This document shows positions 1 to 64,000 of a stretch of DNA of 64,000 nucleotides, in pieces; the stretch's first letter is position 1, and each line of letters begins with the position of its first letter. The notes under the pieces are model-generated. The model was not told the origin of the DNA. It was given only the letters and a program-made list of their open reading frames with translations, and made no database searches. The stretch is from Alphaproteobacteria bacterium. Lineage in GTDB: Bacteria > Pseudomonadota > Alphaproteobacteria > UBA6615. The stretch covers positions 1-64,000 of the forward strand of contig CBDHEC010000003.1 in assembly GCA_965261975.1 (NCBI GenBank), given 5' to 3'. Both the position numbers and the translations under genes were made by a program.

Positions 1-1916
1 GCTGCTCGGCCAGTCCGGGCGGCTCGAGGACGCGCGAACCACCCTCGAGCACACGACCCGACTGCAACCCGACAACGCCGAGGCGCAATATAATCTGGCC
101 GAGTGCCTGTTCCGTCTTGAAGACATGACCTCTGCCGGTGCGGCCTATCGGGCTGCCATCGCCGCCCGCCCAGACCATGCAGAGGCCGCGATCGGGCTCT
201 CGGGTCTCCTGCTGGCCAACGGCGAGGCCGCGGACGCCGCTGACGTCATCCAAGCCGCACTGGTGCACACACCCAACCACCCATTGCTTCTCGCGCAGCT
301 TGGCGCGGCACTGCTCGATGCCGATGACCCGGCCGCCGCCCGTCCCCATCTCGAAACGGCGGTCCGGCAAATGCCCAAGCATGCGCTCGCGCAGCGCAAC
401 CTCGCAGCGGCCCTGATCAAGCTTGAGGAGTACGCACCCGCGCTTGAGCTGCTTCGCCCCCTCGTGAATGCCGAACCACGATCGGTCGAGCTGCTGTTGC
501 TCGCCGGCATCGCGCTGCACAAGAGCGGCCAACACGCGCGCGCGAAACCGGCCGCGACGCGGATTCTCGAGATCGATGCCGACAATGTTGCCGCGATCAA
601 CCTGCTCGGAGATATCGCCGTCAGCCTGGGCGACGGCGACGTCGCGCTCGACTGCGCGCGCCGTACGGCGGCGCTGGTGCCCGACGGTGCCGACGAGGCC
701 GCCGCACTTGCCGAGCGGCTGGAGCGGCTGTCCTTGTTGGATGAAGCCGACGAATGGGCGGCTCGTGCCCGCGCACTGGCACCCGAAAACACCCTCGCCC
801 GCATGATCGAAGCGCGCCTGCGCCGCAGATCCGGCGACGCAGCCGGGTCGCTGGCGCTGCTGGACCAGATCGACATGTCAGCCGAAGAAAACGCTCTCGC
901 GGCGAATATCCTGTTCGAACGCGGGCAGTTGCTGGAGACACTCGACCGGCATGACGAAGCCTTCGCGACGTTCGAGGACGCCCATGAAAAGCGTGCGATG
1001 ACCTGGCACGCCCGCGCGCGTGAGCCCGGGAAGCACGCCAACACCCAGGATGCGCTTCTGGCGCTGTTTGACGCAGACAAGGTGGCCGACCAGGTGGCCG
1101 CTTGGTCGAAAGACGTCATCGCGGACGGGCTGGCGACGCCAAGCTTTCTCGTCGGGTACCCCCGGTCGGGCACCACCCTGGTCGAGCGGCTGCTCGACGC
1201 CCATGACCGCGTCACGGCAACGCCCGAGCTCCCCATGGTCGACGCCATGCGCAATGCGCTCGACACCGCGAAGCCTGCCGGCTTCGGCTACCCGGACGCG
1301 TTGACGCATATCGGTACGGAGGATGTCGGGCGGCTGCGCGCCCTCTATTGGGAAATCCTGAGCGACAGCCATGCCGAGACCGTGGGCGAACGGCAGGTTG
1401 TCGATAAACACCCACTCAATCTCGACCATCTCGGGCTGATCGCCCGCACCTTCCCGAACGCCAAGGTCGTGGTCTCACTGCGCGACCCGCGCGACGTGTG
1501 CATCAGCTGCTTCACCACGGATTTCGCGCCCAATAACGTGACCCTGCGCTACGGAGACTTGCAGGAAACGGCGCGGGCATATGCGTCCACCATGCGACTA
1601 TGGCTTCGATATCGTGACGTTCTGCCACTGGAGACCTTCACTTATCGCTATGAAGACCTCGTGGAAGATCCCCGCGCGGTGCTTGAACAGGTCACCAACT
1701 TCCTCGGACTTGACTGGCGCGACGAACTGCTCGAATCCGCCGGCACCAATGTCGGGCGCTACATTTCAACGCCCAGCTATACAGGCGTGACGGAAGGCGT
1801 GAACGCGCGCGCGGTGGGTCGCTGGAAAGGCTATGCCAAAACAGCTGGAACCGGTCATGGCGCTGCTCCAGCCCTATATCGAGGCGTTCGGCTATGGCGA
1901 CCCGGATCAGGGGTGA
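1..1916 (+). CDS. TPR-repeat sulfotransferase family protein (5' end probably outside window; +1 frameshift at A-run 1838-1841 near C-terminus)
   Basis: TPR-like helical repeats, then PAPS-binding motif VGYPRSGTTL, DKHPLN, RDPRD and RYEDLV. Removing one A gives a typical end YAKQLEPVMALLQPYIEAFGY...* at 1916. Confidence 0.85.
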
Positions 1917-1996
1917 GCGAATGACCACACCGGTTTTCCCCCAGCCCCAATTGCGACTCGGCCTGCAATGGCTATAGCTGAACCCGGAGTTTACAC

Positions 1997-2690
1997 ATGT
2001 CAGCAGCCGTAATCGTATTCCCCGGATCGAACTGTGACCGCGACATCGCCGTCGCACTCGAGGCGACGCTGGGCCACGCCCCGGAAATGGTGTGGCACGG
2101 CGATAGCGAGTTGCCGAATGTCGACCTGATTGCCGTTCCGGGCGGCTTTTCATATTGGCGATTACCTGCGCTCGGGCGCGATGGCCGCCAACAGCCCGAT
2201 CATGCGCGAAGTCGTCGCCCAGGCAGCCCGCGGCGTGCCCGTCCTCGGCATCTGCAACGGCTTTCAGATACTGACCGAATGCGGCCTCTTGCCCGGCGTA
2301 CTGATGCGCAACGCCAGCCTTAAATTCATCTGCCGCGACGTCGATCTTCGCGTCGAACGGAGCGATACGATCTTCACCCGCGACTATGGTGCGGGTGACG
2401 TCATTCGGGTGCCGGTCGCACATCATGACGGCAACTACTTCGCCGACCCGGACACGCTCGAGACGCTCGAAGGCGATGGCCGGATCGCGTTTCGCTATTG
2501 CGCACCCGATGGCGCGATCACCGATGCTGCCAACCCCAACGGGTCAATCGCCAATATCGCGGGAATCCTGAACGAAGCCGGCAACGTGCTCGGCATGATG
2601 CCGCATCCCGAACGGCTGGCCGATCCGCTGCTCGGCGGCACCGACGGCGCGCCGATGTTCACCGCCCTGGCGGAGGCCATTGCAGCATGA
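1997..2690 (+). CDS. purQ: FGAM synthase glutaminase subunit PurQ (apparent +1 frameshift at ~2155)
   Basis: VFPGSNCD...PGGFSY in one frame and GDYLR...GICNGFQ...MMPHPER in the next; one extra T in TAT-T-GGC. Confidence 0.95.
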
Positions 2691-4879
2691 GTGATACAGC
2701 AGCCCGCCCCGAAGACCTGATGGGTCTGAGCGACGATGAGTACGACACGATCCTCGAAATACTCGGCCGCACGCCGAATTTCACCGAGCTCGGCATTTTC
2801 TCCGTGATGTGGTCGGAGCATTGCTCCTACAAATCCTCGAAATTCTGGCTCAAGACACTTCCGACCGAGGGCCCGCAGGTCATCCAGGGCCCCGGCGAGA
2901 ACGCGGGGGTCATCGATATCGGCGACGGTTTGGCGGCGATCTTCAAGATCGAGAGCCACAACCACCCGAGCTTCATCGAACCCTATCAGGGTGCCGCTAC
3001 CGGCGTGGGCGGCATCATGCGCGACGTATTCACCATGGGTGCGCGCCCCATCGCCAACATGAACGCGCTGCGCTTCGGTGCGCCCGATCATCCCAAGACC
3101 CGGCACCTGGTGGACGGCGTCATCGCGGGGATCGGCGGCTACGGCAATTGCATGGGCGTGCCCACGGTCGGCGGCGAGGTGAATTTCGATCCGGCCTATA
3201 ACGGCAACATCCTGGTCAACACCATGACGGTCGGGACCGCGAACACCGACAAGATTTTCTACTCCGCCGCGGCGGGCGTCGGCCTGCCGGTGGTCTATGT
3301 CGGCGCCAAGACCGGGCGCGACGGCATTCACGGCGCCACCATGGCGTCGGCCGAGTTCGATGACGATTCCGACGAGAAACGCCCCACGGTGCAAGTCGGC
3401 GATCCGTTTACCGAAAAACTGCTGCTCGAGGCCTGCCTGGAACTGATGGCGACCGACGCGATCATCGCGATACAGGATATGGGGGCCGCGGGCCTGACGT
3501 CCTCGTCGGTCGAGATGGCGAGCAAGGGCGAAGTTGGTATCACCCTGACCCTCGACGCAGTCCCCCAACGCGAAACCGAGATGACGCCCTATGAGATGAT
3601 GCTGTCGGAGAGCCAGGAGCGGATGCTCATGGTGCTGAAGCCCGGGCGCGAGGAGATGGCGCGGGCCATTTTCGACAAATGGGAACTCGACCTCGCGGTG
3701 ATCGGCGAGACGAACGACAGCCAGCGGCTCGTGCTGAACTGGCAAGGCGAAGTTGCCGCGGACATCCCGGTGCCGCCCTTGGTGGCCGCAGCGCCCGAGT
3801 ATGAGCGCCCGTGGACGGCGACCCCGCCCCGCGCGGTCCTCGACCCCGACGAGATCGCAGCCCCCGACGATCTCGCCGGCGCCTTGCTGCAACTGGTTGC
3901 AAGCCCCGATCTGTGTTCGCGGCGTTGGGTCTGGGAGCAATACGACCACATGGTCATGGGTGACACGGTCGGGCGGCCGGGCAGCGATGCCGCACTTGTG
4001 CGGGTGCACGGCACCAACAAGGCATTGGCGATCAGCACAGACTGCACCCCGCGCTATGTGGTCGCCAACCCGGTCGAGGGCGGCATGCAAGCCGTTGCAG
4101 AGTCCTGGCGCAATGTTACGGCCGTCGGCGCGACGCCGCTGGCCGTGACCAACAATCTGAACTTCGGCAACCCCGAACGCCCCGAGATCATGGGCCAGCT
4201 GGTCGGGGCCGTTCAGGGTATGGGGGCCGCGTGCGAGGCCCTCGATGCGCCGGTCGTCTCGGGCAATGTCTCGCTTTACAACGAGACGAATGGCGAGGCG
4301 ATCCTGCCGACCCCGGTGATCGGTTGCGTCGGGTTGATCGATGACCTCACGAAAGCGCCCGGCGCGGCCTTCGTGGACGACAAGGACGCCGTGTTCGTGG
4401 TCGGCGAGACATCGGGTTGGCTCGGTTGCTCGATTTATCAGCGCGATCTGGCCGGCGGCGCGGCCGGCGCGCCGCCGCCGGTCGACCTGGAGACGGAACG
4501 ACGCAACGGCGATTTCGTGCGCCAGTCGATCCAAGCCGGCCGGATCAACGCCTGTCATGACATCAGCGACGGCGGAATCGCGGTCGCCCTGGCGGAAATG
4601 GCCATCGCCGGCGAAATCGGTGCGGAAATTACCGCAACACCGGAGATTCCGGCCCACGCCTGGGCCTTCGGCGAAGACCAGGCGCGTTACGTCATCACCT
4701 GCGCCGACGCATCCGAGTTCGTCGCCGCCGCCGAGGATGCCGGTATCCCTGTAGAGCATATCGGTACTGTCGGCGGGGCTGCGTTGACACTCCCGGAGAC
4801 GAAGCCTATATCCGTCGCGGCGCTACGCGATGCACATTCGCGCTGGTTGCCGGCGTATATGGCATCGCGCGAGAACTGA
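2687..4879 (+). CDS. purL: FGAM synthase subunit PurL
   Basis: [23 protein letters not shown] and SESQERM motifs; ATGA overlap with purQ stop. Confidence 0.97.
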
Positions 4880-4918
4880 TCTGGCGAGATACCGCATTCA
4901 CCCCGGGGAGTTGCCCAA

Positions 4919-5158
4919 ATGCCGATGGCGGCCAGCGAGATCGAGAGCTTGATCAAGGAAGCGTTGCCGGATGCCGAAATCCGGATCGATGATCTGCGCG
5001 GCGACGGCGACCATTATCTGGCCAATGTCGTTTCATCGGCGTTCGCAGGAAAATCCCGGGTCCAGCAACATCAGATGGTTTACGAGGCTCTCCAGGGCCG
5101 CATGGGTGGCGAGCTACATGCGCTCGCGCTTCAAACGTCTGCCCCCGAGAACAGCTAA
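4919..5158 (+). CDS. bolA: BolA family protein
   Basis: GDGDH...F.GKSRVQQHQMVY...LHAL motif, next to grxD. Confidence 0.92.
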   Translation: MPMAASEIESLIKEALPDAEIRIDDLRGDGDHYLANVVSSAFAGKSRVQQHQMVYEALQGRMGGELHALALQTSAPENS

Positions 5159-5179
5159 CCAAATTATTCGGAGTCCGAT

Positions 5180-5518
5180 ATGACCGATAGCCCTGTGCAA
5201 GAACGCATCAAGACCGACATCGACCAGAATGAAGTGATGCTCTTCATGAAAGGTACGCCGGTGTTCCCGCAATGCGGTTTCTCGGCCGCCGTGGTCCAGA
5301 TTCTGAACCATATGGGTGTCAAATTCGGCAGCGCAGACGTGCTCGTCGATCCGGCCATCCGGGACGGCATCAAGGAATTCACCAACTGGCCGACCGTCCC
5401 GCAGCTTTATGTAAAGGGAGAGTTTGTCGGCGGTTGCGACATCATCCGCGAGATGTTCGAAACCGGCGAGCTTGAGCAGATGTTCCAGGAAAAGGGTGTC
5501 GCGCTCGAAGCTGCCTGA
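5180..5518 (+). CDS. grxD: Monothiol glutaredoxin Grx4
   Basis: CGFS active site; WPTVPQLYVKGEFVGGCD. Confidence 0.96.
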   Translation: MTDSPVQERIKTDIDQNEVMLFMKGTPVFPQCGFSAAVVQILNHMGVKFGSADVLVDPAIRDGIKEFTNWPTVPQLYVKGEFVGGCDIIREMFETGELEQMFQEKGVALEAA

Positions 5519-5539
5519 TCCACGACCTTCAGCTAATGT

Positions 5540-5569
5540 AAACGGGCCGCGAATTTCGCGGCCCGTTTT
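5540..5569 (+). terminator. Rho-independent terminator after grxD
   Basis: AAACGGGCCGCGA/TCGCGGCCCGTTT stem followed by T-run. Confidence 0.75.
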
Positions 5570-5571
5570 GT

Positions 5572-6516
5572 TTGCACCCTCCCAACGGAGCGCCTCCCCT
5601 GCCGCAGCTTCCCACATTCCAGAATGACCGCCGCCAGTTCTCTGGCGCGGAATCCGCCGGGTTGGCTATGGGCGTCGGCGCATTTCTGGTCTGGAGCTTC
5701 ACCCCCTTCTACTTCGAGGCGGTCCAGTCGCTCGGCGTGATCGAGATCGTCGCCCATCGGTTCCTCTGGTGCATTCCGTTCATGGCCCTGGTCCTCACGG
5801 TCGCACGCCAGTGGCCCGACCTGTTCGCCGCGTTGCGCAACCGGCGGGTCCTGGCCACCCTGTTCCTGACCGCCGCGCTGATCAGCGTGAACTGGAGCAT
5901 GTTTATCTTCACCGTTGTCACCGATCAGCTCCTCGCTTCAAGCCTCGGTTACTTCCTGAGCCCGTTGGTCAACGTGCTGCTGGGCTTCGTCGTCCTGCGT
6001 GAACGCCTGTCGAGCGGCCAGCGCATCGCCGTGGCACTGGCGGCCATCGGCGTCGGCATCCAGATCGTGGCGTTCGGCCAGGTACCGTGGATTGCCCTTG
6101 TCATCGCCTTCTCGTTCGGCAGTTACGGCCTGTTGCGCAAGACCGTCGCGGCCGGCCCCGCGGTGGGCCTGTTCGTCGAATGCACGGTCATCGCACCCAT
6201 CGCCGCGGCCTACCTCATCTGGTTCGCGGCCCAGGGCACCGGCGCGTTCGGACAGTCCGGGCTCGGGTTTGACGCGTTGATTGCGTTCTCCGGTGTCGTT
6301 ACCGGGCTGCCACTGCTCATGTTCGCCGCCGCGGCGCGCCGGGTCCAGCTGGCGACGATCGGGCTGATGCAATACATCGCGCCGTCCTTCTACCTTGTCT
6401 TCGCGCTGACCTTCTTTCCCCAGCCCTTCGGCACCGCCGAGATCGTCACCTTTGCCTTCATCTGGCTGGCACTGATCATCTACACCGTCGAGATTTTTCG
6501 AACGCGCATCGTCTGA
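5572..6516 (+). CDS. rarD: EamA/RarD family transporter (start uncertain)
   Basis: About 10 TM segments; EIVAHR, SLGYFLSPL, YGLLRK and GLMQYIAP motifs. Confidence 0.88.
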   Translation: MHPPNGAPPLPQLPTFQNDRRQFSGAESAGLAMGVGAFLVWSFTPFYFEAVQSLGVIEIVAHRFLWCIPFMALVLTVARQWPDLFAALRNRRVLATLFLTAALISVNWSMFIFTVVTDQLLASSLGYFLSPLVNVLLGFVVLRERLSSGQRIAVALAAIGVGIQIVAFGQVPWIALVIAFSFGSYGLLRKTVAAGPAVGLFVECTVIAPIAAAYLIWFAAQGTGAFGQSGLGFDALIAFSGVVTGLPLLMFAAAARRVQLATIGLMQYIAPSFYLVFALTFFPQPFGTAEIVTFAFIWLALIIYTVEIFRTRIV

Positions 6517-6604
6517 ATGCCGATGTGACCGCCTGACGCGTTGAATCCCCCGGTCACAGGTCGCAAGATGGGGCAAGGATGACAAAATAACCGGAGACGA
6601 CACG

Positions 6605-7168
6605 ATGGCTATGTACTGGCTCGACCATGTGAATATTCGCACCGCCAAGCTCGACGAGATGTCCGCCTTCTACGAGAATGTCCTCGGGCTCAAGCGTGGC
6701 AAACGGCCGCTTAGTTTCGATTTCGGCGGCGCCTGGCACTATTGCGGCAGCAACGCGATCGTTCACCTCGTGGAGACGTCCAAGAAGATCAAGTCCGGCG
6801 AGGCCCAGGTCGAGCATTTCGCCCTGCGCGCCGGCGGCAGCATGAAGACGTTTCAGCGCAAAATGCGCGACCATGACGCGCCCTACAATGTGGTGCCGTT
6901 GCTCGAGATAAACATGGTTCAGGTCAACGTGTTCGACCCGGACGGCAACAAGGTCGAGGTCCAGTTCGCCGCCACCGGGGACGATGACATGGAGCCCTTC
7001 CCGGGCAAGAGCGCAGCATCGAAGCGCCGCTTCAAGAAGGGTGCGGAACTCAACAAAACCGGCATCATGGCGCTCAAGAAGTCCAAGGCGAAGACATCCA
7101 AGACCAACAAGAAACTGGGCGGGCCGAAACCAATCCGCGCCCCGAGAAAGCGCCCGCGCAATGCCTAA
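6605..7168 (+). CDS. VOC/glyoxalase family protein with Lys-rich C-terminal tail
   Basis: LDHVNIR...FYENVLGL...EHFA...DPDGNKVE; GGAG RBS. Confidence 0.85.
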   Translation: MAMYWLDHVNIRTAKLDEMSAFYENVLGLKRGKRPLSFDFGGAWHYCGSNAIVHLVETSKKIKSGEAQVEHFALRAGGSMKTFQRKMRDHDAPYNVVPLLEINMVQVNVFDPDGNKVEVQFAATGDDDMEPFPGKSAASKRRFKKGAELNKTGIMALKKSKAKTSKTNKKLGGPKPIRAPRKRPRNA

Positions 7169-7272
7169 AAGCGCGCCAACGAAGACGTGAATATGAGAAT
7201 ATTGAAATGTAACGGAATAATACGCTATCCAAGGTGTTAAACAGGTAGTGATTCACGTCGGAGTGCCGAATT

Positions 7273-7485
7273 ATGTTTCGTACAAAGCTTCTCTCCTCGC
7301 GGCTCGGTCGCGTGCTGGCGGTCACGGCGCTGCTTGCTGCCGCAAGCCTGCATCACCCTGGCGACGCGGCCGCCGAGACAATTGCCGCCGGCAAGGTCAG
7401 CCATCGCTTCTCTGAGAGCCATTACTCGACCCGCCCGGAGATCGATGATGTCCTGACCGTCCTGCGCAAGGATGCAACCAGTTAA
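7273..7485 (+). CDS. Small hypothetical exported protein
   Basis: GGAG RBS, signal-peptide-like N-terminus, AT-rich upstream region, terminator downstream. Confidence 0.5.
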   Translation: MFRTKLLSSRLGRVLAVTALLAAASLHHPGDAAAETIAAGKVSHRFSESHYSTRPEIDDVLTVLRKDATS

Positions 7486-7504
7486 CAACCGCACCACGCC
7501 CACG

Positions 7505-7532
7505 AAAAAGGCCGCCCCGAGGGCGGCCTTTT
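7505..7532. terminator. Bidirectional rho-independent terminator
   Basis: AAAAAGGCCGCCC-CGA-GGGCGGCCTTTT between convergent genes. Confidence 0.85.
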
Positions 7533-7557
7533 GTATGAGTTCGGCTGGAACGACCGA

Positions 7558-8172
7558 TCAGAGCGAGTAATACTCGACGACCAGGTTCGGCTCCATCTTC
7601 ACCGGATAAGGCACATCGGCCAGCTTCGGGCCACGCAGATAAGTGCCCTTCAGTGCATTCAGGTCGACATCCATATAGTCGGCCAGGTCGCGCTCGGTGG
7701 AAGCAATCGCCTCGAGCACCAGCGGCAGCTCGCGGGACTTCTCCTTGACTTCAATCACGTCGCCATCCTGGACGGCGTAGGAGGGAATGTTCACCTTCTT
7801 GCCATTCACCCGGATGTGGCCGTGGTTGACGAACTGGCGGGCGGCGAAAATCGTCGGCACGAACTTCATCCGGTACACGACCGCGTCGAGGCGGCGCTCC
7901 AGGAGCTCGATCAGATTCTCACCGGTGTCGCCGCGACGGCGCACCGCTTCATCGTAATACCGGCGGAACTGGCGTTCGCCGACATCACCGTAATATTTGC
8001 GGAGCTTCTGCTTGGCCATCAGGTGGAGGCCGTAATCTGACGGCTTCTTGCGGCGGCGACCATGCTCGCCCGGGCCGTGCTCACGTCGGTTGACCGGGCT
8101 CTTGGGCCGACCCCAGAGGTTCTCGCCGAGACGGCGATCAATCTTGTACTTCGCGGAATGCCGCTTAGACAT
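7558..8172 (-). CDS. rpsD: 30S ribosomal protein S4
   Basis: [34 protein letters not shown]. Confidence 0.98.
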
Positions 8173-8362
8173 ATTTAAGTTCCATTCTTATCTTTGTTGT
8201 CCCGATCAGCACCGCGCTATAAGTCACGCCGTACGGGGATCCGGTCGTTGCCGGTCCACATACACGGGAATGGCGCGCACTATAGGGATCGGCGGCGCTA
8301 TGTCAAACGCGTTTGACGCGTTGGAACGCCCGCATTTTTTCGCTTCCCAGGTGTATCGACAT

Positions 8363-9247
8363 ATGGCGTCCAGTTCCCGATCCGGCAATCATCTCAAGGG
8401 CATAGCGATCACGGCCGCGGGCGTTGTGATCCTGTCGCCCGACGGCCTGATCACCTCGCTCATCGCCGCCGACATCCGCACCTCGCTGTTCTGGCGCGGC
8501 CTCCTGCTGGGCATCGCCATGACCCTGTTCCTGCTGGTCCGCTACCGGGGCGATCTCGGACGGATTCTCGGACCTTTGCGCCGGCGTAGCGACCTGGCCG
8601 TCGCGGCGCTGTTCGCCGCGTCTTCGATCGGCTGGGTCACCGCCATTACCCTGACCAGCGTGGCGAACACGCTGTTTATCGTCGCCTGCGCACCGCTTTT
8701 CGCCGCCATTTTCGCGCGAATCTTTCTCGGCGAACGCGTGCCCCGACGCACGATCGTGACCATCATGATCGCGATCGGCGCCATGGGTGTCATCTTCGCC
8801 GAGGGGCTGGGCCGGGGTGACCTCTGGGGCAATCTCGCGGCGGTCGCGACGGCGCTGGTCTGGGCCGGCATGATGGTGGTCCTCAGCCACGCCCAGACCG
8901 AGGACCCTGGCCCCGCCATGGCGCTCAGCGGCTACATCGTCGCGGCCCTGGCGCTGATCGTTGCCCCCACGGTCACCATCGTCGCCCTCGACGCGCTCTG
9001 GCTCGGCCTGCTCGGCTTCGTGGTGCTGCCGATCTCGTTCTTCATGATCATGCTCGGGCCGCGCCATCTGCCGGCGCCAGAAGTCAGCCTGATCATGCTG
9101 CTGGAGGCCGTGCTGGGACCGATATGGGCCTGGTGGTTCATCTCCCAGACGCCGTCCGCCCTATCGCTGATCGGCGGCGCGGTGATCGTGGGCACACTGG
9201 CCGTCCATTTCGCGATCGGCCTGCGCCAGGAACACCAGAAAAACTAG
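8363..9247 (+). CDS. DMT/EamA family transporter
   Basis: About 10 TM helices, FLGER and LLEAVLGPIW motifs; start moved to ATG 8363. Confidence 0.85.
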   Translation: MASSSRSGNHLKGIAITAAGVVILSPDGLITSLIAADIRTSLFWRGLLLGIAMTLFLLVRYRGDLGRILGPLRRRSDLAVAALFAASSIGWVTAITLTSVANTLFIVACAPLFAAIFARIFLGERVPRRTIVTIMIAIGAMGVIFAEGLGRGDLWGNLAAVATALVWAGMMVVLSHAQTEDPGPAMALSGYIVAALALIVAPTVTIVALDALWLGLLGFVVLPISFFMIMLGPRHLPAPEVSLIMLLEAVLGPIWAWWFISQTPSALSLIGGAVIVGTLAVHFAIGLRQEHQKN

Positions 9248-9344
9248 CTCTCGGCGAGCTCCGGCGCGATTGTATCGTCCATGCCGATGTCCCCCCGCAT
9301 CAGTGGGGCACGATATCAGCCCTTTTGTCCGGCCCCTACCTCGC

Positions 9345-10151
9345 CTAGTCGTCGAGTTCGCCCCGGCGCCGTTTCGCGTTCTGGGTATGCTGCCAGCTGC
9401 GGGTCAGCGCACTGATCATGCCGTGGAAGGTGCGCACCTCCTGGTCCGTCAGACGTGCGCGCTGCAGCATCGACATCAGGTTTCGCATGACCGTCGGCCG
9501 CAGATCGGGGGCCCGGAAGAACCCGCCGCTATCCAGCTCGGTCTCGAGCCGGTCGAACAGACCCATCAACTCCTGCTTCTCGGCGAGCCGGGTGCCCGAC
9601 ATCGAAAGTGCGTCCGCCGGGGTCTCGTCACCCGCGGTGAACCACTCATAGGCGACCAGCAGCACCGCCTGCGCGAGGTTCAGCGACGTGTAGGCCGGGT
9701 TCAGGGGTACCGAGATGACCGTGTCGGCCAGCGCGATGTGGTCGTTGGTCATGCCCGAGCGCTCGGGCCCGAATAACACGCCGATCTCCTCGCCGCGTGC
9801 GTGCGCCGCGCGCATATCCGCCGCGGCTTCGCGCGGGGTCATGACACGAACGGTCAACTCCCGCGGCCGCGCGGTGGTCGCGTACAGATTGGTGATGTCG
9901 GCGACCGCTTCTTCCGGCGTCGCGAAAACCTGCGCGCCCTCAAGGACCTCGGTCGCACCCGACGCCATCGCGTTCGCCTTGGAATTCGGCCATCCCTCGC
10001 GTGGATTGACCAGCGACATCCGATCGAGGCCGCAGTTCAGCATTGCACGCGCCACGGCACCCACATTCTCGCTGAGCTGGGGTTCGATCAGAATAACGCG
10101 CGGCCCCCCCAGAATGGGCGCCTGGGTTCGGTCAGTTCCCGCCATGGGCAT
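9345..10151 (-). CDS. trmJ: SPOUT RNA methyltransferase, TrmJ/LasT family
   Basis: ENVGAVARAM, FGPERSG, SLNLAQAV. Confidence 0.88.
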   Translation of the reverse strand: MPMAGTDRTQAPILGGPRVILIEPQLSENVGAVARAMLNCGLDRMSLVNPREGWPNSKANAMASGATEVLEGAQVFATPEEAVADITNLYATTARPRELTVRVMTPREAAADMRAAHARGEEIGVLFGPERSGMTNDHIALADTVISVPLNPAYTSLNLAQAVLLVAYEWFTAGDETPADALSMSGTRLAEKQELMGLFDRLETELDSGGFFRAPDLRPTVMRNLMSMLQRARLTDQEVRTFHGMISALTRSWQHTQNAKRRRGELDD

Positions 10152-10264
10152 CCCCAACAACGCTGTTGGCCGGGGCCGAATTCCGACACCGCTTTATCTC
10201 AAGTTTCGAGTTCATAGCCGACGCAACCTACGCGAGGTGTCCGCGCGCGTCATCCGGCGAGGAG

Positions 10265-11275
10265 CTATTTGTGCAGCGTGCCGTCGGGGTTAAACGCATT
10301 GAAGGCGAAGGCAAACGTCATGTCGTGGATGGCATCCTGCAATCCTGCGGGTGTCTTGCGCTGGACCGTGACATAGCCGATGTCGCGCGCCTCCTTGATG
10401 TAGGCGATATCGAGCACCGAGAGCTGCCCCGGTTCCCAGGTCAGGACCAAATCACCGGCTTCAATGCGTTTCTCGGTTTTCAGTCGGTCAAGGGTCCAGG
10501 CCTGGTCGTCGACCGCGACCACGTAGGCCATGGGTGCGACCCCTTCCGGCAGCGGAATTCCGGGAAACAGCGGCGTTGGCGACGTGTCATAGCTGTCATA
10601 GGGATTAACACCATAATTGCGCGGGAACCCTGGCGGGCGCCGCAGGATATCGCCGCCGGGAAACGCCGCGGCGAAGACCCCGAGCGGCTCGACCCGGCTG
10701 GGAATGATCGTCAGCTGGGTTCCGGTGAACTTGCCCACGATGCCTTCGCCCGTGAACTGCTGCCACCAGCTCTCCGTCTGGCGGTCATACATGACGAGAT
10801 CCGAGAAACGCAGATTGCCGGTTGTGCCGAAGTCGAGCACCTGCTCATCGATCCGGCGATCAAACACGATTGCCGTATTGCAAAGCGGGCAATAGGTCAC
10901 CGCGATCGGTACGCCGCCGAGTTCGTCGTTGACGATCTCATGCCAGATCAGGACCGACAACGGATAAGCCCGGCTCCGGTCGTTGACCGTGACCCGGATG
11001 ACCGGCTCGCGTGGTTCATGGGTGTCCCCGACATAGGCCAGCGCCCCGATGGTGGGCGTATCGATAGCCGGGATAACATCGCGGCCGATGCCGCCGGAGA
11101 AGATCTCACCCAGGTCGACGCCCGTCTTCGTAAAATCCGTGCGCGGCCAATCTTTCTCCCATTGGTCGACATCGGCGAATGCCACCGGGACAGCAAACAC
11201 CATCGCGGCGATACCGAACAGGCAAGCAAACAAGTCCAAACGCAATAACGCGGGCAGTCGGGCGATCATCATCAT
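10265..11275 (-). CDS. DUF3179 family exported protein
   Basis: Signal peptide; IPAID, RAYPL, WHEIVND, TYCPLC, MYDRQTESWWQQ. Confidence 0.85.
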   Translation of the reverse strand: MMMIARLPALLRLDLFACLFGIAAMVFAVPVAFADVDQWEKDWPRTDFTKTGVDLGEIFSGGIGRDVIPAIDTPTIGALAYVGDTHEPREPVIRVTVNDRSRAYPLSVLIWHEIVNDELGGVPIAVTYCPLCNTAIVFDRRIDEQVLDFGTTGNLRFSDLVMYDRQTESWWQQFTGEGIVGKFTGTQLTIIPSRVEPLGVFAAAFPGGDILRRPPGFPRNYGVNPYDSYDTSPTPLFPGIPLPEGVAPMAYVVAVDDQAWTLDRLKTEKRIEAGDLVLTWEPGQLSVLDIAYIKEARDIGYVTVQRKTPAGLQDAIHDMTFAFAFNAFNPDGTLHK

Positions 11276-11371
11276 GTCTCCTCAGCCAGTCATTCCAGCC
11301 AAGGCTGAACCTAGCGCGCCGGCCGGCGGCGCGCGCATGACAAGGCCTTCAATTCGATGTGATCGGAAGGG

Positions 11372-12961
11372 CTATTTTTGCTTCTGAAGCAACTTGTAGA
11401 CGATGGCATCGTCGAGGGCTTCGTAAGCCGCATCGATGATGTTCGGCGAGATTCCCACCGTGCCCCAGCGCAACCCGGTATCGTCGGAAGATTCGATCAT
11501 CACCCGGGTCACCGCCGCGGTCGCCTGTTGCGGCGTGAGGATGCGAACCTTGAAGTCGACCAAGCGCATGGCCTCCAGCTCGGGATAGGCCGGGAGCAGC
11601 GATTTCCGCATGGCATCATCGAGCGCGTTGACCGGGCCGTTGCCTTCGGCCACCTGCATGGAATGGGTGTCCCCGACCTGCATCTTCACCACGGCCTGGC
11701 TGATCGTTGTCACATCGCCCTTGGCATTGAACCGCCGCTCGACCTCGGAGCGGAAGCTCTCGACCCGATAGAATTCCGGCACCTCGCCCAGGGCGCGCCG
11801 CGCGAGAAGCTCGAAGCTCGCCTCGGCACCGTCATAGGTATAACCCTCGAATTCCCGCGCCTTCACATCCTCGACCAGGCGGGAAATCCTCGGATCCTTG
11901 CTCTCAACCTCGATGCCTGCATCCGACAGACGCGAGAGAATGTTTGAACGCCCGGCCTGATCCGAGACCACGATATGGCGCGCATTGCCAACGCTTTCGG
12001 GATCGACATGCTCGTAGGTCGCCGGGTCCTTCTGGACCGCCGAGACATGCAACCCGCCCTTATGGGTGAACGCCGCCTCGCCCACATAGGGCGCGGTGCG
12101 GTCCGGCGCCCGGTTGAGCAATTCATCGAGCAGCCGTGAGATATGGGTCAGGCGCTGCAGGCCGTCGGCGTCCAGCCCGGTTTCATAGGCGCCATCATAT
12201 TTGAGCATCAGGTTGGGCAGCACCGTGACTAGGTTGGCGTTGCCGCAGCGCTCACCCAGCCCGTTCAAGGTGCCCTGAACATGGCGCACCCCCGCCTCGA
12301 CGGCGGCCAACGTGTTGGCGACGGCATTGCCGGTATCGTCATGTGTGTGAATGCCAACATGATCTCCGGGAATATGCGCCAACACTTCTGTGACGATCCG
12401 CGTGATCTCATGGGGCAAGGTGCCCCCGTTGGTGTCGCACAGCACGACCCAGCGCGCGCCCGCATCATGAGCCGCCTTGATGCACGCCAGCGCATATTCG
12501 GGGTTCGCCTTGTAGCCGTCGAAGAAATGCTCGGCGTCGAACAGAACCTCATCCTTGCGCGTGGCGGCATAGGCGACACTCTCGCCGATCATCGCGACAT
12601 TGTCGTCCCGCGGAATACCCAGCGCCAGGTCGACATGGAAATCCCAGGTCTTGCCGACCATGCAGATACTGTCGGCTGCGGTTGAAAGCAGGCCGTTGAT
12701 ACCCGGATCGTTGGCAGCGCTGTGATCGGGTCGCCGGGTCATGCCGAAGGCCGTGAAGCGGGCGTTTTTCAGGCCCGGTGAAGTCTCGAAGAAGGCGTCA
12801 TCGACCGGATTGGCCCCGGGCCAGCCGCCCTCCACATAATCGATCCCCACCTCGTCCAGCGCGCGTGCGATGGCGCGCTTGTCATCGACGGAGAAATCCA
12901 CGCCGCGGGTCTGCGCGCCGTCGCGCAGGGTCGTATCGAAGATGTGAATGCGTTCGGCCAT
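11372..12961 (-). CDS. cimA: Citramalate synthase
   Basis: DTTLRDGAQ, DAEHFFDG, CDTNGG, GERCGNA, HKGGLH, LeuA-type regulatory domain. Confidence 0.93.
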   Translation of the reverse strand: MAERIHIFDTTLRDGAQTRGVDFSVDDKRAIARALDEVGIDYVEGGWPGANPVDDAFFETSPGLKNARFTAFGMTRRPDHSAANDPGINGLLSTAADSICMVGKTWDFHVDLALGIPRDDNVAMIGESVAYAATRKDEVLFDAEHFFDGYKANPEYALACIKAAHDAGARWVVLCDTNGGTLPHEITRIVTEVLAHIPGDHVGIHTHDDTGNAVANTLAAVEAGVRHVQGTLNGLGERCGNANLVTVLPNLMLKYDGAYETGLDADGLQRLTHISRLLDELLNRAPDRTAPYVGEAAFTHKGGLHVSAVQKDPATYEHVDPESVGNARHIVVSDQAGRSNILSRLSDAGIEVESKDPRISRLVEDVKAREFEGYTYDGAEASFELLARRALGEVPEFYRVESFRSEVERRFNAKGDVTTISQAVVKMQVGDTHSMQVAEGNGPVNALDDAMRKSLLPAYPELEAMRLVDFKVRILTPQQATAAVTRVMIESSDDTGLRWGTVGISPNIIDAAYEALDDAIVYKLLQKQK

Positions 12962-12964
12962 CGA

Positions 12965-14356
12965 CTAGCCCTCGCGGCGCCAGGTGGTGCCGCCCGCGCC
13001 ATCCTCAAGCACGATGCCCTTGGCGGTGAGTTCGTCGCGGATCTCGTCTGCCCTGGCGAAATCCTTGTCGGCCCGCGCGGCGATGCGTTCGGCAATCAGC
13101 GCGTCGATCGCCGCATCGCCATCGCCCTGGAACCAGACGTCGGGATCGGCCTGCAGCAGGCCGAGAAGACGCCCTGCTGCCTTGAGTGAGCCCGTCGCCG
13201 CCAACACTTCTTCGGGGGACTCCGCTGCGAACGCGGCGTCGGCCTCGGCATGCAGGCCGGCGATGGCCAGGGGCGTGTTGAGGTCGTCATACACCGCATC
13301 CGAGACAGCGCTGGGCACCGCGTAAGGATGATCGCCTTCGGAAAGTCCGGCCTCAGACAGCGCGGCATCACGCAGCGCAAGCGCCCGGTAGAAGCGGTTC
13401 AGCTCCTGGCGCGCCTCGCGGACACCGTCCTTGGTGAAATCAAGCGGCTGGCGGTAGTGAGATTTCAGCAAGGCGAGACGCAGCGCCTCGCCGGGGAACT
13501 CGTCCAGCAGATCGGTGACGGTGTAGAAGTTACCCAGCGACTTGGACATCTTCTCGCCTTCGCTCATCAGGTAACCGTTATGCATCCAGTAGCGCGCGAA
13601 GCTCTCGTCCGGGTGCGCGCAGCGGGACTGGGCGATCTCGTTCTCATGGTGGGGAAACACCAGATCGACGCCGCCGCCATGGATATCGAAGGAACGGCCG
13701 AGATGTTCCTCGCTCATGGCCGAACATTCCAGATGCCAGCCCGGGCGTCCACGGCCCCAGGGGCTCTCCCATCCGGGTTGCTCCGCGCTCGAGGGCTTCC
13801 ACAAGACGAAATCGGCCGGATCTCGCTTGTAGGGCGCCACCTCGACCCGTGCGCCGGCGACCATCTCGTCCCGGTTGCGGCCCGAGAGCTGACCGTAGTC
13901 CGGCATCGCCGGGACATGGAACAGCACATGGCCTTCTGCGGCATAGGCATGCTCCGAGGCGATGAGCGTCTCCATGAGCGCGATCATCTGCGGGATGTGA
14001 TCGGTCGCGCGCGGCTCTACATCCGGTGTCGCGCAACCGACCGCCGCCGCGGCCGCGTGGAAATTTTCGGTGGTGCGCGTTGTCAGCGCGTCGATGTCTT
14101 CCCCATTCTCGGCCGCACGCTCGATGATCTTGTCATCCACATCGGTGATGTTGCGCACATAGGTGACGTTCGCGTCGCCATAGGCATCGCGCAACACCCG
14201 GGACAGCACGTCGAACACCACCAGCGGGCGCGCATTGCCGATATGGATATCGTCATAGACCGTCGGCCCGCACACATACATGCGGACATTGGCCGCATCG
14301 ATCGGCTTGAACGCCTCTTTCTGTCGCGTGTAGGTGTTGTGGAGATGAAGGGTCAT
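12965..14356 (-). CDS. cysS: Cysteinyl-tRNA synthetase
   Basis: [25 protein letters not shown]. Confidence 0.98.
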
Positions 14357-14417
14357 CTTGGGTTCCCGGAATTGGATGCGGTGTGCGCGCGGATCATCCG
14401 CACGCTGACAGGGCCTG

Positions 14418-14471
14418 TCAGGCGGTAATTCGCCCGCCGGGGCAGCAACATCGATGGGAACAAATGATCAT
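14418..14471 (-). promoter_or_regulatory. Cys-rich leader peptide (uORF) upstream of cysS
   Basis: ATG..TGA encodes [17 protein letters not shown]; stop codon lies inside hairpin 14405-14421; sigma70-like promoter just upstream. Confidence 0.65.
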
Positions 14472-14480
14472 CACGCGCGG

Positions 14481-14509
14481 TGTATAACCCGCCCGGGAAA
14501 GCAAAGCAA
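14481..14509 (-). promoter_or_regulatory. Putative sigma70 promoter of cysS leader
   Basis: TTGCTT-N17-TATACA on the minus strand. Confidence 0.5.
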
Positions 14510-14524
14510 TTCAAAGACTTGCCT

Positions 14525-16189
14525 CTAGGCCTTGCCCCGGAAAGCGTTGGTGATCGGGTAGCGACGGTCGCGGCCGAAAGAGCGGCTGGTGAGCTTCACC
14601 CCCGGCGGCGCCTGGCGGCGCTTGTATTCAGACGGTTCCAGCAGGCGCCAGATGCGCTGCACGGTCGCCGGTTCGAAGCCCTTGGCCTCGAGTTCCGCCC
14701 CGCCCAGGTCTTCCTCGATCAGGCCGTGCAGGATGGCATCGAGTATCTCGTAAGGCGGTAGCGAATCCTCGTCCTTCTGGTCGGGACGCAGCTCGGCCGA
14801 CGGCGGCTTGGAGATCATCCGCGCCGGGATCACGGCGCCGGCCGGGCCCAGCACGCCGTCGGGATGATGTTCGTTGCGCCAGTGGCACAGCTTGAACACG
14901 TCGGTCTTGTAGACATCCTTGATGACCGAGTAGCCACCCGCCATATCGCCGTAGATCGTGGCATAGCCCACCGACATCTCCGACTTGTTACCGGTGGTCA
15001 CCAGCATGGCACCGGTGGTGTTGGAGATCGCCATTAGTGTCAGGCCGCGCGCACGGCTCTGGATGTTTTCCGCGGTGACGCCCTCGGCCGGCGCGTTGAA
15101 GGCCTCGGTCAGCATCTCGTCGAAGGCCGACATGGCCGGGCCGATGCCGACGCTGTCGTAACGGACACCCAGCTGCTCGGCGAGCTCGCGGGCATCCACC
15201 AAACTGTCTTCGCTGGTATAGGGCGACGGCATCATGACGCAATGCACCCGGTCGGCCCCCAGTGCGTCGACGGCGACAACCGCCGTGATCCCGGAATCGA
15301 TGCCGCCCGAAAGGCCAAGCACCACGCCGGGGAATCCGTTCTTGTTCACATAATCGCGCAAGCCCAGCACCATCGCCTGATACAGGCGCTCGCTGCCCTC
15401 GATCCATTCGGCCACATTCTCGGAAGCGCAGCTCCAGCCGTCTGACGTGCGGGTCCACTCGGTCAGGGTCAGGTCCTCGACGAACTGTTTCGAGGCGGCG
15501 ACCATCCGCCGGTCCGCGCCGAGCACGAACGAGCCACCGTCGAACACCAGCTCATCCTGTCCGCCGACCTGGTTCACATAAATCAGCGGCAGCTCCGTCT
15601 CGGTCACCCGCGCGACGGCGAAGTTCATCCGCACATCGACCTTGTCGCGCTCATAGGGGCTGCCATTGATCACCACGAGGATTTCGGCACCCGATTCCAT
15701 CAGGGTCTCGCAGACATCCGGAGTCCACATATCCTCGCAGACCGCGAGGCCCAGGCGCACGCCACGGAAATTCACCGGGCCGGGCAGTTCGCCCGCCTTG
15801 AAGATGCGTTTCTCGTCGAACACGCCGTAATTCGGCAGATCCCACTTGTAACGGACGGTCTGCACCTTGCCGTCATCGATCACGATCGCGGCGTTGTAGC
15901 GGTTGCCGTCATCATCGAACCAGGGCGCCCCGACGATCAGGCCCGGGCCGCCATCGGCAGTTTCAGCCGCCAGGGTTTCCACGGCTTCCATCGCGGCACG
16001 AACAAACGCGTTCTTCAGGATCAGGTCTTCCGGCGGATAACCCGTGACGCACAATTCGGTACCGATCACCAGCTCCGCGCCCTGCCCGGCTGCGGTCTGA
16101 CGCGCGGCACGTATCTTGTCGACGTTGCCGGCGATATCGCCGACAACCGGATTGAGCTGCGCCAGGGAAATTTTCAAACTGTCTGTCAT
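14525..16189 (-). CDS. nadE: Glutamine-dependent NAD+ synthetase
   Basis: Nitrilase-fold N-domain (LPNYGVFDEKR) plus GLSGGIDS, GNKSE, PSAELR. Confidence 0.96.
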   Translation of the reverse strand: MTDSLKISLAQLNPVVGDIAGNVDKIRAARQTAAGQGAELVIGTELCVTGYPPEDLILKNAFVRAAMEAVETLAAETADGGPGLIVGAPWFDDDGNRYNAAIVIDDGKVQTVRYKWDLPNYGVFDEKRIFKAGELPGPVNFRGVRLGLAVCEDMWTPDVCETLMESGAEILVVINGSPYERDKVDVRMNFAVARVTETELPLIYVNQVGGQDELVFDGGSFVLGADRRMVAASKQFVEDLTLTEWTRTSDGWSCASENVAEWIEGSERLYQAMVLGLRDYVNKNGFPGVVLGLSGGIDSGITAVVAVDALGADRVHCVMMPSPYTSEDSLVDARELAEQLGVRYDSVGIGPAMSAFDEMLTEAFNAPAEGVTAENIQSRARGLTLMAISNTTGAMLVTTGNKSEMSVGYATIYGDMAGGYSVIKDVYKTDVFKLCHWRNEHHPDGVLGPAGAVIPARMISKPPSAELRPDQKDEDSLPPYEILDAILHGLIEEDLGGAELEAKGFEPATVQRIWRLLEPSEYKRRQAPPGVKLTSRSFGRDRRYPITNAFRGKA

Positions 16190-16267
16190 GGTCGAGAGCC
16201 GGGACGGGGTGAAACGCGGCGGACGGTATGCACCGCACCAGGATGTGTCAACGCGCTGTGTATGAGA

Positions 16268-16591
16268 TCAATCGCGATATTCGAAGAGGATATCCTTCGC
16301 CATCCCGTCGAGCTTGTTCGTGGTGAGTACACGCCCGATATGTTTGCTGCGGAAACTGGCCTGCATGATTTCCTGCTCCGTCAGCCCGACCCGGGCGACG
16401 AGATGCAGAATCGAACGCTGTCCCTTGTCCTCGCCTGCATCGCGTTCGGCCTTGAGATAGGCCTCGAGCCGCCGCTGCTTGGCGCTGCGTTCCAACACAA
16501 ACCAGATCGAGCCCACAACGGCGACCAAAGCCGTCAGTATCGCGGCAATATTGGCGAGAAAACCGAGCCAATCCGTGGGATCGTCCATCAC
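16268..16591 (-). CDS. Small hypothetical membrane protein
   Basis: One N-terminal TM helix; closely spaced between pncB and nadE. Confidence 0.55.
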   Translation of the reverse strand: MMDDPTDWLGFLANIAAILTALVAVVGSIWFVLERSAKQRRLEAYLKAERDAGEDKGQRSILHLVARVGLTEQEIMQASFRSKHIGRVLTTNKLDGMAKDILFEYRD

Positions 16592-16597
16592 GCGGAC

Positions 16598-17800
16598 CTA
16601 CCGGCGCAACAGGAACTCGCGGCCGACCTTGACCCGCTTGGTACCGCCATACTCGACGATATCCGACGTGGCATAAGTCTCCTGCCAGTCGCCGGGCAGG
16701 AAGGAACCGGTGCCAATGGCGTCGATCGGCACGTCGGCGGCTGCCATCACCTTGCATTTTTCAGGCCCGAAGCCGGACGACGCCACGATCTTCGCCCCTT
16801 CGAAACCGCCCTCGTCGAGCCGCTCGCGCAGGTGCCAGATCGCCGCGGCAGACACGCCGCCACCGATCAGGTGGCGCAGTTCGCCCTCGGTGCGGTAGCC
16901 GCGGATCGCATCCGGCGCGTGGCGTTCGAGCACGGCGTAGCTCTGTGACGGGTCGATGCCCTCGATATAGCGGCCGCCCGGTGTGTCGAGCCTTACGGAC
17001 AAGCGGCCCTCGCGCACCAGTTCGGGGAAGCGACGGCACACTTCGAGGCTGTCGGTAACCTCGCGCCCGAAATAATCGACAAGCACGGTCAGCGGTTCGT
17101 CGGGATGGGTTTCCTGGAACATTTCGGCCGCGCGCACGGTCGACCCGGCATAGCCGATCAACGCGTGGGGCATGGTACCGAGACCCCGTTCCTGGTCGAA
17201 GAAATGCGCCGTCGCGTCCGTCGCGTTGCCGACAAACCCGATCGCGCCCACCTTGCGGATGGCCCGGCCCGACCCGACCGAAGCCGCATAAGCCATCATC
17301 TCGGCCATGTCGGGCCCCGTGCAATGACGCGCGTCGAAGGCCATGAAGGAAACATTCGGCAGATCGACGCACATGGCCGCGGCGTTGTAGGCGGCGACAC
17401 AGGCCGCGCCGAGTTTCTGCAGATACAGGGTCTCAAGATCGACCAGATCGTGGAATGAACCGGAGATATAAAGCAGCGGCTCACCCGCACCGACCCAGCG
17501 GCCTTCCTCGAAACGCAGATCGATGTCGAAGCTGGCGTTCCGCGCTTGCGCGACCGCATTGAGCCAATCCAGCGCCAGGCGCGGCGCGGAGATCACCGGC
17601 CGTCGCATGAACACGGCATAGGTGACCTTGGTGTCCCCGAACTTGCCGACGATCGCGCGGGTCTTGTTGAAGTATGTATCGGTGAGCCCGGCTATCTCGT
17701 CGATGCGCGGATGCGGGGCTGCAACAGAATCTGTCGCAGGCTCGGATTCCGCGGTCGGCATATCGGTGGTTTTCGCGTCACTGGACTTTACGGTGCCCAT
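16598..17800 (-). CDS. pncB: Nicotinate phosphoribosyltransferase-like protein
   Basis: TDTYF, GTMPHALI, VRLDT and SSGF motifs; clustered with nadE. Confidence 0.82.
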   Translation of the reverse strand: MGTVKSSDAKTTDMPTAESEPATDSVAAPHPRIDEIAGLTDTYFNKTRAIVGKFGDTKVTYAVFMRRPVISAPRLALDWLNAVAQARNASFDIDLRFEEGRWVGAGEPLLYISGSFHDLVDLETLYLQKLGAACVAAYNAAAMCVDLPNVSFMAFDARHCTGPDMAEMMAYAASVGSGRAIRKVGAIGFVGNATDATAHFFDQERGLGTMPHALIGYAGSTVRAAEMFQETHPDEPLTVLVDYFGREVTDSLEVCRRFPELVREGRLSVRLDTPGGRYIEGIDPSQSYAVLERHAPDAIRGYRTEGELRHLIGGGVSAAAIWHLRERLDEGGFEGAKIVASSGFGPEKCKVMAAADVPIDAIGTGSFLPGDWQETYATSDIVEYGGTKRVKVGREFLLRR

Positions 17801-17899
17801 ATCGTCCCCGCTGTTCGTCCCCGGATATCAGGAACGCAGTTTGGCGCGTGCCGGCGAATTACGAAAGCCCGCGATTGGGCACCCGCCAAAAACCGTTGC

Positions 17900-19294
17900 T
17901 TAGCCGGCCGCCGCGACACGATCCGTTTTTTCCGCTGCCGTCAGGTCGCGCTGGCGTTTCAGCCGTTCGGCGATCTGGAAGGCCAGTTCAATCGACTGGC
18001 TGGCGTTGAGACGCGGGTCGCAATGGGTGTGATAACGGTCGCTCAGGCCCTCTTCGGTGATTTCCTGGGCACCGCCGATGCATTCGGTCACGTCCTGGCC
18101 GGTCATCTCGAAATGCACGCCACCGGCATGGGTCCCCTCGGCACGGTGCACCGAGAAGAAGGTGTCCACCTCCGACAGGATCGCATCGAAGGCGCGGGTC
18201 TTGTAGCCGCTCGACGACGACACGGTGTTGCCGTGCATGGGATCGCAGGACCACACGACATTCTTGCCTTCGCTCGCGACTGCACGCACGAGGCCCGGCA
18301 GATGTTCCTCGGCCTTCTCCGCGCCCATCCGGCAAATCAGCGTCAGCCGGCCGGGATCGTTCTCCGGGTTCAGGATATCGGTGAGCCGCAGCAGATCGTC
18401 GATGTCGATCGACGGACCGCATTTCAGGCCCAGCGGATTCTCGACGCCGGAGAGATACTCGACATGAGCGCCGTCGGGCTGGCGCGTCCGGTCACCGATC
18501 CACAGCATATGCGCCGAGGTGTCGTACCATTTGCCGGTCAGGCTGTCCTGGCGCGTCAATGCCTGCTCATAGACGAGCAGCAGCGCTTCGTGACTCGTGT
18601 AGAAGTCCGTTTCCGCCATCTGCGGGACGTTGTCGCTGGTCAGGCCGCAGGCAGCCATGAAGGCCAGGGTCTCGTCGATGCGGGCGCCGAGCTCTTCGAA
18701 CTTCGCACCCTGGGGGCTCGATTTCACGAAATCCAGATTCCAGCGATGCACCTGGTTCAGATCCGCGAACCCGCCCTGGGCGAACGCGCGCAGCAGGTTC
18801 AGGGTCGACGCCGCCTGGTTGTAGGCACGCAGCATACGCTCGGGATCGGGCTCGCGCGTCTCGGCACTGAACGTCATGTCGTTGATGATGTCGCCGCGAT
18901 AGCTCGGCAGCGTGACGCCATCGACCTCCTCCGTTCCCGAGGAGCGCGGTTTGGCGAACTGGCCGGCCATGCGCCCGACCTTCACCACCGGACAGGCTGC
19001 GCCATAGGTCAGCACGACCGCCATCTGCAGCAGCACCTTGAAGGTGTCGCGGATGTTGTCGGCGTGGAATTCGGCGAAGCTTTCCGCACAGTCGCCGCCC
19101 TGGAGCAGAAATGCCTGCCCCTCGGCCACCTTGCCCAGCTGCGCACGCAGCGCGCGGGCCTCGCCGGCAAACACCAGCGGGGGCTGTTTACGAAGGGTTT
19201 CCTCGACACGAGCCAACGCGTCCGCATCCCCATATTCGGGGACCTGCAGAATATCGCGGCTGCGCCAGCTTTCAGGCTGCCAGTTCTTCGACAT
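17900..19294 (-). CDS. Class II DAHP synthase
   Basis: [38 protein letters not shown]. Confidence 0.96.
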
Positions 19295-19461
19295 TTCGCT
19301 ATCCGGCCCGGCGCCGTGAAACGTCCGGTCCGTCCATCTTCTTGTTCTACCAGGTCGCGCTAGTGCGCGGGGCCATGCCTATAGGCCGTCAGAGGCACGA
19401 AGGCCAGCAAAAATCGCACGAATTCAACGCGCTACCCACGCGCCACCTGCCGGTGGGCCGC

Positions 19462-20826
19462 CTATTCAGCAGCTTCGGCCACCGGCTCGCGCATGGTAAC
19501 GAATTCCTCGGCCGACGTCGGGTGGATACCAATCGTGGAATCGAACACCGCCTTGGTCGCGCCCGCCTTCAGGGCGATACCGATACCCTGGATGATCTCA
19601 CCGGAATCCGGGCCGACCATATGCACCCCGACGACAAGGTCGCTCTTCTTGTCGACAATCATCTTCATCAGGGTCTGTTCGGCGCGGCCCGAGAGCGTGT
19701 TCTTGAGCGCCCGGAAGCTGCTCCTGAAGATCGACACATCACCATATTCGGCGCGGGCCTCGGCCTCGGTCAGGCCGACCGTGCCGATCGGCGGCTGGCT
19801 GAACACGGCGGTCGGGATGTTGTCGTAGTTCACCGTCGTCGGCGTGTCGTTGTATAGCGTCTTGGCCAGCGCGGTTCCCTCGGCGAGCGCTACCGGCGTG
19901 AGCTGGAAGCGGTCAATAATATCGCCGATCGCATAGATCGAGGGGACCGAGGTCTGGAAATGATCGTCCACCACCACCGCGCCGTTCTCCTTGAGGTCAA
20001 CGCCGGCTTCTTCGAGGCCGAGCCCGGTCACCTTGGGTTTGCGACCGATAGCCGACATCACGCAATCGGTGTCGATCGCGCTGCCGTCGGACAGATGCAC
20101 GCGGTACCCTGCGTCGGTTTTCTCAACCTTCTCGAAGGTCGTGTTGAACTGCAGGTTAATGCCCTGGGCCTCCATCTCCGCCTTCAGATGGGCGCGGATG
20201 TCATCGTCGAAGCCGCGCATGAACATCTCGCCGCGATAGACAAGCGTCACCTCGGCCCCCAGACCATTGAAGATGCCGGCGAACTCGACGGCGATATATC
20301 CGCCGCCCTCGATCACCACATGCTGGGGAAACTCGTCGAGATAGAAGGCCTCGTTCGAGGTGATGACATGCTCGCCGCCCTCATAGGCCTGATCCGTCGG
20401 CCAGCTGCCGGCGGCCACCAGAATGCGCTCGGCGGTGTAGGTCTCGTCGCCGACCGCCACGGTGTGAGCATCGACGACCGTCGCGCGGCCGTTGATGACC
20501 GTGCAGCCGGAGTTCTCGAGCAGCCGCTGATAGATACCATTCAGCCGCGAGATTTCCTTGTCCTTGTTCTCCACCAGGGTGCGCCAGTTGTGGGCGCGCG
20601 GGCCGACGGTCCAGCCGAAACCGGCCGCGTCGTCGAAATCCTCATGATAGTGGGCGGCATAGACGAAGAGTTTCTTCGGGATACAGCCGACATTCACGCA
20701 TGTGCCGCCCATATGCAGGTCTTCCGCAACCGCGACGTTTGCGCCGAAACCGGCAGAAAAACGCGCCGCGCGGACGCCGCCGGAACCGGCACCAATGACA
20801 AAAAGGTCGTAATCGAAATCGCTCAC
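19462..20826 (-). CDS. gor: Glutathione reductase
   Basis: GAGSGG, GGTCVNVGCIP, HPTSAEE; GTG start. Confidence 0.95.
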   Translation of the reverse strand: MSDFDYDLFVIGAGSGGVRAARFSAGFGANVAVAEDLHMGGTCVNVGCIPKKLFVYAAHYHEDFDDAAGFGWTVGPRAHNWRTLVENKDKEISRLNGIYQRLLENSGCTVINGRATVVDAHTVAVGDETYTAERILVAAGSWPTDQAYEGGEHVITSNEAFYLDEFPQHVVIEGGGYIAVEFAGIFNGLGAEVTLVYRGEMFMRGFDDDIRAHLKAEMEAQGINLQFNTTFEKVEKTDAGYRVHLSDGSAIDTDCVMSAIGRKPKVTGLGLEEAGVDLKENGAVVVDDHFQTSVPSIYAIGDIIDRFQLTPVALAEGTALAKTLYNDTPTTVNYDNIPTAVFSQPPIGTVGLTEAEARAEYGDVSIFRSSFRALKNTLSGRAEQTLMKMIVDKKSDLVVGVHMVGPDSGEIIQGIGIALKAGATKAVFDSTIGIHPTSAEEFVTMREPVAEAAE

Positions 20827-20949
20827 GGGGCTTCTCTCTTCAATATATGTGCACACGTTACTTAGCGTGGGCCTGCACAAAAGCAAACGCCCGAACGGTC
20901 ACATCAGTTTGCGCGGAATGGCGGCATAGTTGCTTCGTGCGCGCGTTAC

Positions 20950-21339
20950 CTAGTCGGTGGCGACATCCGTGCCAGCCCCTCTCAGCGGATCGGATCCGAA
21001 CCGGTTGTCACCGTCCGACCCCTTCCCGACGAACCAGACGATAAGAATGATCGTGCCGATCAGCGGGATAAAAAACAGCAACAACCACCAGCCCGACTTG
21101 TCGAGATCGTGCAACCGGCGCGCGGAAACCGCGATGTTCGGCAACAGGACCACGAGGCTGAAAATATTGCCGATGACGGCAAACTGAAACCCGAACCCCA
21201 CGGCCGGAAGCAGCAGCGCCAGACCGAAGCTCACGCCATACACGAATAGCGTCCAGAACCAGAATTCGGACCGGCACGCGCGACCCGAGAATCCGACATA
21301 GTTCCGAAACCCCGACGATACAGCTTGACCAAAATTCAT
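20950..21339 (-). CDS. DUF805 family membrane protein
   Basis: FSGRA.RSEFW...RRLHDLDKSGW...NRFG. Confidence 0.92.
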   Translation of the reverse strand: MNFGQAVSSGFRNYVGFSGRACRSEFWFWTLFVYGVSFGLALLLPAVGFGFQFAVIGNIFSLVVLLPNIAVSARRLHDLDKSGWWLLLFFIPLIGTIILIVWFVGKGSDGDNRFGSDPLRGAGTDVATD

Positions 21340-21385
21340 CGCGCCCTCCCATCTCTCATTTGAGCCCGAAATAGCCTATACCGAT

Positions 21386-22261
21386 ATGGCATCCAGCACG
21401 AAGCGGCCTGTCGGACGCGGACCGTCAGCCCGGGACCCCAGCAACTTGACCGAAATCATCGCCATCTACCTCGCCGCGGGCGTGTTCTCCGGCTTCGTTT
21501 CCGGCCTTTTCGGGGTCGGCGGGGCGTTTGCGCTGGCGCCGGCCCTGATCATTACGCTCACGATCCAGGGCGTCGCCGAAGTCCACGTCATGCATCTGAC
21601 GATCGCGACCTCGCTGGCGACCCAGGTCATCACGGCGATCCTGACGACCTATCTCCGTCACCGGGCGGGCGACCTGCTGCTTCCCCTGATCTGGCGGCTC
21701 GCGCCCTTCGTGGCCGTCGGCGCGCTGATCGGCGCAGCCATCGGCGACGCCCTGCCCGGCATCGTGCTCAAGATCATGTTCATCGGCTTCGTCGCGATGT
21801 CGATTGCACGCGCGCTGATCTTGCAGCACCGACGGATCGTGGCCGGCACCAACCGCGACCCATCGGTCGCGCGCGGCCCCGCCGTCTGGTTCTTCGCCAC
21901 ATTGTCGGGGATGTCGGGTGGTGTGTTGGGCCCGGGTCCCGCGATTCTGCTCGCCCCGCAACTGCGCCGCCTCGACTTCGCCATGCCGGTAATCGCGGCG
22001 GCCAACGCCTTCCTCGCGGGGCTGGTCGGCGTCATGGCGGTCGGCGGGTACATCGTCGGAGGCTTCAACGAGATCGGCCTGCCTGCCCACAGTCTCGGCT
22101 ATCTATATCTTCCCGGCTTTGCCGCCCTGACCCTGGGGGCGTTGGCAGGTTCACCCCTGGGCATCCGTTTTTCCCACCGGGTCCAGGATCGCACCCAGGC
22201 CTGGCTGTTCATCGGTTACCTGTCGGTGGTGCTGGTGATCATGCTCTATCATACTGTCTGA
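21386..22261 (+). CDS. TauE/SafE family sulfite exporter (paralog 1; start uncertain)
   Basis: SGLFGVGG, ATSLA, SLGYLYLP motifs. Confidence 0.85.
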   Translation: MASSTKRPVGRGPSARDPSNLTEIIAIYLAAGVFSGFVSGLFGVGGAFALAPALIITLTIQGVAEVHVMHLTIATSLATQVITAILTTYLRHRAGDLLLPLIWRLAPFVAVGALIGAAIGDALPGIVLKIMFIGFVAMSIARALILQHRRIVAGTNRDPSVARGPAVWFFATLSGMSGGVLGPGPAILLAPQLRRLDFAMPVIAAANAFLAGLVGVMAVGGYIVGGFNEIGLPAHSLGYLYLPGFAALTLGALAGSPLGIRFSHRVQDRTQAWLFIGYLSVVLVIMLYHTV

Positions 22262-22300
22262 CAGAACGCCTGATCCCACCCCGGCCGGCCTGGCAACAAC

Positions 22301-23116
22301 ATGATTTACGAGATTATCCTGATTTACTGCGCAACCGGTGCGCTGGCTGGCTTCGTGTCGGGCATGTTCGGCGTCGGTGGCGCCTTCACGATGGCGCCGA
22401 TCCTGATCATCGGGCTGCCGCTTCAGGGCGTGCCCGATCACCATGTGATGCATCTGTCGGTCGGGACCTCGCTGGCGGTCATGTTCACCACCTCGGCCTA
22501 TGTGGCGGTCCTGCGCTACCGGATAGGCGACCTGCAGCTGCCGCTGACCTTCCGCTTCGTGCCCTACATCATCATCGGCGCGGTGGCCGGTTCCCTGTTC
22601 GGCGACTATCTGCCCGGCGACATCCTGAAGGCCATATTCATGGGCTTTCTTGTTCTTACCATCGTCCGCGGCATTTTCTACAAGGGCCATGAGACGGTCG
22701 ACGGCGGCGGCGACCTCCAGGATGTGCGTGGGCCCGGCCTGTGGTCCCACGGGGTGCTGACCGGGATCACCGGCTCCCTGCTGGGCCCCGGCCCCGCAAT
22801 CGTGATCGGCCCCTATCTGCGCAAGCGCCGCTACTCGATGGCAATGGTCGCGGCCAGCGCCTCGGCACTCGCCGGTCTGCTCGGCCTGTCGGCGACGGGC
22901 GGCTATGTCTATGGCGGGTTTGGCGAGGCCGGACTGCCGGACTTTTCCCTGGGGTATCTCTACCTGCCGGCCGCAGGAGGAATCGCCGCAGGTGCGCTGA
23001 TTGGCTCACCCTTCGGGATCCGCGCCTCGCACTGGATCCCGGACCTCCTGGTACACCGGATGTTCGTCAGCTATGTGGCGTTCATTCTCGTCGTGATGCT
23101 GATCTGGGGCCGCTAG
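22301..23116 (+). CDS. TauE/SafE family sulfite exporter (paralog 2)
   Basis: SGMFGVGG, GTSLA, SLGYLYLP; tandem paralog. Confidence 0.85.
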   Translation: MIYEIILIYCATGALAGFVSGMFGVGGAFTMAPILIIGLPLQGVPDHHVMHLSVGTSLAVMFTTSAYVAVLRYRIGDLQLPLTFRFVPYIIIGAVAGSLFGDYLPGDILKAIFMGFLVLTIVRGIFYKGHETVDGGGDLQDVRGPGLWSHGVLTGITGSLLGPGPAIVIGPYLRKRRYSMAMVAASASALAGLLGLSATGGYVYGGFGEAGLPDFSLGYLYLPAAGGIAAGALIGSPFGIRASHWIPDLLVHRMFVSYVAFILVVMLIWGR

Positions 23117-24600
23117 GCGGATTCCGGGGAAGATGGCTTTGCGACCTTCCGCCAACGCCAGAGCACCAGAAGCAACAGGCCGACGATCTCGAGGCCGACC
23201 GGCCCGACGGCATTCAGGCCCGAGAGCACACCCGGCAGAAAGAACGACATGATCAGGGTTTCGTTCATTCCCAATGCGCTCAGCAGCATGGGCACCACCG
23301 CGTAGAGCACAATCAGATAGATCATTGCCGCGAGGTCGGAGCGCACCGGCCAGCGCCCGATGTTCAGCGCAAGCACAAGCAAACAGTCACGGAACAGAAA
23401 CAGGCTCACCGAGAACATGAATGTCGTCGGTGCAAGCCGGAACTGGTCGTTCTCCTGCAGGCCCGCCCAGAAATTGCCCGACAGCATCTGTGTGCTGTCG
23501 CCGAGCAACACCGACAACATCAGGACGACAAACAACAGAATGAGAGATTGCACCCAGAAGGGAATGCGCTCGGAGACTTCACCCCAGCGTCGCGCTTTCA
23601 ACGCGCCGACCAGCGCGCGGAAATTACCCAGCGTTTTTGCCTCGAAGAAGACGGCCAGATATGTCAGCGGAACAAAGACACTCCACATGATCAGGAGGTA
23701 GAGGAAGAGTGCCCCGGAAGACGTGCTCGCCTGATCGGCAATGACATCGAACCCCGCGAAATAGGCGCCCGCATAGAGCATGAAAGCAAACCACGCCCAG
23801 CGCCGGCTGCGGAACTGCAGTACCCCGCGCAGTTCGCGAATGATGCCGAGCACCACCCACGCCAGGAACGCGGTGAAGCTCAGCGCCATGAATGCCGTCA
23901 GGTTGAATTCACCCCGATACCAGCGCACCGTCTGGTCGGTCAGCACGCTCAGGTTGATCTCGCTGGGCAGGTTGTCGAGCATTTCTCCCAGGCTCGCGAT
24001 CCGGAAGAACTGAAGCAGGGCCAGGGCGACGACGATCCCTGCAACCTGGCACAAGGTAACCGAAATTCCCTTCGAGGGCCGGCGACGGCGCAGCAGCGCA
24101 ATCGCGACGAACATCGAGACCGCAAGTGCGAGGAACGCCGCCAGCAGGTCGCGCAGTGCCGACGCCAGGATCGCCGAAGTACCACCCGAGACGAAGGGCA
24201 GCAGGGATGCCGTATCGCCACTCTCATCGGGAAAGTAGAGAAGATGCAGGTGGGCGACGATCTTCACCAGGAGCAGCAGTGCAGCCCCATAGAGAACAAA
24301 AGCCGGCGCACCGAAAAATTTGCCGGCGAACAACGCCAATCCCGAGAGGGCCGACAGGCGCTGGCCGTCCCAGGTGTTGTTCACCAGTTCGGAATCGAAA
24401 CTGCCGGCGACCTTGCGCGTGCCCCAAAGCAGGATGATGATCCAAAAACCGGCGCCCGCCACGCCACCCACCATCTCCGGGCCGGCACCCGCCCACATGG
24501 CGGCCGTCGCGAGTGCGATAATCACAGGCATCGCGATCAGCCGCTGAGCGGAGAACTCGATCAGGAGGTTGCGCTTGAATTCCGGGTTCACGCCGCTCAC
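23113..24600 (-). CDS. Multi-TM membrane protein, probable ABC exporter permease
   Basis: Many TM segments; 4-nt overlap with the upstream ABC ATPase. Confidence 0.7.
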   Translation of the reverse strand: MSGVNPEFKRNLLIEFSAQRLIAMPVIIALATAAMWAGAGPEMVGGVAGAGFWIIILLWGTRKVAGSFDSELVNNTWDGQRLSALSGLALFAGKFFGAPAFVLYGAALLLLVKIVAHLHLLYFPDESGDTASLLPFVSGGTSAILASALRDLLAAFLALAVSMFVAIALLRRRRPSKGISVTLCQVAGIVVALALLQFFRIASLGEMLDNLPSEINLSVLTDQTVRWYRGEFNLTAFMALSFTAFLAWVVLGIIRELRGVLQFRSRRWAWFAFMLYAGAYFAGFDVIADQASTSSGALFLYLLIMWSVFVPLTYLAVFFEAKTLGNFRALVGALKARRWGEVSERIPFWVQSLILLFVVLMLSVLLGDSTQMLSGNFWAGLQENDQFRLAPTTFMFSVSLFLFRDCLLVLALNIGRWPVRSDLAAMIYLIVLYAVVPMLLSALGMNETLIMSFFLPGVLSGLNAVGPVGLEIVGLLLLVLWRWRKVAKPSSPESA

Positions 24601-25541
24601 TCCCGATCGCCGAAATACACGTCGGAGACGGACTGGCGCGTATCGGCGAACTCGGTCACCGGCAAGCCGGCGGTCACGAGGTCACGCAGGAGGTTCTGCC
24701 GGGCATCCCCGGTCTCGGCGATCACGCAGGTCGCCGAAACCTCGTCCACATCGAGCACGTCCACGTCCGACCGCGCGGCCAGCATTTCCTGTAACCGCAC
24801 ATCGGGCCCTGAAAGCGCTATCCGGTAGGTCGCAGTCTTGGTCTGTGCCTGACCGCCGCCGCCCAATGGCCGGAACGCGTCGATCTGGCCATCGCGTACG
24901 ATCAGCACGTGGGAGGAATAGTCCTCCAGCTCGGACAGAATGTGCGAGGACACGATGAAAGTCATTCCGTCCTGGTTGAGCGTGCGGATCGTTTCCGACA
25001 AGTGCCGGCGCGCATCGGGGTCGAGCCCGGAAGCCGGTTCATCGAGCAGCGCGATCCGTGGCTTGTGAATAATTGCCTGGGCGATGGCCACCTTCTGCCG
25101 GTTGCCGCGCGAGAGCTCGCCCACTCGGCGATCGAGCTGCCCCGACAAGCCCAGATGTTCGGCCGCCCAAAGCATTTGAGGCCGCTGGTCCTCGCGCGGC
25201 AGCTTCTTGGCCCCGGCGTGGAACAGCAGTGATTGCTCAACGGTCAATTCATCATAGAGGCCGAAGAAGTCGGGCAGAAAGCCGACATTGCGATGTACCT
25301 CGCGCGGGTTCTCGCGCACCTCGACCCCGGCGACCCGGATCGTCCCCATGGTCGGATGCTCGAGGGCGCAGATGCTGCGCATCAAAGTGGTCTTGCCCGC
25401 ACCGTTCGGGCCCACGAGGGCGACGACCATGCCGGCCTCGATATCGAACGTCACATCGGACAGGGCGCGGACGGTGTCATAGTCGAATACGACATCGGCA
25501 ACCGAAACCAGCGTCTCGTCAGTATCCGGCGGGATACTCAT
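24597..25541 (-). CDS. ABC transporter ATP-binding protein
   Basis: GPNGAGKTT, LSRGNRQK, LLDEP, SSH; its ATG overlaps the displaced original glmS stop (ATGA). Confidence 0.93.
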   Translation of the reverse strand: MSIPPDTDETLVSVADVVFDYDTVRALSDVTFDIEAGMVVALVGPNGAGKTTLMRSICALEHPTMGTIRVAGVEVRENPREVHRNVGFLPDFFGLYDELTVEQSLLFHAGAKKLPREDQRPQMLWAAEHLGLSGQLDRRVGELSRGNRQKVAIAQAIIHKPRIALLDEPASGLDPDARRHLSETIRTLNQDGMTFIVSSHILSELEDYSSHVLIVRDGQIDAFRPLGGGGQAQTKTATYRIALSGPDVRLQEMLAARSDVDVLDVDEVSATCVIAETGDARQNLLRDLVTAGLPVTEFADTRQSVSDVYFGDRE

Positions 25542-25576
25542 TCCACCGTGGTGGACTTTGTTCCAACGTACGGGTT
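25538..25576 (-). mobile_element. attR-like junction: P arm + AC crossover + displaced original glmS 3' end
   Basis: Minus strand reads AACCCGTACGTTGGAACAAAGTCCACC-AC-GGTGGAATGA; ACG GTG GAA TGA encodes T-V-E-stop. Confidence 0.85.
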
Positions 25577-25586
25577 TCAAGTGAGT

Positions 25587-26111
25587 TTAATCCTCTGTCA
25601 CTGAAGTTTTTTTTAATCCATCATGCTTCGATGAGAACGAACCTGAGACGGAGTGTGTGTCGATACCCTCGAGAACCTCATACCCCTTCGACTTCTGAGA
25701 TGGGTCTAGGTACTCAAGTTGGTCACCGACAATTGGGAATTTGAACTTCACATCTATGCGGTGGTTCACCCCATCGGGTTCAAGGTGGACGATCAATTGA
25801 TCAACCACTCCCTCGATGTACTCTTTCCGATCCTCTAGTGAGAGGTGGTCTACGTCGTCGTACATCTCGTGGAACTTACCAACCCAGTCGATCCATCGTT
25901 TCTGACTGATCGTTTCCTGTACTCGCAAACGAACCTGTTCCAGTTCGCTCCTCGAGGACTCTAGTTCGTCTCGAAGGTTCTTCTTCACCTGTCGATAGAG
26001 TTTCCCGTCCATCCTTTCCAACATGCGATCAGTCTCGATCTTTGCGATGGACTCCTCGATCTTCTGAATACCCTTCTTGATCCGTGTCTCGACTGTCGAT
26101 GGTTTCTCCAA
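25587..26111 (-). pseudogene. C-terminal fragment of a large serine recombinase
   Basis: Coiled-coil region followed by LSLEDRKEYIEGVVDQLIV..IDVKFKFP, resembling an LSR C-terminus; no catalytic domain; ends next to the P arm. Confidence 0.7.
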
Positions 26112-26210
26112 AGACTACGGAAGTCGAAAATAATGCGGTCAGGAATATGGGTGCGAAATATCTGATCATTCGGAGGGAGTGTTAGGTGTCCCTAAGTCAG
26201 CAAACCCAAA

Positions 26211-26250
26211 CAAGAAAAGACCCTGCAAACTTGGGGGTAAACAGGGTCTT
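26211..26250 (-). terminator. Possible terminator after cargo gene
   Basis: AAGACCCTG/CAGGGTCTT inverted repeat followed by a T-rich tract on the minus strand. Confidence 0.4.
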
Positions 26251-26310
26251 CTCCGCATTCATGTCCGCGTGACAATCCTCGTTACATCAGGAAGTCCGCA
26301 AGGTTTAAAA

Positions 26311-26706
26311 CTATTTCAATTTGCACACCCAAACCATTTCCATAGGTTCGCTGCCAGTTGAATCTTTAAGGGTATGGTCAATCCGGCAAGTGTCCCCGTC
26401 TTTCTTGAAATCCCAAGTCCCCACAATGGTCCATCCACTGCCAAAACCATTCAGGCGGATTTTATTATCTCCAGCGCTTGTAATCGTTCCCCGATAACTA
26501 TTTTGCATCTGAGTAAGTCGCCATTTTTTGCCCTTTTTTTCTAATTTGAACGGGATATTACTATAATGACCAGTTCGCTTATAACGGACATCAGCGCCTT
26601 CCATCATTTCCATTATCTGTTCAAAAGTGAATTTTTCGTTGGCAAACGATGGCGCCTGAAACGCGGTAAGAAAAAACATAAAAATGAGGGTAATCGTCCA
26701 GTTCAT
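26311..26706 (-). CDS. Hypothetical exported protein (element cargo)
   Basis: AT-rich ORF, signal peptide MNWTITLIFMFFLTAFQAPSFA, two Cys near the C-terminus. Confidence 0.7.
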   Translation of the reverse strand: MNWTITLIFMFFLTAFQAPSFANEKFTFEQIMEMMEGADVRYKRTGHYSNIPFKLEKKGKKWRLTQMQNSYRGTITSAGDNKIRLNGFGSGWTIVGTWDFKKDGDTCRIDHTLKDSTGSEPMEMVWVCKLK

Positions 26707-26954
26707 CTTTAACTTATCCTTTTTTCTATGACGATCGAACAGGATCGACGGGGGTTTTTCCCTTAGCATTGTGGTAATTCGACGATAAGATTAACAAGGA
26801 ATACGGGTTGGAAAAGACTAAATTGTTTGAGGTCGTAGGGTGTCGTTGTTGTCTCCATTTTCTGTGTTTCCTTTCGAGATCGAACAAGACTCCAGGCATC
26901 CTGTTCGTATCCCTATTTAGACAACGACAACCCCTCGATCTGACCTTCCTCAAA

Positions 26955-27164
26955 TTAATCTGAGTTGATGTATTTCCTCTCGACGTACTCGATCCGAAGA
27001 GGACTCGTGATCTCAAACCGATCCTCTGGAAGTGCATTCAATCGTTCATCCCTGATCCTCTTCTTCTTGAGGATCGAGAAGACATGCGTGTTGAAGAACC
27101 TCTTACCTCGAGGGGTCGTGTACCCATTCTCGTTTAACCACTGCGCGATCTTCCGATACCCCAT
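26955..27164 (-). CDS. Small stand-alone recombinase-domain (HTH-like) protein, copy B; frame open further upstream to the att arm
   Basis: GMGYRKIAQWLNENGYTTPRGKRF...VFSIL resembles the PF07508 recombinase-domain pattern. Confidence 0.65.
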   Translation of the reverse strand: MGYRKIAQWLNENGYTTPRGKRFFNTHVFSILKKKRIRDERLNALPEDRFEITSPLRIEYVERKYINSD

Positions 27165-27318
27165 TCCTTCGTCATGAAGTCTCTGGATGAGGTCATGCAG
27201 TTCCGATTGATAGTCGGAATATGGTGCAGGATTGGAGAGTCGAGAGGACGTTAGAGTCGCAGTGAAACAGAGGTAATATTCAACGTCAGAACCCGTACGT
27301 TGGAAACTACTCCACGGT
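27010..27318. repeat. Direct repeat copy B (matches 28367-28676), ending in an internal att P' arm + GT
   Basis: 27010-27284 is identical to 28367-28641; similarity stops exactly after GT at 27317-27318. Confidence 0.95.
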
Positions 27319-27421
27319 AATGGGTATCGCTATCTCGTGGGGTTGATCACCTGAGCGACTCCAAGAAGAACGGCAGCAGTCAGGCAGAGTGTAGCGGTCT
27401 GCTCTCACATATCGAGGTCAT

Positions 27422-28159
27422 TCATTTCATATATTTTTTAAAAAATTCTACGGTTCTTTTGTGCGAGTCTTTATCTGCTTCCTCATTATATTCCCATCTC
27501 GCGCTATTTTTCCTATCCCACGCATGATCTGCTTCTGAATAAACATGGGTCTCTAGTTTTCCGCCCCGCTCTCTAACTTCGTCCCACGCTTCTTCAACAA
27601 ATTTCATCCGCTGAGTACCGTCCTCTTCACCATGTAGTGACAATATCGGAGAACTGGATTTCGAAAAATATTTCATCGGGTAGGGGTTTGTGATTTCTCT
27701 ACCAAAGTTCGCCTTCCAAACTCCATAATGAGATACGCCAGCATTAACCTTTGACTGTCCTGTTAAATAACCGACCCAAAATCCTCCATTAGAAAATCCG
27801 ACAGCAAAAACATTCTTTCTATTTATTTTGGTGTCATTTTTCATGAGGTCGACAACCTCTGCTAGTTCCTTCTCAATACTCTCGCGATAAGTGCTGAACG
27901 TCTCCATTCTCGTTTTTGGAGTCAGACCGTGTCGTTTAAAAAAATCAGGAGCATAAACAGCAAATCCGTCATCAACATATCGTTGGATGAGGTGTTTTAC
28001 TGTTTTGAATCCCCCACTGGTATGTAACGCAATGACCGCAGGAAATGGACCAGAACCATTAGGGTAATATTTTTCATGATAAATTGGTTCTGCTTGAGAG
28101 TTGCTGGGAAAAATAAAAAGAGCACTTAAACCAAGTACAACCTGGCAGATATTTCTCAT
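27422..28159 (-). CDS. Dienelactone hydrolase-like alpha/beta hydrolase, exported (element cargo)
   Basis: Signal peptide; GFSNGG nucleophile elbow, HGEEDG, ADHAW. Confidence 0.85.
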   Translation of the reverse strand: MRNICQVVLGLSALFIFPSNSQAEPIYHEKYYPNGSGPFPAVIALHTSGGFKTVKHLIQRYVDDGFAVYAPDFFKRHGLTPKTRMETFSTYRESIEKELAEVVDLMKNDTKINRKNVFAVGFSNGGFWVGYLTGQSKVNAGVSHYGVWKANFGREITNPYPMKYFSKSSSPILSLHGEEDGTQRMKFVEEAWDEVRERGGKLETHVYSEADHAWDRKNSARWEYNEEADKDSHKRTVEFFKKYMK

Positions 28160-28311
28160 CCTATTCCCTTTCGTTGTGGTAAGTAATAATCGTGCTGTAA
28201 TAAAAAAATACACTCTCCTTATATTCTTGAAGCACTGCAATCATCAAACTGGGTGTTGCAGTCGGTATGCTCACATGAAAATTCTGACAGAGAATATTCG
28301 GAATTGGTAGA

Positions 28312-28521
28312 TCATACTTGGTTAATCAATTTCCGCTCGATGTACTCGATCCTCAAAGGACTAGTAATCTCAAACCGATCCTCTGGAAGTGCATTCAATC
28401 GTTCATCCCTGATCCTCTTCTTCTTGAGGATCGAGAAGACATGCGTGTTGAAGAACCTCTTACCTCGAGGGGTCGTGTACCCATTCTCGTTTAACCACTG
28501 CGCGATCTTCCGATACCCCAT
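28312..28521 (-). CDS. Small stand-alone recombinase-domain protein, copy A; may start at ATG 28654 if one base is an error
   Basis: Near-identical to copy B; frame open upstream through EYYLCFTATL... Confidence 0.65.
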   Translation of the reverse strand: MGYRKIAQWLNENGYTTPRGKRFFNTHVFSILKKKRIRDERLNALPEDRFEITSPLRIEYIERKLINQV

Positions 28522-28664
28522 TCCTTCGTCATGAAGTCTCTGGATGAGGTCATGCAGTTCCGATTGATAGTCGGAATATGGTGCAGGATTGGAGAGTCGA
28601 GAGGACGTTAGAGTCGCAGTGAAACAGAGGTAATATTCAACCTCTGGAACCCATCCGTTGGAAA

Positions 28665-28676
<12 letters not shown>
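28367..28676. repeat. Direct repeat copy A, including attL-like junction and replacement glmS end
   Basis: P' arm at 28648-28674 (AACCCATCCGTTGGAAACTACTCCACG) followed by GT. Confidence 0.95.
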
Positions 28677-30488
<1,812 letters not shown>

Positions 30489-30490
30489 GC

Positions 30491-31825
30491 CTATTTGCCC
30501 TTCGACTTCAGTTTGCGGAACCGCGCGGCCCAGCCGGCCTTGGTGACCTGCTCGGCACGCTCGATCGACAGCGCATCGGCCTCGACGTCGCCCGATATCG
30601 TGCTCCCCGCCGCAACAATGGCGCCGTCTCCCACGGTCACGGGTGCGACCAGCGCGGAGTTGGAGCCGATGAAAGCCCCCGCGCCGATATTCGTGGTGTG
30701 TTTGGCGAAGCCGTCATAGTTGCAGGTGATCGTGCCGGCCCCGATGTTGGCGCCCGCGCCCACATGGGCATCACCCACATAGGACAGATGATTGGCCTTG
30801 GCGCCCGCACCCAGATCGGCATTCTTGATTTCGACGAAGTTGCCGACCCGTGCGCCGGTGCCGATCTTCGCGCCGGGCCGAAGCCGTGCGTAGGGACCGA
30901 TGACCGCACCGCCCTCGACATCGGCGCCCTCGAGATGGCTGAAGGCGCGTATCTCGACCCCATCGGCCACTTTGACGCCGGGCCCGAACACGACGTTGGG
31001 CTGAACGACCACATCACGACCGAGCTCCGTGTCGTGGTGAAACCAGACCGTGCCCGGATCCACCAGTGTCGCCCCGCCTTCCATCGCGCGGGCGCGCAGC
31101 GCGTCCTGTACCACGGCCTCGGCCATGGCCAGGTCGGTCCGCGCGTTCACGCCGAGGAGTTCGTCTTCCTGGCCCTCCACAACGGCAGCCGCATGCCCGT
31201 CCGCACGCGCGAGCGCGACGGTCTCGGTCAGGTAGTACTCGTTCTTGGCGTTGTTGGTGTCGAGACGGTCGAGCAGGCCAATCAGGTGGCGGCCGTCGAA
31301 GGCCATCACCCCGGAATTGCAGAGGTTGACCTCCAGCTCTTCAGGTGAGGCGTCCTTGGCCTCGATGATCGCCTCGAGCCCGCCGTCGTCGTTTGTAATC
31401 AGACGGCCATATTGATGGAAATGGCTCGGCCGGAAACCCAGCACCGACACGGCGGCACCATCGGAACAGGCCGCCGCCGCCCGGCGCATCGTGTCGGCGG
31501 TCACCAGCGGCGTGTCGCCATAGAGCACCAGCACAGTCCCCGTGAAACCTTCCAGAGCCTCCCGCGCGGCCTTCACCGCGCCGCCGGTGCCGTCGCGCTC
31601 GGCCTGTACGCAAGTCGGGTGTGGTGCCACCGCATCAGTCACCACATCCATATCCGGTCCGACGACGACAACGATCCGCTCGGGCGTCAACTCGGCAGCT
31701 GTGGCGAGCAGATGGGTGATCATCGGGCGCCCGGCGAGCGGGTGCATCACCTTGGGCAGGTCGGAACGCATCCGCGTCCCCTTCCCGGCGGCAAGCACCA
31801 CTATGGCTAAAGCTGTGTCGGTCAT
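30491..31825 (-). CDS. glmU: Bifunctional UDP-GlcNAc pyrophosphorylase/acetyltransferase
   Basis: LAAGKGTRM, hexapeptide repeats, GNFVEIK, HLSYVGD. Confidence 0.98.
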   Translation of the reverse strand: MTDTALAIVVLAAGKGTRMRSDLPKVMHPLAGRPMITHLLATAAELTPERIVVVVGPDMDVVTDAVAPHPTCVQAERDGTGGAVKAAREALEGFTGTVLVLYGDTPLVTADTMRRAAAACSDGAAVSVLGFRPSHFHQYGRLITNDDGGLEAIIEAKDASPEELEVNLCNSGVMAFDGRHLIGLLDRLDTNNAKNEYYLTETVALARADGHAAAVVEGQEDELLGVNARTDLAMAEAVVQDALRARAMEGGATLVDPGTVWFHHDTELGRDVVVQPNVVFGPGVKVADGVEIRAFSHLEGADVEGGAVIGPYARLRPGAKIGTGARVGNFVEIKNADLGAGAKANHLSYVGDAHVGAGANIGAGTITCNYDGFAKHTTNIGAGAFIGSNSALVAPVTVGDGAIVAAGSTISGDVEADALSIERAEQVTKAGWAARFRKLKSKGK

Positions 31826-31985
31826 GATGTCATTCGACGATGGTCATACGCCCGAAATGGGCCGGCAGAGGTGAAGCAAATCCGGTGTGGCGAATCCGCA
31901 GAAATCGGCGCGGAACTTGCCACAGCGCCGTGAATCGCACCAAGTCACGAATTGTTCCTGAATGTTTCGCGATTGCCGGTCGCAG

Positions 31986-32885
31986 CTAGCGGTCATCCTC
32001 GTCGGCTTCGCCGAACACCAGCGCACCGTCAACCGCCCGCGCACGAACCAGATGAGCAAAGCCGTCGCCCCAGGGCGTCGACAATTCGAGACGCACCGGC
32101 ACCCGTCCGGGCTCGACACCGATATCGGCCAGCCAGATCGATACCTCAAGATCCTGTAACCGTTTGCGGTCAGGCTTGAAGCCGGCAATCCGCTCGAATG
32201 TCAGGTGACAACCCTCGACGCGGCCCTCAAATGGCGCGGCGTTGCTCTTCTTGAAGCTGCGCGGCGCCAACGCCTCCATATTCGCGTCATACCGTCGACG
32301 GCCGTCATAGACGGCAGTGTTCGGGCGGCACGAACCCTCCATCGCGCTGGTCAGCACCAGCGCGGTGACGGCGGTCGTCGGATCGACCGCACCCGGGATC
32401 AGCGCCGGATCGACGCGTTTGATGTCATCTTCGCCATAAGGCGGCTCGGCCGTGACGGTCCGCTCGCCATCCTCGGTATAATCGATCGCGACCGTGCGCT
32501 GGCGACTGCGCCAGATGTTTGCCGTCCGGTACTTCTCGGGGGCGATCTCGCCGTCGCGCCAGTCGCCGCTGCTCGATGCCTCAAGGCTCCAGTTGAACAG
32601 CGCCCCGATAATCCCCGACGTCTCGAGCCTGACCCGGGTCTCATAGCCCGGATCGGTCAATTCCACTTCGAAGTCGAAGCGGATGGCGCGCAGGCCGCCC
32701 GTATAGACGTCGTAAGTAAGCGCGAAACCCTCGCTCGCCTCACGCAGCGGCTGATCGGCAGGTGCCATGGCCTGCTCGTCGGCAGCAGATACCCCCCCGA
32801 GGCACAGGGCGACCGCAGCCCCGGCAAATGCGACGCTTCGGATAAACCTGCCACGAATCTCGGATTTGCGATCTTCAAGATCCAT
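31986..32885 (-). CDS. DUF3108-like exported protein (start uncertain)
   Basis: Signal-like segment, YDVYTGG, DP, YDGRRRYD and PVR motifs. Confidence 0.65.
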   Translation of the reverse strand: MDLEDRKSEIRGRFIRSVAFAGAAVALCLGGVSAADEQAMAPADQPLREASEGFALTYDVYTGGLRAIRFDFEVELTDPGYETRVRLETSGIIGALFNWSLEASSSGDWRDGEIAPEKYRTANIWRSRQRTVAIDYTEDGERTVTAEPPYGEDDIKRVDPALIPGAVDPTTAVTALVLTSAMEGSCRPNTAVYDGRRRYDANMEALAPRSFKKSNAAPFEGRVEGCHLTFERIAGFKPDRKRLQDLEVSIWLADIGVEPGRVPVRLELSTPWGDGFAHLVRARAVDGALVFGEADEDDR

Positions 32886-33112
32886 CCCGTCATCTACGCC
32901 CAAGATAGCGGCGATTTCAAGGAGATCGATCCGCGCATGCACTGACCCAGGAAACGAGGCATGCCGGCGGTCTGGGAAAAGGGCCTACTTTTCGACAGGC
33001 GATATGGGACTTTGTGCCGAGACCATCGGGCTTGGAGGGCGGCGCGGCCATCGTCTAAGCTTTGTCCAATCGCTTTGATGGCGAACAGAATATGAGTAGG
33101 GAGCTCAGCACG

Positions 33113-34438
33113 ATGCCGAAAAAATCTGACCGGGATTTCATCAACGCCCTCAACCGGCGGATGTTCATCAAATACACCACCAGCGCCGCGGCGGTCGCCG
33201 CAACGACAGGGCTGGCGGCTCCGGCCGTTCACGCTCAAGCGCGGCCGGTAAAGATCGGTTTTGTCAGCCCGCAGACCGGACCGCTGGCACCCTTCGGTGA
33301 AGCCGATCGCTTCGTGCTGGCCGACGTCAACAAGGCGCTCGCCGGCGGCATCCAGATCGGCAAGAAAACCCACCCGGTCGAGATCATCGCGCGGGATTCC
33401 CAGTCCAACCCGAACCGCGCCGCCGAGGTAGCCGCGGAGCTGATCCTCGAGGACGAGGTCAACATGATGATCGGTTCGTCCACCGGCGACACGGTCAACC
33501 CGGTGTCGGACCAGTGCGAGGCGAACGAGATTCCCTGTGTCACGTCGGACACGCCTTGGCAGATCGTCTATTTCGGGCGCGGCGCCACGCCGGACCAGGG
33601 CTTCAAATGGACCTATCACTTTTTCTGGGGCATCGACGACATGCTCGGCGTGTTCATGAGCATGTGGAACCAGCTCGACACGAACCGGAAGATCGGCAGC
33701 CTGATGATCAACGACGCCGATGGCGTCGTCGGCGGCGACCCCAAGCGCGGCTTCCGGCCGCCGATGGAGGGCGCAGGCTTCGAGTACAACCAGCCGCCGC
33801 TCTACCCGCCCGGGACCAGTGACTTCACCGCCCAGATCAACCAGTTCAAGTCGGACGGCGTGGAAATTCTCACCGGCATCTCGATCCCGCCGGACTTCTC
33901 GACCTTCTGGACCCAGGCCGCGCAGCAGGGCCTGACCCGGCAGCTCAAGGCCGCGACCATGGCCAAGGCGGCGCTCTTCCCGCCCGCCATCGAGGCGCTG
34001 GGCGAGCGCGGCGACGGGCTGACGGCGGAAGTCTGGTGGTCGCCGTCCCATCCCTTCCGATCGGGCCTGACAGGCCAGTCCTCGGCCCAGTATGCGGCCG
34101 CCTACACCGCCGCGACCGGCCGCCAGTGGACCCAGCCCCTGGGCTTCAAGCATGCCAATATCGAAGTTGCGATCGACGTGCTCAAGCGCTGCGGCGACCC
34201 GGGCGACCCCGAGGCGATCCTGAACGCGATCGAGAACACCAACTACGAATCCATCGTCGGGCCGATCTCGTGGAAGTTCGACGACCGGCGCAACCCGGTG
34301 AAGAATGCCTGCCGCACGCCGCTGGTCGGCGGCCAGTGGAAGGCCCAGGCCGACAAGAACAAGTACGACCTGGTGATCGTCGACAATGCACAGGCCCCCA
34401 ACATCCCGCTCGGTGGGGACCTGCAGCCGCTCAGCTAG
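33113..34438 (+). CDS. Tat-exported branched-chain-type ABC substrate-binding protein
   Basis: NRRMFIK Tat motif; KIGFVSPQTGPLA, DSQSNP. Confidence 0.9.
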   Translation: MPKKSDRDFINALNRRMFIKYTTSAAAVAATTGLAAPAVHAQARPVKIGFVSPQTGPLAPFGEADRFVLADVNKALAGGIQIGKKTHPVEIIARDSQSNPNRAAEVAAELILEDEVNMMIGSSTGDTVNPVSDQCEANEIPCVTSDTPWQIVYFGRGATPDQGFKWTYHFFWGIDDMLGVFMSMWNQLDTNRKIGSLMINDADGVVGGDPKRGFRPPMEGAGFEYNQPPLYPPGTSDFTAQINQFKSDGVEILTGISIPPDFSTFWTQAAQQGLTRQLKAATMAKAALFPPAIEALGERGDGLTAEVWWSPSHPFRSGLTGQSSAQYAAAYTAATGRQWTQPLGFKHANIEVAIDVLKRCGDPGDPEAILNAIENTNYESIVGPISWKFDDRRNPVKNACRTPLVGGQWKAQADKNKYDLVIVDNAQAPNIPLGGDLQPLS

Positions 34439-34525
34439 CCTGGCGGTACATATATTTCGCGTCGACGGCGGGCGCGCGCGATGCGTGCCCGCCGTTCGTA
34501 CACCGCCTCACAGGCCGGACCCTTC

Positions 34526-35251
34526 ATGCCCGCGATCCTCAGCATCGAGAATTTGTCGAAGAGCTTCGGTTCGCTACGCGTCACCGACGCCTTCGATGCC
34601 GAGCTGAACGAAGGTGAGGCGCTTGGCATCATCGGGCCGAACGGGGCTGGCAAAAGCACCCTCTTCAATCTGATCACCGGCGGCCTTAGCCCCGACGGCG
34701 GCCGGATCACCTTCGACGGCGCCGACATCACCCGAATGCCCGCTCATGAGCGTTGCCGGGCCGGCATCGGGCGCTCCTATCAGATTCCGCATCCATTCGG
34801 TGGCATGACGGTGTTCGAGAATCTGCTGGTCGGCGCGGCGTTCGGCGGCAAACGCAAGGAAGCCGAGTCCCACGGGCCTTGCGTGGAGATTCTCGATCTC
34901 ACCGGCCTGCGCGGCAAGGCCAACACGCTTGCTGGCTCGCTCACCCTGCTCGAACGCAAGCGGCTCGAGATGGCGCGGGCGCTCGCAACCGACCCCAAGC
35001 TCCTGCTGCTCGACGAGATCGCCGGCGGCCTGACGGATCACGAGGTGCGCGAACTCGTCGAGACGATCAAGAACATCCATGCCAGCGGCGTCTCGATCAT
35101 CTGGATCGAGCATATCGTGCACGCGCTCATGTCGGTTGTGGACCGACTGATCGTCATAAACTTCGGCAAGAAGCTCGACGACGGCTACCCCCAAACCGTC
35201 TTCAACAGCCAGGCGGTGCAGGAAATCTACATGGGGATCGATATCGAATGA
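34526..35251 (+). CDS. livG: LivG-like ABC ATPase
   Basis: GPNGAGKST, LLLDEIAGGL, IEH. Confidence 0.88.
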   Translation: MPAILSIENLSKSFGSLRVTDAFDAELNEGEALGIIGPNGAGKSTLFNLITGGLSPDGGRITFDGADITRMPAHERCRAGIGRSYQIPHPFGGMTVFENLLVGAAFGGKRKEAESHGPCVEILDLTGLRGKANTLAGSLTLLERKRLEMARALATDPKLLLLDEIAGGLTDHEVRELVETIKNIHASGVSIIWIEHIVHALMSVVDRLIVINFGKKLDDGYPQTVFNSQAVQEIYMGIDIE

Positions 35252-35947
35252 ACCTGCTGGAGATCCGCAACCTCGATTCCTTTTACGGTGACTTCCAGGC
35301 CCTTTTCGGCATCGACTTCGAGCTGGACGAAGGCGAGACCGTCGCCATCATCGGCGCGAACGGCGCCGGCAAATCGACCTTTCTGCGCGCACTGACCGGG
35401 CTCGTCGCCTCGTCGTCCGAGGCGCTCGTCTACCGGAATGCATCGATCGCCGGCCGCGCCGCCTCGGAAATCGTCGGCCTGGGCATCGCCATGGTGCCCG
35501 AGGGTCGGCGCCTCTTCCGCAGCCTGAGCGTCGAAGAAAACCTTCAGATGGGCAGCTATCTGGGACGCCCGGGGCGGCTGGACGCTGGAACGCATCTACG
35601 AGCTATTCCCGGTGCTCGCCCAGCGGCGAAACGTGCCGGGCACGTCGCTGAGCGGCGGCGAACAGCAGATGACCGCCATCGGACGGGCGCTGATGTCCAA
35701 TCCCGACCTGCTGCTGTTCGACGAGTTGTCCCTCGGCCTCGCCCCCATCGTCATCCGCGACATCTACGCAAGCCTCGCCGCGATCAAGGACGACGACACC
35801 TCGCTGATCGTGGTCGAGCAGGACATCAACCAGGCGCTCGCCGTCGCCGACCGGGTCTACTGTTTCCAGGAGGGTCGGGTGTCGCTGAGCGGCGCGCCGG
35901 GCGATCTCTCCCGCGAACAAATCGCCAACGCGTATTTTGGACACTGA
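35248..35947 (+). CDS. livF: LivF-like ABC ATPase (+1 frameshift at G-run 35571-35574)
   Basis: GANGAGKST...VPEGRR, then WTLERIYELFP...LSGGEQQM in the next frame. Confidence 0.88.
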
Positions 35948-35952
35948 CGATC

Positions 35953-36825
35953 ATGATGGAATGGGCCAACACGATCATCCAGGGCGTCCTCACGGGCGGG
36001 CTTTACGCCATGTTCGCCGCGGGGCTGGCGATCATCTTCGGCGTCATGCGACTGGTTAACATCGCCCATGGCGACCTGATCGTGCTCGCTGCATTCGTCG
36101 CCATGGTGGTGATCGAAACGGCCGGCGTGAACCCGTTCTTCAGCCTGCTGGCCGTGCTGCCGGTCATGTTCGTGATCGGCTACCTCCTGCAGCGCGGCAT
36201 CCTGAACTTCACGCTGGGCGACGACCTGCTACCCCCGCTGCTGGTGACCTTCGGTATCTCGATCATCCTGCAGAACCTGATGCTTGAAATCTTCTCGGCG
36301 GACACCCGGCGCCTGCAGGCCGGACCGATCGAAGTCCAGAGTATCGCACTTGCCGAGGGGCTGGAGATCGGGGTCCTGCCGCTGATCGTGTTCGTCGTCG
36401 CGGTGGCGATGATCGGCGCGGTGCAACTGCTGTTCACGCGCACGAAAATCGGCCGCGCGTTCCGCGCCACCTCCGACGACCCGGATACCGCCCAGCTGAT
36501 GGGCGTCAATCACCGCTATATCTTTGCGCTCGCCATGGCGCTGTCGCTTGTACTGGTCGGGATCGCGGGCATGTTCATGGGCATCCGCACCAACTTCGAC
36601 CCCTCCATCGGTCCCTCGCGCCTGTTGTTCGCCTTCGAGGCGGTGATCATCGGCGGCCTGGGGTCCATCTGGGGTACGCTCGCCGGCGGCATCATCCTGG
36701 CGGTGGCACAGAATATCGGCGCGAAGATCGACCCGGGCTGGCAGATCCTGGCAGGCCATATTGCCTTCCTTGTGGTGCTGGTAATCCGGCCCAACGGCCT
36801 GTTCCCGAGGACGCGCGATGACTGA
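35953..36825 (+). CDS. livH: LivH-like ABC permease
   Basis: GLAIIFGVMRLVNIAHG, IIGGLGS. Confidence 0.88.
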   Translation: MMEWANTIIQGVLTGGLYAMFAAGLAIIFGVMRLVNIAHGDLIVLAAFVAMVVIETAGVNPFFSLLAVLPVMFVIGYLLQRGILNFTLGDDLLPPLLVTFGISIILQNLMLEIFSADTRRLQAGPIEVQSIALAEGLEIGVLPLIVFVVAVAMIGAVQLLFTRTKIGRAFRATSDDPDTAQLMGVNHRYIFALAMALSLVLVGIAGMFMGIRTNFDPSIGPSRLLFAFEAVIIGGLGSIWGTLAGGIILAVAQNIGAKIDPGWQILAGHIAFLVVLVIRPNGLFPRTRDD

Positions 36826-37844
36826 GCGCGCGCCTGGTTTCTCCGTCCTGCGCTCCACCCGCGCGAGCCGCGCCGGCGCACTCGCCGCCGGGCTGCTGTT
36901 TCTGGTGCTTGTCGCCGGCCCGTATATCTTCGACCGGGCGACGATGCGGCTCATGGTCGAGATCTTCTACTTCCTGGCACTGGCCCAGATGTGGAACCTG
37001 CTGGCGGGCTATGGCGGGCTGGTCTCGGTGGGCCAGCAGGCGTTCGTCGGGCTCGGCGGCTATATGCTGTTCATCCTCGCCATCCAGTTCGGCGTCGGCC
37101 CGCTCTGGACCGTGCCGCTGGCCGGGCTGATCGGCGGCATCGTCGCCCTCCCCGTCGCCTTCCTGGTGTTCCGGCTGCGCGGCCATTACTTCGCCATCGG
37201 CACCTGGGTGGTGGCGGAGGTCTTCCTGCTGGGCTTCGCCCAGATGCAGTCGCTCGGCGGCGGGTCGGGTATGAGCCTGCCAATCTCGGTGGTGAAATCG
37301 ATCGCGCCCAGCCGGGCGGGACGGGACTCGGCCGTTTACTGGATGGCTCTGGGCGTGGCGATCGTCGTGATCGCAGGCGTCTATCTCTTGCTACGCTCGC
37401 GCCACGGGCTGGCGCTCACCGCGATCCGGGATTCCGAGGAAGCCTCGCGCAGCCTCGGCGTCGACAATCTGCGAACCAAACTCCTGGTGTTCGTCATCGC
37501 GGCCTGCGGCACGTCCGCCATCGGCGCACTGATCTACATGACCAAGCTGCGCATCTCGCCCAGCGCAGCCTTCGACATCAACTGGACGACGACGGTCATC
37601 TTCATCGTCGTGATCGGCGGCATCGGCACCATCGAAGGCCCGATCATCGGCACCATCATCTTTTTCCTGCTGCGCGAGCCGTTGGCACAATACGGCAGGC
37701 TGGTACCTGATGCTGCTCGGCGCGATCGCCGTGGTGATCATGCTGAAGGCGCCCCAGGGTGTGTGGGGCCTGATCGCCCAGCGCTACGACCTGCGCTTCT
37801 TCCCTGTCCAACGACGGGTCTACTTCCGGGACGACCCCGACTGA
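36818..37844 (+). CDS. livM: LivM-like ABC permease (+1 frameshift at ~37698)
   Basis: WNLLAGYGGLVSVG, RLRGHYFAI, IGGIGT; removing one G restores SWYLMLLG...APQGVWG. Confidence 0.88.
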
Positions 37845-37951
37845 GCCCGAAGGCCGTCATCACGGTCCATCACCGCGACCATGTTGGCGAACTTGACACC
37901 GGCGAACCGGTCGCCCTATAGGTCCGGTCCCCACTCGGGATCCCCATGGAG

Positions 37952-38026
37952 GGGCGCGTAGCTCAGCGGGAGAGCACTGCCTTCACACGGCAGGGGTCAC
38001 AGGTTCAATCCCTGTCGCGCCCACCA
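37952..38026 (+). tRNA. tRNA-Val(CAC)
   Basis: GGGCGCG/CGCGCCC acceptor stem, CTGCC-TT CAC AC-GGCAG anticodon arm, GGTTCAATCC T-loop, encoded CCA. Confidence 0.97.
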
Positions 38027-38085
38027 TTTTCCTCATTAAAGTCGAAGTTCACGTGACGGTGGGATCGTCTTCGATCGCACGCGCG

Positions 38086-38259
38086 TCAGGACCGGTTGAT
38101 GTCTTCGACCTGGGGACCACGCGAGAGGGGGAGAGTCCCGATGGTGCCGACTGTACCCGGCCCAGATGTCGGCCCTGCCGGGCGATCGAGCGCCTCGTCC
38201 GAGAGGTCGTCGCCGTCGAATTCTGGCTTCACATCCGATTTGGAAATACTTGAGGTCAT
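38086..38259 (-). CDS. Putative RiPP-like precursor peptide Y2 (57 aa; not in ORF track)
   Basis: MTSSISKSDVKPEFDGDDLSDEALDRPAGPTSGPGTVGTIGTLPLSRGPQVEDINRS; AAGGAAAGG RBS; paralog of Y1. Confidence 0.75.
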   Translation of the reverse strand: MTSSISKSDVKPEFDGDDLSDEALDRPAGPTSGPGTVGTIGTLPLSRGPQVEDINRS

Positions 38260-38261
38260 GA

Positions 38262-38381
38262 CTAGAGCCTTTCCTTGGGGTTCGCGTTTGGACAGGCTGA
38301 GCCGGCGCAGGCGGCGGAACCTTTGATGGTAAAGCCGGCCGTTGAGTTAAACGTCCCGCTTCCAACCTTAGAACCGGCGGC
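38262..38381 (-). pseudogene. Leaderless remnant of precursor X2
   Basis: AAGSKVGSGTFNSTAGFTIKGSAACAGSACPNANPKERL*; DNA similar to the X1 core; same stop-TC-ATG spacing to the next gene. Confidence 0.6.
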
Positions 38382-38405
38382 TTAGCCGCCGACTGAGAAA
38401 GCGCG

Positions 38406-38591
38406 TCAGGACTGGGTGATCGTCTCGGACTTTGCACCGGCTGTGCCGATGATAGACCCGATGCAGCCGGTGGCAGACCCGATGGCGGTACCCAACGTGC
38501 CGGGCCCGGCGGAAGGCCCCACGGGGCGATCGAGGGCTTCATCCGACAGTTCGTCGCCGTCGAACTCCAGTTTCGTACTACTTGTGCTCAT
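38406..38591 (-). CDS. Putative RiPP-like precursor peptide Y1 (61 aa)
   Basis: MSTSSTKLEFDGDELSDEALDRPVGPSAGPGTLGTAIGSATGCIGSIIGTAGAKSETITQS; GGAGAAAAGGG RBS. Confidence 0.75.
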   Translation of the reverse strand: MSTSSTKLEFDGDELSDEALDRPVGPSAGPGTLGTAIGSATGCIGSIIGTAGAKSETITQS

Positions 38592-38593
38592 GA

Positions 38594-38935
<342 letters not shown>

Positions 38936-38945
38936 TCGAGCCGGG

Positions 38946-39632
38946 CTAGCGGCGCTCGTATTGCCGGTCGCCGAAATAGTTCTTCAACGTTTCGGCGTCG
39001 GGCTTCTCGGGCTTGCCCATGAGTTTAGTGCCGCGCTGCACGGCCGGGCGTGCGCCGATCTCGTCGAGCCAGCGCTGGACATTCTTGAACTCGGAGATGT
39101 CGAAGCCCCGGCGCTCCCAGGAATAGGTCCAGGCGTAGGTGGCCATGTCGGCGATGGTGTATTCGTCGCCGGCCAGGAACCGGGTCTCGCCCAGGCGGCG
39201 GTCCATCACGCCATACAGGCGCATGCATTCCTTGGTATAGCGCTCGACCGAATAGTCGAAGGTCTCGGGCGCGTAGGTGGTGAAGTGGCTGTACTGGCCG
39301 AACATCGGGCCGATGCCGCCCATCTGGAACATCAGCCACTGGATCACCTGATAGCGCGCGGCCATGTCCTGGGGCAGGAACTTCCCGGTCTTCTCGGCGA
39401 GATACATCATCATCGCGCCGGTCTCGAAGACGACATAGTCCTCGCCGTCGGGACCTTCCGTGTCGACCAGTACCGGGATCTTGTTGTTCGGGCTGAGCTT
39501 CAGGAACTCGGGCTCGAACTGCTCGCCCTTGCCGATGTTCAGCGGGTGCAGCTCGTAGGGAATGCCGAGCTCTTCCATCATGATGTGGAGCTTCTCGCCG
39601 TTGGGCGTCGCCCAGGAGTAGAGGTGGATCAT
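38946..39632 (-). CDS. Glutathione S-transferase, YfcG/YghU-like
   Basis: TPNG, SPNNKIP, FETGA, TIADMA. Confidence 0.92.
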   Translation of the reverse strand: MIHLYSWATPNGEKLHIMMEELGIPYELHPLNIGKGEQFEPEFLKLSPNNKIPVLVDTEGPDGEDYVVFETGAMMMYLAEKTGKFLPQDMAARYQVIQWLMFQMGGIGPMFGQYSHFTTYAPETFDYSVERYTKECMRLYGVMDRRLGETRFLAGDEYTIADMATYAWTYSWERRGFDISEFKNVQRWLDEIGARPAVQRGTKLMGKPEKPDAETLKNYFGDRQYERR

Positions 39633-39644
39633 GGTCTTGGTTTC

Positions 39645-40052
39645 CTAGTTCGGCATTTCATCGAAGTTGGTGACGTCACCTGAAAGATCGGCATAGGCCA
39701 GCGCGCGGGCGCAATAGAAGTTGGCGGTCGGCTGTACGAAGCCCGCATCGTCCATGCTGCCGACCTTCACCACGATGGCGGGACGGCCGGCCGTGGTCGA
39801 GAAGAGCTGCGAGCCGCAGTTCGGGCAGAATTCCTTGGTCTTGGTGTTGCCCGCGTCCGAGACATGCTCGAATTTGCGGGTCTCGCCCTGGGTGACCCGT
39901 ACATCGCCCTCGTCGAACATGATGTTGGTGGCGAAGGCCGCCCCGGTGTTCTTCCGGCAATCGTCGCAATGGCAATTCACCATGCGCCGGGGTTCACCGG
40001 AGATCTCGTAACGAATAGCACCACACAAACAGCCACCCGACACCTGCACCAT
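39645..40052 (-). CDS. GFA family Zn-binding protein
   Basis: GGCLCG, CHCDDCRK, FCPNCGS. Confidence 0.92.
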   Translation of the reverse strand: MVQVSGGCLCGAIRYEISGEPRRMVNCHCDDCRKNTGAAFATNIMFDEGDVRVTQGETRKFEHVSDAGNTKTKEFCPNCGSQLFSTTAGRPAIVVKVGSMDDAGFVQPTANFYCARALAYADLSGDVTNFDEMPN

Positions 40053-40235
40053 CGTTGTTTCTCCTGAGTAGGCTTCGCGATTCGAACAACTGGCCGCCTG
40101 CGCGGGAGGGTTGATCGATGGCCACAACTATGTCCCGACAACCATGCAACAGGTCAACAGCGGCACGGAGAACAAATCTTGTTGCCGCAAGGATCGAGCA
40201 GATTGCCGCAACGGGCCCGGGCGCCTGTGCCGCCC

Positions 40236-41168
40236 CTACCCCCCGAAGCGCGGCTCCGGGACGCCCTGGATGCCGAGCCCGGTGATCTTGAACAACGAGC
40301 CCGCGCCGAACTGGGGCTTGGTCTCGACCACGAAGGTGTCGTGGTGGGCCGCCCCCGGATGGTCGATCCGGGCCATGGTCGTGACGTATATCTCGTCGAG
40401 ATTGTCGCCGCCGAACATGACGCTGGTGACGTTGCGCACCGGCATGCCGATCCGGCGCTCTTCCTGCCCGTCCGGCGTGCGACGCACCACCTCACCGGTC
40501 CGGATCTCCGCGGTCCACACGCAGCCCTCGGCATCGACTGTCGAGCCGTCGCAGATGGCATCGCTTTCCTTCGTCGAGGCGAACTCCCGCTGGTTGGACA
40601 GCGCACCGGTCTCGATGTCGTAGTCATAGGCCCACATGGTGTCCTGGAAGGAACAGGTCACATAGAAGGTCTTGTCGTCGGGCGACCAGCTCGGGCCGTT
40701 GGTGCAGATGATGCCGCCGCCGATCCGGGCGACGGATAAATCCGGGTCGAGCCGCCACAGGCCGCAGATGGCCAACTCCTCCTCGTCATCCATGCCGCCG
40801 GCGATGAACCGGCCGCGCCGATCGACCTTGCCGTCGTTCAGTCGGGTGCGCGGCTGGTCGTCCTCGATCTTGTGGATCAGGTCGAGCGCTTCAGAGTCGA
40901 AGTCGTAGAAATAGAAACCGTCATCCACGGCCATGACGAGGCCGCCATCCTTGCGGATCGCGAGCGCGCCGATGTCGTGATCGGGAATGGACCGCGTCTC
41001 GACCGCACCCGAGCGCGGATCGAGGCGGAAGACATTGTCCTTGCCCTTGCGCCGCCCGGTGCCATCGACCCAGTAGAACAGGCCGGTCTCGACATCCCAG
41101 AGCGGGCTCTCACCCAGGTAATTCTCGCAATCAACGATGCACTCGATCTTGTAAGTCATGGCTTTCAC
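40236..41168 (-). CDS. SMP-30/gluconolactonase family protein
   Basis: LGESPLWD, RLNDGKVD, NGPSWSPD, DGSTVDAEG. Confidence 0.92.
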   Translation of the reverse strand: MKAMTYKIECIVDCENYLGESPLWDVETGLFYWVDGTGRRKGKDNVFRLDPRSGAVETRSIPDHDIGALAIRKDGGLVMAVDDGFYFYDFDSEALDLIHKIEDDQPRTRLNDGKVDRRGRFIAGGMDDEEELAICGLWRLDPDLSVARIGGGIICTNGPSWSPDDKTFYVTCSFQDTMWAYDYDIETGALSNQREFASTKESDAICDGSTVDAEGCVWTAEIRTGEVVRRTPDGQEERRIGMPVRNVTSVMFGGDNLDEIYVTTMARIDHPGAAHHDTFVVETKPQFGAGSLFKITGLGIQGVPEPRFGG

Positions 41169-41308
41169 ATTCCAGTCTCAGTAACGCGCTTGATCCATTC
41201 TAACCCATGTCGACACAGGGGTATCCAACGATGCGCCGTATTGCCGACGCAGTAAGGGGCCCCTAGAGTGAACTCGATCCACACGGCCCACTCGTCCGGA
41301 AGTTAAGT

Positions 41309-42193
41309 ATGTTTGCCAATATCGCGTTGTTGCTGGCCCTGTCGCTGACCTGGGCCTCGGGGTATGTGCTGATCCAGCGGGTCGATCTCGTCCTCGCACC
41401 GATCACGGCCACCGCCGCGCTCACGATTGTCGCGACACTATTCCTCTGGGTCGGCGTGCGCGTCGTCCTGCGCAAACCCCTCTGGCCAACCCTGAAACAA
41501 AACCCGATGGCGCCGCTCATCATGGCGGCCACAGCCGTCGGACTGCCACAACTCTCGACGGTCGTCGCGGAAGACATGATTTCACCGGGTCTGGCTACCG
41601 TAACCGGCACGACTGTGCCGATCCTGACCTACCTGACGGCCATGTTCATCCTGAAGAGCGTGCCGCGACGCCTGTCGAGCCTGCTGGGCGTCGCGATCGC
41701 CGTGACGGGAATGGTCATTTTCGCCGATCCGGCCGCGCTGATGCATGAGCATGCCGAGCTTAAGGGCATCGCCATCATGGTGGCCGGGGGCGTGGTTTTC
41801 GTCATCAACGGCCTGTATGCCGCCCAACGCACCAATGAACTCGACCAGTATGTTCTGACCGTCTGGATCATGGGCTTTGCCGCCGCGGGATTGACGGTCA
41901 CCGCCCTGATTGTCGAGGGGGTACCGTCGGCGGTACCGCCGGGCCGGGCCCTTGTCTCTATCGCTGCGGCCGGGGCCGTTCCGATCGGGCTGGCCTACCT
42001 GCTTTACTACCGCCTCCTGGCGCAGGCCGGCGCCAGCTTCACCTCGCTCTATGCCTTTCTGGTGCCGCCGCTCGGTATCGCCTGCGCGGCTCTGTTCGCC
42101 GACGGATCGCTCGATCTGCGTCACCTGGGCGGTGTCGTCATCGTGCTGGCGGGGCTCTGGCTGGTTCTTCGGCCGGGTGCCAAGACGACCTGA
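41309..42193 (+). CDS. DMT/EamA family transporter
   Basis: About 10 TM helices; LAYLLYYRL motif. Confidence 0.85.
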   Translation: MFANIALLLALSLTWASGYVLIQRVDLVLAPITATAALTIVATLFLWVGVRVVLRKPLWPTLKQNPMAPLIMAATAVGLPQLSTVVAEDMISPGLATVTGTTVPILTYLTAMFILKSVPRRLSSLLGVAIAVTGMVIFADPAALMHEHAELKGIAIMVAGGVVFVINGLYAAQRTNELDQYVLTVWIMGFAAAGLTVTALIVEGVPSAVPPGRALVSIAAAGAVPIGLAYLLYYRLLAQAGASFTSLYAFLVPPLGIACAALFADGSLDLRHLGGVVIVLAGLWLVLRPGAKTT

Positions 42194-42277
42194 CGTTTGG
42201 GTCAGGCAAAGCTGGCCGGATCACAAATCGATCCCTAGGCTGGGACCATGAGGGTATTCGATCGGGGGGTCGAGAAT

Positions 42278-45265
42278 ATGGGACGCATCAGAACACGACT
42301 GCGGTGGCAGGTTGCCGCCACCATTCTGGCAGGCCTGGTCACGACCGGTGCGGCCCAGGCGCAGGAAGCCTGTTCGGCCAAACACGCAAAACCACTGCTG
42401 CCAACCAATCCGGCCATGTGTCTCGATCTGCACGACGCCGTGCGCGCGCCCTCGGCGCTATCGCTGGGCGAATACGAACAGACGCTGGGTAAATATCTCC
42501 GCAATTATTGCCATCGCGATGCCGATGCCGGCTGGGTCCGCGACAAGAGTGTCCGTGATACCGGGCCGTTCATATCGCTGTTCAAGGACGGCGAATGGCA
42601 GGGCACCGACCACGGCGTCCATGCGCCGGTGGTCATTTGGTATTCGCCAGAGGCTGCTGAATGGATCCGTGAAAACCGCGCCGAGGCCGATGTCGGCACC
42701 GGGCGGGACAAAACGCCGATGCCCGATGGCGCAATGTTGATCAAGGAAATGTACCCCGCACCCGCCTCCGTCTGCGCCGGCGAAGATCCGCTGACGCTCT
42801 TCCCGACGAACGGCGCGGCGGTCATGGTGCGCGACCGCGAGGCCTCGCGGGACGGCTGGTACTGGGGCTGGTTCGGCTGGGAAGGCTGGACCCCGGACTG
42901 GCCGGCCGACAAGACGACGAACCGCCTGCCCTATGCTGGATTCGGCCAGTATTGCGTGAACTGCCACGCCTCGGCGCGCGATAACCTGACATTCTCCTCA
43001 ACGCGGAACATGGCCGGCGAGCCGGGCACACCCCTCTTCTACGTGAGCCAGGACGAGGCGCTGCACACGCCTGTGCCACCCGCGCATATCGAGAAGCTCG
43101 CGGCGGCGAAGCCCACTGAAAAGGCCGCCGAAAAATCAGACTCGAAGGCCAACCCCGACATGCCGCTCAAGGAATGGCTGGCCGGGTTCCGCGAGGCCTT
43201 TCCCAAACTGGACGGGGTGGCCATCGCGCGAAAAGACGTCGTCGAGATGCCATCCGAGACTTATGACAACGCCTACATGCCGGCCGACGCGCCGAACGAC
43301 CACGGGCCGTTTGTCACATCCGACCAGTGCCTCGGATGCCACGATGCCGGCAGCACGGGCCTGCACTTCGACATGACCGTGCCCGATCCCGAAACGGGAA
43401 AATTGCTCAACCTCTCACCCTATGCGACATGGCGCACATCGCCGATGGGGCTTGCGGGGCGCGACCCGATTTTCTTTGCCCAGCTCGCCAGCGAGACCCA
43501 GAGCTTCCACCCCGACGACGCAGGGTTCGTGGAGACAACTTGCCTGGGTTGTCACGGCATCCTTGGCCAGCGGCAGGCGCAGATCGACCAGCATGCTGCG
43601 ACCGGCGAATGCGGGGTGTTCACCCGTGAAGACGTCAACGCCATCCCCTGGCCCGCCAACAACGCCCATGCCGACAAGGCCGATTATGGCGCGCTCGCGC
43701 GAGACGGCATCTCCTGCATGACCTGCCACCAGATGGCCGTCGGCACCGAGGCCAACGAAACCGCCGCCAAGAACCCGCGCAACGCCTGCGCCATCGAACG
43801 GCAGGAAATACTCAATCCCGGCGCCACGAGCCTGGCGCGAACCTTCACCGGATCGTTTCTGACCGGCCCGAGCGACCGCATCATCGGACCGGTCGCCGAG
43901 CCCCGGACCCGACCGATGGAGGAATCGCTCGGGCTTACCCCGCACCAGGACATGTCGATCGCCGCGTCGGAAACCTGTGGGAGCTGCCACACGGTCCATC
44001 TTCCGGTGCTCCATCGGGGCAAGACCGTCGCCCATGTGTATGAGCAGACAACCTACGCAGAGTGGGCGTTCAGCGATTTCCGGACGGGTGAATCTCCCTA
44101 CAACGAGAAGCTGCCCGAGGGCGCCGGGGCCATCGCACTATCCTGCGCGGACTGCCACATGCGTGACGAAAGCCTGACGCGCAGCAAGATTGCCAGCATC
44201 CAGGAGGTCTCCAACTTCCCCGCCGCCGAGTTTACCGCCGCCGCCAGCGAACTCGACCTCCAGGAGCGAGACAATTATTCGCCCCACATACTGGTCGGGC
44301 TCAATTCGTTCCTCGTGCGCATGGCGCGCCAGTTCCCCGACATTCTCGGCATTCGCAAGCAGGATCCGATGCTGGTCTCCAAGGGCGTGCCGCCCGTCGC
44401 CGCGACCGAGCGCCTGATCTACGAGAACGCGGCCCAGCGCACGGCGACAATTTCCGTCGGCAAACCCGAACTCAAGGAAGACGGGCTGCACGCAGAGGTA
44501 TCGATCATCAACCGGGTGGGCCACAAATTCCCCTCGGGCGTCGGCTTCCGGCGCGCCTTCATCAGTTTCGAGGTGCTCGATGCCTCGGGCGAGGTTTTAT
44601 GGGCCTCCGGTCGTACCGACGAGGTCGGTCGGCTGGTCGACCGCGCGGGCACGCCGATCGCCGGCGAGGATTGGTGGGGACCGAGTTGCTCGATCCCGGC
44701 GGATCGAGCCACGCGTGCGCACCAGCCCCATTTCCAGTCCGTGACGGCCGAGGACCAGGCGCAGATCTATCAGGAACTGGTCTCGACGCCGCCTGACCGC
44801 GCGGAGGTGACCTGCGGCCACGACGCAGAGCCCGAGGGCGTTCTGACGACAAGCTTCTTGTCGATCTGCGCCGAGGTGAAGGACAACCGCCTCCTGCCGG
44901 TCGGCTATTTGCCGCTGGCGGAGCGCAAGGTCCTCGCCAAGGCTTTCGGCGCAGGCGACGACCTGGCAGAGGACTCCGGTTCAACGGCGGTCGGCGGAGA
45001 CCCCGACTATCGCACGGGTGGCGGCGACACCTTGACCTATGTCGTCCCCCGCGACGCCCTCTCTGCGACACCCGCCTCCGTGCGTGCGCGGCTCTACTAT
45101 CAGGCCACACCGCCATTCTTCCTGCAGGACAGGTTTTGTTCGGCCGAGGGGCCGGACACAGACCGGCTGCATTGGCTCACGGGCCATCTCGACCTGGAAG
45201 GGACACCGGCTGAGGGCTGGAAACTACTGGTCGCCGACAGCGGAGCTGTCGCGGTCGGGAAATGA
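42278..45265 (+). CDS. Large periplasmic multiheme cytochrome c with N-terminal cytochrome P460-like domain
   Basis: Signal peptide; six CxxCH motifs; PDGAMLIKE...AVMVRD...GWYW pattern; HKFPSG motif. Confidence 0.8.
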   Translation: MGRIRTRLRWQVAATILAGLVTTGAAQAQEACSAKHAKPLLPTNPAMCLDLHDAVRAPSALSLGEYEQTLGKYLRNYCHRDADAGWVRDKSVRDTGPFISLFKDGEWQGTDHGVHAPVVIWYSPEAAEWIRENRAEADVGTGRDKTPMPDGAMLIKEMYPAPASVCAGEDPLTLFPTNGAAVMVRDREASRDGWYWGWFGWEGWTPDWPADKTTNRLPYAGFGQYCVNCHASARDNLTFSSTRNMAGEPGTPLFYVSQDEALHTPVPPAHIEKLAAAKPTEKAAEKSDSKANPDMPLKEWLAGFREAFPKLDGVAIARKDVVEMPSETYDNAYMPADAPNDHGPFVTSDQCLGCHDAGSTGLHFDMTVPDPETGKLLNLSPYATWRTSPMGLAGRDPIFFAQLASETQSFHPDDAGFVETTCLGCHGILGQRQAQIDQHAATGECGVFTREDVNAIPWPANNAHADKADYGALARDGISCMTCHQMAVGTEANETAAKNPRNACAIERQEILNPGATSLARTFTGSFLTGPSDRIIGPVAEPRTRPMEESLGLTPHQDMSIAASETCGSCHTVHLPVLHRGKTVAHVYEQTTYAEWAFSDFRTGESPYNEKLPEGAGAIALSCADCHMRDESLTRSKIASIQEVSNFPAAEFTAAASELDLQERDNYSPHILVGLNSFLVRMARQFPDILGIRKQDPMLVSKGVPPVAATERLIYENAAQRTATISVGKPELKEDGLHAEVSIINRVGHKFPSGVGFRRAFISFEVLDASGEVLWASGRTDEVGRLVDRAGTPIAGEDWWGPSCSIPADRATRAHQPHFQSVTAEDQAQIYQELVSTPPDRAEVTCGHDAEPEGVLTTSFLSICAEVKDNRLLPVGYLPLAERKVLAKAFGAGDDLAEDSGSTAVGGDPDYRTGGGDTLTYVVPRDALSATPASVRARLYYQATPPFFLQDRFCSAEGPDTDRLHWLTGHLDLEGTPAEGWKLLVADSGAVAVGK

Positions 45266-45286
45266 CCGGGAGTCGGAGCCCATTTG

Positions 45287-45901
45287 CTAGTTTGCAGCGA
45301 ATAGCAGTTTGAGATATCGCCGATACTCGGCCACCTGACGCTGCACCCAGGTCGCGTCACCATACGCATTGGCCATCACGAAGCCGCCCTCGATGATCGT
45401 CGTAACCATCTCGGCGAGCCGCTGCGAATCAACCGCCTCTGCAGTCGGGCGGGCCGAAATCAGGGCGTCCAACTTCTTGATATAGAGCGCCGCCCAGGCA
45501 TCGAGGCTCTCGCGAATGAACTCGGTCACATCGGGCCCGAACTGCCGACTCTCATAGGTGTAGGACGCGAAGATACATCCCGGGAAAGGTTTGCCGAGAC
45601 CGTCCATGAATTCTTCGAACAACCGTAGAAAAATAAAGACGCGCTCGAGCGGGTCGTCGCTCAGCCGGTCGGCCTTCTCGGCCCATTCGGTGAACAGGGC
45701 CAGGTCGTTCGCCGCGTAGCGTTCGAGGACACCTCGCGCCAGTTCGGCCTTGCCCTTGAAGTGGTGAAAGAACGCACCCTTGGTCAGCTGCGTCTCCTTG
45801 AGCAGGCGATCCAGCGACATCCCGGCATACCCCTCCTGAAGAATCAGGGTTTCGGCCGTCGCCAATAACCGCTCGCGTGTTTCTTCGCCTTTGGTGCTCA
45901 T
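45287..45901 (-). CDS. TetR family regulator (NemR-like)
   Basis: TKGAFFHHFKGK HTH; GC motif in the C-domain. Confidence 0.92.
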   Translation of the reverse strand: MSTKGEETRERLLATAETLILQEGYAGMSLDRLLKETQLTKGAFFHHFKGKAELARGVLERYAANDLALFTEWAEKADRLSDDPLERVFIFLRLFEEFMDGLGKPFPGCIFASYTYESRQFGPDVTEFIRESLDAWAALYIKKLDALISARPTAEAVDSQRLAEMVTTIIEGGFVMANAYGDATWVQRQVAEYRRYLKLLFAAN

Positions 45902-46028
45902 TCCGTTCAGCTATAAAACCATTCAGTCTGTTTTAGATAGCGCTCTCTGCCAGAAAAGGCAAGAGAATCAATAGGAAATGCTTCTTCCTAACGGCTCAAT
46001 CCCATTTTATTGGATAATAACCTTGAAA

Positions 46029-46075
46029 CAGACCGAACGGTTCGTTATTTATGAAGATCCAGACCGTTCGGTCTG
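46029..46075. promoter_or_regulatory. Tandem TetR operator palindromes (third degenerate copy at 45915-45930)
   Basis: CAGACCGAACGGTTCG and perfect CAGACCG-TT-CGGTCTG, directly after TTGAAA -35. Confidence 0.75.
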
Positions 46076-46096
46076 TTTTTGCAACGGAGGGAAAAA

Positions 46097-46672
46097 ATGA
46101 GCAACATGATGAACGGCGTCGACCGCGACGCCCTGTTCCAGACGATCGATGCCGTGAAGGCGGATTCCGAACTCGCGAAGTTCAACTTCCGGATCGCCAA
46201 CACCTGGATGGGCGGCGGCCTCTACCGGACCACGGTGTCGGACTTCCACGGCGTCAAGGAAGACATCGCGCATGAGGTCGAATTCGAGATCTGGAACGAC
46301 GAGCCCGACGTGCTCCTGTCCGGCGACAAGGGCCCGAACCCGGTCGAGAACTTGCTGCACGCGCTCGCCGGCTGCCTGACCACCTCGATGGCCTATCACG
46401 CGGCCGCGCGCGGCATCGCGATCGACGGCATCACGACGCGTTTCGACGGAGACGTCGACCTGCGTGGTTTCCTGGGCCTCTCCGACGACGTCCGCAAGGG
46501 CTATGACGAGATCCGGGTGATGTTCGATATCAACGCCGACATCCCCGAGGCCGAGAAGCGCGACCTCGTCGAGATGGCGATGGCGCACTCGCCCGTCTTC
46601 GACGTGATCACCAACGGCACGCCCGTCGCCTGCATGATCCGCGAGGACATGCCGGCCGAGATGGCGGCCTGA
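46097..46672 (+). CDS. OsmC family protein
   Basis: DEP..L.GDKGPNPVE.LL.ALAGC, DLRGFLG; GGAGG RBS. Confidence 0.9.
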   Translation: MSNMMNGVDRDALFQTIDAVKADSELAKFNFRIANTWMGGGLYRTTVSDFHGVKEDIAHEVEFEIWNDEPDVLLSGDKGPNPVENLLHALAGCLTTSMAYHAAARGIAIDGITTRFDGDVDLRGFLGLSDDVRKGYDEIRVMFDINADIPEAEKRDLVEMAMAHSPVFDVITNGTPVACMIREDMPAEMAA

Positions 46673-46682
46673 CCCGGTCCCC

Positions 46683-46717
46683 GCCGCGATTTCCCTGTCC
46701 ACTCGGGAAATCGCGGC
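46683..46717 (+). other. GC-rich intergenic hairpin
   Basis: 13-bp perfect stem GCCGCGATTTCCC/GGGAAATCGCGGC with no U tract. Confidence 0.55.
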
Positions 46718-46784
46718 GCATGGGATTGTGCGACCCCACCACGACTCACTATTCTTGGACCTCCCCTGCACGAGGAGTTCTTTC

Positions 46785-49115
46785 ATGGGTGAGTTTTCGA
46801 TCGGCCAGTCGCCAAACCGGCTGGAGGACGCGAGGCTATTGCGCGGTCAGGGCCGCTACCTGGCCGATATCAACGCGGACCGGCAGCTCTGGGCGGTGAT
46901 TCTTCGGTCGCCCTACGCACACGCCAAGATTCTTTCGATCGACACCTCAGCCGCAGAGGCGATGCCGGGTGTTCACAAGGTGCTGACGGGCGCGGACTAC
47001 CGGGCCGACGACATGGGCGTGGTCCCCTGCATGGGTGCCTACAAGCACCGCAGCGGCACGCATATGTACATCCCCGACCGGCCGGCGCTCGCCGTCGACC
47101 GGGTGATGCATATCGGCTATCCGGTGGCGATGGCCGTCGCCGACACCGAGCACCAGGCGCGCGACGCTGCCGAGGCGATCGAGGTCGACTACGAACCCCT
47201 GCCCGCCATCGTGTCGTGCCGCGAGGCCTTCGAGGACGGCGCCCCCCAGCTCTACGACGACTGCCCGAACAACGAGAGCTATTTCTACGAGACGGGCGAC
47301 AAGGCGGCGACCGATACCGCCTTCGATGCGGCCGACCACACCATCTCCCAGCATCTGGTGATCAACCGGATCACCGCCAACCCGCTCGAACCGCGCGGCG
47401 TGCTCGGCGAATGGGACGCCGGCACCGACCGCATCACCATCCGCTGCGGCTTCCAGCGGCCCTGGCTGTTCCGCGTCTCGCTGGCCGAGCAGTCGTTCAA
47501 GGTGCCGGAGACGCGGATTCGGCTGATCACCGACGATATCGGTGGGTCCTATGGACTGCGCGGCTCGATCTATCCCGAGATGGTGCTGATGCCCTGGGCC
47601 TCGAAACATGTCGGGCGGCCCGTGCGCTGGATGGCCGACCGGACCGAGGCGCATCTGTGCGACGATGACGGGCGCGACAACATGGTCGATGCCGAGCTCG
47701 CCTTCGACGATGACGGCACCTTCAAGGCGCTGCGCATCCGCAGTTGGGGCAATCTCGGCGCGTTTCCGTCCTACCGGGGTGCCGCGCCGCCCGCCGTCCA
47801 TATCGGCACCGCGATCGGCCCCTACACCACCCCCGTCGCCTATGCCGCGGTCTCGGGCATGCTGACCAACACCCACTGCACCTCGCCCTACCGGGGAGCG
47901 GGGCGACCCGAGGCGTCTTTCATGATCGAGCGGCTGGTGGAGCGGGCGGCAGACCAGCTGGGCGTGGATCCGGCGGAGCTGCGCCGGCAGAACATCATCG
48001 CGCCCGAGGCCATGCCCTACAAGACGCCGCTCACCTACACCTATGATTGCGGCGAGTTCGAGAAGAACATGGACATGGCCATGGAGATGGCCGACTGGTC
48101 TGGCTTCGAGGCGCGACGCGAGGAGGCTGCGACACGCGGCAAGCTACGCGGCATCGGCATGTCGATCACGCTCGAATGGGCCGCCGACAATACCACCGAG
48201 ACCGCGGAGATCCGCTTCGACCCGTCGGGTGACCTCACCTTCGTGGCCTCGACCATCACCCACGGCCAGGGCCATCGCACGATCCAGACCCAGATCCTGG
48301 TCGACCTTCTGGGCGTCGCGCCGGAACGCGTGGGCGTGCTCCAGGGCGACACCGACATCGCCGCCTTCGGCATGGGTACCGGCGGCTCACGCTCGACCAT
48401 GATGACCGGTTCGGCGATGGTGCTCGCCGCGCGCAAGATCATCGAGAAGGGCAAGCGCCTCGCCGCGCATCTTTTGGAGGCATCGGAGAACGATATCGAG
48501 TTTGCTGACGGGAAGTTCACGGTCACCGGCACCGACCGCGAGATCGGTGTTCACGAGATCGCCGAGGCGGCCTTCCGCTCGAACGAACTGCCCGACGACA
48601 TCGAGCCGGGCCTCTACGAGACCGCCACCTACAACTCGAAGACAGGCGCGTTTCCCAACGGCTGCCACATCTGCGAGGTCGAGGTGGACCCGGACACGGG
48701 CGTGACGGAGATGGTCGGCTACTGGGTGGTCGACGACGTCGGCACCATCATCAACCCGATGCTGGTGAAGGGCCAGATCATGGGCGGCATCGCCCAGGGT
48801 ATCGGCCAGGTGCTGATGGAGGACAAGACCTACGACCCGGAGACGGGCCAGCTGCTGGCCGGCTCGTTCATGGATTACTGCATGCCGCGCGCCGACGACT
48901 TCTGCCATGTGGAGTTCGAGGAGAACGAGGTGCCCACGCCGACCAACCTGCTCGGCGCCAAGGGCGCGGGCGAGGCCGGCACCGTCGGGTCTCTCTCGGC
49001 CGGTGTAAACGCGATCGTCGACGCAGTGTCGCATCTGGGCGTGGAACATATAGATACGCCGTGTACGCCGCTGCGGGTCTGGGAGGCGATCCGCGACGCG
49101 CGGGCAGCTTCTTAG
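46785..49115 (+). CDS. Xanthine dehydrogenase family Mo-binding large subunit (CoxL/CutL-like)
   Basis: RLEDARLL, RSPYAHA, PYRGAGRPE, HGQGH, GAKGAGEAG. Confidence 0.92.
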   Translation: MGEFSIGQSPNRLEDARLLRGQGRYLADINADRQLWAVILRSPYAHAKILSIDTSAAEAMPGVHKVLTGADYRADDMGVVPCMGAYKHRSGTHMYIPDRPALAVDRVMHIGYPVAMAVADTEHQARDAAEAIEVDYEPLPAIVSCREAFEDGAPQLYDDCPNNESYFYETGDKAATDTAFDAADHTISQHLVINRITANPLEPRGVLGEWDAGTDRITIRCGFQRPWLFRVSLAEQSFKVPETRIRLITDDIGGSYGLRGSIYPEMVLMPWASKHVGRPVRWMADRTEAHLCDDDGRDNMVDAELAFDDDGTFKALRIRSWGNLGAFPSYRGAAPPAVHIGTAIGPYTTPVAYAAVSGMLTNTHCTSPYRGAGRPEASFMIERLVERAADQLGVDPAELRRQNIIAPEAMPYKTPLTYTYDCGEFEKNMDMAMEMADWSGFEARREEAATRGKLRGIGMSITLEWAADNTTETAEIRFDPSGDLTFVASTITHGQGHRTIQTQILVDLLGVAPERVGVLQGDTDIAAFGMGTGGSRSTMMTGSAMVLAARKIIEKGKRLAAHLLEASENDIEFADGKFTVTGTDREIGVHEIAEAAFRSNELPDDIEPGLYETATYNSKTGAFPNGCHICEVEVDPDTGVTEMVGYWVVDDVGTIINPMLVKGQIMGGIAQGIGQVLMEDKTYDPETGQLLAGSFMDYCMPRADDFCHVEFEENEVPTPTNLLGAKGAGEAGTVGSLSAGVNAIVDAVSHLGVEHIDTPCTPLRVWEAIRDARAAS

Positions 49116-49184
49116 GCGGCAGCTTGCACGACTGGCGCATCGCACCTAACTGCTTATGGAAAGAATTCAACGAGGACACACGCC

Positions 49185-49700
49185 ATGACCGAAACCGCAT
49201 ATCTCGCCGGCGGCTGCTTCTGGGGCATGCAGGATTTGATCCGGCGCCTGCCCGGCGTCGTCTCCACGCGAGTCGGCTACACGGGCGGTGCGTTGCCCAA
49301 CGCGACCTACCAGCATGTGCGCACCGGGACGACCGGCCACACCGAGGCTATCGAGGTCGTGTTCGATCCCGACCAGGTCAGCTACCGGGATATCCTCGAA
49401 CTGTTCTTCCAGATCCACGACCCAACCACGCCCGACCGCCAGGGCAACGACCGGGGCACGCAATACCGCTCGGCGATTTTCTGGCTAAGTGAGGCGCAGC
49501 ACGAGACCGCCGTGGATACCATCGCTGACGTCGAGGCCTCGGGCCTTTGGCCGGGCAAGGTGGTCACGCAGGTTGCGCAGGCCGGCGACTTCTGGGAGGC
49601 CGAGCCCGAGCACCAGGATTATCTGGAGCGCGTCCCCCACGGCTATACCTGCCACTTCGTGCGGCCCGACTGGAAACTGCCCAAGCGCGACGCGGCCTAG
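49185..49700 (+). CDS. msrA: Peptide methionine sulfoxide reductase A
   Basis: [28 protein letters not shown]. Confidence 0.96.
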
Positions 49701-49707
49701 AAACGCC

Positions 49708-50457
49708 CTAGAACAGCTCCCCCTGATCGGGCGGCTCGTCGACCAGGCTGTGTGGCGTCAGCAAATCCGGGCCGTCGTTGCGGATGTCGTTGACGGCGCG
49801 GCCAACGGGCACAACACGCACAGTGTCTTCCGGCGCGGGTCGCAACAGCTCACCCGCCGCCTCGCGATCGAACCGGTCCTCGGTGCCGTTGCCCAGCCAG
49901 GCGTCGAAGCCGTCGGGATTCAGGATCACCGGCATGCGGTGGTGGAACGGATGCAGTGTCTCGTTGGCTTCGGTGGTGACGATGGTCGCGGTCTCGAGTT
50001 CGGAACCATCCGGCCCGAGCCACGCCTCCCACAATCCCGCGAAACTGATCAGCCCGCCATCGGGCCGGGAAATCCAGACCGGCTGTTTCGGGCCCGAGCC
50101 GGTTGATTGCCACTCGTAGAAACCGCTCGCCGGGATCAGGCAGCGCCGACGCCGGAACGCGGCGCGAAACGACGGTTTCTCGGCGATGGTCTCGGCGCGC
50201 GCATTGATCATCCGCGTGCCCATCCCGGGGTCCTTCGCCCAGGCCGGCACCAGCCCCCAACGCAACAACGCGGGGACTCGGGTCAGCGGATTGTCACCGC
50301 CCGCGCCGCCCTCCCGGCTGGCCGCGCGGATAATCGCGACGATCTCCTGGGACGGCGCAATGTTGTAGCGCTGGGGCAGCACGAAACTGGTCGACACCAG
50401 CCCGTAGGCCGCGTGGATCTCTTCCCAGCTGTGAATCAGGCCGAATCGTCCGCACAT
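49708..50457 (-). CDS. SOS response-associated peptidase (SRAP/YedK/HMCES)
   Basis: MCGRF N-terminus, RYNIAP, NARAET, GFYEW, HHRMP. Confidence 0.95.
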   Translation of the reverse strand: MCGRFGLIHSWEEIHAAYGLVSTSFVLPQRYNIAPSQEIVAIIRAASREGGAGGDNPLTRVPALLRWGLVPAWAKDPGMGTRMINARAETIAEKPSFRAAFRRRRCLIPASGFYEWQSTGSGPKQPVWISRPDGGLISFAGLWEAWLGPDGSELETATIVTTEANETLHPFHHRMPVILNPDGFDAWLGNGTEDRFDREAAGELLRPAPEDTVRVVPVGRAVNDIRNDGPDLLTPHSLVDEPPDQGELF

Positions 50458-50651
50458 ATGGCTATTTTACACCTGTTTTGACGGCGATCCCGTTTCGTTC
50501 GCCGCTAAATTCCCGAGTCGCTTTTGGCCCGACCACTAGATTTTGGGTTTCGGGGTACAAACCGGGCACAAAAGGATTATTTCAATTCGGCGACAAGACG
50601 TAACAATCTGGCAAATATCAGGGTTTTCCGGGCCTTCATCGGGCTCCCACA

Positions 50652-50694
50652 TTGACTCCCCCGCCGGAAAGAATACAATGTTCTCGTCTTGTTC
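50652..50694 (+). promoter_or_regulatory. Sigma70-like promoter followed by alphaproteobacterial LexA box
   Basis: TTGACT-N16-TACAAT then GTTC-N7-GTTC at 50680-50694. Confidence 0.65.
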
Positions 50695-50706
50695 ACGGTG
50701 ACAGGT

Positions 50707-50752
50707 CGCCAACATTTAGTGTTTACTTAATGTTACGGCTCTAGATGTTGTG
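50707..50752. promoter_or_regulatory. Tandem NrdR boxes (additional box at 50532-50547)
   Basis: CGCCAACATTTAGTGT and GGCTCTAGATGTTGTG, 30 bp apart, upstream of nrdA. Confidence 0.65.
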
Positions 50753-50830
50753 GGTTGTGCAGGTTTTCCACTGAAAACTGCCCACAAGGTGTGGAGCACC
50801 TGGATTGTCGCGTGGAGGGGGCCTTTATAA

Positions 50831-52855
50831 ATGGACGGATCAACTGGGATTCCGACTGAAAACAGCGCTGTGGAAAAGGCGCTCAAACTGGAAGAAAACA
50901 AGGAAATGGACCTGTTTGATTCGCTCGATTTGGAGCCTTCCGAGGCCGAATCCGCCGAATCCGATGTGCATGCGGGCGAGCCCGAAGCACAGCCGGATGT
51001 GGATAACGACCTTGTCGGCCAGGACGACGAGACCGCGAATGTCTATCAGACCGATCGCGTCCGCATCCTGATCGACCCGTCACGTGATGCGAACCTGACT
51101 GCCTTCGGCAAGGAAACCCTGGAAGACCGCTACCTTCTCAACGACGAGAAGGGTTCGCCGCAGAAGCTGTTCGCCCGCGTCGCGTGCCATTACGCCGACG
51201 ATTCGGAACACGCCCAGCGCATCTACGACTATATCTCCAACCTCTGGTTCATGCCGGCGACCCCCGTTCTGTCGAACGGCGGCACCGAGCGCGGCCTGCC
51301 GATCTCCTGCTTCCTCAACGAGGCCTCGGATTCTCTCGAGGGTATCGTCGATCTGTGGAACGAGAATGTCTGGCTCGCGGCCCGCGGCGGCGGCATCGGC
51401 AGCTACTGGGGCAACCTGCGTTCCATTGGCGAGCAGGTCGGTCATAACGGCAAGACCTCGGGCGTCGTCCCCTTCATCCGGGTCATGGATTCGCTCACGC
51501 TCGCCATCAGCCAGGGCTCCCTGCGGCGCGGCTCGGCGGCGGTCTACCTGCCGATCGACCATCCGGAAATCGAGGAGTTCATCGAGATCCGCCGGCCGAC
51601 CGGCGGCGATCCGAATCGCAAGGCCCAGAACCTGCACCATGGCGTGCTGGTGTCCGACGCGTTCATGCGCGCGGTCGAGGCCGACGAGGACTGGGCGCTG
51701 GTCAGCCCGAAGGACCGCGCCCCGATCGCCACGGTCAAGGCGCGCAGCCTTTGGATTCGCCTGCTGACCGCACGGATCGAGACCGGCGAGCCTTACATCG
51801 TCTATTCCGACACCGTGAACAGCAATGTGCCCGAGCATCAGAAACTCGCGGGCCTGACGGTCAAGACCTCGAACCTGTGCTCCGAAATCACCCTGCCCAC
51901 GGGCATCGACCATCTCGGTAATGACCGGACCGCCGTGTGCTGCCTGTCGTCGCTGAATGTCGAGAACTTCATCGAGTGGAAGGACCACCCGACCTTCATC
52001 GAGGACGTAATGCGTTTCCTCGACAATGTGCTGACCGACTTCATCGAGAATGCGCCCGACAGCTTCGCCAAGGCCAAGTATTCCGCCGCGCGCGAGCGTT
52101 CGGTCGGGCTCGGCGTGATGGGGCTGCACTCGTTCCTGCAGGACCAGATGGTGCCGTTCGAATCCGCCGTCGCGAAGGCTTGGAACAAGAAGATGTTCAA
52201 GCATATCCGCGGCCAGGCCGACGCGGCCTCGAAGAAACTCGCGGCCGAACGGGGTGCGTGCCTCGACGCCGAGGAATATGACTTCGAAGAGCGCTTCTCG
52301 AACAAGATGGCAATCGCGCCGACCGCATCGATCTCGATCATCTGCGGCGGTGCCTCGCCGGGCATCGAGCCGATCGCGGCCAACAGCTTCACCCACAAGA
52401 CCCTGTCGGGCTCGTTCAACGTGCGCTCCAAGGCGCTGCAGAAGCTGCTCGACGAGAAAGGGCAGAATACGGACGAGACCTGGTCGTCGATCACGGCCAA
52501 CGAAGGCTCGGTCCAGCACCTGGACTTCCTGACCCAGGACGAGAAGGACGTGTTCAAGACGGCCTTCGAGATCGATCAGCGCTGGGTCATCGACCTGGCC
52601 GCGGACCGGTCGCCCGAGGTCTGCCAGTCCCAGTCGCTCAACGTCTTCCTGCCGGCGGATGTGCACAAGCGCGACCTGCACCAGATCCATTTCCAGGCCT
52701 GGAAGAAGGGCGTGAAGAGCCTTTACTACTGCCGCTCCAAATCGCTGCAACGCTCCGAGAGCGTGGCCGCGCTGGTGCCGGTGACGGCCGACGACGAGGC
52801 AGACCGCGCCGCGGCCAGCCGAAACGATTACGAAGAGTGCCTCGCCTGCCAGTAG
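50831..52855 (+). CDS. nrdA: Ribonucleotide reductase class Ia alpha subunit (short form, no ATP cone)
   Basis: PISCF, SNLCSEI, APTAS, SLYY, C-terminal CLAC. Confidence 0.96.
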   Translation: MDGSTGIPTENSAVEKALKLEENKEMDLFDSLDLEPSEAESAESDVHAGEPEAQPDVDNDLVGQDDETANVYQTDRVRILIDPSRDANLTAFGKETLEDRYLLNDEKGSPQKLFARVACHYADDSEHAQRIYDYISNLWFMPATPVLSNGGTERGLPISCFLNEASDSLEGIVDLWNENVWLAARGGGIGSYWGNLRSIGEQVGHNGKTSGVVPFIRVMDSLTLAISQGSLRRGSAAVYLPIDHPEIEEFIEIRRPTGGDPNRKAQNLHHGVLVSDAFMRAVEADEDWALVSPKDRAPIATVKARSLWIRLLTARIETGEPYIVYSDTVNSNVPEHQKLAGLTVKTSNLCSEITLPTGIDHLGNDRTAVCCLSSLNVENFIEWKDHPTFIEDVMRFLDNVLTDFIENAPDSFAKAKYSAARERSVGLGVMGLHSFLQDQMVPFESAVAKAWNKKMFKHIRGQADAASKKLAAERGACLDAEEYDFEERFSNKMAIAPTASISIICGGASPGIEPIAANSFTHKTLSGSFNVRSKALQKLLDEKGQNTDETWSSITANEGSVQHLDFLTQDEKDVFKTAFEIDQRWVIDLAADRSPEVCQSQSLNVFLPADVHKRDLHQIHFQAWKKGVKSLYYCRSKSLQRSESVAALVPVTADDEADRAAASRNDYEECLACQ

Positions 52856-52947
52856 GCAAGTGACGAAATACCGATGCGTAACGCCCCGGGCCGCTTCCTG
52901 AAAACTAGCGGCACCGGGGCCTCGTATCCGAGGGAGAGGAAAAAGCA

Positions 52948-53907
52948 ATGTCGCTTCTCGAAGAGCGCGTTCAGTACAAGCCGTTCAGCTATCCGTGGGC
53001 CTATGACGCCTGGCTGATGCAGCAGCGTGTCCATTGGCTGCCCGAAGAGGTGCCCCTGGCCGACGATGTGAAGGACTGGCATCGCACGCTGTCAAACGGC
53101 GAGCGCAACCTGCTCACGCATATTTTCCGATTCTTCACGCAAGCCGATGTGGAAGTGAATAATTGCTACATGAAGCATTATTCGCAGGTCTTCAAACCCA
53201 CCGAAGTGCAGATGATGCTGGCGGCGTTCTCCAATATCGAGACCGTGCACATCTCCGCCTACTCCCATCTGCTCGACACGATCGGCATGCCCGAGACCGA
53301 GTATTCGGCCTTCCTCAAGTATCAGCAGATGAAGGACAAATACGACTACATGCAGGAGTTCGGGATCGAGACGAACCGGGACATCGCGCTCACGCTCGCG
53401 ATGTTCGGCGCGTTCACCGAGGGGCTGCAACTGTTCGCCTCCTTCGCGATCCTGATGAACTTCCCGCGCTTCAACAAGATGAAGGGCATGGGCCAGATCG
53501 TGACCTGGTCGGTGCGCGACGAGAGCCTGCACACCCAGTCGGTGATCAAGCTGTTCCGCACCTTCATCCACGAGAACCCGGAAATCTGGGACGAGGATTT
53601 CCAGCGCGAGCTTTACGTGGCCTGCGAGACCGTCCTCACCCATGAGGACGCGTTTATCGACCTCGCCTTCGAGATGGGCGGCATCGAGGGGCTCGAGGGC
53701 CGCGAGGTGAAGGAATATATCCGCTACATCGCCGACCGCCGCCTCTCGCAGCTCGGCCTGCAGCCGGTCTACCGGATCGAGAAGAACCCGCTGCCCTGGA
53801 TGGAAGAGATGCTCAACGGCGTCGAGCACGCGAACTTCTTCGAGAACCGGGCCACGGAATATTCCAAGGCCGCGACCGAAGGCAGCTGGGAAGAGGCCTT
53901 CGAGTAG
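52948..53907 (+). CDS. nrdB: Ribonucleotide reductase beta subunit
   Basis: WLPEEV, ETVH..AY, DESLH, NFFE.RATEY. Confidence 0.96.
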   Translation: MSLLEERVQYKPFSYPWAYDAWLMQQRVHWLPEEVPLADDVKDWHRTLSNGERNLLTHIFRFFTQADVEVNNCYMKHYSQVFKPTEVQMMLAAFSNIETVHISAYSHLLDTIGMPETEYSAFLKYQQMKDKYDYMQEFGIETNRDIALTLAMFGAFTEGLQLFASFAILMNFPRFNKMKGMGQIVTWSVRDESLHTQSVIKLFRTFIHENPEIWDEDFQRELYVACETVLTHEDAFIDLAFEMGGIEGLEGREVKEYIRYIADRRLSQLGLQPVYRIEKNPLPWMEEMLNGVEHANFFENRATEYSKAATEGSWEEAFE

Positions 53908-53949
53908 GCCGATCCTTGATCGTCACGCGAACGTGCTGAAAATCGTCCC

Positions 53950-55716
53950 GTGACCACCGCGCAGATCATCATCTTCGCCATTCTCGGCCTGTCCCTCGTG
54001 TTCTTCATGTGGGGCCGCTGGCGCTACGACATCGTTGCCTTCACCGCATTGATTCTCGCCGTGATCGGCGGCGTTGTGCCGACCGACCTGGCGTTCCGGG
54101 GTTTCGGTCATCCCGCCGTCATTACCGTCGCCGCCGTGCTCGTGATCAGCCGCACCCTGCAGGTCTCCGGCGTCATCGACCTGATCGCGGGTGCTGTCCT
54201 GCGCATGGCGAAAGGCCAGGGCAGCCAGATGACGGCCTTGTCGGGCATCGGGGCGGTGCTGTCGGCCTTTATGAACAATGTCGGGGCGCTGGCCCTGCTC
54301 ATGCCGCTAGCACTGCGCCTGTCGGAGCGGCCGTCGGCCGTGCTGATGCCCCTGTCGTTTGCCACCATCCTCGGCGGCCTCGTGACCCTTATCGGCACCC
54401 CGCCGAACATCATCGTCGCCACCTTCCGCACCGACATCACCGGCGAGCCGTTTGCGCTCTTCGATTTCGCCTTCGTCGGCCTGCCGATCGCGCTGGTCGG
54501 GCTGGTCTTCGTGCTGCTGATCGGCTGGCGCCTGATCCCCTCGGACCGCACAAGCCGTCGCTCGGCCGAGGAGATGTTCGACCTGGATTCCTATGTGGTC
54601 GAGGTTTCCGTCAACGAAGAGTCCGAATATATCGGCAAGACCGTGCGCGAACTCGAGGCCCTCGACGAGGACCGCTCAATCGTCGTCGGTTTATTGCGCG
54701 ACGACACCCGCCGCCTGACACACATCTGGGGCGAGCGGCTGCGCGAGGGTGATCTGTTGCTGCTGCGCGTCGACCCGGCGAGCGTGGATGAGTTGCTCAA
54801 GAAGGCCGGCCTGACCCTCACCGGCGCGGAACGCCTCGAAGAAGAGAACATCCGCTCCGACCAGGTGGGCACCGTCGAAGCGGTGGTGCAGCCCGGCTCC
54901 CGCATCGAGGGGCGCAGCCCCCAGACCCTCGGCATGCGCCGGCGTTTCGGGGTCGCATTGCTTGCCGTCGCGCGGGAAGGCCAGCCCATCCGCGAGCGCC
55001 TCGCGCGCACGCAGTTCCGCGCCGGCGATGTGTTGCTGTTGCAGGGTGACGAGGAAGAGCTGGCCGACGCGGTCGCCGAGATGGGCTGTTTGCCGCTGGC
55101 CGAACGGCGACTGACCGTCGGCAAACCGCGCGCGGTACTGATCCCGGTCCTGATCTTCACGGCCTCCGTCCTCTCGACCGTGATGGGCTGGACGCCCGTA
55201 CATGTGTCTTTCGCGGCCGCCGTGGTGGCGCTCATCCTGCTCAACCGGATCAGCGCCAACGAGGCCTATCAGACCATCGAGTGGCCGGTGATCGTGTTGC
55301 TGGGGGCGATGATCCCGCTGGGCAACGCGCTGCAGTCCACCGGCGGCACCCAGCTGATTGCCGAGAGCATCGTCGGCCTGTCGGGCAGCATCCCGATCTG
55401 GGCGGTACTGACCATCGTGCTGGTGGTGACCATGACCCTGTCGGACCTGATGAACAACGCCGCGACGGCCATCGTCATGGCGCCGATCTCGGTCGCGATC
55501 GCCAACCAGCTCGGGGTCAATGCCGACCCGTTCCTCATGGCGGTCGCCATCGGCGCATCCTGCGCCTTCCTCACGCCGATTGGCCACCAGAACAACGTGC
55601 TGGTCATGGGCCCGGGCGGCTACCGCTTCGGGGACTACTGGCGCATGGGCCTGCCACTCGAGATCATCATCGTCGCCACCTCCGTACCCCTGATCCTGGT
55701 CTTCTGGCCGCTCTAG
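53950..55716 (+). CDS. SLC13/CitMHS-type permease with TrkA-C domains
   Basis: SAFMNN, TLIGTPPN, two RCK_C-like domains, FLTPIGHQ.N, GGYRFGDY. Confidence 0.9.
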   Translation: MTTAQIIIFAILGLSLVFFMWGRWRYDIVAFTALILAVIGGVVPTDLAFRGFGHPAVITVAAVLVISRTLQVSGVIDLIAGAVLRMAKGQGSQMTALSGIGAVLSAFMNNVGALALLMPLALRLSERPSAVLMPLSFATILGGLVTLIGTPPNIIVATFRTDITGEPFALFDFAFVGLPIALVGLVFVLLIGWRLIPSDRTSRRSAEEMFDLDSYVVEVSVNEESEYIGKTVRELEALDEDRSIVVGLLRDDTRRLTHIWGERLREGDLLLLRVDPASVDELLKKAGLTLTGAERLEEENIRSDQVGTVEAVVQPGSRIEGRSPQTLGMRRRFGVALLAVAREGQPIRERLARTQFRAGDVLLLQGDEEELADAVAEMGCLPLAERRLTVGKPRAVLIPVLIFTASVLSTVMGWTPVHVSFAAAVVALILLNRISANEAYQTIEWPVIVLLGAMIPLGNALQSTGGTQLIAESIVGLSGSIPIWAVLTIVLVVTMTLSDLMNNAATAIVMAPISVAIANQLGVNADPFLMAVAIGASCAFLTPIGHQNNVLVMGPGGYRFGDYWRMGLPLEIIIVATSVPLILVFWPL

Positions 55717-55771
55717 TGGCGAGCTTCGGCATGACGGCCTAAACTTGCCGGACCGCAGGGAGGGGAACGCC

Positions 55772-56947
55772 ATGCAGACCATCGACATCAGCCCGGAAGA
55801 AATGGCGCCGCATATCGCGCGCTTCAACGAACAGGAATCCCAGTCGGCGCACTACGCCGAGGAGACCGGAATTCCGCGCGAAGCCTACGAGATCATGGCC
55901 GCGGAGACGCTCTACCTGATGATGGCACCCGAGACCCAGGGCGGCCCGATGGCCCAACGGCCGGCGGTTGCGGGCGAACCGGGCACGAGTGTGATCATCG
56001 CGCGTTGCCCGCCGGGCGACAAACCGCTGCTGCACGCCCATCACTTCACCGTCGAGAGCTTCATGTGCCTGACCGGACGGTTTCGCATCCGCTGGGGCAG
56101 CGCGGGCGAACAGCAGATCGACCTCGACCCCCATGACATGATCGCGGTGCCGCCGGGCGTGGACCGCCAGTTCGAGAACATCACGGATGAAGAGGCGCTG
56201 CTGCTGGTGATTATCACCGGCACGAGTGATGAGGATTTCTCGGACCTCTCCATGCCACCGGGCGAGACCGAGTTCATGCGCGCCAAATTCGGCCAGGATG
56301 TGCTCGATGCCTACACGAAAATCGGCACCGCCTGGCGCCATGCCGACGGGCATGTCGAGGGCCCGAAGGTTCCCGCACCGATCGAGATATCCGACGCCGT
56401 GATGGCGACGCGCCTCGCGCGGCTTGACGACATGCAGCCGCTTTCGGCGACCTCGGGCGAGTCGATCGGCGTGCCTCGCGAGGCCCGCGAGATGGTCGCG
56501 GCGAAGAATCTCTACCTGTTGATGGCACCGGAGAACCAGGGTGGGCCCATGGCGCACCACGCAGCCATCCAGGGGCCTGACAATATCAGCGTCCTGATCG
56601 CCGAATGCCCGCCGGGCGACAGCCCCCTGCTCCACGCCCATCACTACACGGTCGAAACCTTCATGTGCCTCACCGGGCGCTTCCGCATCCGTTGGGGCGA
56701 GGAAGGCCAGGACCATATCGACCTTGATCCCTACGACATGATCGCCGTGCCACCGGGGGTGGACCGCCAGTTCGAGAATATTTCGGACGACGACGCACGC
56801 CTGCTGGTGGTCATCACCGGCACCTCACGCGAGGACTACAACGATATCTCGATGCCGCCGAAATCGACGGCTGTCATCCGCGAGCGCTTCGGCCAGGATG
56901 TCATCGACGCCTACGGCCAACGCGGTGTGACGTTCCGGGAGGGTTAA
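55772..56947 (+). CDS. Internally duplicated bicupin protein
   Basis: Two near-identical halves with PLLHAHH.TVE.FMCLTGRF and VPPGVDRQFEN. Confidence 0.85.
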   Translation: MQTIDISPEEMAPHIARFNEQESQSAHYAEETGIPREAYEIMAAETLYLMMAPETQGGPMAQRPAVAGEPGTSVIIARCPPGDKPLLHAHHFTVESFMCLTGRFRIRWGSAGEQQIDLDPHDMIAVPPGVDRQFENITDEEALLLVIITGTSDEDFSDLSMPPGETEFMRAKFGQDVLDAYTKIGTAWRHADGHVEGPKVPAPIEISDAVMATRLARLDDMQPLSATSGESIGVPREAREMVAAKNLYLLMAPENQGGPMAHHAAIQGPDNISVLIAECPPGDSPLLHAHHYTVETFMCLTGRFRIRWGEEGQDHIDLDPYDMIAVPPGVDRQFENISDDDARLLVVITGTSREDYNDISMPPKSTAVIRERFGQDVIDAYGQRGVTFREG

Positions 56948-56955
56948 CCGGGCCC

Positions 56956-57504
56956 TCACTTCGCTTGGGACGCGTCGTACTCGGCGATGATCCGGTTGGC
57001 ATCCTCGGTATATTCCGCCTCGGGGAACTCGCCGCCGATGACGAACAGCATCGTGGCCTCTTCCTCGCCTTCCGGCGCCTCGATGCACGAGAAGCGTCGG
57101 ATAACGCCGGGCGGAAACGACACGACATCGCATGGCCCGGCATCGACATACTCATAGTCGTCGCCCTCGTTCCAGTGACAGCGCCACTTGCCGTTGATCG
57201 GCATGAATGTCTCGTTGGTGTCGTGGTTGTGCATAAGAGGCCCCTTGCCCGGCTTGCACTTCACGAAACCCAGATTGAAGCCCTCGAAAATATCGATGGC
57301 CGCACGCTGGGACGATTCGGCACCGACCGGCGATTCCATGCTGCCATCCTGGGGCGGGCGAAAACCGATGATGTTGATCAGCTCCTTCTCGCACTGGGGC
57401 AAATGGCTTTCGGGAAGCCCTTCCTTGGAACCGCTCTGGTCCTTGAACAGGGCCACGCGCTTCATCATCTCCTCGCGGGTCCACACTCTTGGTTCCGGCA
57501 TCAT
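56956..57504 (-). CDS. Cupin domain protein
   Basis: PGKGPLMHNHDTNETFM...FPPGVIRRF; AGGAG RBS. Confidence 0.85.
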   Translation of the reverse strand: MMPEPRVWTREEMMKRVALFKDQSGSKEGLPESHLPQCEKELINIIGFRPPQDGSMESPVGAESSQRAAIDIFEGFNLGFVKCKPGKGPLMHNHDTNETFMPINGKWRCHWNEGDDYEYVDAGPCDVVSFPPGVIRRFSCIEAPEGEEEATMLFVIGGEFPEAEYTEDANRIIAEYDASQAK

Positions 57505-57631
57505 GTGACGTCTCCTGGGTTTTTGTTCGAGCAATCCAACCTGCACCGAGAGACGGCACCCTCAGAGGCTGACTCGACCTACCGTAGAGATGGACAAGAG
57601 TACTTAGAATTATATAATTAATATATACTCT

Positions 57632-57646
57632 ATCTAAATTTTAGAT
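57632..57646. promoter_or_regulatory. LysR-type binding palindrome
   Basis: ATCTAAA-T-TTTAGAT (T-N11-A) in the AT-rich divergent region. Confidence 0.6.
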
Positions 57647-57663
57647 GCTTACTCGGATCGGTC

Positions 57664-58593
57664 ATGGATATCCCGCAATTGCAGTATTTCCTCGCCGTTG
57701 CACGCGCCGGAAGCTTCAGCGCGGCGGCGGAATCGGTACGCATTGCCCAGTCTGCGCTCAGCCGCCAGGTGGCCCTTCTGGAGAGCGAGCTCGGCACGCA
57801 ACTGTTCGACCGAACGGCCCGCGGCGTGGCCCTGACCGAGGCAGGCAGCATGTTTCAGGCCCGGGTTCAGTCGATTCTCGGACAACTCGCGGACGCCCGG
57901 CAGGAAGCTATAGCGCGCGCAGACGAGCCGGTCGGCGAGGTCGGGATTGCTATTCCGCCCTCATTGCGAAACTTCCTGACGACGCGTGTGATCTCCCAAT
58001 TCCGCAAGGCGCACCCCGGGGTCTACTTTCGTGTCGCAGAGGGCACGACCCAGCAATCGCGGGAAATGTTGATGCGCGGCGAAGCCGATATCGCTCTCAT
58101 ATCGACGATCGAGGATGGCAGCGACCTGACCTGTACCCCTCTATTGACCGAAGCGTTGATGCTGGTCGGACCTCGCGACTGCGGTTTGCGCCTGGATAAG
58201 CCGATCCCGGTGGCGGATCTGGCATCTGTCCCCCTGATCGTCACCCCTCGACCCAACAGCCTGCGGCGGATTATCGATGACGCGCTACGCGCAGATAACC
58301 TCAAGGCCAACGCAAGTGTAGAGGCGACCCTCGGGGGCCTGATCACGGATCTCGTCTCGCAAGTCGGAGACTATACCGTCCTGCCCTACAGCGGCGTGCG
58401 CGACGAAATTCGTCGCGGCACTGTCGCCGCGGCTCCGATCAGCTCGCTCAATATCTCCTGGCTCCTTGCGCGGGTACGCGGACGACCGGAAACGGTCGCA
58501 GCACGCCGGCTTTCCGAAATGTTGCGTGCGCTTGCCGCTGAACTCGTCGACGCCGGGGATTGGCCGACCGCACGCCTGAACTTCAAGGCCTAG
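57664..58593 (+). CDS. LysR family transcriptional regulator
   Basis: GSFSAAA...QSALSRQV..LE.ELG..LF.R HTH. Confidence 0.95.
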   Translation: MDIPQLQYFLAVARAGSFSAAAESVRIAQSALSRQVALLESELGTQLFDRTARGVALTEAGSMFQARVQSILGQLADARQEAIARADEPVGEVGIAIPPSLRNFLTTRVISQFRKAHPGVYFRVAEGTTQQSREMLMRGEADIALISTIEDGSDLTCTPLLTEALMLVGPRDCGLRLDKPIPVADLASVPLIVTPRPNSLRRIIDDALRADNLKANASVEATLGGLITDLVSQVGDYTVLPYSGVRDEIRRGTVAAAPISSLNISWLLARVRGRPETVAARRLSEMLRALAAELVDAGDWPTARLNFKA

Positions 58594-58940
58594 ATCAGGT
58601 CCTCGAGCGTGCGCTGCTGCTCGGGCTTCCAGCCGACCAGCACGCCCGCCTCGGTCTCGATCACCGGGCGTTTGATCAGGGTCGGATTCTCCGCCATCAG
58701 CTGCAGCCCGATATCCTCGGTCACGTTCTCACGGATCACCTCGTCGAGGTTCCGCCAGGTGGTGCTGCCGCGATTGAGAAGGACTTCCCAGCCCACTTCC
58801 ATGGCCCACTCGGTGAGCTTGTCGTTGTCGACACCATCGGCGCGAACGTCGAGGAAACGGTGTGGCGTCTCGCGACGCTCCAGCCATTTCAACGCCTTCT
58901 TGGTCATGTCGCAGCTCTTCAGGCCGTAGACCGTCAGCAT
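58590..58940 (-). CDS. ArsC/Spx/YffB family protein
   Basis: YGLKSCD, LLNRGSTTWR, PTLIKRPV. Confidence 0.9.
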   Translation of the reverse strand: MLTVYGLKSCDMTKKALKWLERRETPHRFLDVRADGVDNDKLTEWAMEVGWEVLLNRGSTTWRNLDEVIRENVTEDIGLQLMAENPTLIKRPVIETEAGVLVGWKPEQQRTLEDLI

Positions 58941-59068
58941 GTCGGCGTCCTCTCATCTCGTCTTATGGACATTGCGGGTTTGTGGGTTTGGCGCACCCGA
59001 CGGGGCGCGTTAACCTGTCGTGTAACACGCGGATATAGGAAAATCCGAGTCCCGGACAAGTCATTGAA

Positions 59069-60457
59069 ATGTCAGATAACGCACAAACACTTATCCGCCC
59101 GCCCGCGATCGCCGGCACTTTCTATCCCGCCGCGCCCGATGCGCTGACGAATATGATCGACGCCTGCATGGCCGGTGCACGCGATAACGGCCTGTCGCCC
59201 AAGGCGCTGATCGCGCCCCATGCCGGCTATATCTATTCCGGCCCCATCGCCGCCAACGCCTACCGGACCATCGCCGAGCGCGCGGGCGACATCACCCGGG
59301 TCGTATTGCTCGGCCCGCCCCACCGGGTGGCGGTGCCGAAATTCTGTGTCCCGGCGGCACATACCTTCCGCACACCCCTGGGCGATGTGCCGATCGACGC
59401 GGCGGGGATATCCGCCGCCCTGAAGGTGCCGGGCGTCGAGCAATCGGATGCCCCCCACGCCGAGGAACACAGCCTGGAGATCCACCTGCCCTTCCTGCAG
59501 CGGGTGCTGGGTGATTTCTCGCTGGTCCCGGTGCTCGTGGGCGGTCCGTCCCCGGCTGAAACGGCAGCACTTCTCGCCGCGCTGTGGGGCGGCCCGGAAA
59601 CCCTCATCCTGATCAGTTCCGACCTGAGCCACTATCACGACTATGAAAATGCCAGCCGGCTCGATCAGGACTTTCGGCGACACATCGAGACGATCAACCC
59701 GGAAAAGATCGAGGACGAGCAGGCCTGCGGACGGTTCCCGGTCAAAGGCCTGCTCGCGCGCGCGGCCGAACTGGATCTGCGGGTCACGACCCTGGACGTA
59801 CGTAACTCCGGCGACACCGGCGGGCGCGAAAATCGCGAACGGGTGGTCGGATATGGTTCCTGGGCTCTCGAATACGCGTCCACCGCCCGGCTTCGCGACG
59901 CAGACCGGGCCATGCTGATCGACGGCACCCGGCGCTCGATCGCCAACGGGCTGCGCACGGGGCGGCCGGCGGAAGTCCAGCACGGCACGTTTACGCCCTC
60001 GTTGGAGACCTACCGGGCGACCTTCGTCACCCTCACCCTCAACGACCGGCTCCGGGGTTGTGTGGGCAGCATCCTGCCGCACCGTTCACTGATCTCGGAC
60101 GTCGCCGAGAACGGCTACAAGGCGGCGTTCGGCGACCCCCGCTTTCCCAAGCTGACGCCCGAAGAAGCCGCGATGATGGATGTCTCGGTCTCGATCCTGT
60201 CTCATCCTCGGCCGATCGCGTTCGGCTCCGAGGCCGAAGCCGTCGATGCGCTGCAACCGGATGTCGACGGTGTGATCCTGCAGGCGACCGACGCCGACAG
60301 ACAAACAAGACGCGGACTGTTCCTGCCCCAGGTGTGGGAACAGGTGCCGGCGGCAGATCAGTTCCTGCGCCACCTGAAGGCCAAGGCGGGCCTGCCTCAG
60401 GACCACTGGGACGATTCGATCCGGCTCTGGCGCTACACAACCGAGACATTTCACTAG
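59069..60457 (+). CDS. amrB: AmmeMemoRadiSam protein B (Memo-like) fused to protein A (AMMECR1-like)
   Basis: AGTFYP, PHAGYIYSG, EHSLE, SSDLSHY, then FVTL...LRGCVG...DPRF...FLPQVW. Confidence 0.92.
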   Translation: MSDNAQTLIRPPAIAGTFYPAAPDALTNMIDACMAGARDNGLSPKALIAPHAGYIYSGPIAANAYRTIAERAGDITRVVLLGPPHRVAVPKFCVPAAHTFRTPLGDVPIDAAGISAALKVPGVEQSDAPHAEEHSLEIHLPFLQRVLGDFSLVPVLVGGPSPAETAALLAALWGGPETLILISSDLSHYHDYENASRLDQDFRRHIETINPEKIEDEQACGRFPVKGLLARAAELDLRVTTLDVRNSGDTGGRENRERVVGYGSWALEYASTARLRDADRAMLIDGTRRSIANGLRTGRPAEVQHGTFTPSLETYRATFVTLTLNDRLRGCVGSILPHRSLISDVAENGYKAAFGDPRFPKLTPEEAAMMDVSVSILSHPRPIAFGSEAEAVDALQPDVDGVILQATDADRQTRRGLFLPQVWEQVPAADQFLRHLKAKAGLPQDHWDDSIRLWRYTTETFH

Positions 60458-60531
60458 AAACCCGGCGCCTTGCCGCGACGTCGGGCACACCGCTAGGATT
60501 CAGCCCTCAAATCAGGCTGGGGGGCCTTCAT

Positions 60532-61803
60532 ATGAGTGACGTCATCGACGCGCGCGCGCGGCGCAAGGTTATTGCGGCCGGTATCACCGGTAACGTCCTG
60601 GAGTGGTACGACTTCGCGGTCTACGGCTTCTACGCGCCGATCATCGGTCGGCTGTTCTTCCCGTCCGACGACCCGACCGTCTCGCTGATCGCGTCGTTCG
60701 GGGCCTTTGCCGCCGGTTTCATGATGCGCCCCATCGGCGGGTTCGTATTCGGCTATATCGGCGACAAGATCGGCCGCAAGCGCGCCCTCGTTCTCTCGGT
60801 CATGCTCATGGCGATCCCCACCGGGGTGATCGGCATTCTCCCGGACCATGCGACCATCGGCATCGCCGCAGCATTCCTGATGGTGGCGATGCGCATGCTT
60901 CAGGGCCTCTCGGTCGGCGGCGAATATACCGGCTCGATCGTTTACCTGGCCGAGCATTCCCCGGCCAAGCGCCGCGGTTTCTTCACCAGCTGGACGTTGT
61001 TCGGCGCGGTCGGCGGCATCCTGCTCGGCTCGGGCGTCAGCGCGGCGGTAAGCCACTTCCTCACCGCCGACCAGGTTGCCGATTGGGGCTGGCGTCTGCC
61101 GTTCCTGGCCGGGATTCTGGTCGGCGTCGTCGGCCTGATTATCCGCCGTCACCTACCGGACATGCCGGAAGACGATGCCGCCGACAAACCGGCCAACCCG
61201 GTCGTCGAGGCGCTGACGACCCAGTGGCGCGAGATGCTCAAGGTCATCGGCTTCAACATCATCAACGCCGTCGGCTTCTACATGATGTTCGTCTATGTGG
61301 TGACCTGGCTGGTCGACCAGGTGAAGGAGCCGCGCTCCGACGCGCTGGACATCAACACGATCTCGATGGCGGTCCTGCTGGTTCTGATCCCGATATTCGG
61401 CATCCTGTCCGACAAAATCGGTCGCAAACCGCTGCTGATGTTCGGTGCCGGCGGTATCGCCATCCTGGGCTATCCGCTCATCTGGCTGATGCACCATCCC
61501 GACTTCGAGATGATCCTCGCGGGCCAGCTGGGATTCGCGGTGTTGGTGGGTGCCTATTTCGGTGGCGCGCCGGCGACCCTGACGGAGATGTTCCCGCGCC
61601 GGGTCCGGGTGAGCGCGCTTTCGGTCGGCTACAATGTGGGCCTTGCGGTCTTCGGCGGCACGACGCCGCTCATCGCGACATGGCTGATCGCGCGATCGCA
61701 CAATGATTTGTCGATTGCCTGGTACCTGATCGCTTGCGCGGTGGTCTCGTTCCTGGTGGTGCTGACCATGAAGGAAACGGCCGGCAAGCCCTTGCCGGAT
61801 TAA
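60532..61803 (+). CDS. MFS metabolite:H+ symporter (ProP-like)
   Basis: GNVLEWYDF, RPIGG, QGLSVGGE, WGWR.PF, SDKIGRK. Confidence 0.92.
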   Translation: MSDVIDARARRKVIAAGITGNVLEWYDFAVYGFYAPIIGRLFFPSDDPTVSLIASFGAFAAGFMMRPIGGFVFGYIGDKIGRKRALVLSVMLMAIPTGVIGILPDHATIGIAAAFLMVAMRMLQGLSVGGEYTGSIVYLAEHSPAKRRGFFTSWTLFGAVGGILLGSGVSAAVSHFLTADQVADWGWRLPFLAGILVGVVGLIIRRHLPDMPEDDAADKPANPVVEALTTQWREMLKVIGFNIINAVGFYMMFVYVVTWLVDQVKEPRSDALDINTISMAVLLVLIPIFGILSDKIGRKPLLMFGAGGIAILGYPLIWLMHHPDFEMILAGQLGFAVLVGAYFGGAPATLTEMFPRRVRVSALSVGYNVGLAVFGGTTPLIATWLIARSHNDLSIAWYLIACAVVSFLVVLTMKETAGKPLPD

Positions 61804-62927
61804 GCCGTCAGCTTCACAGGCTGGCGCTTGCGGCCCCAGGTCCCGGGGGCGGCGTCGAACACGCCGGGAATGGGTGTCCCGCAGGCGGCACAGGCCCCGC
61901 CGGAATTGCCCACGGGGGCCACGCGCCATTCGCTGAGTTCGTACCAGTCGCGGCCGATCGTGCGCGCCGCACATTTGGGGCAATAGGTGCTCTGGCGGCC
62001 CTTGTCGTGGACGTTGCCCGTGTAGACGTAGTTGACCCCGGCATCCAGCGCGATACGTCGTGCGCGGGCCAGGGTCTCGTGGGGCGTGGCGGGCGTGTCC
62101 ATCATCTTCCAGTCGGGATGGAAAGCCGAAAAATGCACCGGCACGTCGGGGCCGAGATTCTCGACGATCCATTTACTCATCGCCGCCAGTTCCGCCGGGT
62201 CGTCATTCTGGCCCGGGATGATCAGGTTGGTGATCTCCAGCCAGCAGTCGGTTTCGTGCTTGATATAGACCAGCGTGTCGAGCACATCGGCGAGTGAGGC
62301 GGTACAGAGCTCCTGGTAGAAGGCCTCCGTGAAGCCCTTCAGGTCAACATTGGCCGCGTCCATCTGTCGGAAGAACTCCTTGCGCGGCTCCGGCGAGATA
62401 TAGCCCGCCGTGACGGCCACCGTGCGCACCCCCACGTCGCGGCAGGCCTCGGCCACGTCGACGGCATATTCCAGAAAGATCACCGGGTCGTTGTAGGTGA
62501 AGGCGACCGAGCGGCAGCCATGCTCGGCCGCCGCTTTCGCGATCGCCTCGGGCATCGCCTGATCGGCCAGCGTGTCGAACTCCCGGCTCTTGGAGATATC
62601 CCAGTTCTGGCAGAACTTGCAGGTCAGGTTGCAGCCCGCCGTGCCGAAGCTGAGAACGGGCGTGCCCGGCAGGAAATGGTTGAGCGGCTTCTTCTCGATC
62701 GGATCGATGCAGTAGCCCGAGGACCGGCCATAGGTCGTGAGCACGATTCCGTCGTCCTGGCGGGCGCGCACGAAGCACAGGCCGCGCTGGCCCTCGTTCA
62801 GCTTGCACAAACGCGGGCACAGATCGCACTGGATGCGCCCGTCGTCGAGCGCCTGCCAGTATCGGCCGGGGAAATCGCCACGGGCACTTCCGGATTCCGG
62901 TATCTGCTGGTCAGTTCCATCGGCCAT
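61800..62927 (-). CDS. amrS: AmmeMemoRadiSam radical SAM enzyme
   Basis: CDLCPRLC, DPIEKKPL.HF, CNLTCKFCQN, FHPDWKM, YVYTGN. Confidence 0.94.
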   Translation of the reverse strand: MADGTDQQIPESGSARGDFPGRYWQALDDGRIQCDLCPRLCKLNEGQRGLCFVRARQDDGIVLTTYGRSSGYCIDPIEKKPLNHFLPGTPVLSFGTAGCNLTCKFCQNWDISKSREFDTLADQAMPEAIAKAAAEHGCRSVAFTYNDPVIFLEYAVDVAEACRDVGVRTVAVTAGYISPEPRKEFFRQMDAANVDLKGFTEAFYQELCTASLADVLDTLVYIKHETDCWLEITNLIIPGQNDDPAELAAMSKWIVENLGPDVPVHFSAFHPDWKMMDTPATPHETLARARRIALDAGVNYVYTGNVHDKGRQSTYCPKCAARTIGRDWYELSEWRVAPVGNSGGACAACGTPIPGVFDAAPGTWGRKRQPVKLTA

Positions 62928-63043
62928 CGCGGGCGAAGAATAACAGAGTATTTGCCCCGGGGGGCTTGGTCTGGGCGGATCAAGTCGCATATCATTCCGG
63001 GCAACAACGTTCCGACATTTTTCAGACATGCAAAGGACGTCCC

Positions 63044-64000
63044 ATGGGCCAATTCGGCATCGGTCAATCGGTCACGCGCATCGAAGATCTCCGCCTGCTG
63101 ACCGGCGGCGGCACCTATACCGACGATGTGCAGCTCGAGGGCGAGAGTCACGCCTTCATCCTTCGCTCGCCCCACGCCCACGCGGCGATCAAGGATATCG
63201 ACACGGGCGCGGCCAAGGCCGCGCCGGGCGTGCTGGCCGTGCTGACCGGCGCGGACATCGCGGCCGACGAGATCAAGCCCCTGCCCAACATGTTCCCGGT
63301 GGAAAGCCTGGACGGCACCGAGCGGCCCGAGACCTATCGCCCGCTGCTGGCCCAGGAGCGCGTCCGCTATGTGGGCGACCCGGTCGCCCTGGTGGTCGCC
63401 GACACGCTGGCGCAGGCCCGCGACGCGGCCGAGCTCATCGAGGTCGACTACGACGTGCTGGCGTCGGTCACCGACACCTACAAGGCAGCCCAGCCGGGCG
63501 CGCCGCTGGTCCACGATCACATCGAGGGAAATCTCAGCTTCGACTGGGGCAAGGGCGACAAGGATGCGACCGAGGCCGCCTTCGCCAAGGCCGACCATGT
63601 GACGGTGCTCGACCTGGTGAACAACCGGGTGGTGGTGAACCCGATGGAGCCGCGCGCGGCCATCGGCGCCTATGACGCCGGGGAGGACCGCTACACCCTC
63701 TACACCCCGACCCAAGGTACCCATGTTCTGCGCGGTGCCGTGTCCGCAATTCTGGGGATCGAGGGCGAGCAGCTGCGCGTGATCACCGGCGATGTGGGCG
63801 GCGGCTTCGGCATGAAGATTTTCCCCCACCCCGAACAGCCCATGGTCGTGTGGGCGGCAAAGAAGGTCGGCCGGCCGGTCCGCTGGACCAGCGACCGCTC
63901 CGAGGGCTTCGTCTCCGACATTCAGGGCCGCGATCACGTGACCCGCGCCGAGGTGGCGACCGACAAGGACGGCAAGTTCCTGGCGCTCCGCGTCACGACC
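63044..64000 (+). CDS. Xanthine dehydrogenase family Mo-binding large subunit (runs off the window)
   Basis: MGQFGIGQS.TRIEDLRLL, RSPHAHA, MEPR, VGGGFGMK. Confidence 0.92.
   Translation, partial: MGQFGIGQSVTRIEDLRLLTGGGTYTDDVQLEGESHAFILRSPHAHAAIKDIDTGAAKAAPGVLAVLTGADIAADEIKPLPNMFPVESLDGTERPETYRPLLAQERVRYVGDPVALVVADTLAQARDAAELIEVDYDVLASVTDTYKAAQPGAPLVHDHIEGNLSFDWGKGDKDATEAAFAKADHVTVLDLVNNRVVVNPMEPRAAIGAYDAGEDRYTLYTPTQGTHVLRGAVSAILGIEGEQLRVITGDVGGGFGMKIFPHPEQPMVVWAAKKVGRPVRWTSDRSEGFVSDIQGRDHVTRAEVATDKDGKFLALRVTT

What the first reader, a model, noticed from the sequence alone, without database searches (positions are those of the whole stretch)
25538..28688. Serine-recombinase element integrated inside the last codons of glmS, with reconstructable attP/attB and a replacement gene end
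Seen (minus strand): current glmS ends AAGAGCGTG-AC-CGTGGAGTAG TTTCCAACGGATGGGTT, and 3.1 kb away lies AACCCGTACGTTGGAACAAAGTCCACC-AC-GGTGGAATGA. Joining the inner arms gives a site with two 27-bp inverted arms (20/27 matching by hand count) around a central AC. Joining the outer arms gives GTG ACG GTG GAA TGA, the original V-T-V-E-stop. The element therefore supplies synonymous codons (ACC GTG GAG TAG) that keep the essential gene intact. Established: large serine recombinases cross over at a 2-bp core in inverted-arm sites, whereas Tn7 targets glmS but inserts downstream of the stop with a 5-bp duplication. Inference: a Tn7-independent, glmS-targeting LSR element family, here decayed.
Basis: partly seen in the sequence, partly recalled or inferred. 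Interest (0 to 1): 0.85.

Follow-up and report, generated by a model that had tools for sequence, protein, structure and literature searches.

The report
glmS-targeting serine-recombinase element, split recombinase gene
A decayed mobile element sits inside the last codons of the essential gene glmS and rebuilds them, and its intact relatives show that the recombination site lies inside the recombinase gene itself, so that insertion cuts off the enzyme's last DNA-binding domain.

Summary
A 3.1-kb insert of 38-51% G+C (host 60-68%) lies between glmS and an ABC ATPase gene. It supplies new Thr-Val-Glu-stop codons, and the original glmS end survives at the far junction. A related genome has the empty site. 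ORF 26114..25587 is the last third of a large serine recombinase (LSR), 92% identical to a 574-aa LSR.

New points:
- The insert holds two tandem modules. Each starts with the same arm plus a start-less 112-aa helix-turn-helix ORF ("RecFrag").
- The family is large. The same junction stands at glmS in 15 species genomes, alpha- and gammaproteobacteria. 59 of 79 metagenomic LSR relatives have the glmS-end motif behind the gene.
- In intact relatives attP lies inside the LSR gene. Ten ORFs run from the LSR body across attP into RecFrag.
- Most others carry an A9 run (47 of 70) or A_AAA_AAG, with RecFrag in the -1 frame. This held in 8 of 8 cognate attP junctions and 1 of 6 mismatched ones.

Integration therefore detaches the LSR's C-terminal domain. 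What that domain does, and whether slippage really makes the long form, is inferred. The window's copy has no catalytic domain and is immobile.

The parts
28665..30488 (-). glmS (glutamine-fructose-6-phosphate aminotransferase), 607 aa. Its last four codons (28676..28665) are supplied by the element.
   Evidence: Pfam SIS 6.5e-50 and GATase_6 1.2e-22. The C-terminus PRNLAKSVTVE is as in all relatives.
28647..28676 (-). attL of module 1: crossover AC (28676..28675), replacement codons, then the P' arm (TTTCCAACGGATGGGTT...).
   Evidence: (family D4). The same junction is present in G004, G007 and 15 species genomes.
28315..28650 (-). RecFrag copy 1: a detached C-terminal helix-turn-helix domain of an LSR, 112 aa. 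It has no start codon before Met-41 of this stretch and is open back to the crossover in frame a.
   Evidence: PF07508 positions 8-53 of 102, E 1.6e-7. Frame analysis. AlphaFold2 mean pLDDT 87. Generic HTH matches, including a serine integrase recombinase domain at Z 6.6.
27422..28165 (-). Cargo of module 1: a dienelactone-hydrolase-family alpha/beta hydrolase whose N-terminus looks like a signal peptide (my reading; no predictor was run).
   Evidence: PF01738 E 8.2e-28. A contig of metagenome run X2 skips 27399..28279, so this cassette is variable.
27289..27318 (-). Internal junction: AC (27318..27317) plus the P' arm of module 2. The left flank is neither glmS nor the cognate P arm.
   Evidence: (D4, I1).
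26958..27293 (-). RecFrag copy 2, 94% identical in protein to copy 1. It is open back to the crossover in frame b; the spacer is 1 nt shorter than in copy 1.
26311..26706 (-). Cargo of module 2: a small protein of 131 aa with a hydrophobic N-terminus and no family assignment.
   Evidence: no Pfam match below E 0.03.
25587..26114 (-). 3' remnant (175 codons) of the LSR gene: coiled-coil and C-terminal region. The catalytic, recombinase and zinc-ribbon parts are deleted.
   Evidence: 40% identity to G010 LSR residues 399-544, E 1e-42. 92% identity to P0001. tblastn finds no other LSR piece in the window.
25607..25614 (-). A8 run at the position of the family's A9 slip site. The 0 frame stops 6 codons later (TAA 25589..25587). 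The -1 frame (25620..25519) runs through the P arm and the crossover.
   Evidence: (33-aa ORF 25519..25620). The RNA-library contig of run X21 has one more A here.
25538..25576 (-). attR: P arm (25576..25550), crossover AC (25549..25548), and the original glmS end GGTGGAATGA, whose ATG is the start of the ABC gene.
   Evidence: (I1). Empty site in G022.
24597..25541 (-). ABC transporter ATPase, the original downstream neighbour of glmS. Its start codon overlaps the old glmS stop.
   Evidence: PF00005 E 2.8e-33. 61% identical to the gene joined to glmS in G022.

Best explanation
The insert 28676..25548 is the immobile remnant of at least two integrative elements driven by large serine recombinases (LSRs).

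**How the family integrates**
- These elements recombine a symmetric attP with the end of glmS, at the AC of the Thr codon four codons before the stop.
- One arm of attP (P') carries its own Thr-Val-Glu-stop, so glmS stays whole. The old end is displaced to the far junction.
- attL keeps the glmS half-site plus this mimic. I infer that further elements can enter there and build tandem arrays.

**The split recombinase gene**
- In intact relatives attP lies inside the recombinase gene.
- The LSR body (catalytic, recombinase, zinc-ribbon and coiled-coil parts) is encoded before the P arm.
- A linker predicted to be disordered is encoded by the arms.
- A ~110-aa helix-turn-helix domain (RecFrag) is encoded behind the P' arm.
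- In some lineages the two parts are in one frame. In most they are in a -1 relation, behind a conserved A9 run or an A_AAA_AAG heptamer.
- The long enzyme can therefore be encoded only by the excised circle (or across a matching array junction). Integration cuts the domain off and leaves it, without a start codon, next to glmS.

**Shown and inferred**
- Shown by sequence: the architecture, the frame relations and the family-wide target.
- Inferred: the long form is made by transcriptional slippage or -1 ribosomal frameshifting. I also infer that the extra DNA-binding domain serves the integration reaction (target or attP recognition), so that its loss on insertion changes or locks the enzyme.

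**In this window**
The LSR has lost its first ~400 codons, and the assembly holds no other resolvase domain. The island is fixed; what remains are its two cargo genes.

**How sure (my estimates)**
- About 0.9 for a decayed LSR element inserted at the AC of glmS.
- About 0.8 for attP lying inside the LSR gene in the family.
- About 0.55 for the long form being made through the A-run.
- About 0.3 for the proposed role of the domain.
The figure given is for the first two together.
For: **Insertion and target**
- Junction sequences and repeats.
- G+C drop.
- Empty site in G022.
- Same attL in G004 and G007, and in 15 of 17 genome contigs stretches at glmS ends.
- 59 of 79 LSR loci with a C-terminal match carry the AC + TVE-stop motif within 300 nt. 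I estimate about 0.002 per locus by chance (own arithmetic from the pattern's information content)..
- glmS lies within reach in 19 of 80 loci, 10 co-oriented and 9 convergent.

**LSR identity**.

**Arrays**
- Window.
- G010.
- L024 and L028.
- L065, L088, L113.
- G041 against G042.

**RecFrag is coding and lacks a start**
- Present next to the arm in 16 of 17 loci, 42-100% identical in the aligned stretch (several hits are short, cut by contig ends).
- In 19 of 20 arms of this type exactly one frame is open from the crossover into it.
- Differences by codon position before the first ATG are 1099/905/1720, against 1510/1107/2517 after it.
- The L028 copy has no Met at all.

**One gene across attP**
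- Single ORFs hold both an LSR body and RecFrag: P0006 (699 aa), P0015, L052, and P0109, P0142, P0127, P0158, P0106, P0055, P0124.
- AlphaFold2 of P0006 gives a domain at about 595-696 with block-mean pLDDT 76-97 over 601-690. The linker 553-591 has pLDDT below 50 (block means 29-41 over 551-590).

**Slip site**
- The longest A run at the LSR 3' end is A9 in 47 of 70 loci, in two codon phases.
- 48 A9 runs and no T9 occur in 568,174 nt. 47 loci have A9 as the run at the LSR end.
- The high-GC locus L061 has CCA_AAA_AAG with RecFrag in -1.

**Frame covariation**
- RecFrag is in the LSR's -1 frame, and open from the run, in 8 of 8 junctions with cognate arms and 1 of 6 with mismatched arms.
- Both frame classes occur.
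- In complete elements the -1 frame matches the element's own RecFrag in 9 of 11 rows (L088 and L089 are near-identical). One is a direct fusion and one does not fit.
- The convergent loci L071 and L075 also fit.
- Window module 2 fits: its -1 frame from the A8 run is frame b, the frame of its RecFrag.

**Runs of nine A**
PMC1088944 (passages read) reports that runs of nine A are prone to transcriptional slippage and are used by IS elements and by Thermus dnaX.
Against: - No protein, RNA or recombination data exist; every functional step is inferred.
- In 14 of 15 LSR-RecFrag junctions the annotated 0 frame stops before RecFrag. The fusion there depends on an unproven frameshift.
- Exceptions to the frame rule: L082 (A8; RecFrag not in the -1 or 0 frame), and L043, L049, L051, L065 and L113.
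- 19 of 70 LSR ends have only A5-A6, and one locus has no run.
- L075 has only a weak G_AAA_AAG site.
- Gene callers list most RecFrag relatives as separate proteins of 75-215 aa. L046 and L073 have possible start codons of their own. Independent expression is therefore not excluded.
- The loci are related, so the counts are not independent events.
- The function of the domain is unknown. Structural matches are generic HTH at Z 5-7.
- The window's own LSR has A8, not A9, and is truncated.
- The only clear empty site is in another genus. Empty glmS ends within the genus have other neighbours.
Confidence: 0.8

Rival explanations
1. RecFrag is an independent small gene, for example a regulator or a directionality factor. 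It is translated from its own, sometimes non-canonical, start. Its position beside the arm and the -1 overlap with the LSR are ordinary gene packing. The fused ORFs are occasional accidents or array junctions.
For: - Most of the 150 best representatives are 75-215 aa proteins called on their own.
- L046 has an in-frame ATG upstream of the P arm, and L073 has Met codons behind the P' arm.
- In 14 of 15 junctions the LSR 0 frame stops first.
- A 91% identical copy without the arm lies in another island of G010.
Against: - The window copies have no ATG, GTG or TTG for the first ~52 conserved codons.
- The L028 copy has no Met at all.
- The stretch before the first ATG shows the same third-position excess as the rest.
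- Ten ORFs with a BLAST-supported or near-complete LSR body run into RecFrag, in several att types.
- The reading frame of RecFrag co-varies with that of the cognate LSR but not with mismatched neighbours.
- A nine-A run is kept in two codon phases.
Confidence: 0.15
2. The A9 run is a DNA-level phase-variation switch (slipped-strand mispairing during replication). It turns the long form on or off in a heritable way; no transcriptional or ribosomal recoding is involved.
For: - Run length varies between close relatives. The window has A8, the X21 contig one more A, L082 has A8 against A9 in L084, L051 has A8 and L050 A10.
- Direct in-frame fusions exist.
Against: - 47 of 70 loci have exactly nine A. 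A free-running switch should show a broader spread.
- The high-GC relative L061 replaces the run with A_AAA_AAG, a heptamer known for ribosomal frameshifting and not for replication slippage (the motif's role is recalled and also stated for E. coli dnaX in PMC1088944).
Confidence: 0.12
3. The insert was placed by another mechanism (Tn7-like transposition, a tyrosine integrase, or homologous recombination of a foreign glmS end). On this view the LSR pieces are passengers.
For: - glmS is the classic Tn7 target (recalled).
- The complete relative L088 also carries a 200-aa tyrosine recombinase.
Against: - The junction lies inside the reading frame and shows no target duplication.
- The arms are inverted repeats centred on AC.
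- LSR genes picked by similarity alone are followed by the glmS-end motif in 59 of 79 loci.
- The ORFs of the insert scanned show no Tns-like domains.
Confidence: 0.03
4. The insert or its duplication is an assembly chimera of low-GC DNA from another organism.
For: - The G+C contrast is strong.
- Contigs of relatives often break inside the element.
Against: - Both junctions are exact and complementary, with the old gene end preserved.
- The source run's contigs tile the region, with doubled depth on the repeat.
- The same junction occurs in many independent assemblies, including complete chromosomes.
Confidence: 0.02

Closest known systems
Large serine recombinase (serine integrase) elements such as phiC31, Bxb1, A118 and SPbeta SprA (recalled; the titles and abstract openings of PMC3783163 and PMC3556126 were seen in the listing)
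   Same: - Enzyme with Resolvase, Recombinase and zinc-ribbon domains plus a coiled coil.
- Short attP with inverted arms around a 2-bp core.
- Insertion at one specific chromosomal site, without duplication.
   Different: - The target is the last four codons of glmS, with replacement codons built into attP.
- attP lies inside the recombinase gene.
- An extra C-terminal HTH domain lies beyond attP.
- There is a conserved A9 or A_AAA_AAG site.
- No separate directionality factor was identified here.
SCCmec and other SCC elements (CcrAB serine recombinases) at the 3' end of rlmH/orfX (recalled, not tested)
   Same: - Serine recombinase insertion into the end of a conserved housekeeping gene, which stays intact.
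- Tandem composite islands bounded by repeated site sequences.
   Different: - SCC elements use two Ccr subunits and a different target gene and clade.
- No split recombinase gene is known there.
Tn7 / TnsD insertion at attTn7 downstream of glmS (recalled)
   Same: Both use the conserved end of glmS as a safe harbour across many hosts.
   Different: - Tn7 is a transposon. It inserts downstream of the stop codon with a 5-bp duplication and carries tnsABCDE.
- Here the crossover is inside the ORF and there is no duplication. The enzyme is an LSR.
Elements whose attP lies inside a gene, so that integration changes the product: myxophage Mx8 intP/intX, SSV1-type integrases, and integration-dependent immunity of mycobacteriophages (recalled; the SSV type is covered by the review PMC8371274, seen only in the listing)
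   Same: The attachment site lies within a reading frame. The excised and integrated forms therefore encode proteins with different C-termini.
   Different: - Those are tyrosine recombinases or repressors.
- Here a serine recombinase loses a folded DNA-binding domain, and in most members a -1 shift is needed as well.
Recoded transposase and replicase genes: IS3/IS1 A_AAA_AAG frameshifting, 9A transcriptional slippage in IS elements, Thermus dnaX against E. coli dnaX (PMC1088944, passages read)
   Same: A nine-A run or an A_AAA_AAG heptamer joins two overlapping frames into a longer enzyme. Both solutions occur within one family.
   Different: - The downstream frame lies on the other side of a recombination site, so it is linked to the upstream frame only in the excised form.
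- PMC1088944 does not contain the words recombinase or integrase (0 occurrences).

Membership tests
Large serine recombinase integrative element | Gene for an enzyme with an N-terminal resolvase catalytic domain (PF00239) | tested here: not met
   Not met for the window's copy. Only the last 175 codons remain, and the whole assembly has no PF00239 match (assembly 94.6% complete). Met in relatives at the same site: G010 LSR, P0001 and others, L088. The window therefore holds a remnant of such an element, not a working member.
Large serine recombinase integrative element | Recombinase domain (PF07508), zinc ribbon (PF13408) and coiled coil behind the catalytic domain | tested here: met
   Met in relatives. 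The window remnant aligns to the coiled-coil and C-terminal part, 92% identical to P0001.
Large serine recombinase integrative element | attP with imperfect inverted arms centred on a 2-bp crossover; attB unlike attP; no target duplication | tested here: met
   - Arms 25551-25576 and 27290-27315 are 85% complementary.
- AC lies 11 nt from each outer repeat.
- The bases on either side of AC differ between attL and attR in the way a crossover within AC predicts.
- Eight metagenome junctions score 13-16 of 17 on outer-arm symmetry.
Large serine recombinase integrative element | Demonstrated attP x attB recombination by the enzyme | not testable with these tools
   Needs a plasmid or in vitro assay.
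Tn7-like element at attTn7 | Insertion downstream of the glmS stop with a 5-bp duplication, and tns genes | tested here: not met
   The junction is four codons before the stop and shows no duplication. The insert ORFs scanned show no transposase domains. The Tn7 features themselves are recalled.
Programmed -1 frameshift / transcriptional slippage gene | Slippery heptamer X_XXY_YYZ or a homopolymer of about nine, conserved at one place | tested here: met
   - A9 in 47 of 70 LSR 3' ends, A8 in 3, A10 in 1.
- 48 A9 runs in 568 kb and no T9.
- A_AAA_AAG in L061.
- The window has A8 at 25614..25607.
Programmed -1 frameshift / transcriptional slippage gene | Conserved coding sequence in the overlapping -1 frame | tested here: met
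   - 8 of 8 cognate junctions fit.
- 9 of 11 rows for complete elements fit.
- L071 and L075 fit.
- The codon-position pattern indicates coding.
Programmed -1 frameshift / transcriptional slippage gene | Detected trans-frame product or heterogeneous mRNA | not testable with these tools
   Only contigs of RNA runs were on hand, and these cannot show minor variants.
Intragenic-attP elements (Mx8, SSV1, integration-dependent immunity) | attP core within a reading frame, so that integration changes the C-terminus | tested here: met
   Ten ORFs cross attP. In integrated copies the two parts lie at opposite ends of the element.
Intragenic-attP elements (Mx8, SSV1, integration-dependent immunity) | Tyrosine recombinase chemistry | tested here: not met
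   The enzyme is a serine recombinase. It resembles these elements in logic only.

The most novel reading that the evidence does not exclude
This is a widespread aquatic family of glmS-targeting serine-recombinase elements that encodes its enzyme across its own attachment site. Only the excised circle can make the long recombinase with the extra C-terminal DNA-binding domain. In most members this also requires slippage at a conserved A9 run. Integration splits the gene. The recombination state of the DNA would then set the form of the enzyme, giving a built-in directionality or target-recognition switch without a separate directionality factor. It would also explain why arrays of orphaned domains pile up behind glmS.
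Probability: 0.45. Interest if true: 0.85.

Novelty: new variant of a known kind. Interest (0 to 1): 0.75.

Why it matters
- **New target class.** Serine integrases are prized because they need only short sites and are one-directional. How direction and target choice are set is an active question. This family uses one of the most conserved gene ends in bacteria as its landing site, in both alpha- and gammaproteobacteria, and repairs it. That makes it a second, Tn7-independent route into glmS and a possible source of broad-host integration tools.
- **A testable control principle.** The recombination site lies inside the recombinase gene and is combined with a conserved nine-A slip site. The enzyme's last DNA-binding domain then exists only while the element is excised. 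I found no description of this for serine recombinases in five of the literature searches. Supplements were closed, and subscription journals are mostly not covered.
- **Annotation.** Short 'recombinase family' ORFs without start codons directly behind glmS are orphaned domains that mark old insertions.

Tried and rejected
- **Another copy or a full LSR in the own genome.** DNA search and PF00239 search found nothing beyond the window's copy.
- **RecFrag as a piece of the same LSR's recombinase domain.** BLASTP against the G010 LSR and P0001 gave no significant match. It is a separate, more distant copy of that fold.
- **Right ends in the Arenicellales loci.** A search with up to 8 mismatches found no P arm. 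Comparing G041, G042 and G043 shows module boundaries and an inserted element with inverted ends instead. A true attR was not identified there.
- **Right end of the G010 island.** The ABC gene is not next to it. The boundary was not defined.
- **Right end of window module 1.** Its left-of-AC flank matches neither its own P' arm nor glmS. I read it as the arm of a third element left behind by a deletion; this was not tested.
- **Solved structures by sequence.** Only designed repeat proteins matched.
- **Foldseek against the PDB.** Nothing at E <= 0.001. The wide VIA search gave generic HTH matches at Z 5-7.2, which do not prove kinship with the LSR recombinase domain.
- **Profile comparison of A3 with A1.** It only re-found the extension of P0006, which is a row of A1, so it is uninformative.
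- **Word-index searches for more fused proteins.** With RecFrag as query, only P0015 was found. With the extension of P0006, only P0006 itself. The full HMM search then found the others.
- **Stem-loop stimulator for frameshifting.** The attP arms start about 30-36 nt behind the run (read). That is too far for the classical spacing, so I did not pursue it.
- **Reads.** All runs were contigs, so no statement on expression level, on minor A-run variants or on excision in the source strain is possible. Parts without cover in X2, X4 and X21 mean nothing.
No earlier findings were used.
- **Supplementary files** of papers were not opened. They could hold target-gene lists of LSR surveys that already name glmS.

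Full report
**1. The observation**

On the minus strand, glmS (30488..28665; SIS and glutamine amidotransferase domains) ends with ACC GTG GAG TAG. It is followed at once by an arm beginning TTTCCAACG. About 3.1 kb further on, the arm 25576..25550 is followed by AC and GGTGGAATGA. The ATG of an ABC ATPase gene (25541..24597) lies inside that last stretch.

Inside the insert the G+C content is 0.38-0.51, against 0.60-0.68 in the flanks. The repeat finder reports the inverted pair 25551-25576 / 27290-27315 at 85% complementarity. The AC lies 11 nt from each outer repeat, so it is the centre of symmetry. At attL the base before AC is of glmS type and the base after it of element type; at attR it is the reverse.

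The insert therefore consists of two modules. The contigs of the run that holds the whole stretch cover the repeat at depth 16.4, against 6.6 and 8.6 beside it.

**2.

A search of 40 relatives and a reading of the glmS ends show that G022 has glmS joined directly to the ABC gene, with the ATG overlapping the stop. G022 belongs to the same family but another genus. The arrangement equals the outer side of the window's attR, and the ABC proteins are 61% identical.

Within the genus, G006, G009 and G011 have G+C-rich, native-looking DNA after the stop, with other neighbours. G002 also does, but its contig ends soon after. G001, G003, G008 and G010 have other A+T-rich DNA there.

ORF 26114..25587 has no Pfam match. 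It is nevertheless 40% identical (E 1e-42) to residues 399-544 of a 558-aa protein with Resolvase, Recombinase and Zn_ribbon_recom domains. That protein lies in the glmS island of G010, in the same place and orientation. The ORF is also 92% identical to the end of P0001, a 574-aa LSR. tblastn finds no other piece of the LSR in the window, and the assembly has no resolvase domain at all. The interpretation 'decayed LSR element in glmS' stands.

**3. Extent of the family**

An exact scan of one genome per species with a degenerate pattern of the junction gave 17 stretches.
- 15 lie at a PRNLAKSVTVE glmS end. 2 (L024, L028) are internal junctions of arrays.
- The record titles name Rhodospirillaceae, Rhodospirillales, Thalassospiraceae and Magnetovibrio. 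They also name gammaproteobacteria, including two complete Arenicellales chromosomes.

A scan of metagenome contigs with an alignment of 12 LSRs returned 80 loci, 41-72% identical in the best tblastn segment.
- In 59 of the 79 loci with a C-terminal match, AC plus the Thr-Val-Glu-stop motif follows within 300 nt.
- 19 loci reach a glmS gene. In 10 the gene order is glmS, arm..., LSR, as in the window.
- In the other 9 the LSR runs towards the glmS end. There the enzyme's 3' end abuts the arm that carries the mimic.

Arrays are common:
- the window;
- G010, where an element with an intact LSR is followed by a junction of its own arm with the window-type arm;
- L065, L088 and L113;
- G041 compared with G042.

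A complete 9-kb element (L088) carries, besides the LSR, a short tyrosine recombinase, an AAA ATPase and unassigned genes.

**4. The second conserved part**

Next to the arm, each module of the window has a stop-free stretch whose product matches only positions 8-53 of the 102-position Pfam Recombinase model (E 1.6e-7). I call it RecFrag. Several results show that it is not decaying junk.
- It is found beside the arm in 16 of 17 species loci, at 42-100% protein identity in the aligned stretch (several hits are short, cut by contig ends).
- Its profile finds 717 clusters at E <= 1e-10 among 1.84 billion representatives.
- 17 of 28 aligned members match PF07508.
- The codons before the first ATG show the same excess of third-position differences as those after it.
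- The window copies have no ATG, GTG or TTG for the first ~52 conserved codons. The L028 copy has no Met at all.
- In 19 of 20 arms of this type exactly one of two frames is open from the crossover into RecFrag: 9 in frame a and 10 in frame b. The two classes differ by one base in the spacer.
- AlphaFold2 predicts a confident small domain of beta hairpin, three helices and beta hairpin (mean pLDDT 87).
- Its best structural matches are generic helix-turn-helix DNA-binding domains. They include the recombinase domain of a serine integrase (Z 6.6, 69 residues) and Tn3 resolvase (Z 5.4). Such Z values do not prove kinship.

**5. attP lies inside the recombinase gene**

In the LSR alignment, P0006 (699 aa) continues past the usual end. 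It runs through residues encoded by the P arm and the P' arm and into a complete RecFrag. The same holds for:
- P0015, a different LSR lineage;
- L052;
- seven further cluster representatives whose N-terminal parts match LSR bodies at E 1e-22 to 9e-4: P0109, P0142, P0127, P0158, P0106, P0055 and P0124.

In the model of P0006 the domain lies at about 595-696, with block-mean pLDDT 76-97 over 601-690. The 40 residues encoded across the slip site and the arms are predicted disordered (pLDDT below 50). A disordered linker fits a sequence that is constrained as DNA.

**6. The slip site**

In 14 of 15 junctions where RecFrag follows an LSR, the 0 frame stops first. Almost all of these have a run of nine A just before the stop.
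- Over all loci the longest A run at the LSR 3' end is A9 in 47 of 70, A8 in 3, A10 in 1 and A5-A6 in 19.
- The run occurs in two codon phases, so it is conserved as DNA and not only as Lys-Lys-Lys codons.
- In the 568,174 nt of these loci there are 48 A9 runs on the LSR strand and no T9. 47 loci have A9 as the run at the LSR end.
- The high-GC locus L061 has CCA_AAA_AAG instead, with RecFrag in the -1 frame.

Where the two arms of a junction are cognate (outer-arm symmetry 13-16 of 17), RecFrag is in the LSR's -1 frame and that frame is open from before the run. This holds in 8 of 8: L045, L046, L047, L048, L053, L073, L088 and L092. Where the arms are mismatched (5-9 of 17), it holds in 1 of 6.

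Both frame classes occur: LSR in frame c with RecFrag in a, and LSR in frame a with RecFrag in b. The two sides of attP have therefore changed together.

For elements with both ends on one contig, the LSR's -1 frame equals the frame of the element's own RecFrag in 9 of 11 rows (L088 and L089 are nearly the same). L065 is a direct 0-frame match and L082, which has A8, does not fit. The convergent loci L071 and L075 give the same -1 relation when their ends are read together, though L075 has only G_AAA_AAG.

The window fits too. After the A8 run at 25614..25607 the 0 frame stops at 25589..25587. The -1 frame (ORF 25620..25519) passes the P arm in frame b, which is the frame of module 2's RecFrag.

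A contig of an estuary metagenome joins 25607 to 27323, that is, the LSR end to the P' arm. Contigs of an RNA library carry the LSR with one more A and continue upstream as a full-length gene.

Runs of nine A are documented sites of transcriptional slippage, used by IS elements and by Thermus dnaX. E. coli dnaX uses ribosomal frameshifting (PMC1088944, passages read).

**7. Reading**

*Shown by sequence*
- The target, the mimicry of the gene end and the arrays.
- The LSR body and an HTH domain lie on opposite sides of attP and form one ORF in at least ten cases.
- A conserved slip site and covarying frames in most others.

*Inferred*
- The long form is made from the circle by slippage or frameshifting.
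- The domain acts in integration or site recognition.
- Cutting it off changes or locks the enzyme.
- attL can receive further elements.

The main rival is that RecFrag is a separate small protein, and it is not excluded. Most relatives are called as separate ORFs, some have possible starts of their own, and there are exceptions to the frame rule. The loci are related, so the counts overstate the number of independent events.

**8. Comparison and novelty**

The enzyme and the sites are those of serine integrases. Insertion into the end of a housekeeping gene, with arrays, resembles SCC elements. The target is that of Tn7, but the mechanism is not. An attachment site inside a gene recalls Mx8, SSV1 and integration-dependent immunity, which are tyrosine systems (recalled). 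The slip site recalls IS elements and dnaX.

Five of the six full-text searches looked for a description of glmS-targeting serine recombinase elements or of a serine recombinase gene spanning attP with a frameshift site, and found none. The sixth was for the slippage literature. Supplements and most subscription journals were not searched.

I rate it a new variant of a known kind. The window's own copy is a dead remnant; the interest lies in the family it reveals.

Noticed in passing
L015 (G010:C5:3040000-3054000), about 4400-7450: A second low-GC island in G010 lies at the end of a gene I read as rpsI (not scanned with Pfam). It is bounded by a 14-bp direct repeat (CGCTTCGAGAACTG). It carries a 91% identical copy of the RecFrag ORF without the glmS-type arm, plus an IS3-type orfA remnant and no integrase.
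   Followed up: partly
L063, L069, L082, L084, L087, L098, L104, L105, L108, L113, L114: In 11 of 80 loci the LSR match spans about 2.3 kb instead of 1.65 kb. In L084 the gene is in two ORFs (3913-4566 and 4606-6333). This suggests an insertion inside the recombinase gene whose nature is unknown.
   Followed up: no
L006 (G008) 1198-1446, L011 (G001) 3272-3736, L013 (G003), L024 after its attR: Other genomes of the same genus have different A+T-rich DNA directly after the glmS stop. G001 and G008 have distant RecFrag-like ORFs there, and G003 and L024 share the same first bases after the stop. Several att types of this superfamily seem to use the same site, so that 6 or 7 of the 11 genus genomes with a visible glmS end are occupied.
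   Followed up: partly
window 27399..28279: A contig of estuary metagenome run X2 replaces this stretch, which holds the dienelactone hydrolase gene, with 15 other bases. The hydrolase is therefore a variable cassette within otherwise similar modules. Secreted alpha/beta hydrolases also follow the LSR junction in L084 and L118.
   Followed up: no
L088 4461-5063: A complete 9-kb element carries a 200-aa tyrosine recombinase (PF00589, E 1e-27) as well as the LSR, together with an AAA ATPase. It may resolve multimers of a circular form.
   Followed up: no
window 25538-25541 and L016 (G022) 1384-1390: In the empty site the ABC ATPase start codon overlaps the glmS stop (ATGA), which suggests coupled expression. 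The insertion puts 3.1 kb of foreign DNA between the two genes in the window.
   Followed up: no
L039 (G041), oriented 3950-5345: An insertion of about 1.4 kb with terminal inverted repeats interrupts the Arenicellales glmS island in G041. It is absent in G042 and G043.
   Followed up: no
L024 about 1570-1580 and 1700-2200: This locus has a run of N between the glmS end and the next junction. Behind the arm, in place of RecFrag, lies an ORF with an FSGGGG motif that looks like a cytosine-5 DNA methyltransferase.
   Followed up: no

What the first reader, a model, noticed from the sequence alone, without database searches (positions are those of the whole stretch)
26955..28676. Cassette-like tandem accretion at glmS: repeated unit of att arm + small recombinase-domain ORF + different cargo
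Seen: two units about 1357 bp apart share 275 identical bp plus the att arm. The inner copy's similarity ends exactly at the GT crossover (27317-27318) and is followed by sequence unlike either the P arm or glmS. Each unit carries a different AT-rich exported cargo (a hydrolase; an unknown protein). Inference: recombinase-mediated events, either a second integration followed by deletion through a pseudo-site or gene capture, build an integron-like array that always regenerates the glmS end.
Basis: partly seen in the sequence, partly recalled or inferred. Interest (0 to 1): 0.75.

Follow-up and report, generated by a model that had tools for sequence, protein, structure and literature searches.

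The report
Stacked mobile-element remnants behind glmS
Two decayed copies of a serine-recombinase mobile element sit one behind the other in the last codons of the essential gene glmS, and the small "recombinase" frame at the head of each is the tail of the recombinase gene that integration cuts off, a layout found behind glmS in many marine bacteria.

Summary
26964-27318 and 28321-28676 are a direct repeat (275 bp exact) ending at the same GT, and each copy heads a different exported cargo gene. The whole low-GC block 25550-28676 is one precise insertion into the last codons of glmS. It consists of two stacked, decayed elements of a large-serine-recombinase (LSR) family.

The "small recombinase-domain ORF" is not a gene of its own. 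It is the last ~110 codons, a folded helix-turn-helix domain, of a reading frame that in relatives runs from the LSR through attP. Integration leaves this piece beside glmS and the LSR core at the far end. Here the core is a 175-aa stump next to an inverted P arm.

The sequence left of the inner GT is not anonymous: it is a decayed, foreign glmS end.

Among 70 related public loci:
- 26 have this domain abutting an intact glmS.
- 19 carry 2-5 copies, and cargo differs between them.
- Only 4 keep a whole LSR.

Tandem accretion at glmS is therefore real and widespread in marine Alphaproteobacteria. Integron-like capture is not shown. The closest parallels are SCC arrays, tycheposon stacks and archaeal "suicidal" integrases. 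I rate it a new variant of known kinds.

The parts
28665..30488 (-). glmS, intact (607 aa). The last 10 nt of coding sequence and the TAG stop are supplied by the element.
   Evidence: tblastn residues 1-607; glmU lies upstream at 30494-31825
28675..28676 (.). Outer crossover dinucleotide GT (AC on the glmS strand): the glmS body meets the P' arm of unit E2.
28617..28674 (-). P' arm of unit E2. Its variable part resembles that of locus L001.
28312..28644 (-). E2 copy of the split-off LSR C-terminal domain (CTD). The frame is open but has no start codon before the internal Met at 28521.
   Evidence: (PF07508 positions 8-53 of 102, E 1.7e-7)
28229..28311 (-). Conserved ~100-nt leader (5'UTR plus start plus signal-peptide codons of cargo). 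It is broken here (ATG followed by TGA).
27422..28159 (-). E2 cargo: exported dienelactone-hydrolase-family protein. The same module is 89% identical in L004.
27352..27411 (-). 3' half of a second, broken copy of the leader, joined to the glmS relic.
27319..27351 (-). Decayed foreign glmS 3' end (B-arm relic; GDQPHEIAIPI before TVE*).
   Evidence: the same junction occurs in L004 (88% identity over L004 88-448)
27317..27318 (.). Inner crossover dinucleotide GT.
27260..27316 (-). P' arm of unit E1.
26955..27329 (-). E1 copy of the CTD frame (124 codons, stop to stop).
26311..26769 (-). E1 cargo: 152-aa protein with a hydrophobic leader and no known family.
26115..26169 (-). Orphan signal-peptide-like 5' fragment. 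It abuts the LSR stump in another frame and looks like a deletion scar.
   Evidence: no Pfam family
25587..26114 (-). Stump of the LSR gene: the last 175 aa of the core (coiled-coil end). It is 92% identical to the 574-aa LSR P0151.
25607..25614 (.). T8/A8 run where the stump's frame departs from that of P0151. The shifted frame continues across the P arm.
25550..25603 (+). P arm: an imperfect inverted copy of the P' arms. The 14-nt core is exact.
   Evidence: (I4)
25548..25549 (.). Distal crossover GT. Beyond it lies the original glmS end (ACG GTG GAA TGA on the glmS strand), overlapping the ABC ATPase start.
24597..25541 (-). ABC transporter ATPase, the host gene originally overlapping the glmS stop.

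Best explanation
The block 25550-28676 is foreign DNA (40-50% GC in a 63-66% GC genome). It was inserted by serine-recombinase-type exchange at an AC dinucleotide nine bases before the glmS stop. It consists of two stacked, decayed members (E2 27319-28676 and E1 25550-27318) of a family of LSR-borne integrative elements.

In this family attP lies in the LSR reading frame, or at its very end. It sits between the ~570-aa core and a ~110-aa C-terminal helix-turn-helix domain (CTD). The P' arm carries replacement codons for the glmS end.

Integration therefore does three things:
1. It regenerates glmS.
2. It parks P' plus the CTD coding piece directly behind glmS.
3. It leaves the now tail-less LSR core at the far end, reading out through the P arm.

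The repeated 'att arm + small ORF' is that parked piece, present once per element.

A later element inserts at the regenerated junction and pushes the older one away from glmS. Recombinase cores and arms then decay or are deleted, leaving heads plus cargo. Here E1 keeps only an LSR stump and its P arm. E2 keeps neither.

Shown:
- The anatomy, the precision of the junctions and the homology to whole LSRs.
- Frames running through attP in relatives.
- Recurrence and variation of such stacks behind glmS.

Inferred:
- That the LSR catalysed the events.
- The order (E1 first, E2 second).
- The way E2 arrived. My preferred reading, about 0.35, is that E2 entered as a circle whose site was 'glmS relic-AC-P'' and was inserted by an LSR supplied in trans.
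- Any role of the split in directionality.
For: 1. One precise insertion. GC drops only in 25.5-28.7 kb. GT sits at all three junctions. The flanks rejoin to a glmS stop / ABC ATPase start overlap.

2. LSR-type site. There is a two-base common core. The P and P' arms are ~55-nt imperfect inverted repeats with an exact 14-mer core. That core has 4 matches at up to 2 mismatches in the window, 3 of them at the three arms, against 0.15 expected.

3. LSR stump. 25587-26114 matches 14 longer proteins (E 2e-93 to 4e-9). 12 of the 14 carry Resolvase (PF00239). The best is 92% identical and 574 aa long. An HMM of these places the stump at positions 390-556 of 559.

4. The CTD is a real, folded domain.
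   - 670 representatives have E<=1e-3 among 1.84 billion.
   - Conservation starts at the YYLCF motif, upstream of the only Met.
   - The AlphaFold model has mean pLDDT 92.

5. The frame runs LSR core, then attP, then CTD in P0156 (699 aa, whole). It does the same in six edge-truncated proteins (P0140, P0124, P0116, P0096, P0144, P0101), among 40 sequences I read. The P0156 linker translates the inverted cores (RWN...VSN).
   - In L015 the LSR (8226-9968) and CTD (9965-10309) overlap by 4 nt.
   - In the window, the reconstituted E1 junction is open from the shifted stump frame into the CTD.

6. Survey of 70 loci.
   - In 26 the CTD abuts an intact glmS on the same strand.
   - 19 have 2-5 CTD copies.
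   - A whole LSR is present in 4 of 70.

7. Order of events.
   - Sister genome L005 (GlmS 96% identical) has the host-type glmS end abutting the inner-type P'-CTD (99.1% of 232 nt).
   - The outer P' and the relic both resemble L001.

8. L015, L037, L038 and L022 show canonical P-AC-P' inner junctions, where the left side is the inverted copy of the preceding unit's P'.
Against: - No whole LSR or any other recombinase lies in the window. This covers the 42 further large ORFs sent to Pfam and the HMM search. Nothing here can act now, and no recombination was observed.
- The inner junction is not the P-AC-P' expected from simple tandem LSR integration. Its left side is a glmS relic. LSRs are not known (recalled) to recombine attL-type with attL-type sites unaided.
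- Whole in-frame LSR-CTD proteins are rare in the databases.
  - A word-indexed search for long proteins with the CTD returned only P0156 itself (1 of 32 candidates).
  - The other LSR relatives I read stop in or just after the P arm, as integrated copies would. Some may simply lack the CTD.
- In L015 the CTD is a separate overlapping ORF. In L008 and in E1 a stop or frameshift intervenes. So 'C-terminal domain' against 'coupled downstream gene' is not settled.
- The source is evidently a metagenome-type assembly, and I could not see reads.
- No inverted P arm was detectable in the other 17 of 19 loci tested (scores at background).
Confidence: 0.75

Rival explanations
1. A full E2, with its own LSR and P arm, integrated canonically into the glmS/E1 junction. 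Its LSR then recombined the resulting attP-like inner junction with an attB-like glmS relic lying inside E2. That deleted the LSR-bearing segment and left relic-AC-P'.
For: - Canonical tandem junctions exist (L015, L037, L038, L022).
- attP x attB is the favoured LSR reaction (recalled).
- It would explain why cores are so rarely kept (4 of 70 loci) and why the deletion ends exactly at the dinucleotide.
Against: - It needs an unexplained attB-like relic inside the element.
- The identical leader/relic/P' junction is present in L004 in another context. A one-off local deletion therefore cannot be the whole story.
Confidence: 0.2
2. No site-specific step made the inner junction. The composite arose once, by homology-anchored illegitimate recombination or imprecise capture of a glmS end in some ancestor. 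It has since been passed around by homologous recombination between the shared P'-CTD heads and glmS.
For: - The leader|relic join is an illegitimate junction shared by two genomes.
- The heads share 275 identical bp, enough for homologous exchange.
- Modules (head, hydrolase) are reassorted between the window and L004.
Against: - The host-type glmS sequence runs right up to the dinucleotide.
- The inner head, including its variable arm part, matches the sister genome L005. Both borders of E2 therefore fall within the 21-bp core rather than in the 275-bp tract.
- 6 of 28 inner junctions in other stacks are relic-type with different relics.
Confidence: 0.2
3. Assembly artefact: the two heads are one repeat collapsed or expanded by the assembler, or two strain variants joined into one contig.
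For: - Contigs of related genomes often break here. 11 of 26 glmS-abutting loci end within 1 kb after the head.
- The 275-bp exact repeat is of read-pair scale.
Against: - The copies differ at both ends.
- Each junction type recurs in independent assemblies: the outer in L001-L003 and L005, the inner in L004.
- Multi-copy stacks occur in a complete genome (L018) and in single-cell assemblies (L015, L037).
Confidence: 0.04
4. A Tn7-like transposon remnant at attTn7, or a tyrosine-integrase island with direct repeats of the glmS end.
For: - glmS is the classical Tn7 target (recalled).
- E2 is flanked by a real and a relic glmS end in direct orientation, as tyrosine-integrase islands are.
Against: - No Tns-like or tyrosine recombinase genes were found in the window.
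- The insertion lies inside the last codons with a 2-bp common core and no target duplication.
- The associated recombinase remains are LSR.
Confidence: 0.03

Closest known systems
SCC / SCCmec composite islands at rlmH (orfX) of staphylococci, moved by the CcrAB/CcrC large serine recombinases (recalled knowledge; the only tool link is a weak NCBIfam CcrB match, E 9.7e-4)
   Same: - LSR-borne elements insert in the 3' end of a conserved housekeeping gene and regenerate it.
- Further elements insert at the same place, giving tandem stacks separated by repeats of the att core.
- Recombinase-less members occur.
   Different: - The target is glmS rather than rlmH, and the hosts are marine Proteobacteria.
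- There is a single LSR with an extra C-terminal HTH domain.
- attP lies inside or at the end of the recombinase frame.
- Some unit borders carry decayed copies of the target gene's end.
Tycheposons of Prochlorococcus (bioRxiv 10.1101/2020.12.28.424599; passages read)
   Same: - Marine cargo-carrying integrative elements.
[quoted passage not shown] It reads these as successive integrations pushing older elements further into the island, with fragmented integrases as remnants.
- A minority (27 of 937) carry an LSR.
   Different: - Their targets are mostly tRNA genes and their recombinases mostly tyrosine type.
- The passages I saw make no mention of glmS (0 occurrences) or of a recombinase gene split by integration.
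SSV-type 'suicidal' integrases of archaea (PMC7253208 abstract; PMC8371274 passages)
   Same: - The attachment site lies within the recombinase ORF, so integration splits the gene and leaves its two parts at opposite ends of the element.
- Trapped remnants accumulate.
- Hybrid genes form from parts of different elements, as with the L015 LSR core followed by another element's CTD.
   Different: - Those are tyrosine recombinases of archaea. [quoted passage not shown]
- In them the split separates the catalytic part. Here the recombinase is a bacterial serine type, and only an accessory C-terminal domain is cut off while the catalytic core stays whole.
Integrons
   Same: An array of units at a fixed site, each with different, often single-gene cargo, and a repeated recombination site per unit.
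   Different: - There is no resident intI-type tyrosine recombinase.
- There are no attC hairpins; the repeat is about 340 bp including a protein-coding fragment.
- Units are demonstrably derived from self-contained LSR elements.
- New units appear to enter next to glmS by LSR-type exchange.
Tn7 and Tn7-like elements at attTn7 downstream of glmS (recalled)
   Same: They exploit the conserved end of glmS as a safe, universal landing site.
   Different: - Tn7 uses transposition by TnsABC+D, downstream of the stop, with a target duplication.
- Here there is conservative exchange at a dinucleotide inside the last codons, with replacement codons supplied by the element.
Myxophage Mx8 intP/attP
   Same: A bacterial case in which attP lies within the integrase gene, so that integration changes the 3' end of the gene.
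   Different: It is a tyrosine integrase, a phage and a different target. No stacks behind glmS are involved.

Membership tests
Large serine recombinase (LSR) integrative element | Recombinase with Resolvase catalytic domain + Recombinase domain + zinc ribbon/coiled coil | tested here: inconclusive
   The window keeps only the last 175 aa of the core (HMM positions 390-556 of 559). Its closest relatives are whole: 12 of 14 carry PF00239, and most also PF07508 and PF13408. So the window holds a remnant of a member, not a working member.
Large serine recombinase (LSR) integrative element | Conservative exchange at a 2-bp core, no target duplication, precise restoration of the target on removal | tested here: met
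   GT/AC is the only sequence common to all three junctions at the switch points. The flanks rejoin to a glmS end overlapping the next gene's ATG.
Large serine recombinase (LSR) integrative element | attP made of two imperfect inverted half-sites around the core | tested here: met
   P (25550-25603) against P' (27260-27316): exact 14-nt core and ~55-nt imperfect symmetry. The same was seen in L015 (26 of 36, against 12 in its 47-nt upstream control and 18-22 in the longer controls of the other loci). It was not detectable in the other 17 loci tested.
Large serine recombinase (LSR) integrative element | Recombination catalysed by the LSR between attP and attB | not testable with these tools
   Needs an in vivo or in vitro assay.
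Integron | Resident IntI tyrosine recombinase with adjacent attI and promoter | tested here: not met
   No recombinase domain other than the LSR pieces was found in the island or among 42 further large ORFs of the window.
Integron | Cassettes bounded by attC sites (imperfect hairpins) and movable as circles | tested here: inconclusive
   The repeated border is a ~340-bp arm plus coding fragment, not an attC. The circular-permutation-like order in L004 (relic-AC-P'-CTD-hydrolase) is compatible with a circle, but no circle was seen.
Tn7-like transposon | TnsA/B/C/D genes, insertion downstream of the glmS stop with a short target duplication | tested here: not met
   No such genes were found. The insertion lies inside the last codons and has no duplication.
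SCC-type cassette chromosome | ccr-type LSR(s), insertion in the 3' end of staphylococcal rlmH, stacks bounded by repeated att cores | tested here: not met
   The target and host differ, and the CcrB match is far below the cut-off (17.9 bits against 900). The mode of working is the same (stacking, regeneration of the gene end), but this is not membership.
Self-splitting ('suicidal') recombinase | Attachment site inside the recombinase's own reading frame, so that integration separates the gene's parts to the two ends of the element | tested here: met
   - P0156 and six partial proteins read through the site into the CTD.
- In the window, the stump sits at one end and the CTD at the other.
- Caveat: in L015 the two are overlapping ORFs.
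Self-splitting ('suicidal') recombinase | SSV-type tyrosine recombinase (PF16795) of archaea | tested here: not met
   Serine recombinase domains in bacteria.

The most novel reading that the evidence does not exclude
A bacterial serine recombinase family deliberately places attP between its core and a C-terminal DNA-binding domain, so that each integration rewires the enzyme: full length in the circle, tail-less in the chromosome. This would act as a built-in directionality or commitment switch.

The same enzymes would mobilise recombinase-less cassettes whose site is a hybrid 'glmS-end relic-AC-P''. The glmS terminus of marine Proteobacteria would then be a true cassette platform, an LSR counterpart of the integron.
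Probability: 0.2. Interest if true: 0.85.

Novelty: new variant of a known kind. Interest (0 to 1): 0.64.

Why it matters
- It identifies the conserved last codons of glmS as the landing site of a large, unannotated LSR family. Database names for the head pieces are 'hypothetical protein' or none. No close relative was found in the annotated phage or plasmid collections, where matches were at most 26% identical and none matched the last ~60 residues of the CTD.
- It explains a class of short orphan 'Recombinase-domain' ORFs in marine metagenomes as split-off gene ends.
- It gives a bacterial, serine-type counterpart to the archaeal self-splitting integrases. A 2021 review called those exclusive to archaea.
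- It shows how a small variable island of exported proteins is built behind an essential gene.
- If the enzymes work as inferred, they are candidates for site-specific insertion at a target present in almost every bacterium. The core/CTD split offers a testable idea about how LSR direction can be controlled without a separate factor.

Tried and rejected
- **Rfam, permissive threshold, 25000-29200.** Only a plant microRNA model at E 0.094, which I take as chance.
- **Promoter/terminator scan of the island.** 0 promoter-like sites and 1 terminator-like site that is just the crossover palindrome.
- **PDB by sequence with the CTD profile.** 0 matches at E<=1.
- **Foldseek against PDB.** Nothing at E<=0.001. 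The best match was a phage small-terminase DNA-binding domain (E 0.43), and an LSR chain scored TM 0.44 over 66 columns. This supports only 'HTH-like'.
- **Search for an inverted P arm downstream in 19 glmS-abutting sequences (18 loci plus the window itself).** Above background only in L015 and in the window itself. Element ends elsewhere stay undefined.
- **Idea that the sequence left of the inner junction is a diverged P arm.** Rejected. The E1 P arm is not glmS-like (278 of 2000 shuffles reach it), whereas this sequence is (0 of 2000).
- **Idea that the ~100-nt motif after the CTD is a structured RNA or an attC-like site.** Rejected in favour of a conserved 5' leader plus signal-peptide start, because intact copies open ORFs with signal peptides.
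- **Search for long proteins carrying the CTD.** Only P0156 itself.
- **Literature.** No paper holding serine recombinase + glmS + attB describes such elements (5 papers, all on engineering tools). No paper was found on a serine recombinase gene split by integration. These searches cover only the held open-access library.
- **Errors of my own.**
  - A mis-sliced L004 string gave a meaningless row.
  - In notebook entry 3 I wrote the relic as starting with V; it starts with G.
- **Not done.**
  - Read-level checks.
  - The metagenome and viral contig collections, which were closed.
  - Supplementary tables of the tycheposon and satellite papers, which were closed and might list glmS-targeting LSR elements.
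Full report
**What is in the sequence**

The repeat is real. The repeat finder gives two pairs: 26964-27263 / 28321-28620 (300 nt, 97%, spacing 1357) and 27289-27318 / 28647-28676 (30 nt, 93%). In the pairwise alignment, columns 120-394 (275 bp) are identical. There are a few differences on either side and one single-base indel in the arm, and high identity stops at GT 27317-18 / 28675-76. The 21-mer ending at the GT occurs exactly twice in the window, against 0.00 expected.

The outer copy supplies the last codons and the TAG of glmS (28665-30488, minus strand). The only low-GC stretch of the 64 kb is 25.5-28.7 kb, at 40-50% against 59-68% elsewhere.

**A third junction makes it one precise insertion**

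The left edge carries an inverted copy of the arm. The 14-nt core of the arm is exact at 25563-25576 on the other strand. The window has 4 matches at up to 2 mismatches, three of them at the three arms, against 0.15 expected (pair I4).

Read towards the crossover, 25550-25603 and 27260-27316 are ~55-nt imperfect mirror images, and a GT sits at 25548-49. Beyond that GT the glmS strand reads ACG GTG GAA TGA. This is a second T-V-E-stop whose TGA overlaps the ATG of the ABC ATPase gene 24597-25541.

Taking out 25550-28676 therefore restores a plausible original glmS end in an ATGA overlap with the next gene. I infer four things from this:
- a conservative exchange at a 2-bp core,
- no target duplication,
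- inverted half-sites,
- replacement codons carried by the element.

This is the anatomy of a large-serine-recombinase (LSR) site, with attL at 28675-76 and attR at 25548-49.

**What the 'small recombinase-domain ORF' is**

With ordinary start codons the ORF is 69 aa (26955-27164 and 28312-28521). The frame is open for 124 codons, however, and conservation begins well upstream of the Met. Pfam sees only positions 8-53 of the 102-position Recombinase model (E 1.9e-7).

An exhaustive phmmer search found many relatives:
- 670 representatives at E<=1e-3,
- 156 at E<=1e-10,
- 7 at E<=1e-30.

Nearly all are 70-150 aa. They align from a YYLCF-type motif onwards.

Some hits are longer, and there the domain is the C-terminal end of an LSR. 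P0140 (465 aa) has zinc ribbon, coiled coil and then this domain. P0124, P0116, P0096, P0144 and P0101 are edge-truncated versions of the same arrangement.

The 175-aa ORF at the other end of the island (25587-26114) is the matching piece. It hits 14 longer proteins, 12 of them with a Resolvase domain, and the best is 92% identical and 574 aa long. It covers positions 390-556 of a 559-position LSR profile.

One relative, P0156 (699 aa), is whole. It runs core, then a linker that translates the two inverted arm cores (RWN ... VSN), then the domain.

In the window, joining the P arm to the inner P' arm in silico gives an open frame from the stump's shifted frame into the domain. The stump's own frame ends 37 nt before the crossover. 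At a run of eight A it differs by one base from the frame used by P0151.

The domain itself is predicted with confidence: mean pLDDT 92, with a hairpin, three helices and a second hairpin. It has no significant match among solved structures, only weak HTH-type resemblances.

My reading is that attP lies between the LSR core and a C-terminal HTH domain (CTD). Integration parks 'P' arm + CTD codons' behind glmS and leaves the core at the far end. The repeated unit head is that parked piece.

One caveat applies. In L015 the LSR (8226-9968) and CTD (9965-10309) are separate ORFs overlapping by four bases. In L008 a stop intervenes. So in some branches the CTD may be a translationally coupled downstream gene rather than a fused domain.

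**The two units**

E2 (27319-28676) contains, in order:
- P' and CTD,
- a broken leader,
- an exported dienelactone hydrolase (PF01738, E 8e-28),
- half a leader,
- a 33-nt glmS-like relic.

E1 (25550-27318) contains, in order:
- P' and CTD,
- a 152-aa exported protein of no known family,
- an orphan signal-peptide fragment,
- the LSR stump,
- the P arm.

No other recombinase is present among the 42 further large ORFs of the window sent to Pfam. Both units are inert remnants today.

**The inner junction**

In the glmS frame it reads GDQPHEIAIPI before TVE-stop, against VDQPRNLAKSV in the real gene.

Over 33 nt it matches 46 real glmS ends at a mean of 17.9 positions. The best match is 22, to L001. 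Shuffles average 8.4, and 0 of 2000 reach the observed mean. The E1 P arm shows no such likeness.

The same junction, including the join between half a leader and the relic, is present in L004 at 88% identity. There it stands in front of a head-plus-hydrolase unit rather than behind one.

In a census of CTD copies in the window and the 70 loci, 28 inner junctions kept a forward TVE-stop motif:
- 6 are in-register glmS relics (z>=4): the window, L004, L014, L024, L030 and the third unit of L037.
- 17 are not (z<2). Several of these are the inverted copy of the preceding unit's P' arm (L015, L037, L038, L022).
- 5 are intermediate.

Both junction types therefore exist in nature.

**Order of events**

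L005 comes from a close relative (GlmS 96% identical). There the host-type glmS end abuts a head that is 99.1% identical (232 nt) to the window's inner head, including the variable part of the arm. The window's outer arm variant and the relic both resemble L001.

This fits E1 first, with E2 later inserted exactly between glmS and E1. Both borders of E2 fall within the 21-bp core rather than in the 275-bp identical tract.

How E2 came in is not settled. I give:
- about 0.35 to a circle bearing 'relic-AC-P'' inserted by an LSR in trans,
- about 0.2 to a full element later trimmed by its own LSR acting on an internal relic,
- about 0.2 to illegitimate capture followed by homologous spread.

**Survey of relatives**

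One scan of the species-representative genome collection with a profile of the domain gave 70 loci (116 pattern matches, 73 confirmed). They are mostly marine Alphaproteobacteria (Rhodospirillaceae, SAR116, Magnetovibrio), with some Gammaproteobacteria, Bacteroidota and one spirochaete.

Position of glmS relative to the domain:

| Arrangement | Loci (of 70) |
|---|---|
| Domain starts within about 40 nt of the stop of an intact glmS, same strand | 26 |
| glmS lies 1.5-5.3 kb upstream | 5 |
| glmS is convergent, 0.04-3.8 kb away | 14 |
| No glmS in the fetched piece (many are short contigs) | 25 |

Other findings from the survey:
- Copies per locus were 1 in 51, 2 in 9, 3 in 5, 4 in 3 and 5 in 2.
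- A whole LSR core is present in only 4 of 70 loci: L008, L015, L036 and L052.
- L015 is the clearest stack. It has glmS, a head, about 8 kb of cargo (MORN, adhesin-E-like, a small resolvase), a whole LSR and its P arm. This is followed directly by the head of a second, different element and then two more heads.
- 11 of the 26 glmS-abutting contigs end within 1 kb after the head. This suggests that assemblers break on this variable region.

**Cargo**

Of 108 head copies, 68 are followed within 450 nt by an ORF of at least 60 aa. By a crude hydrophobicity rule, 21 of those 68 look exported.

I sent 30 of 44 distinct ORFs of at least 100 aa to Pfam, and 20 had a family at E<=1e-4. The families were dienelactone hydrolase, redoxin, GNAT, Sel1, MORN, methyltransferases, glyoxalase, polysaccharide lyase, SDR, HNH, Schlafen-AlbA, a dual-specificity phosphatase and a small resolvase.

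**Comparison with known systems**

- **Stacking.** Stacking at a regenerated gene end by LSR elements works like SCC composites at rlmH (recalled). It also resembles the successive integrations and remnants described for tycheposons (passages read).
- **Gene splitting.** The split of the recombinase gene by its own site is the hallmark of the archaeal SSV-type 'suicidal' integrases (abstract). A review states these are found exclusively in archaea (passages). Here the enzyme is a bacterial serine recombinase and only an accessory domain is removed. The myxophage Mx8 case (recalled, not checked) is a bacterial tyrosine precedent.
- **Integron and Tn7.** It is not an integron, since it has no IntI and no attC. 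It is not Tn7-like, since it has no Tns genes, inserts inside the codons and makes no duplication.
- **Literature and databases.**
  - My searches found no paper on LSR elements at glmS or on a serine recombinase split by integration.
  - The head proteins are unnamed or 'hypothetical'.
  - The annotated phage and plasmid collections hold only distant LSRs, at most 26% identical, and no match reaches the last ~60 residues of the CTD.

**Verdict**

It is wrong about the nature of the small ORF and about the inner flank, and the integron analogy is unproven.
- The finding is a new variant of known kinds: an LSR family with its site in its own gene, glmS as target, and stacks with target-end relics.
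- Nothing was shown to move. The mechanism rests on anatomy and comparison.

Noticed in passing
window 28229-28311 and 27352-27411; L004 52-134, L043 3034-3086, L049 10314-10396, L062 4478-4558 and 5541-5621, L070 4312-4393: A ~100-nt stretch just after the CTD stop is 76-89% identical between elements whose CTDs are only ~40% identical. Intact copies contain a start codon and a signal peptide (MRNLTATLCL...). It looks like a conserved leader in front of variable exported cargo. Several copies are broken, and the hydrolase module sits between two partial copies.
   Followed up: partly
L041, L042, L048, L050, L054, L055, L057, L060, L061, L068 (just after the glmS stop), and upstream of each head in L041/L042: In the 14 'convergent' loci the heads point towards glmS. 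The junction before each head carries the reverse complement of a T-V-E-stop plus about 80 nt resembling the native glmS downstream region, which contains a hairpin-like inverted repeat. These seem to be elements inserted in the opposite orientation, again with target-flank relics at unit borders.
   Followed up: partly
L026 1047-1679, L034 2480-3055, L035 3111-3721, L041 512-1123, L047 6848-7426: Pairs of heads lie head-to-head about 30-145 bp apart (about 60 bp in two of the five pairs), with the two arms meeting at a T-V-E-stop-like core. This suggests that hybrid sites of one orientation class are used as targets by the other class, or that inversions have occurred.
   Followed up: no
L037 7864-8600: The first unit behind glmS is only about 0.7 kb. 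It has a P' arm, a CTD and a matching inverted P arm, with no LSR; the only ORF of at least 60 aa after the CTD is a 69-aa frame of no assigned family. This is a miniature derivative of the element.
   Followed up: partly
L019 10001-11001 and L021 10001-11001: A Spirochaetaceae chromosome and a Paracoccaceae MAG carry nearly the same head and the same 205-aa small resolvase behind glmS. This points to cross-phylum transfer or a binning problem. Small resolvases also occur in L015 (6655-7203) and L036 (11015-11638).
   Followed up: no
L006, L011, L014, L023, L024, L030, L063, L067 (ORF starting 20-150 nt after the head): The same ~185-aa redoxin/AhpC-type protein is the first cargo in 8 loci with different heads and hosts.
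   Followed up: partly
window 26115-26169 (minus strand): A 46-codon ORF begins with a signal-peptide-like stretch. It runs into the LSR stump in another frame and is probably the 5' end of a lost cargo gene left by a deletion.
   Followed up: no
window 25607-25614; linkers of P0153, P0155-P0158, P0140, L008 2540-2570: The junction between LSR core and linker is lysine/poly-A rich in all relatives read, and the frame used across the P arm differs between relatives. This could be mere decay, or a slippage-prone tract controlling how much core-CTD fusion is made.
   Followed up: partly
window 21386-22258 and 22301-23113: Two adjacent TauE/SafE-family permease genes are 71% identical over 183 nt (repeat D2). 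This is a tandem paralogue pair unrelated to the island.
   Followed up: no
P0010, P0048, P0118, P0128: Some proteins carry 4-12 tandem copies of a related HTH unit, one of them behind a helicase-like N-terminus. This is a different use of the same small domain.
   Followed up: no
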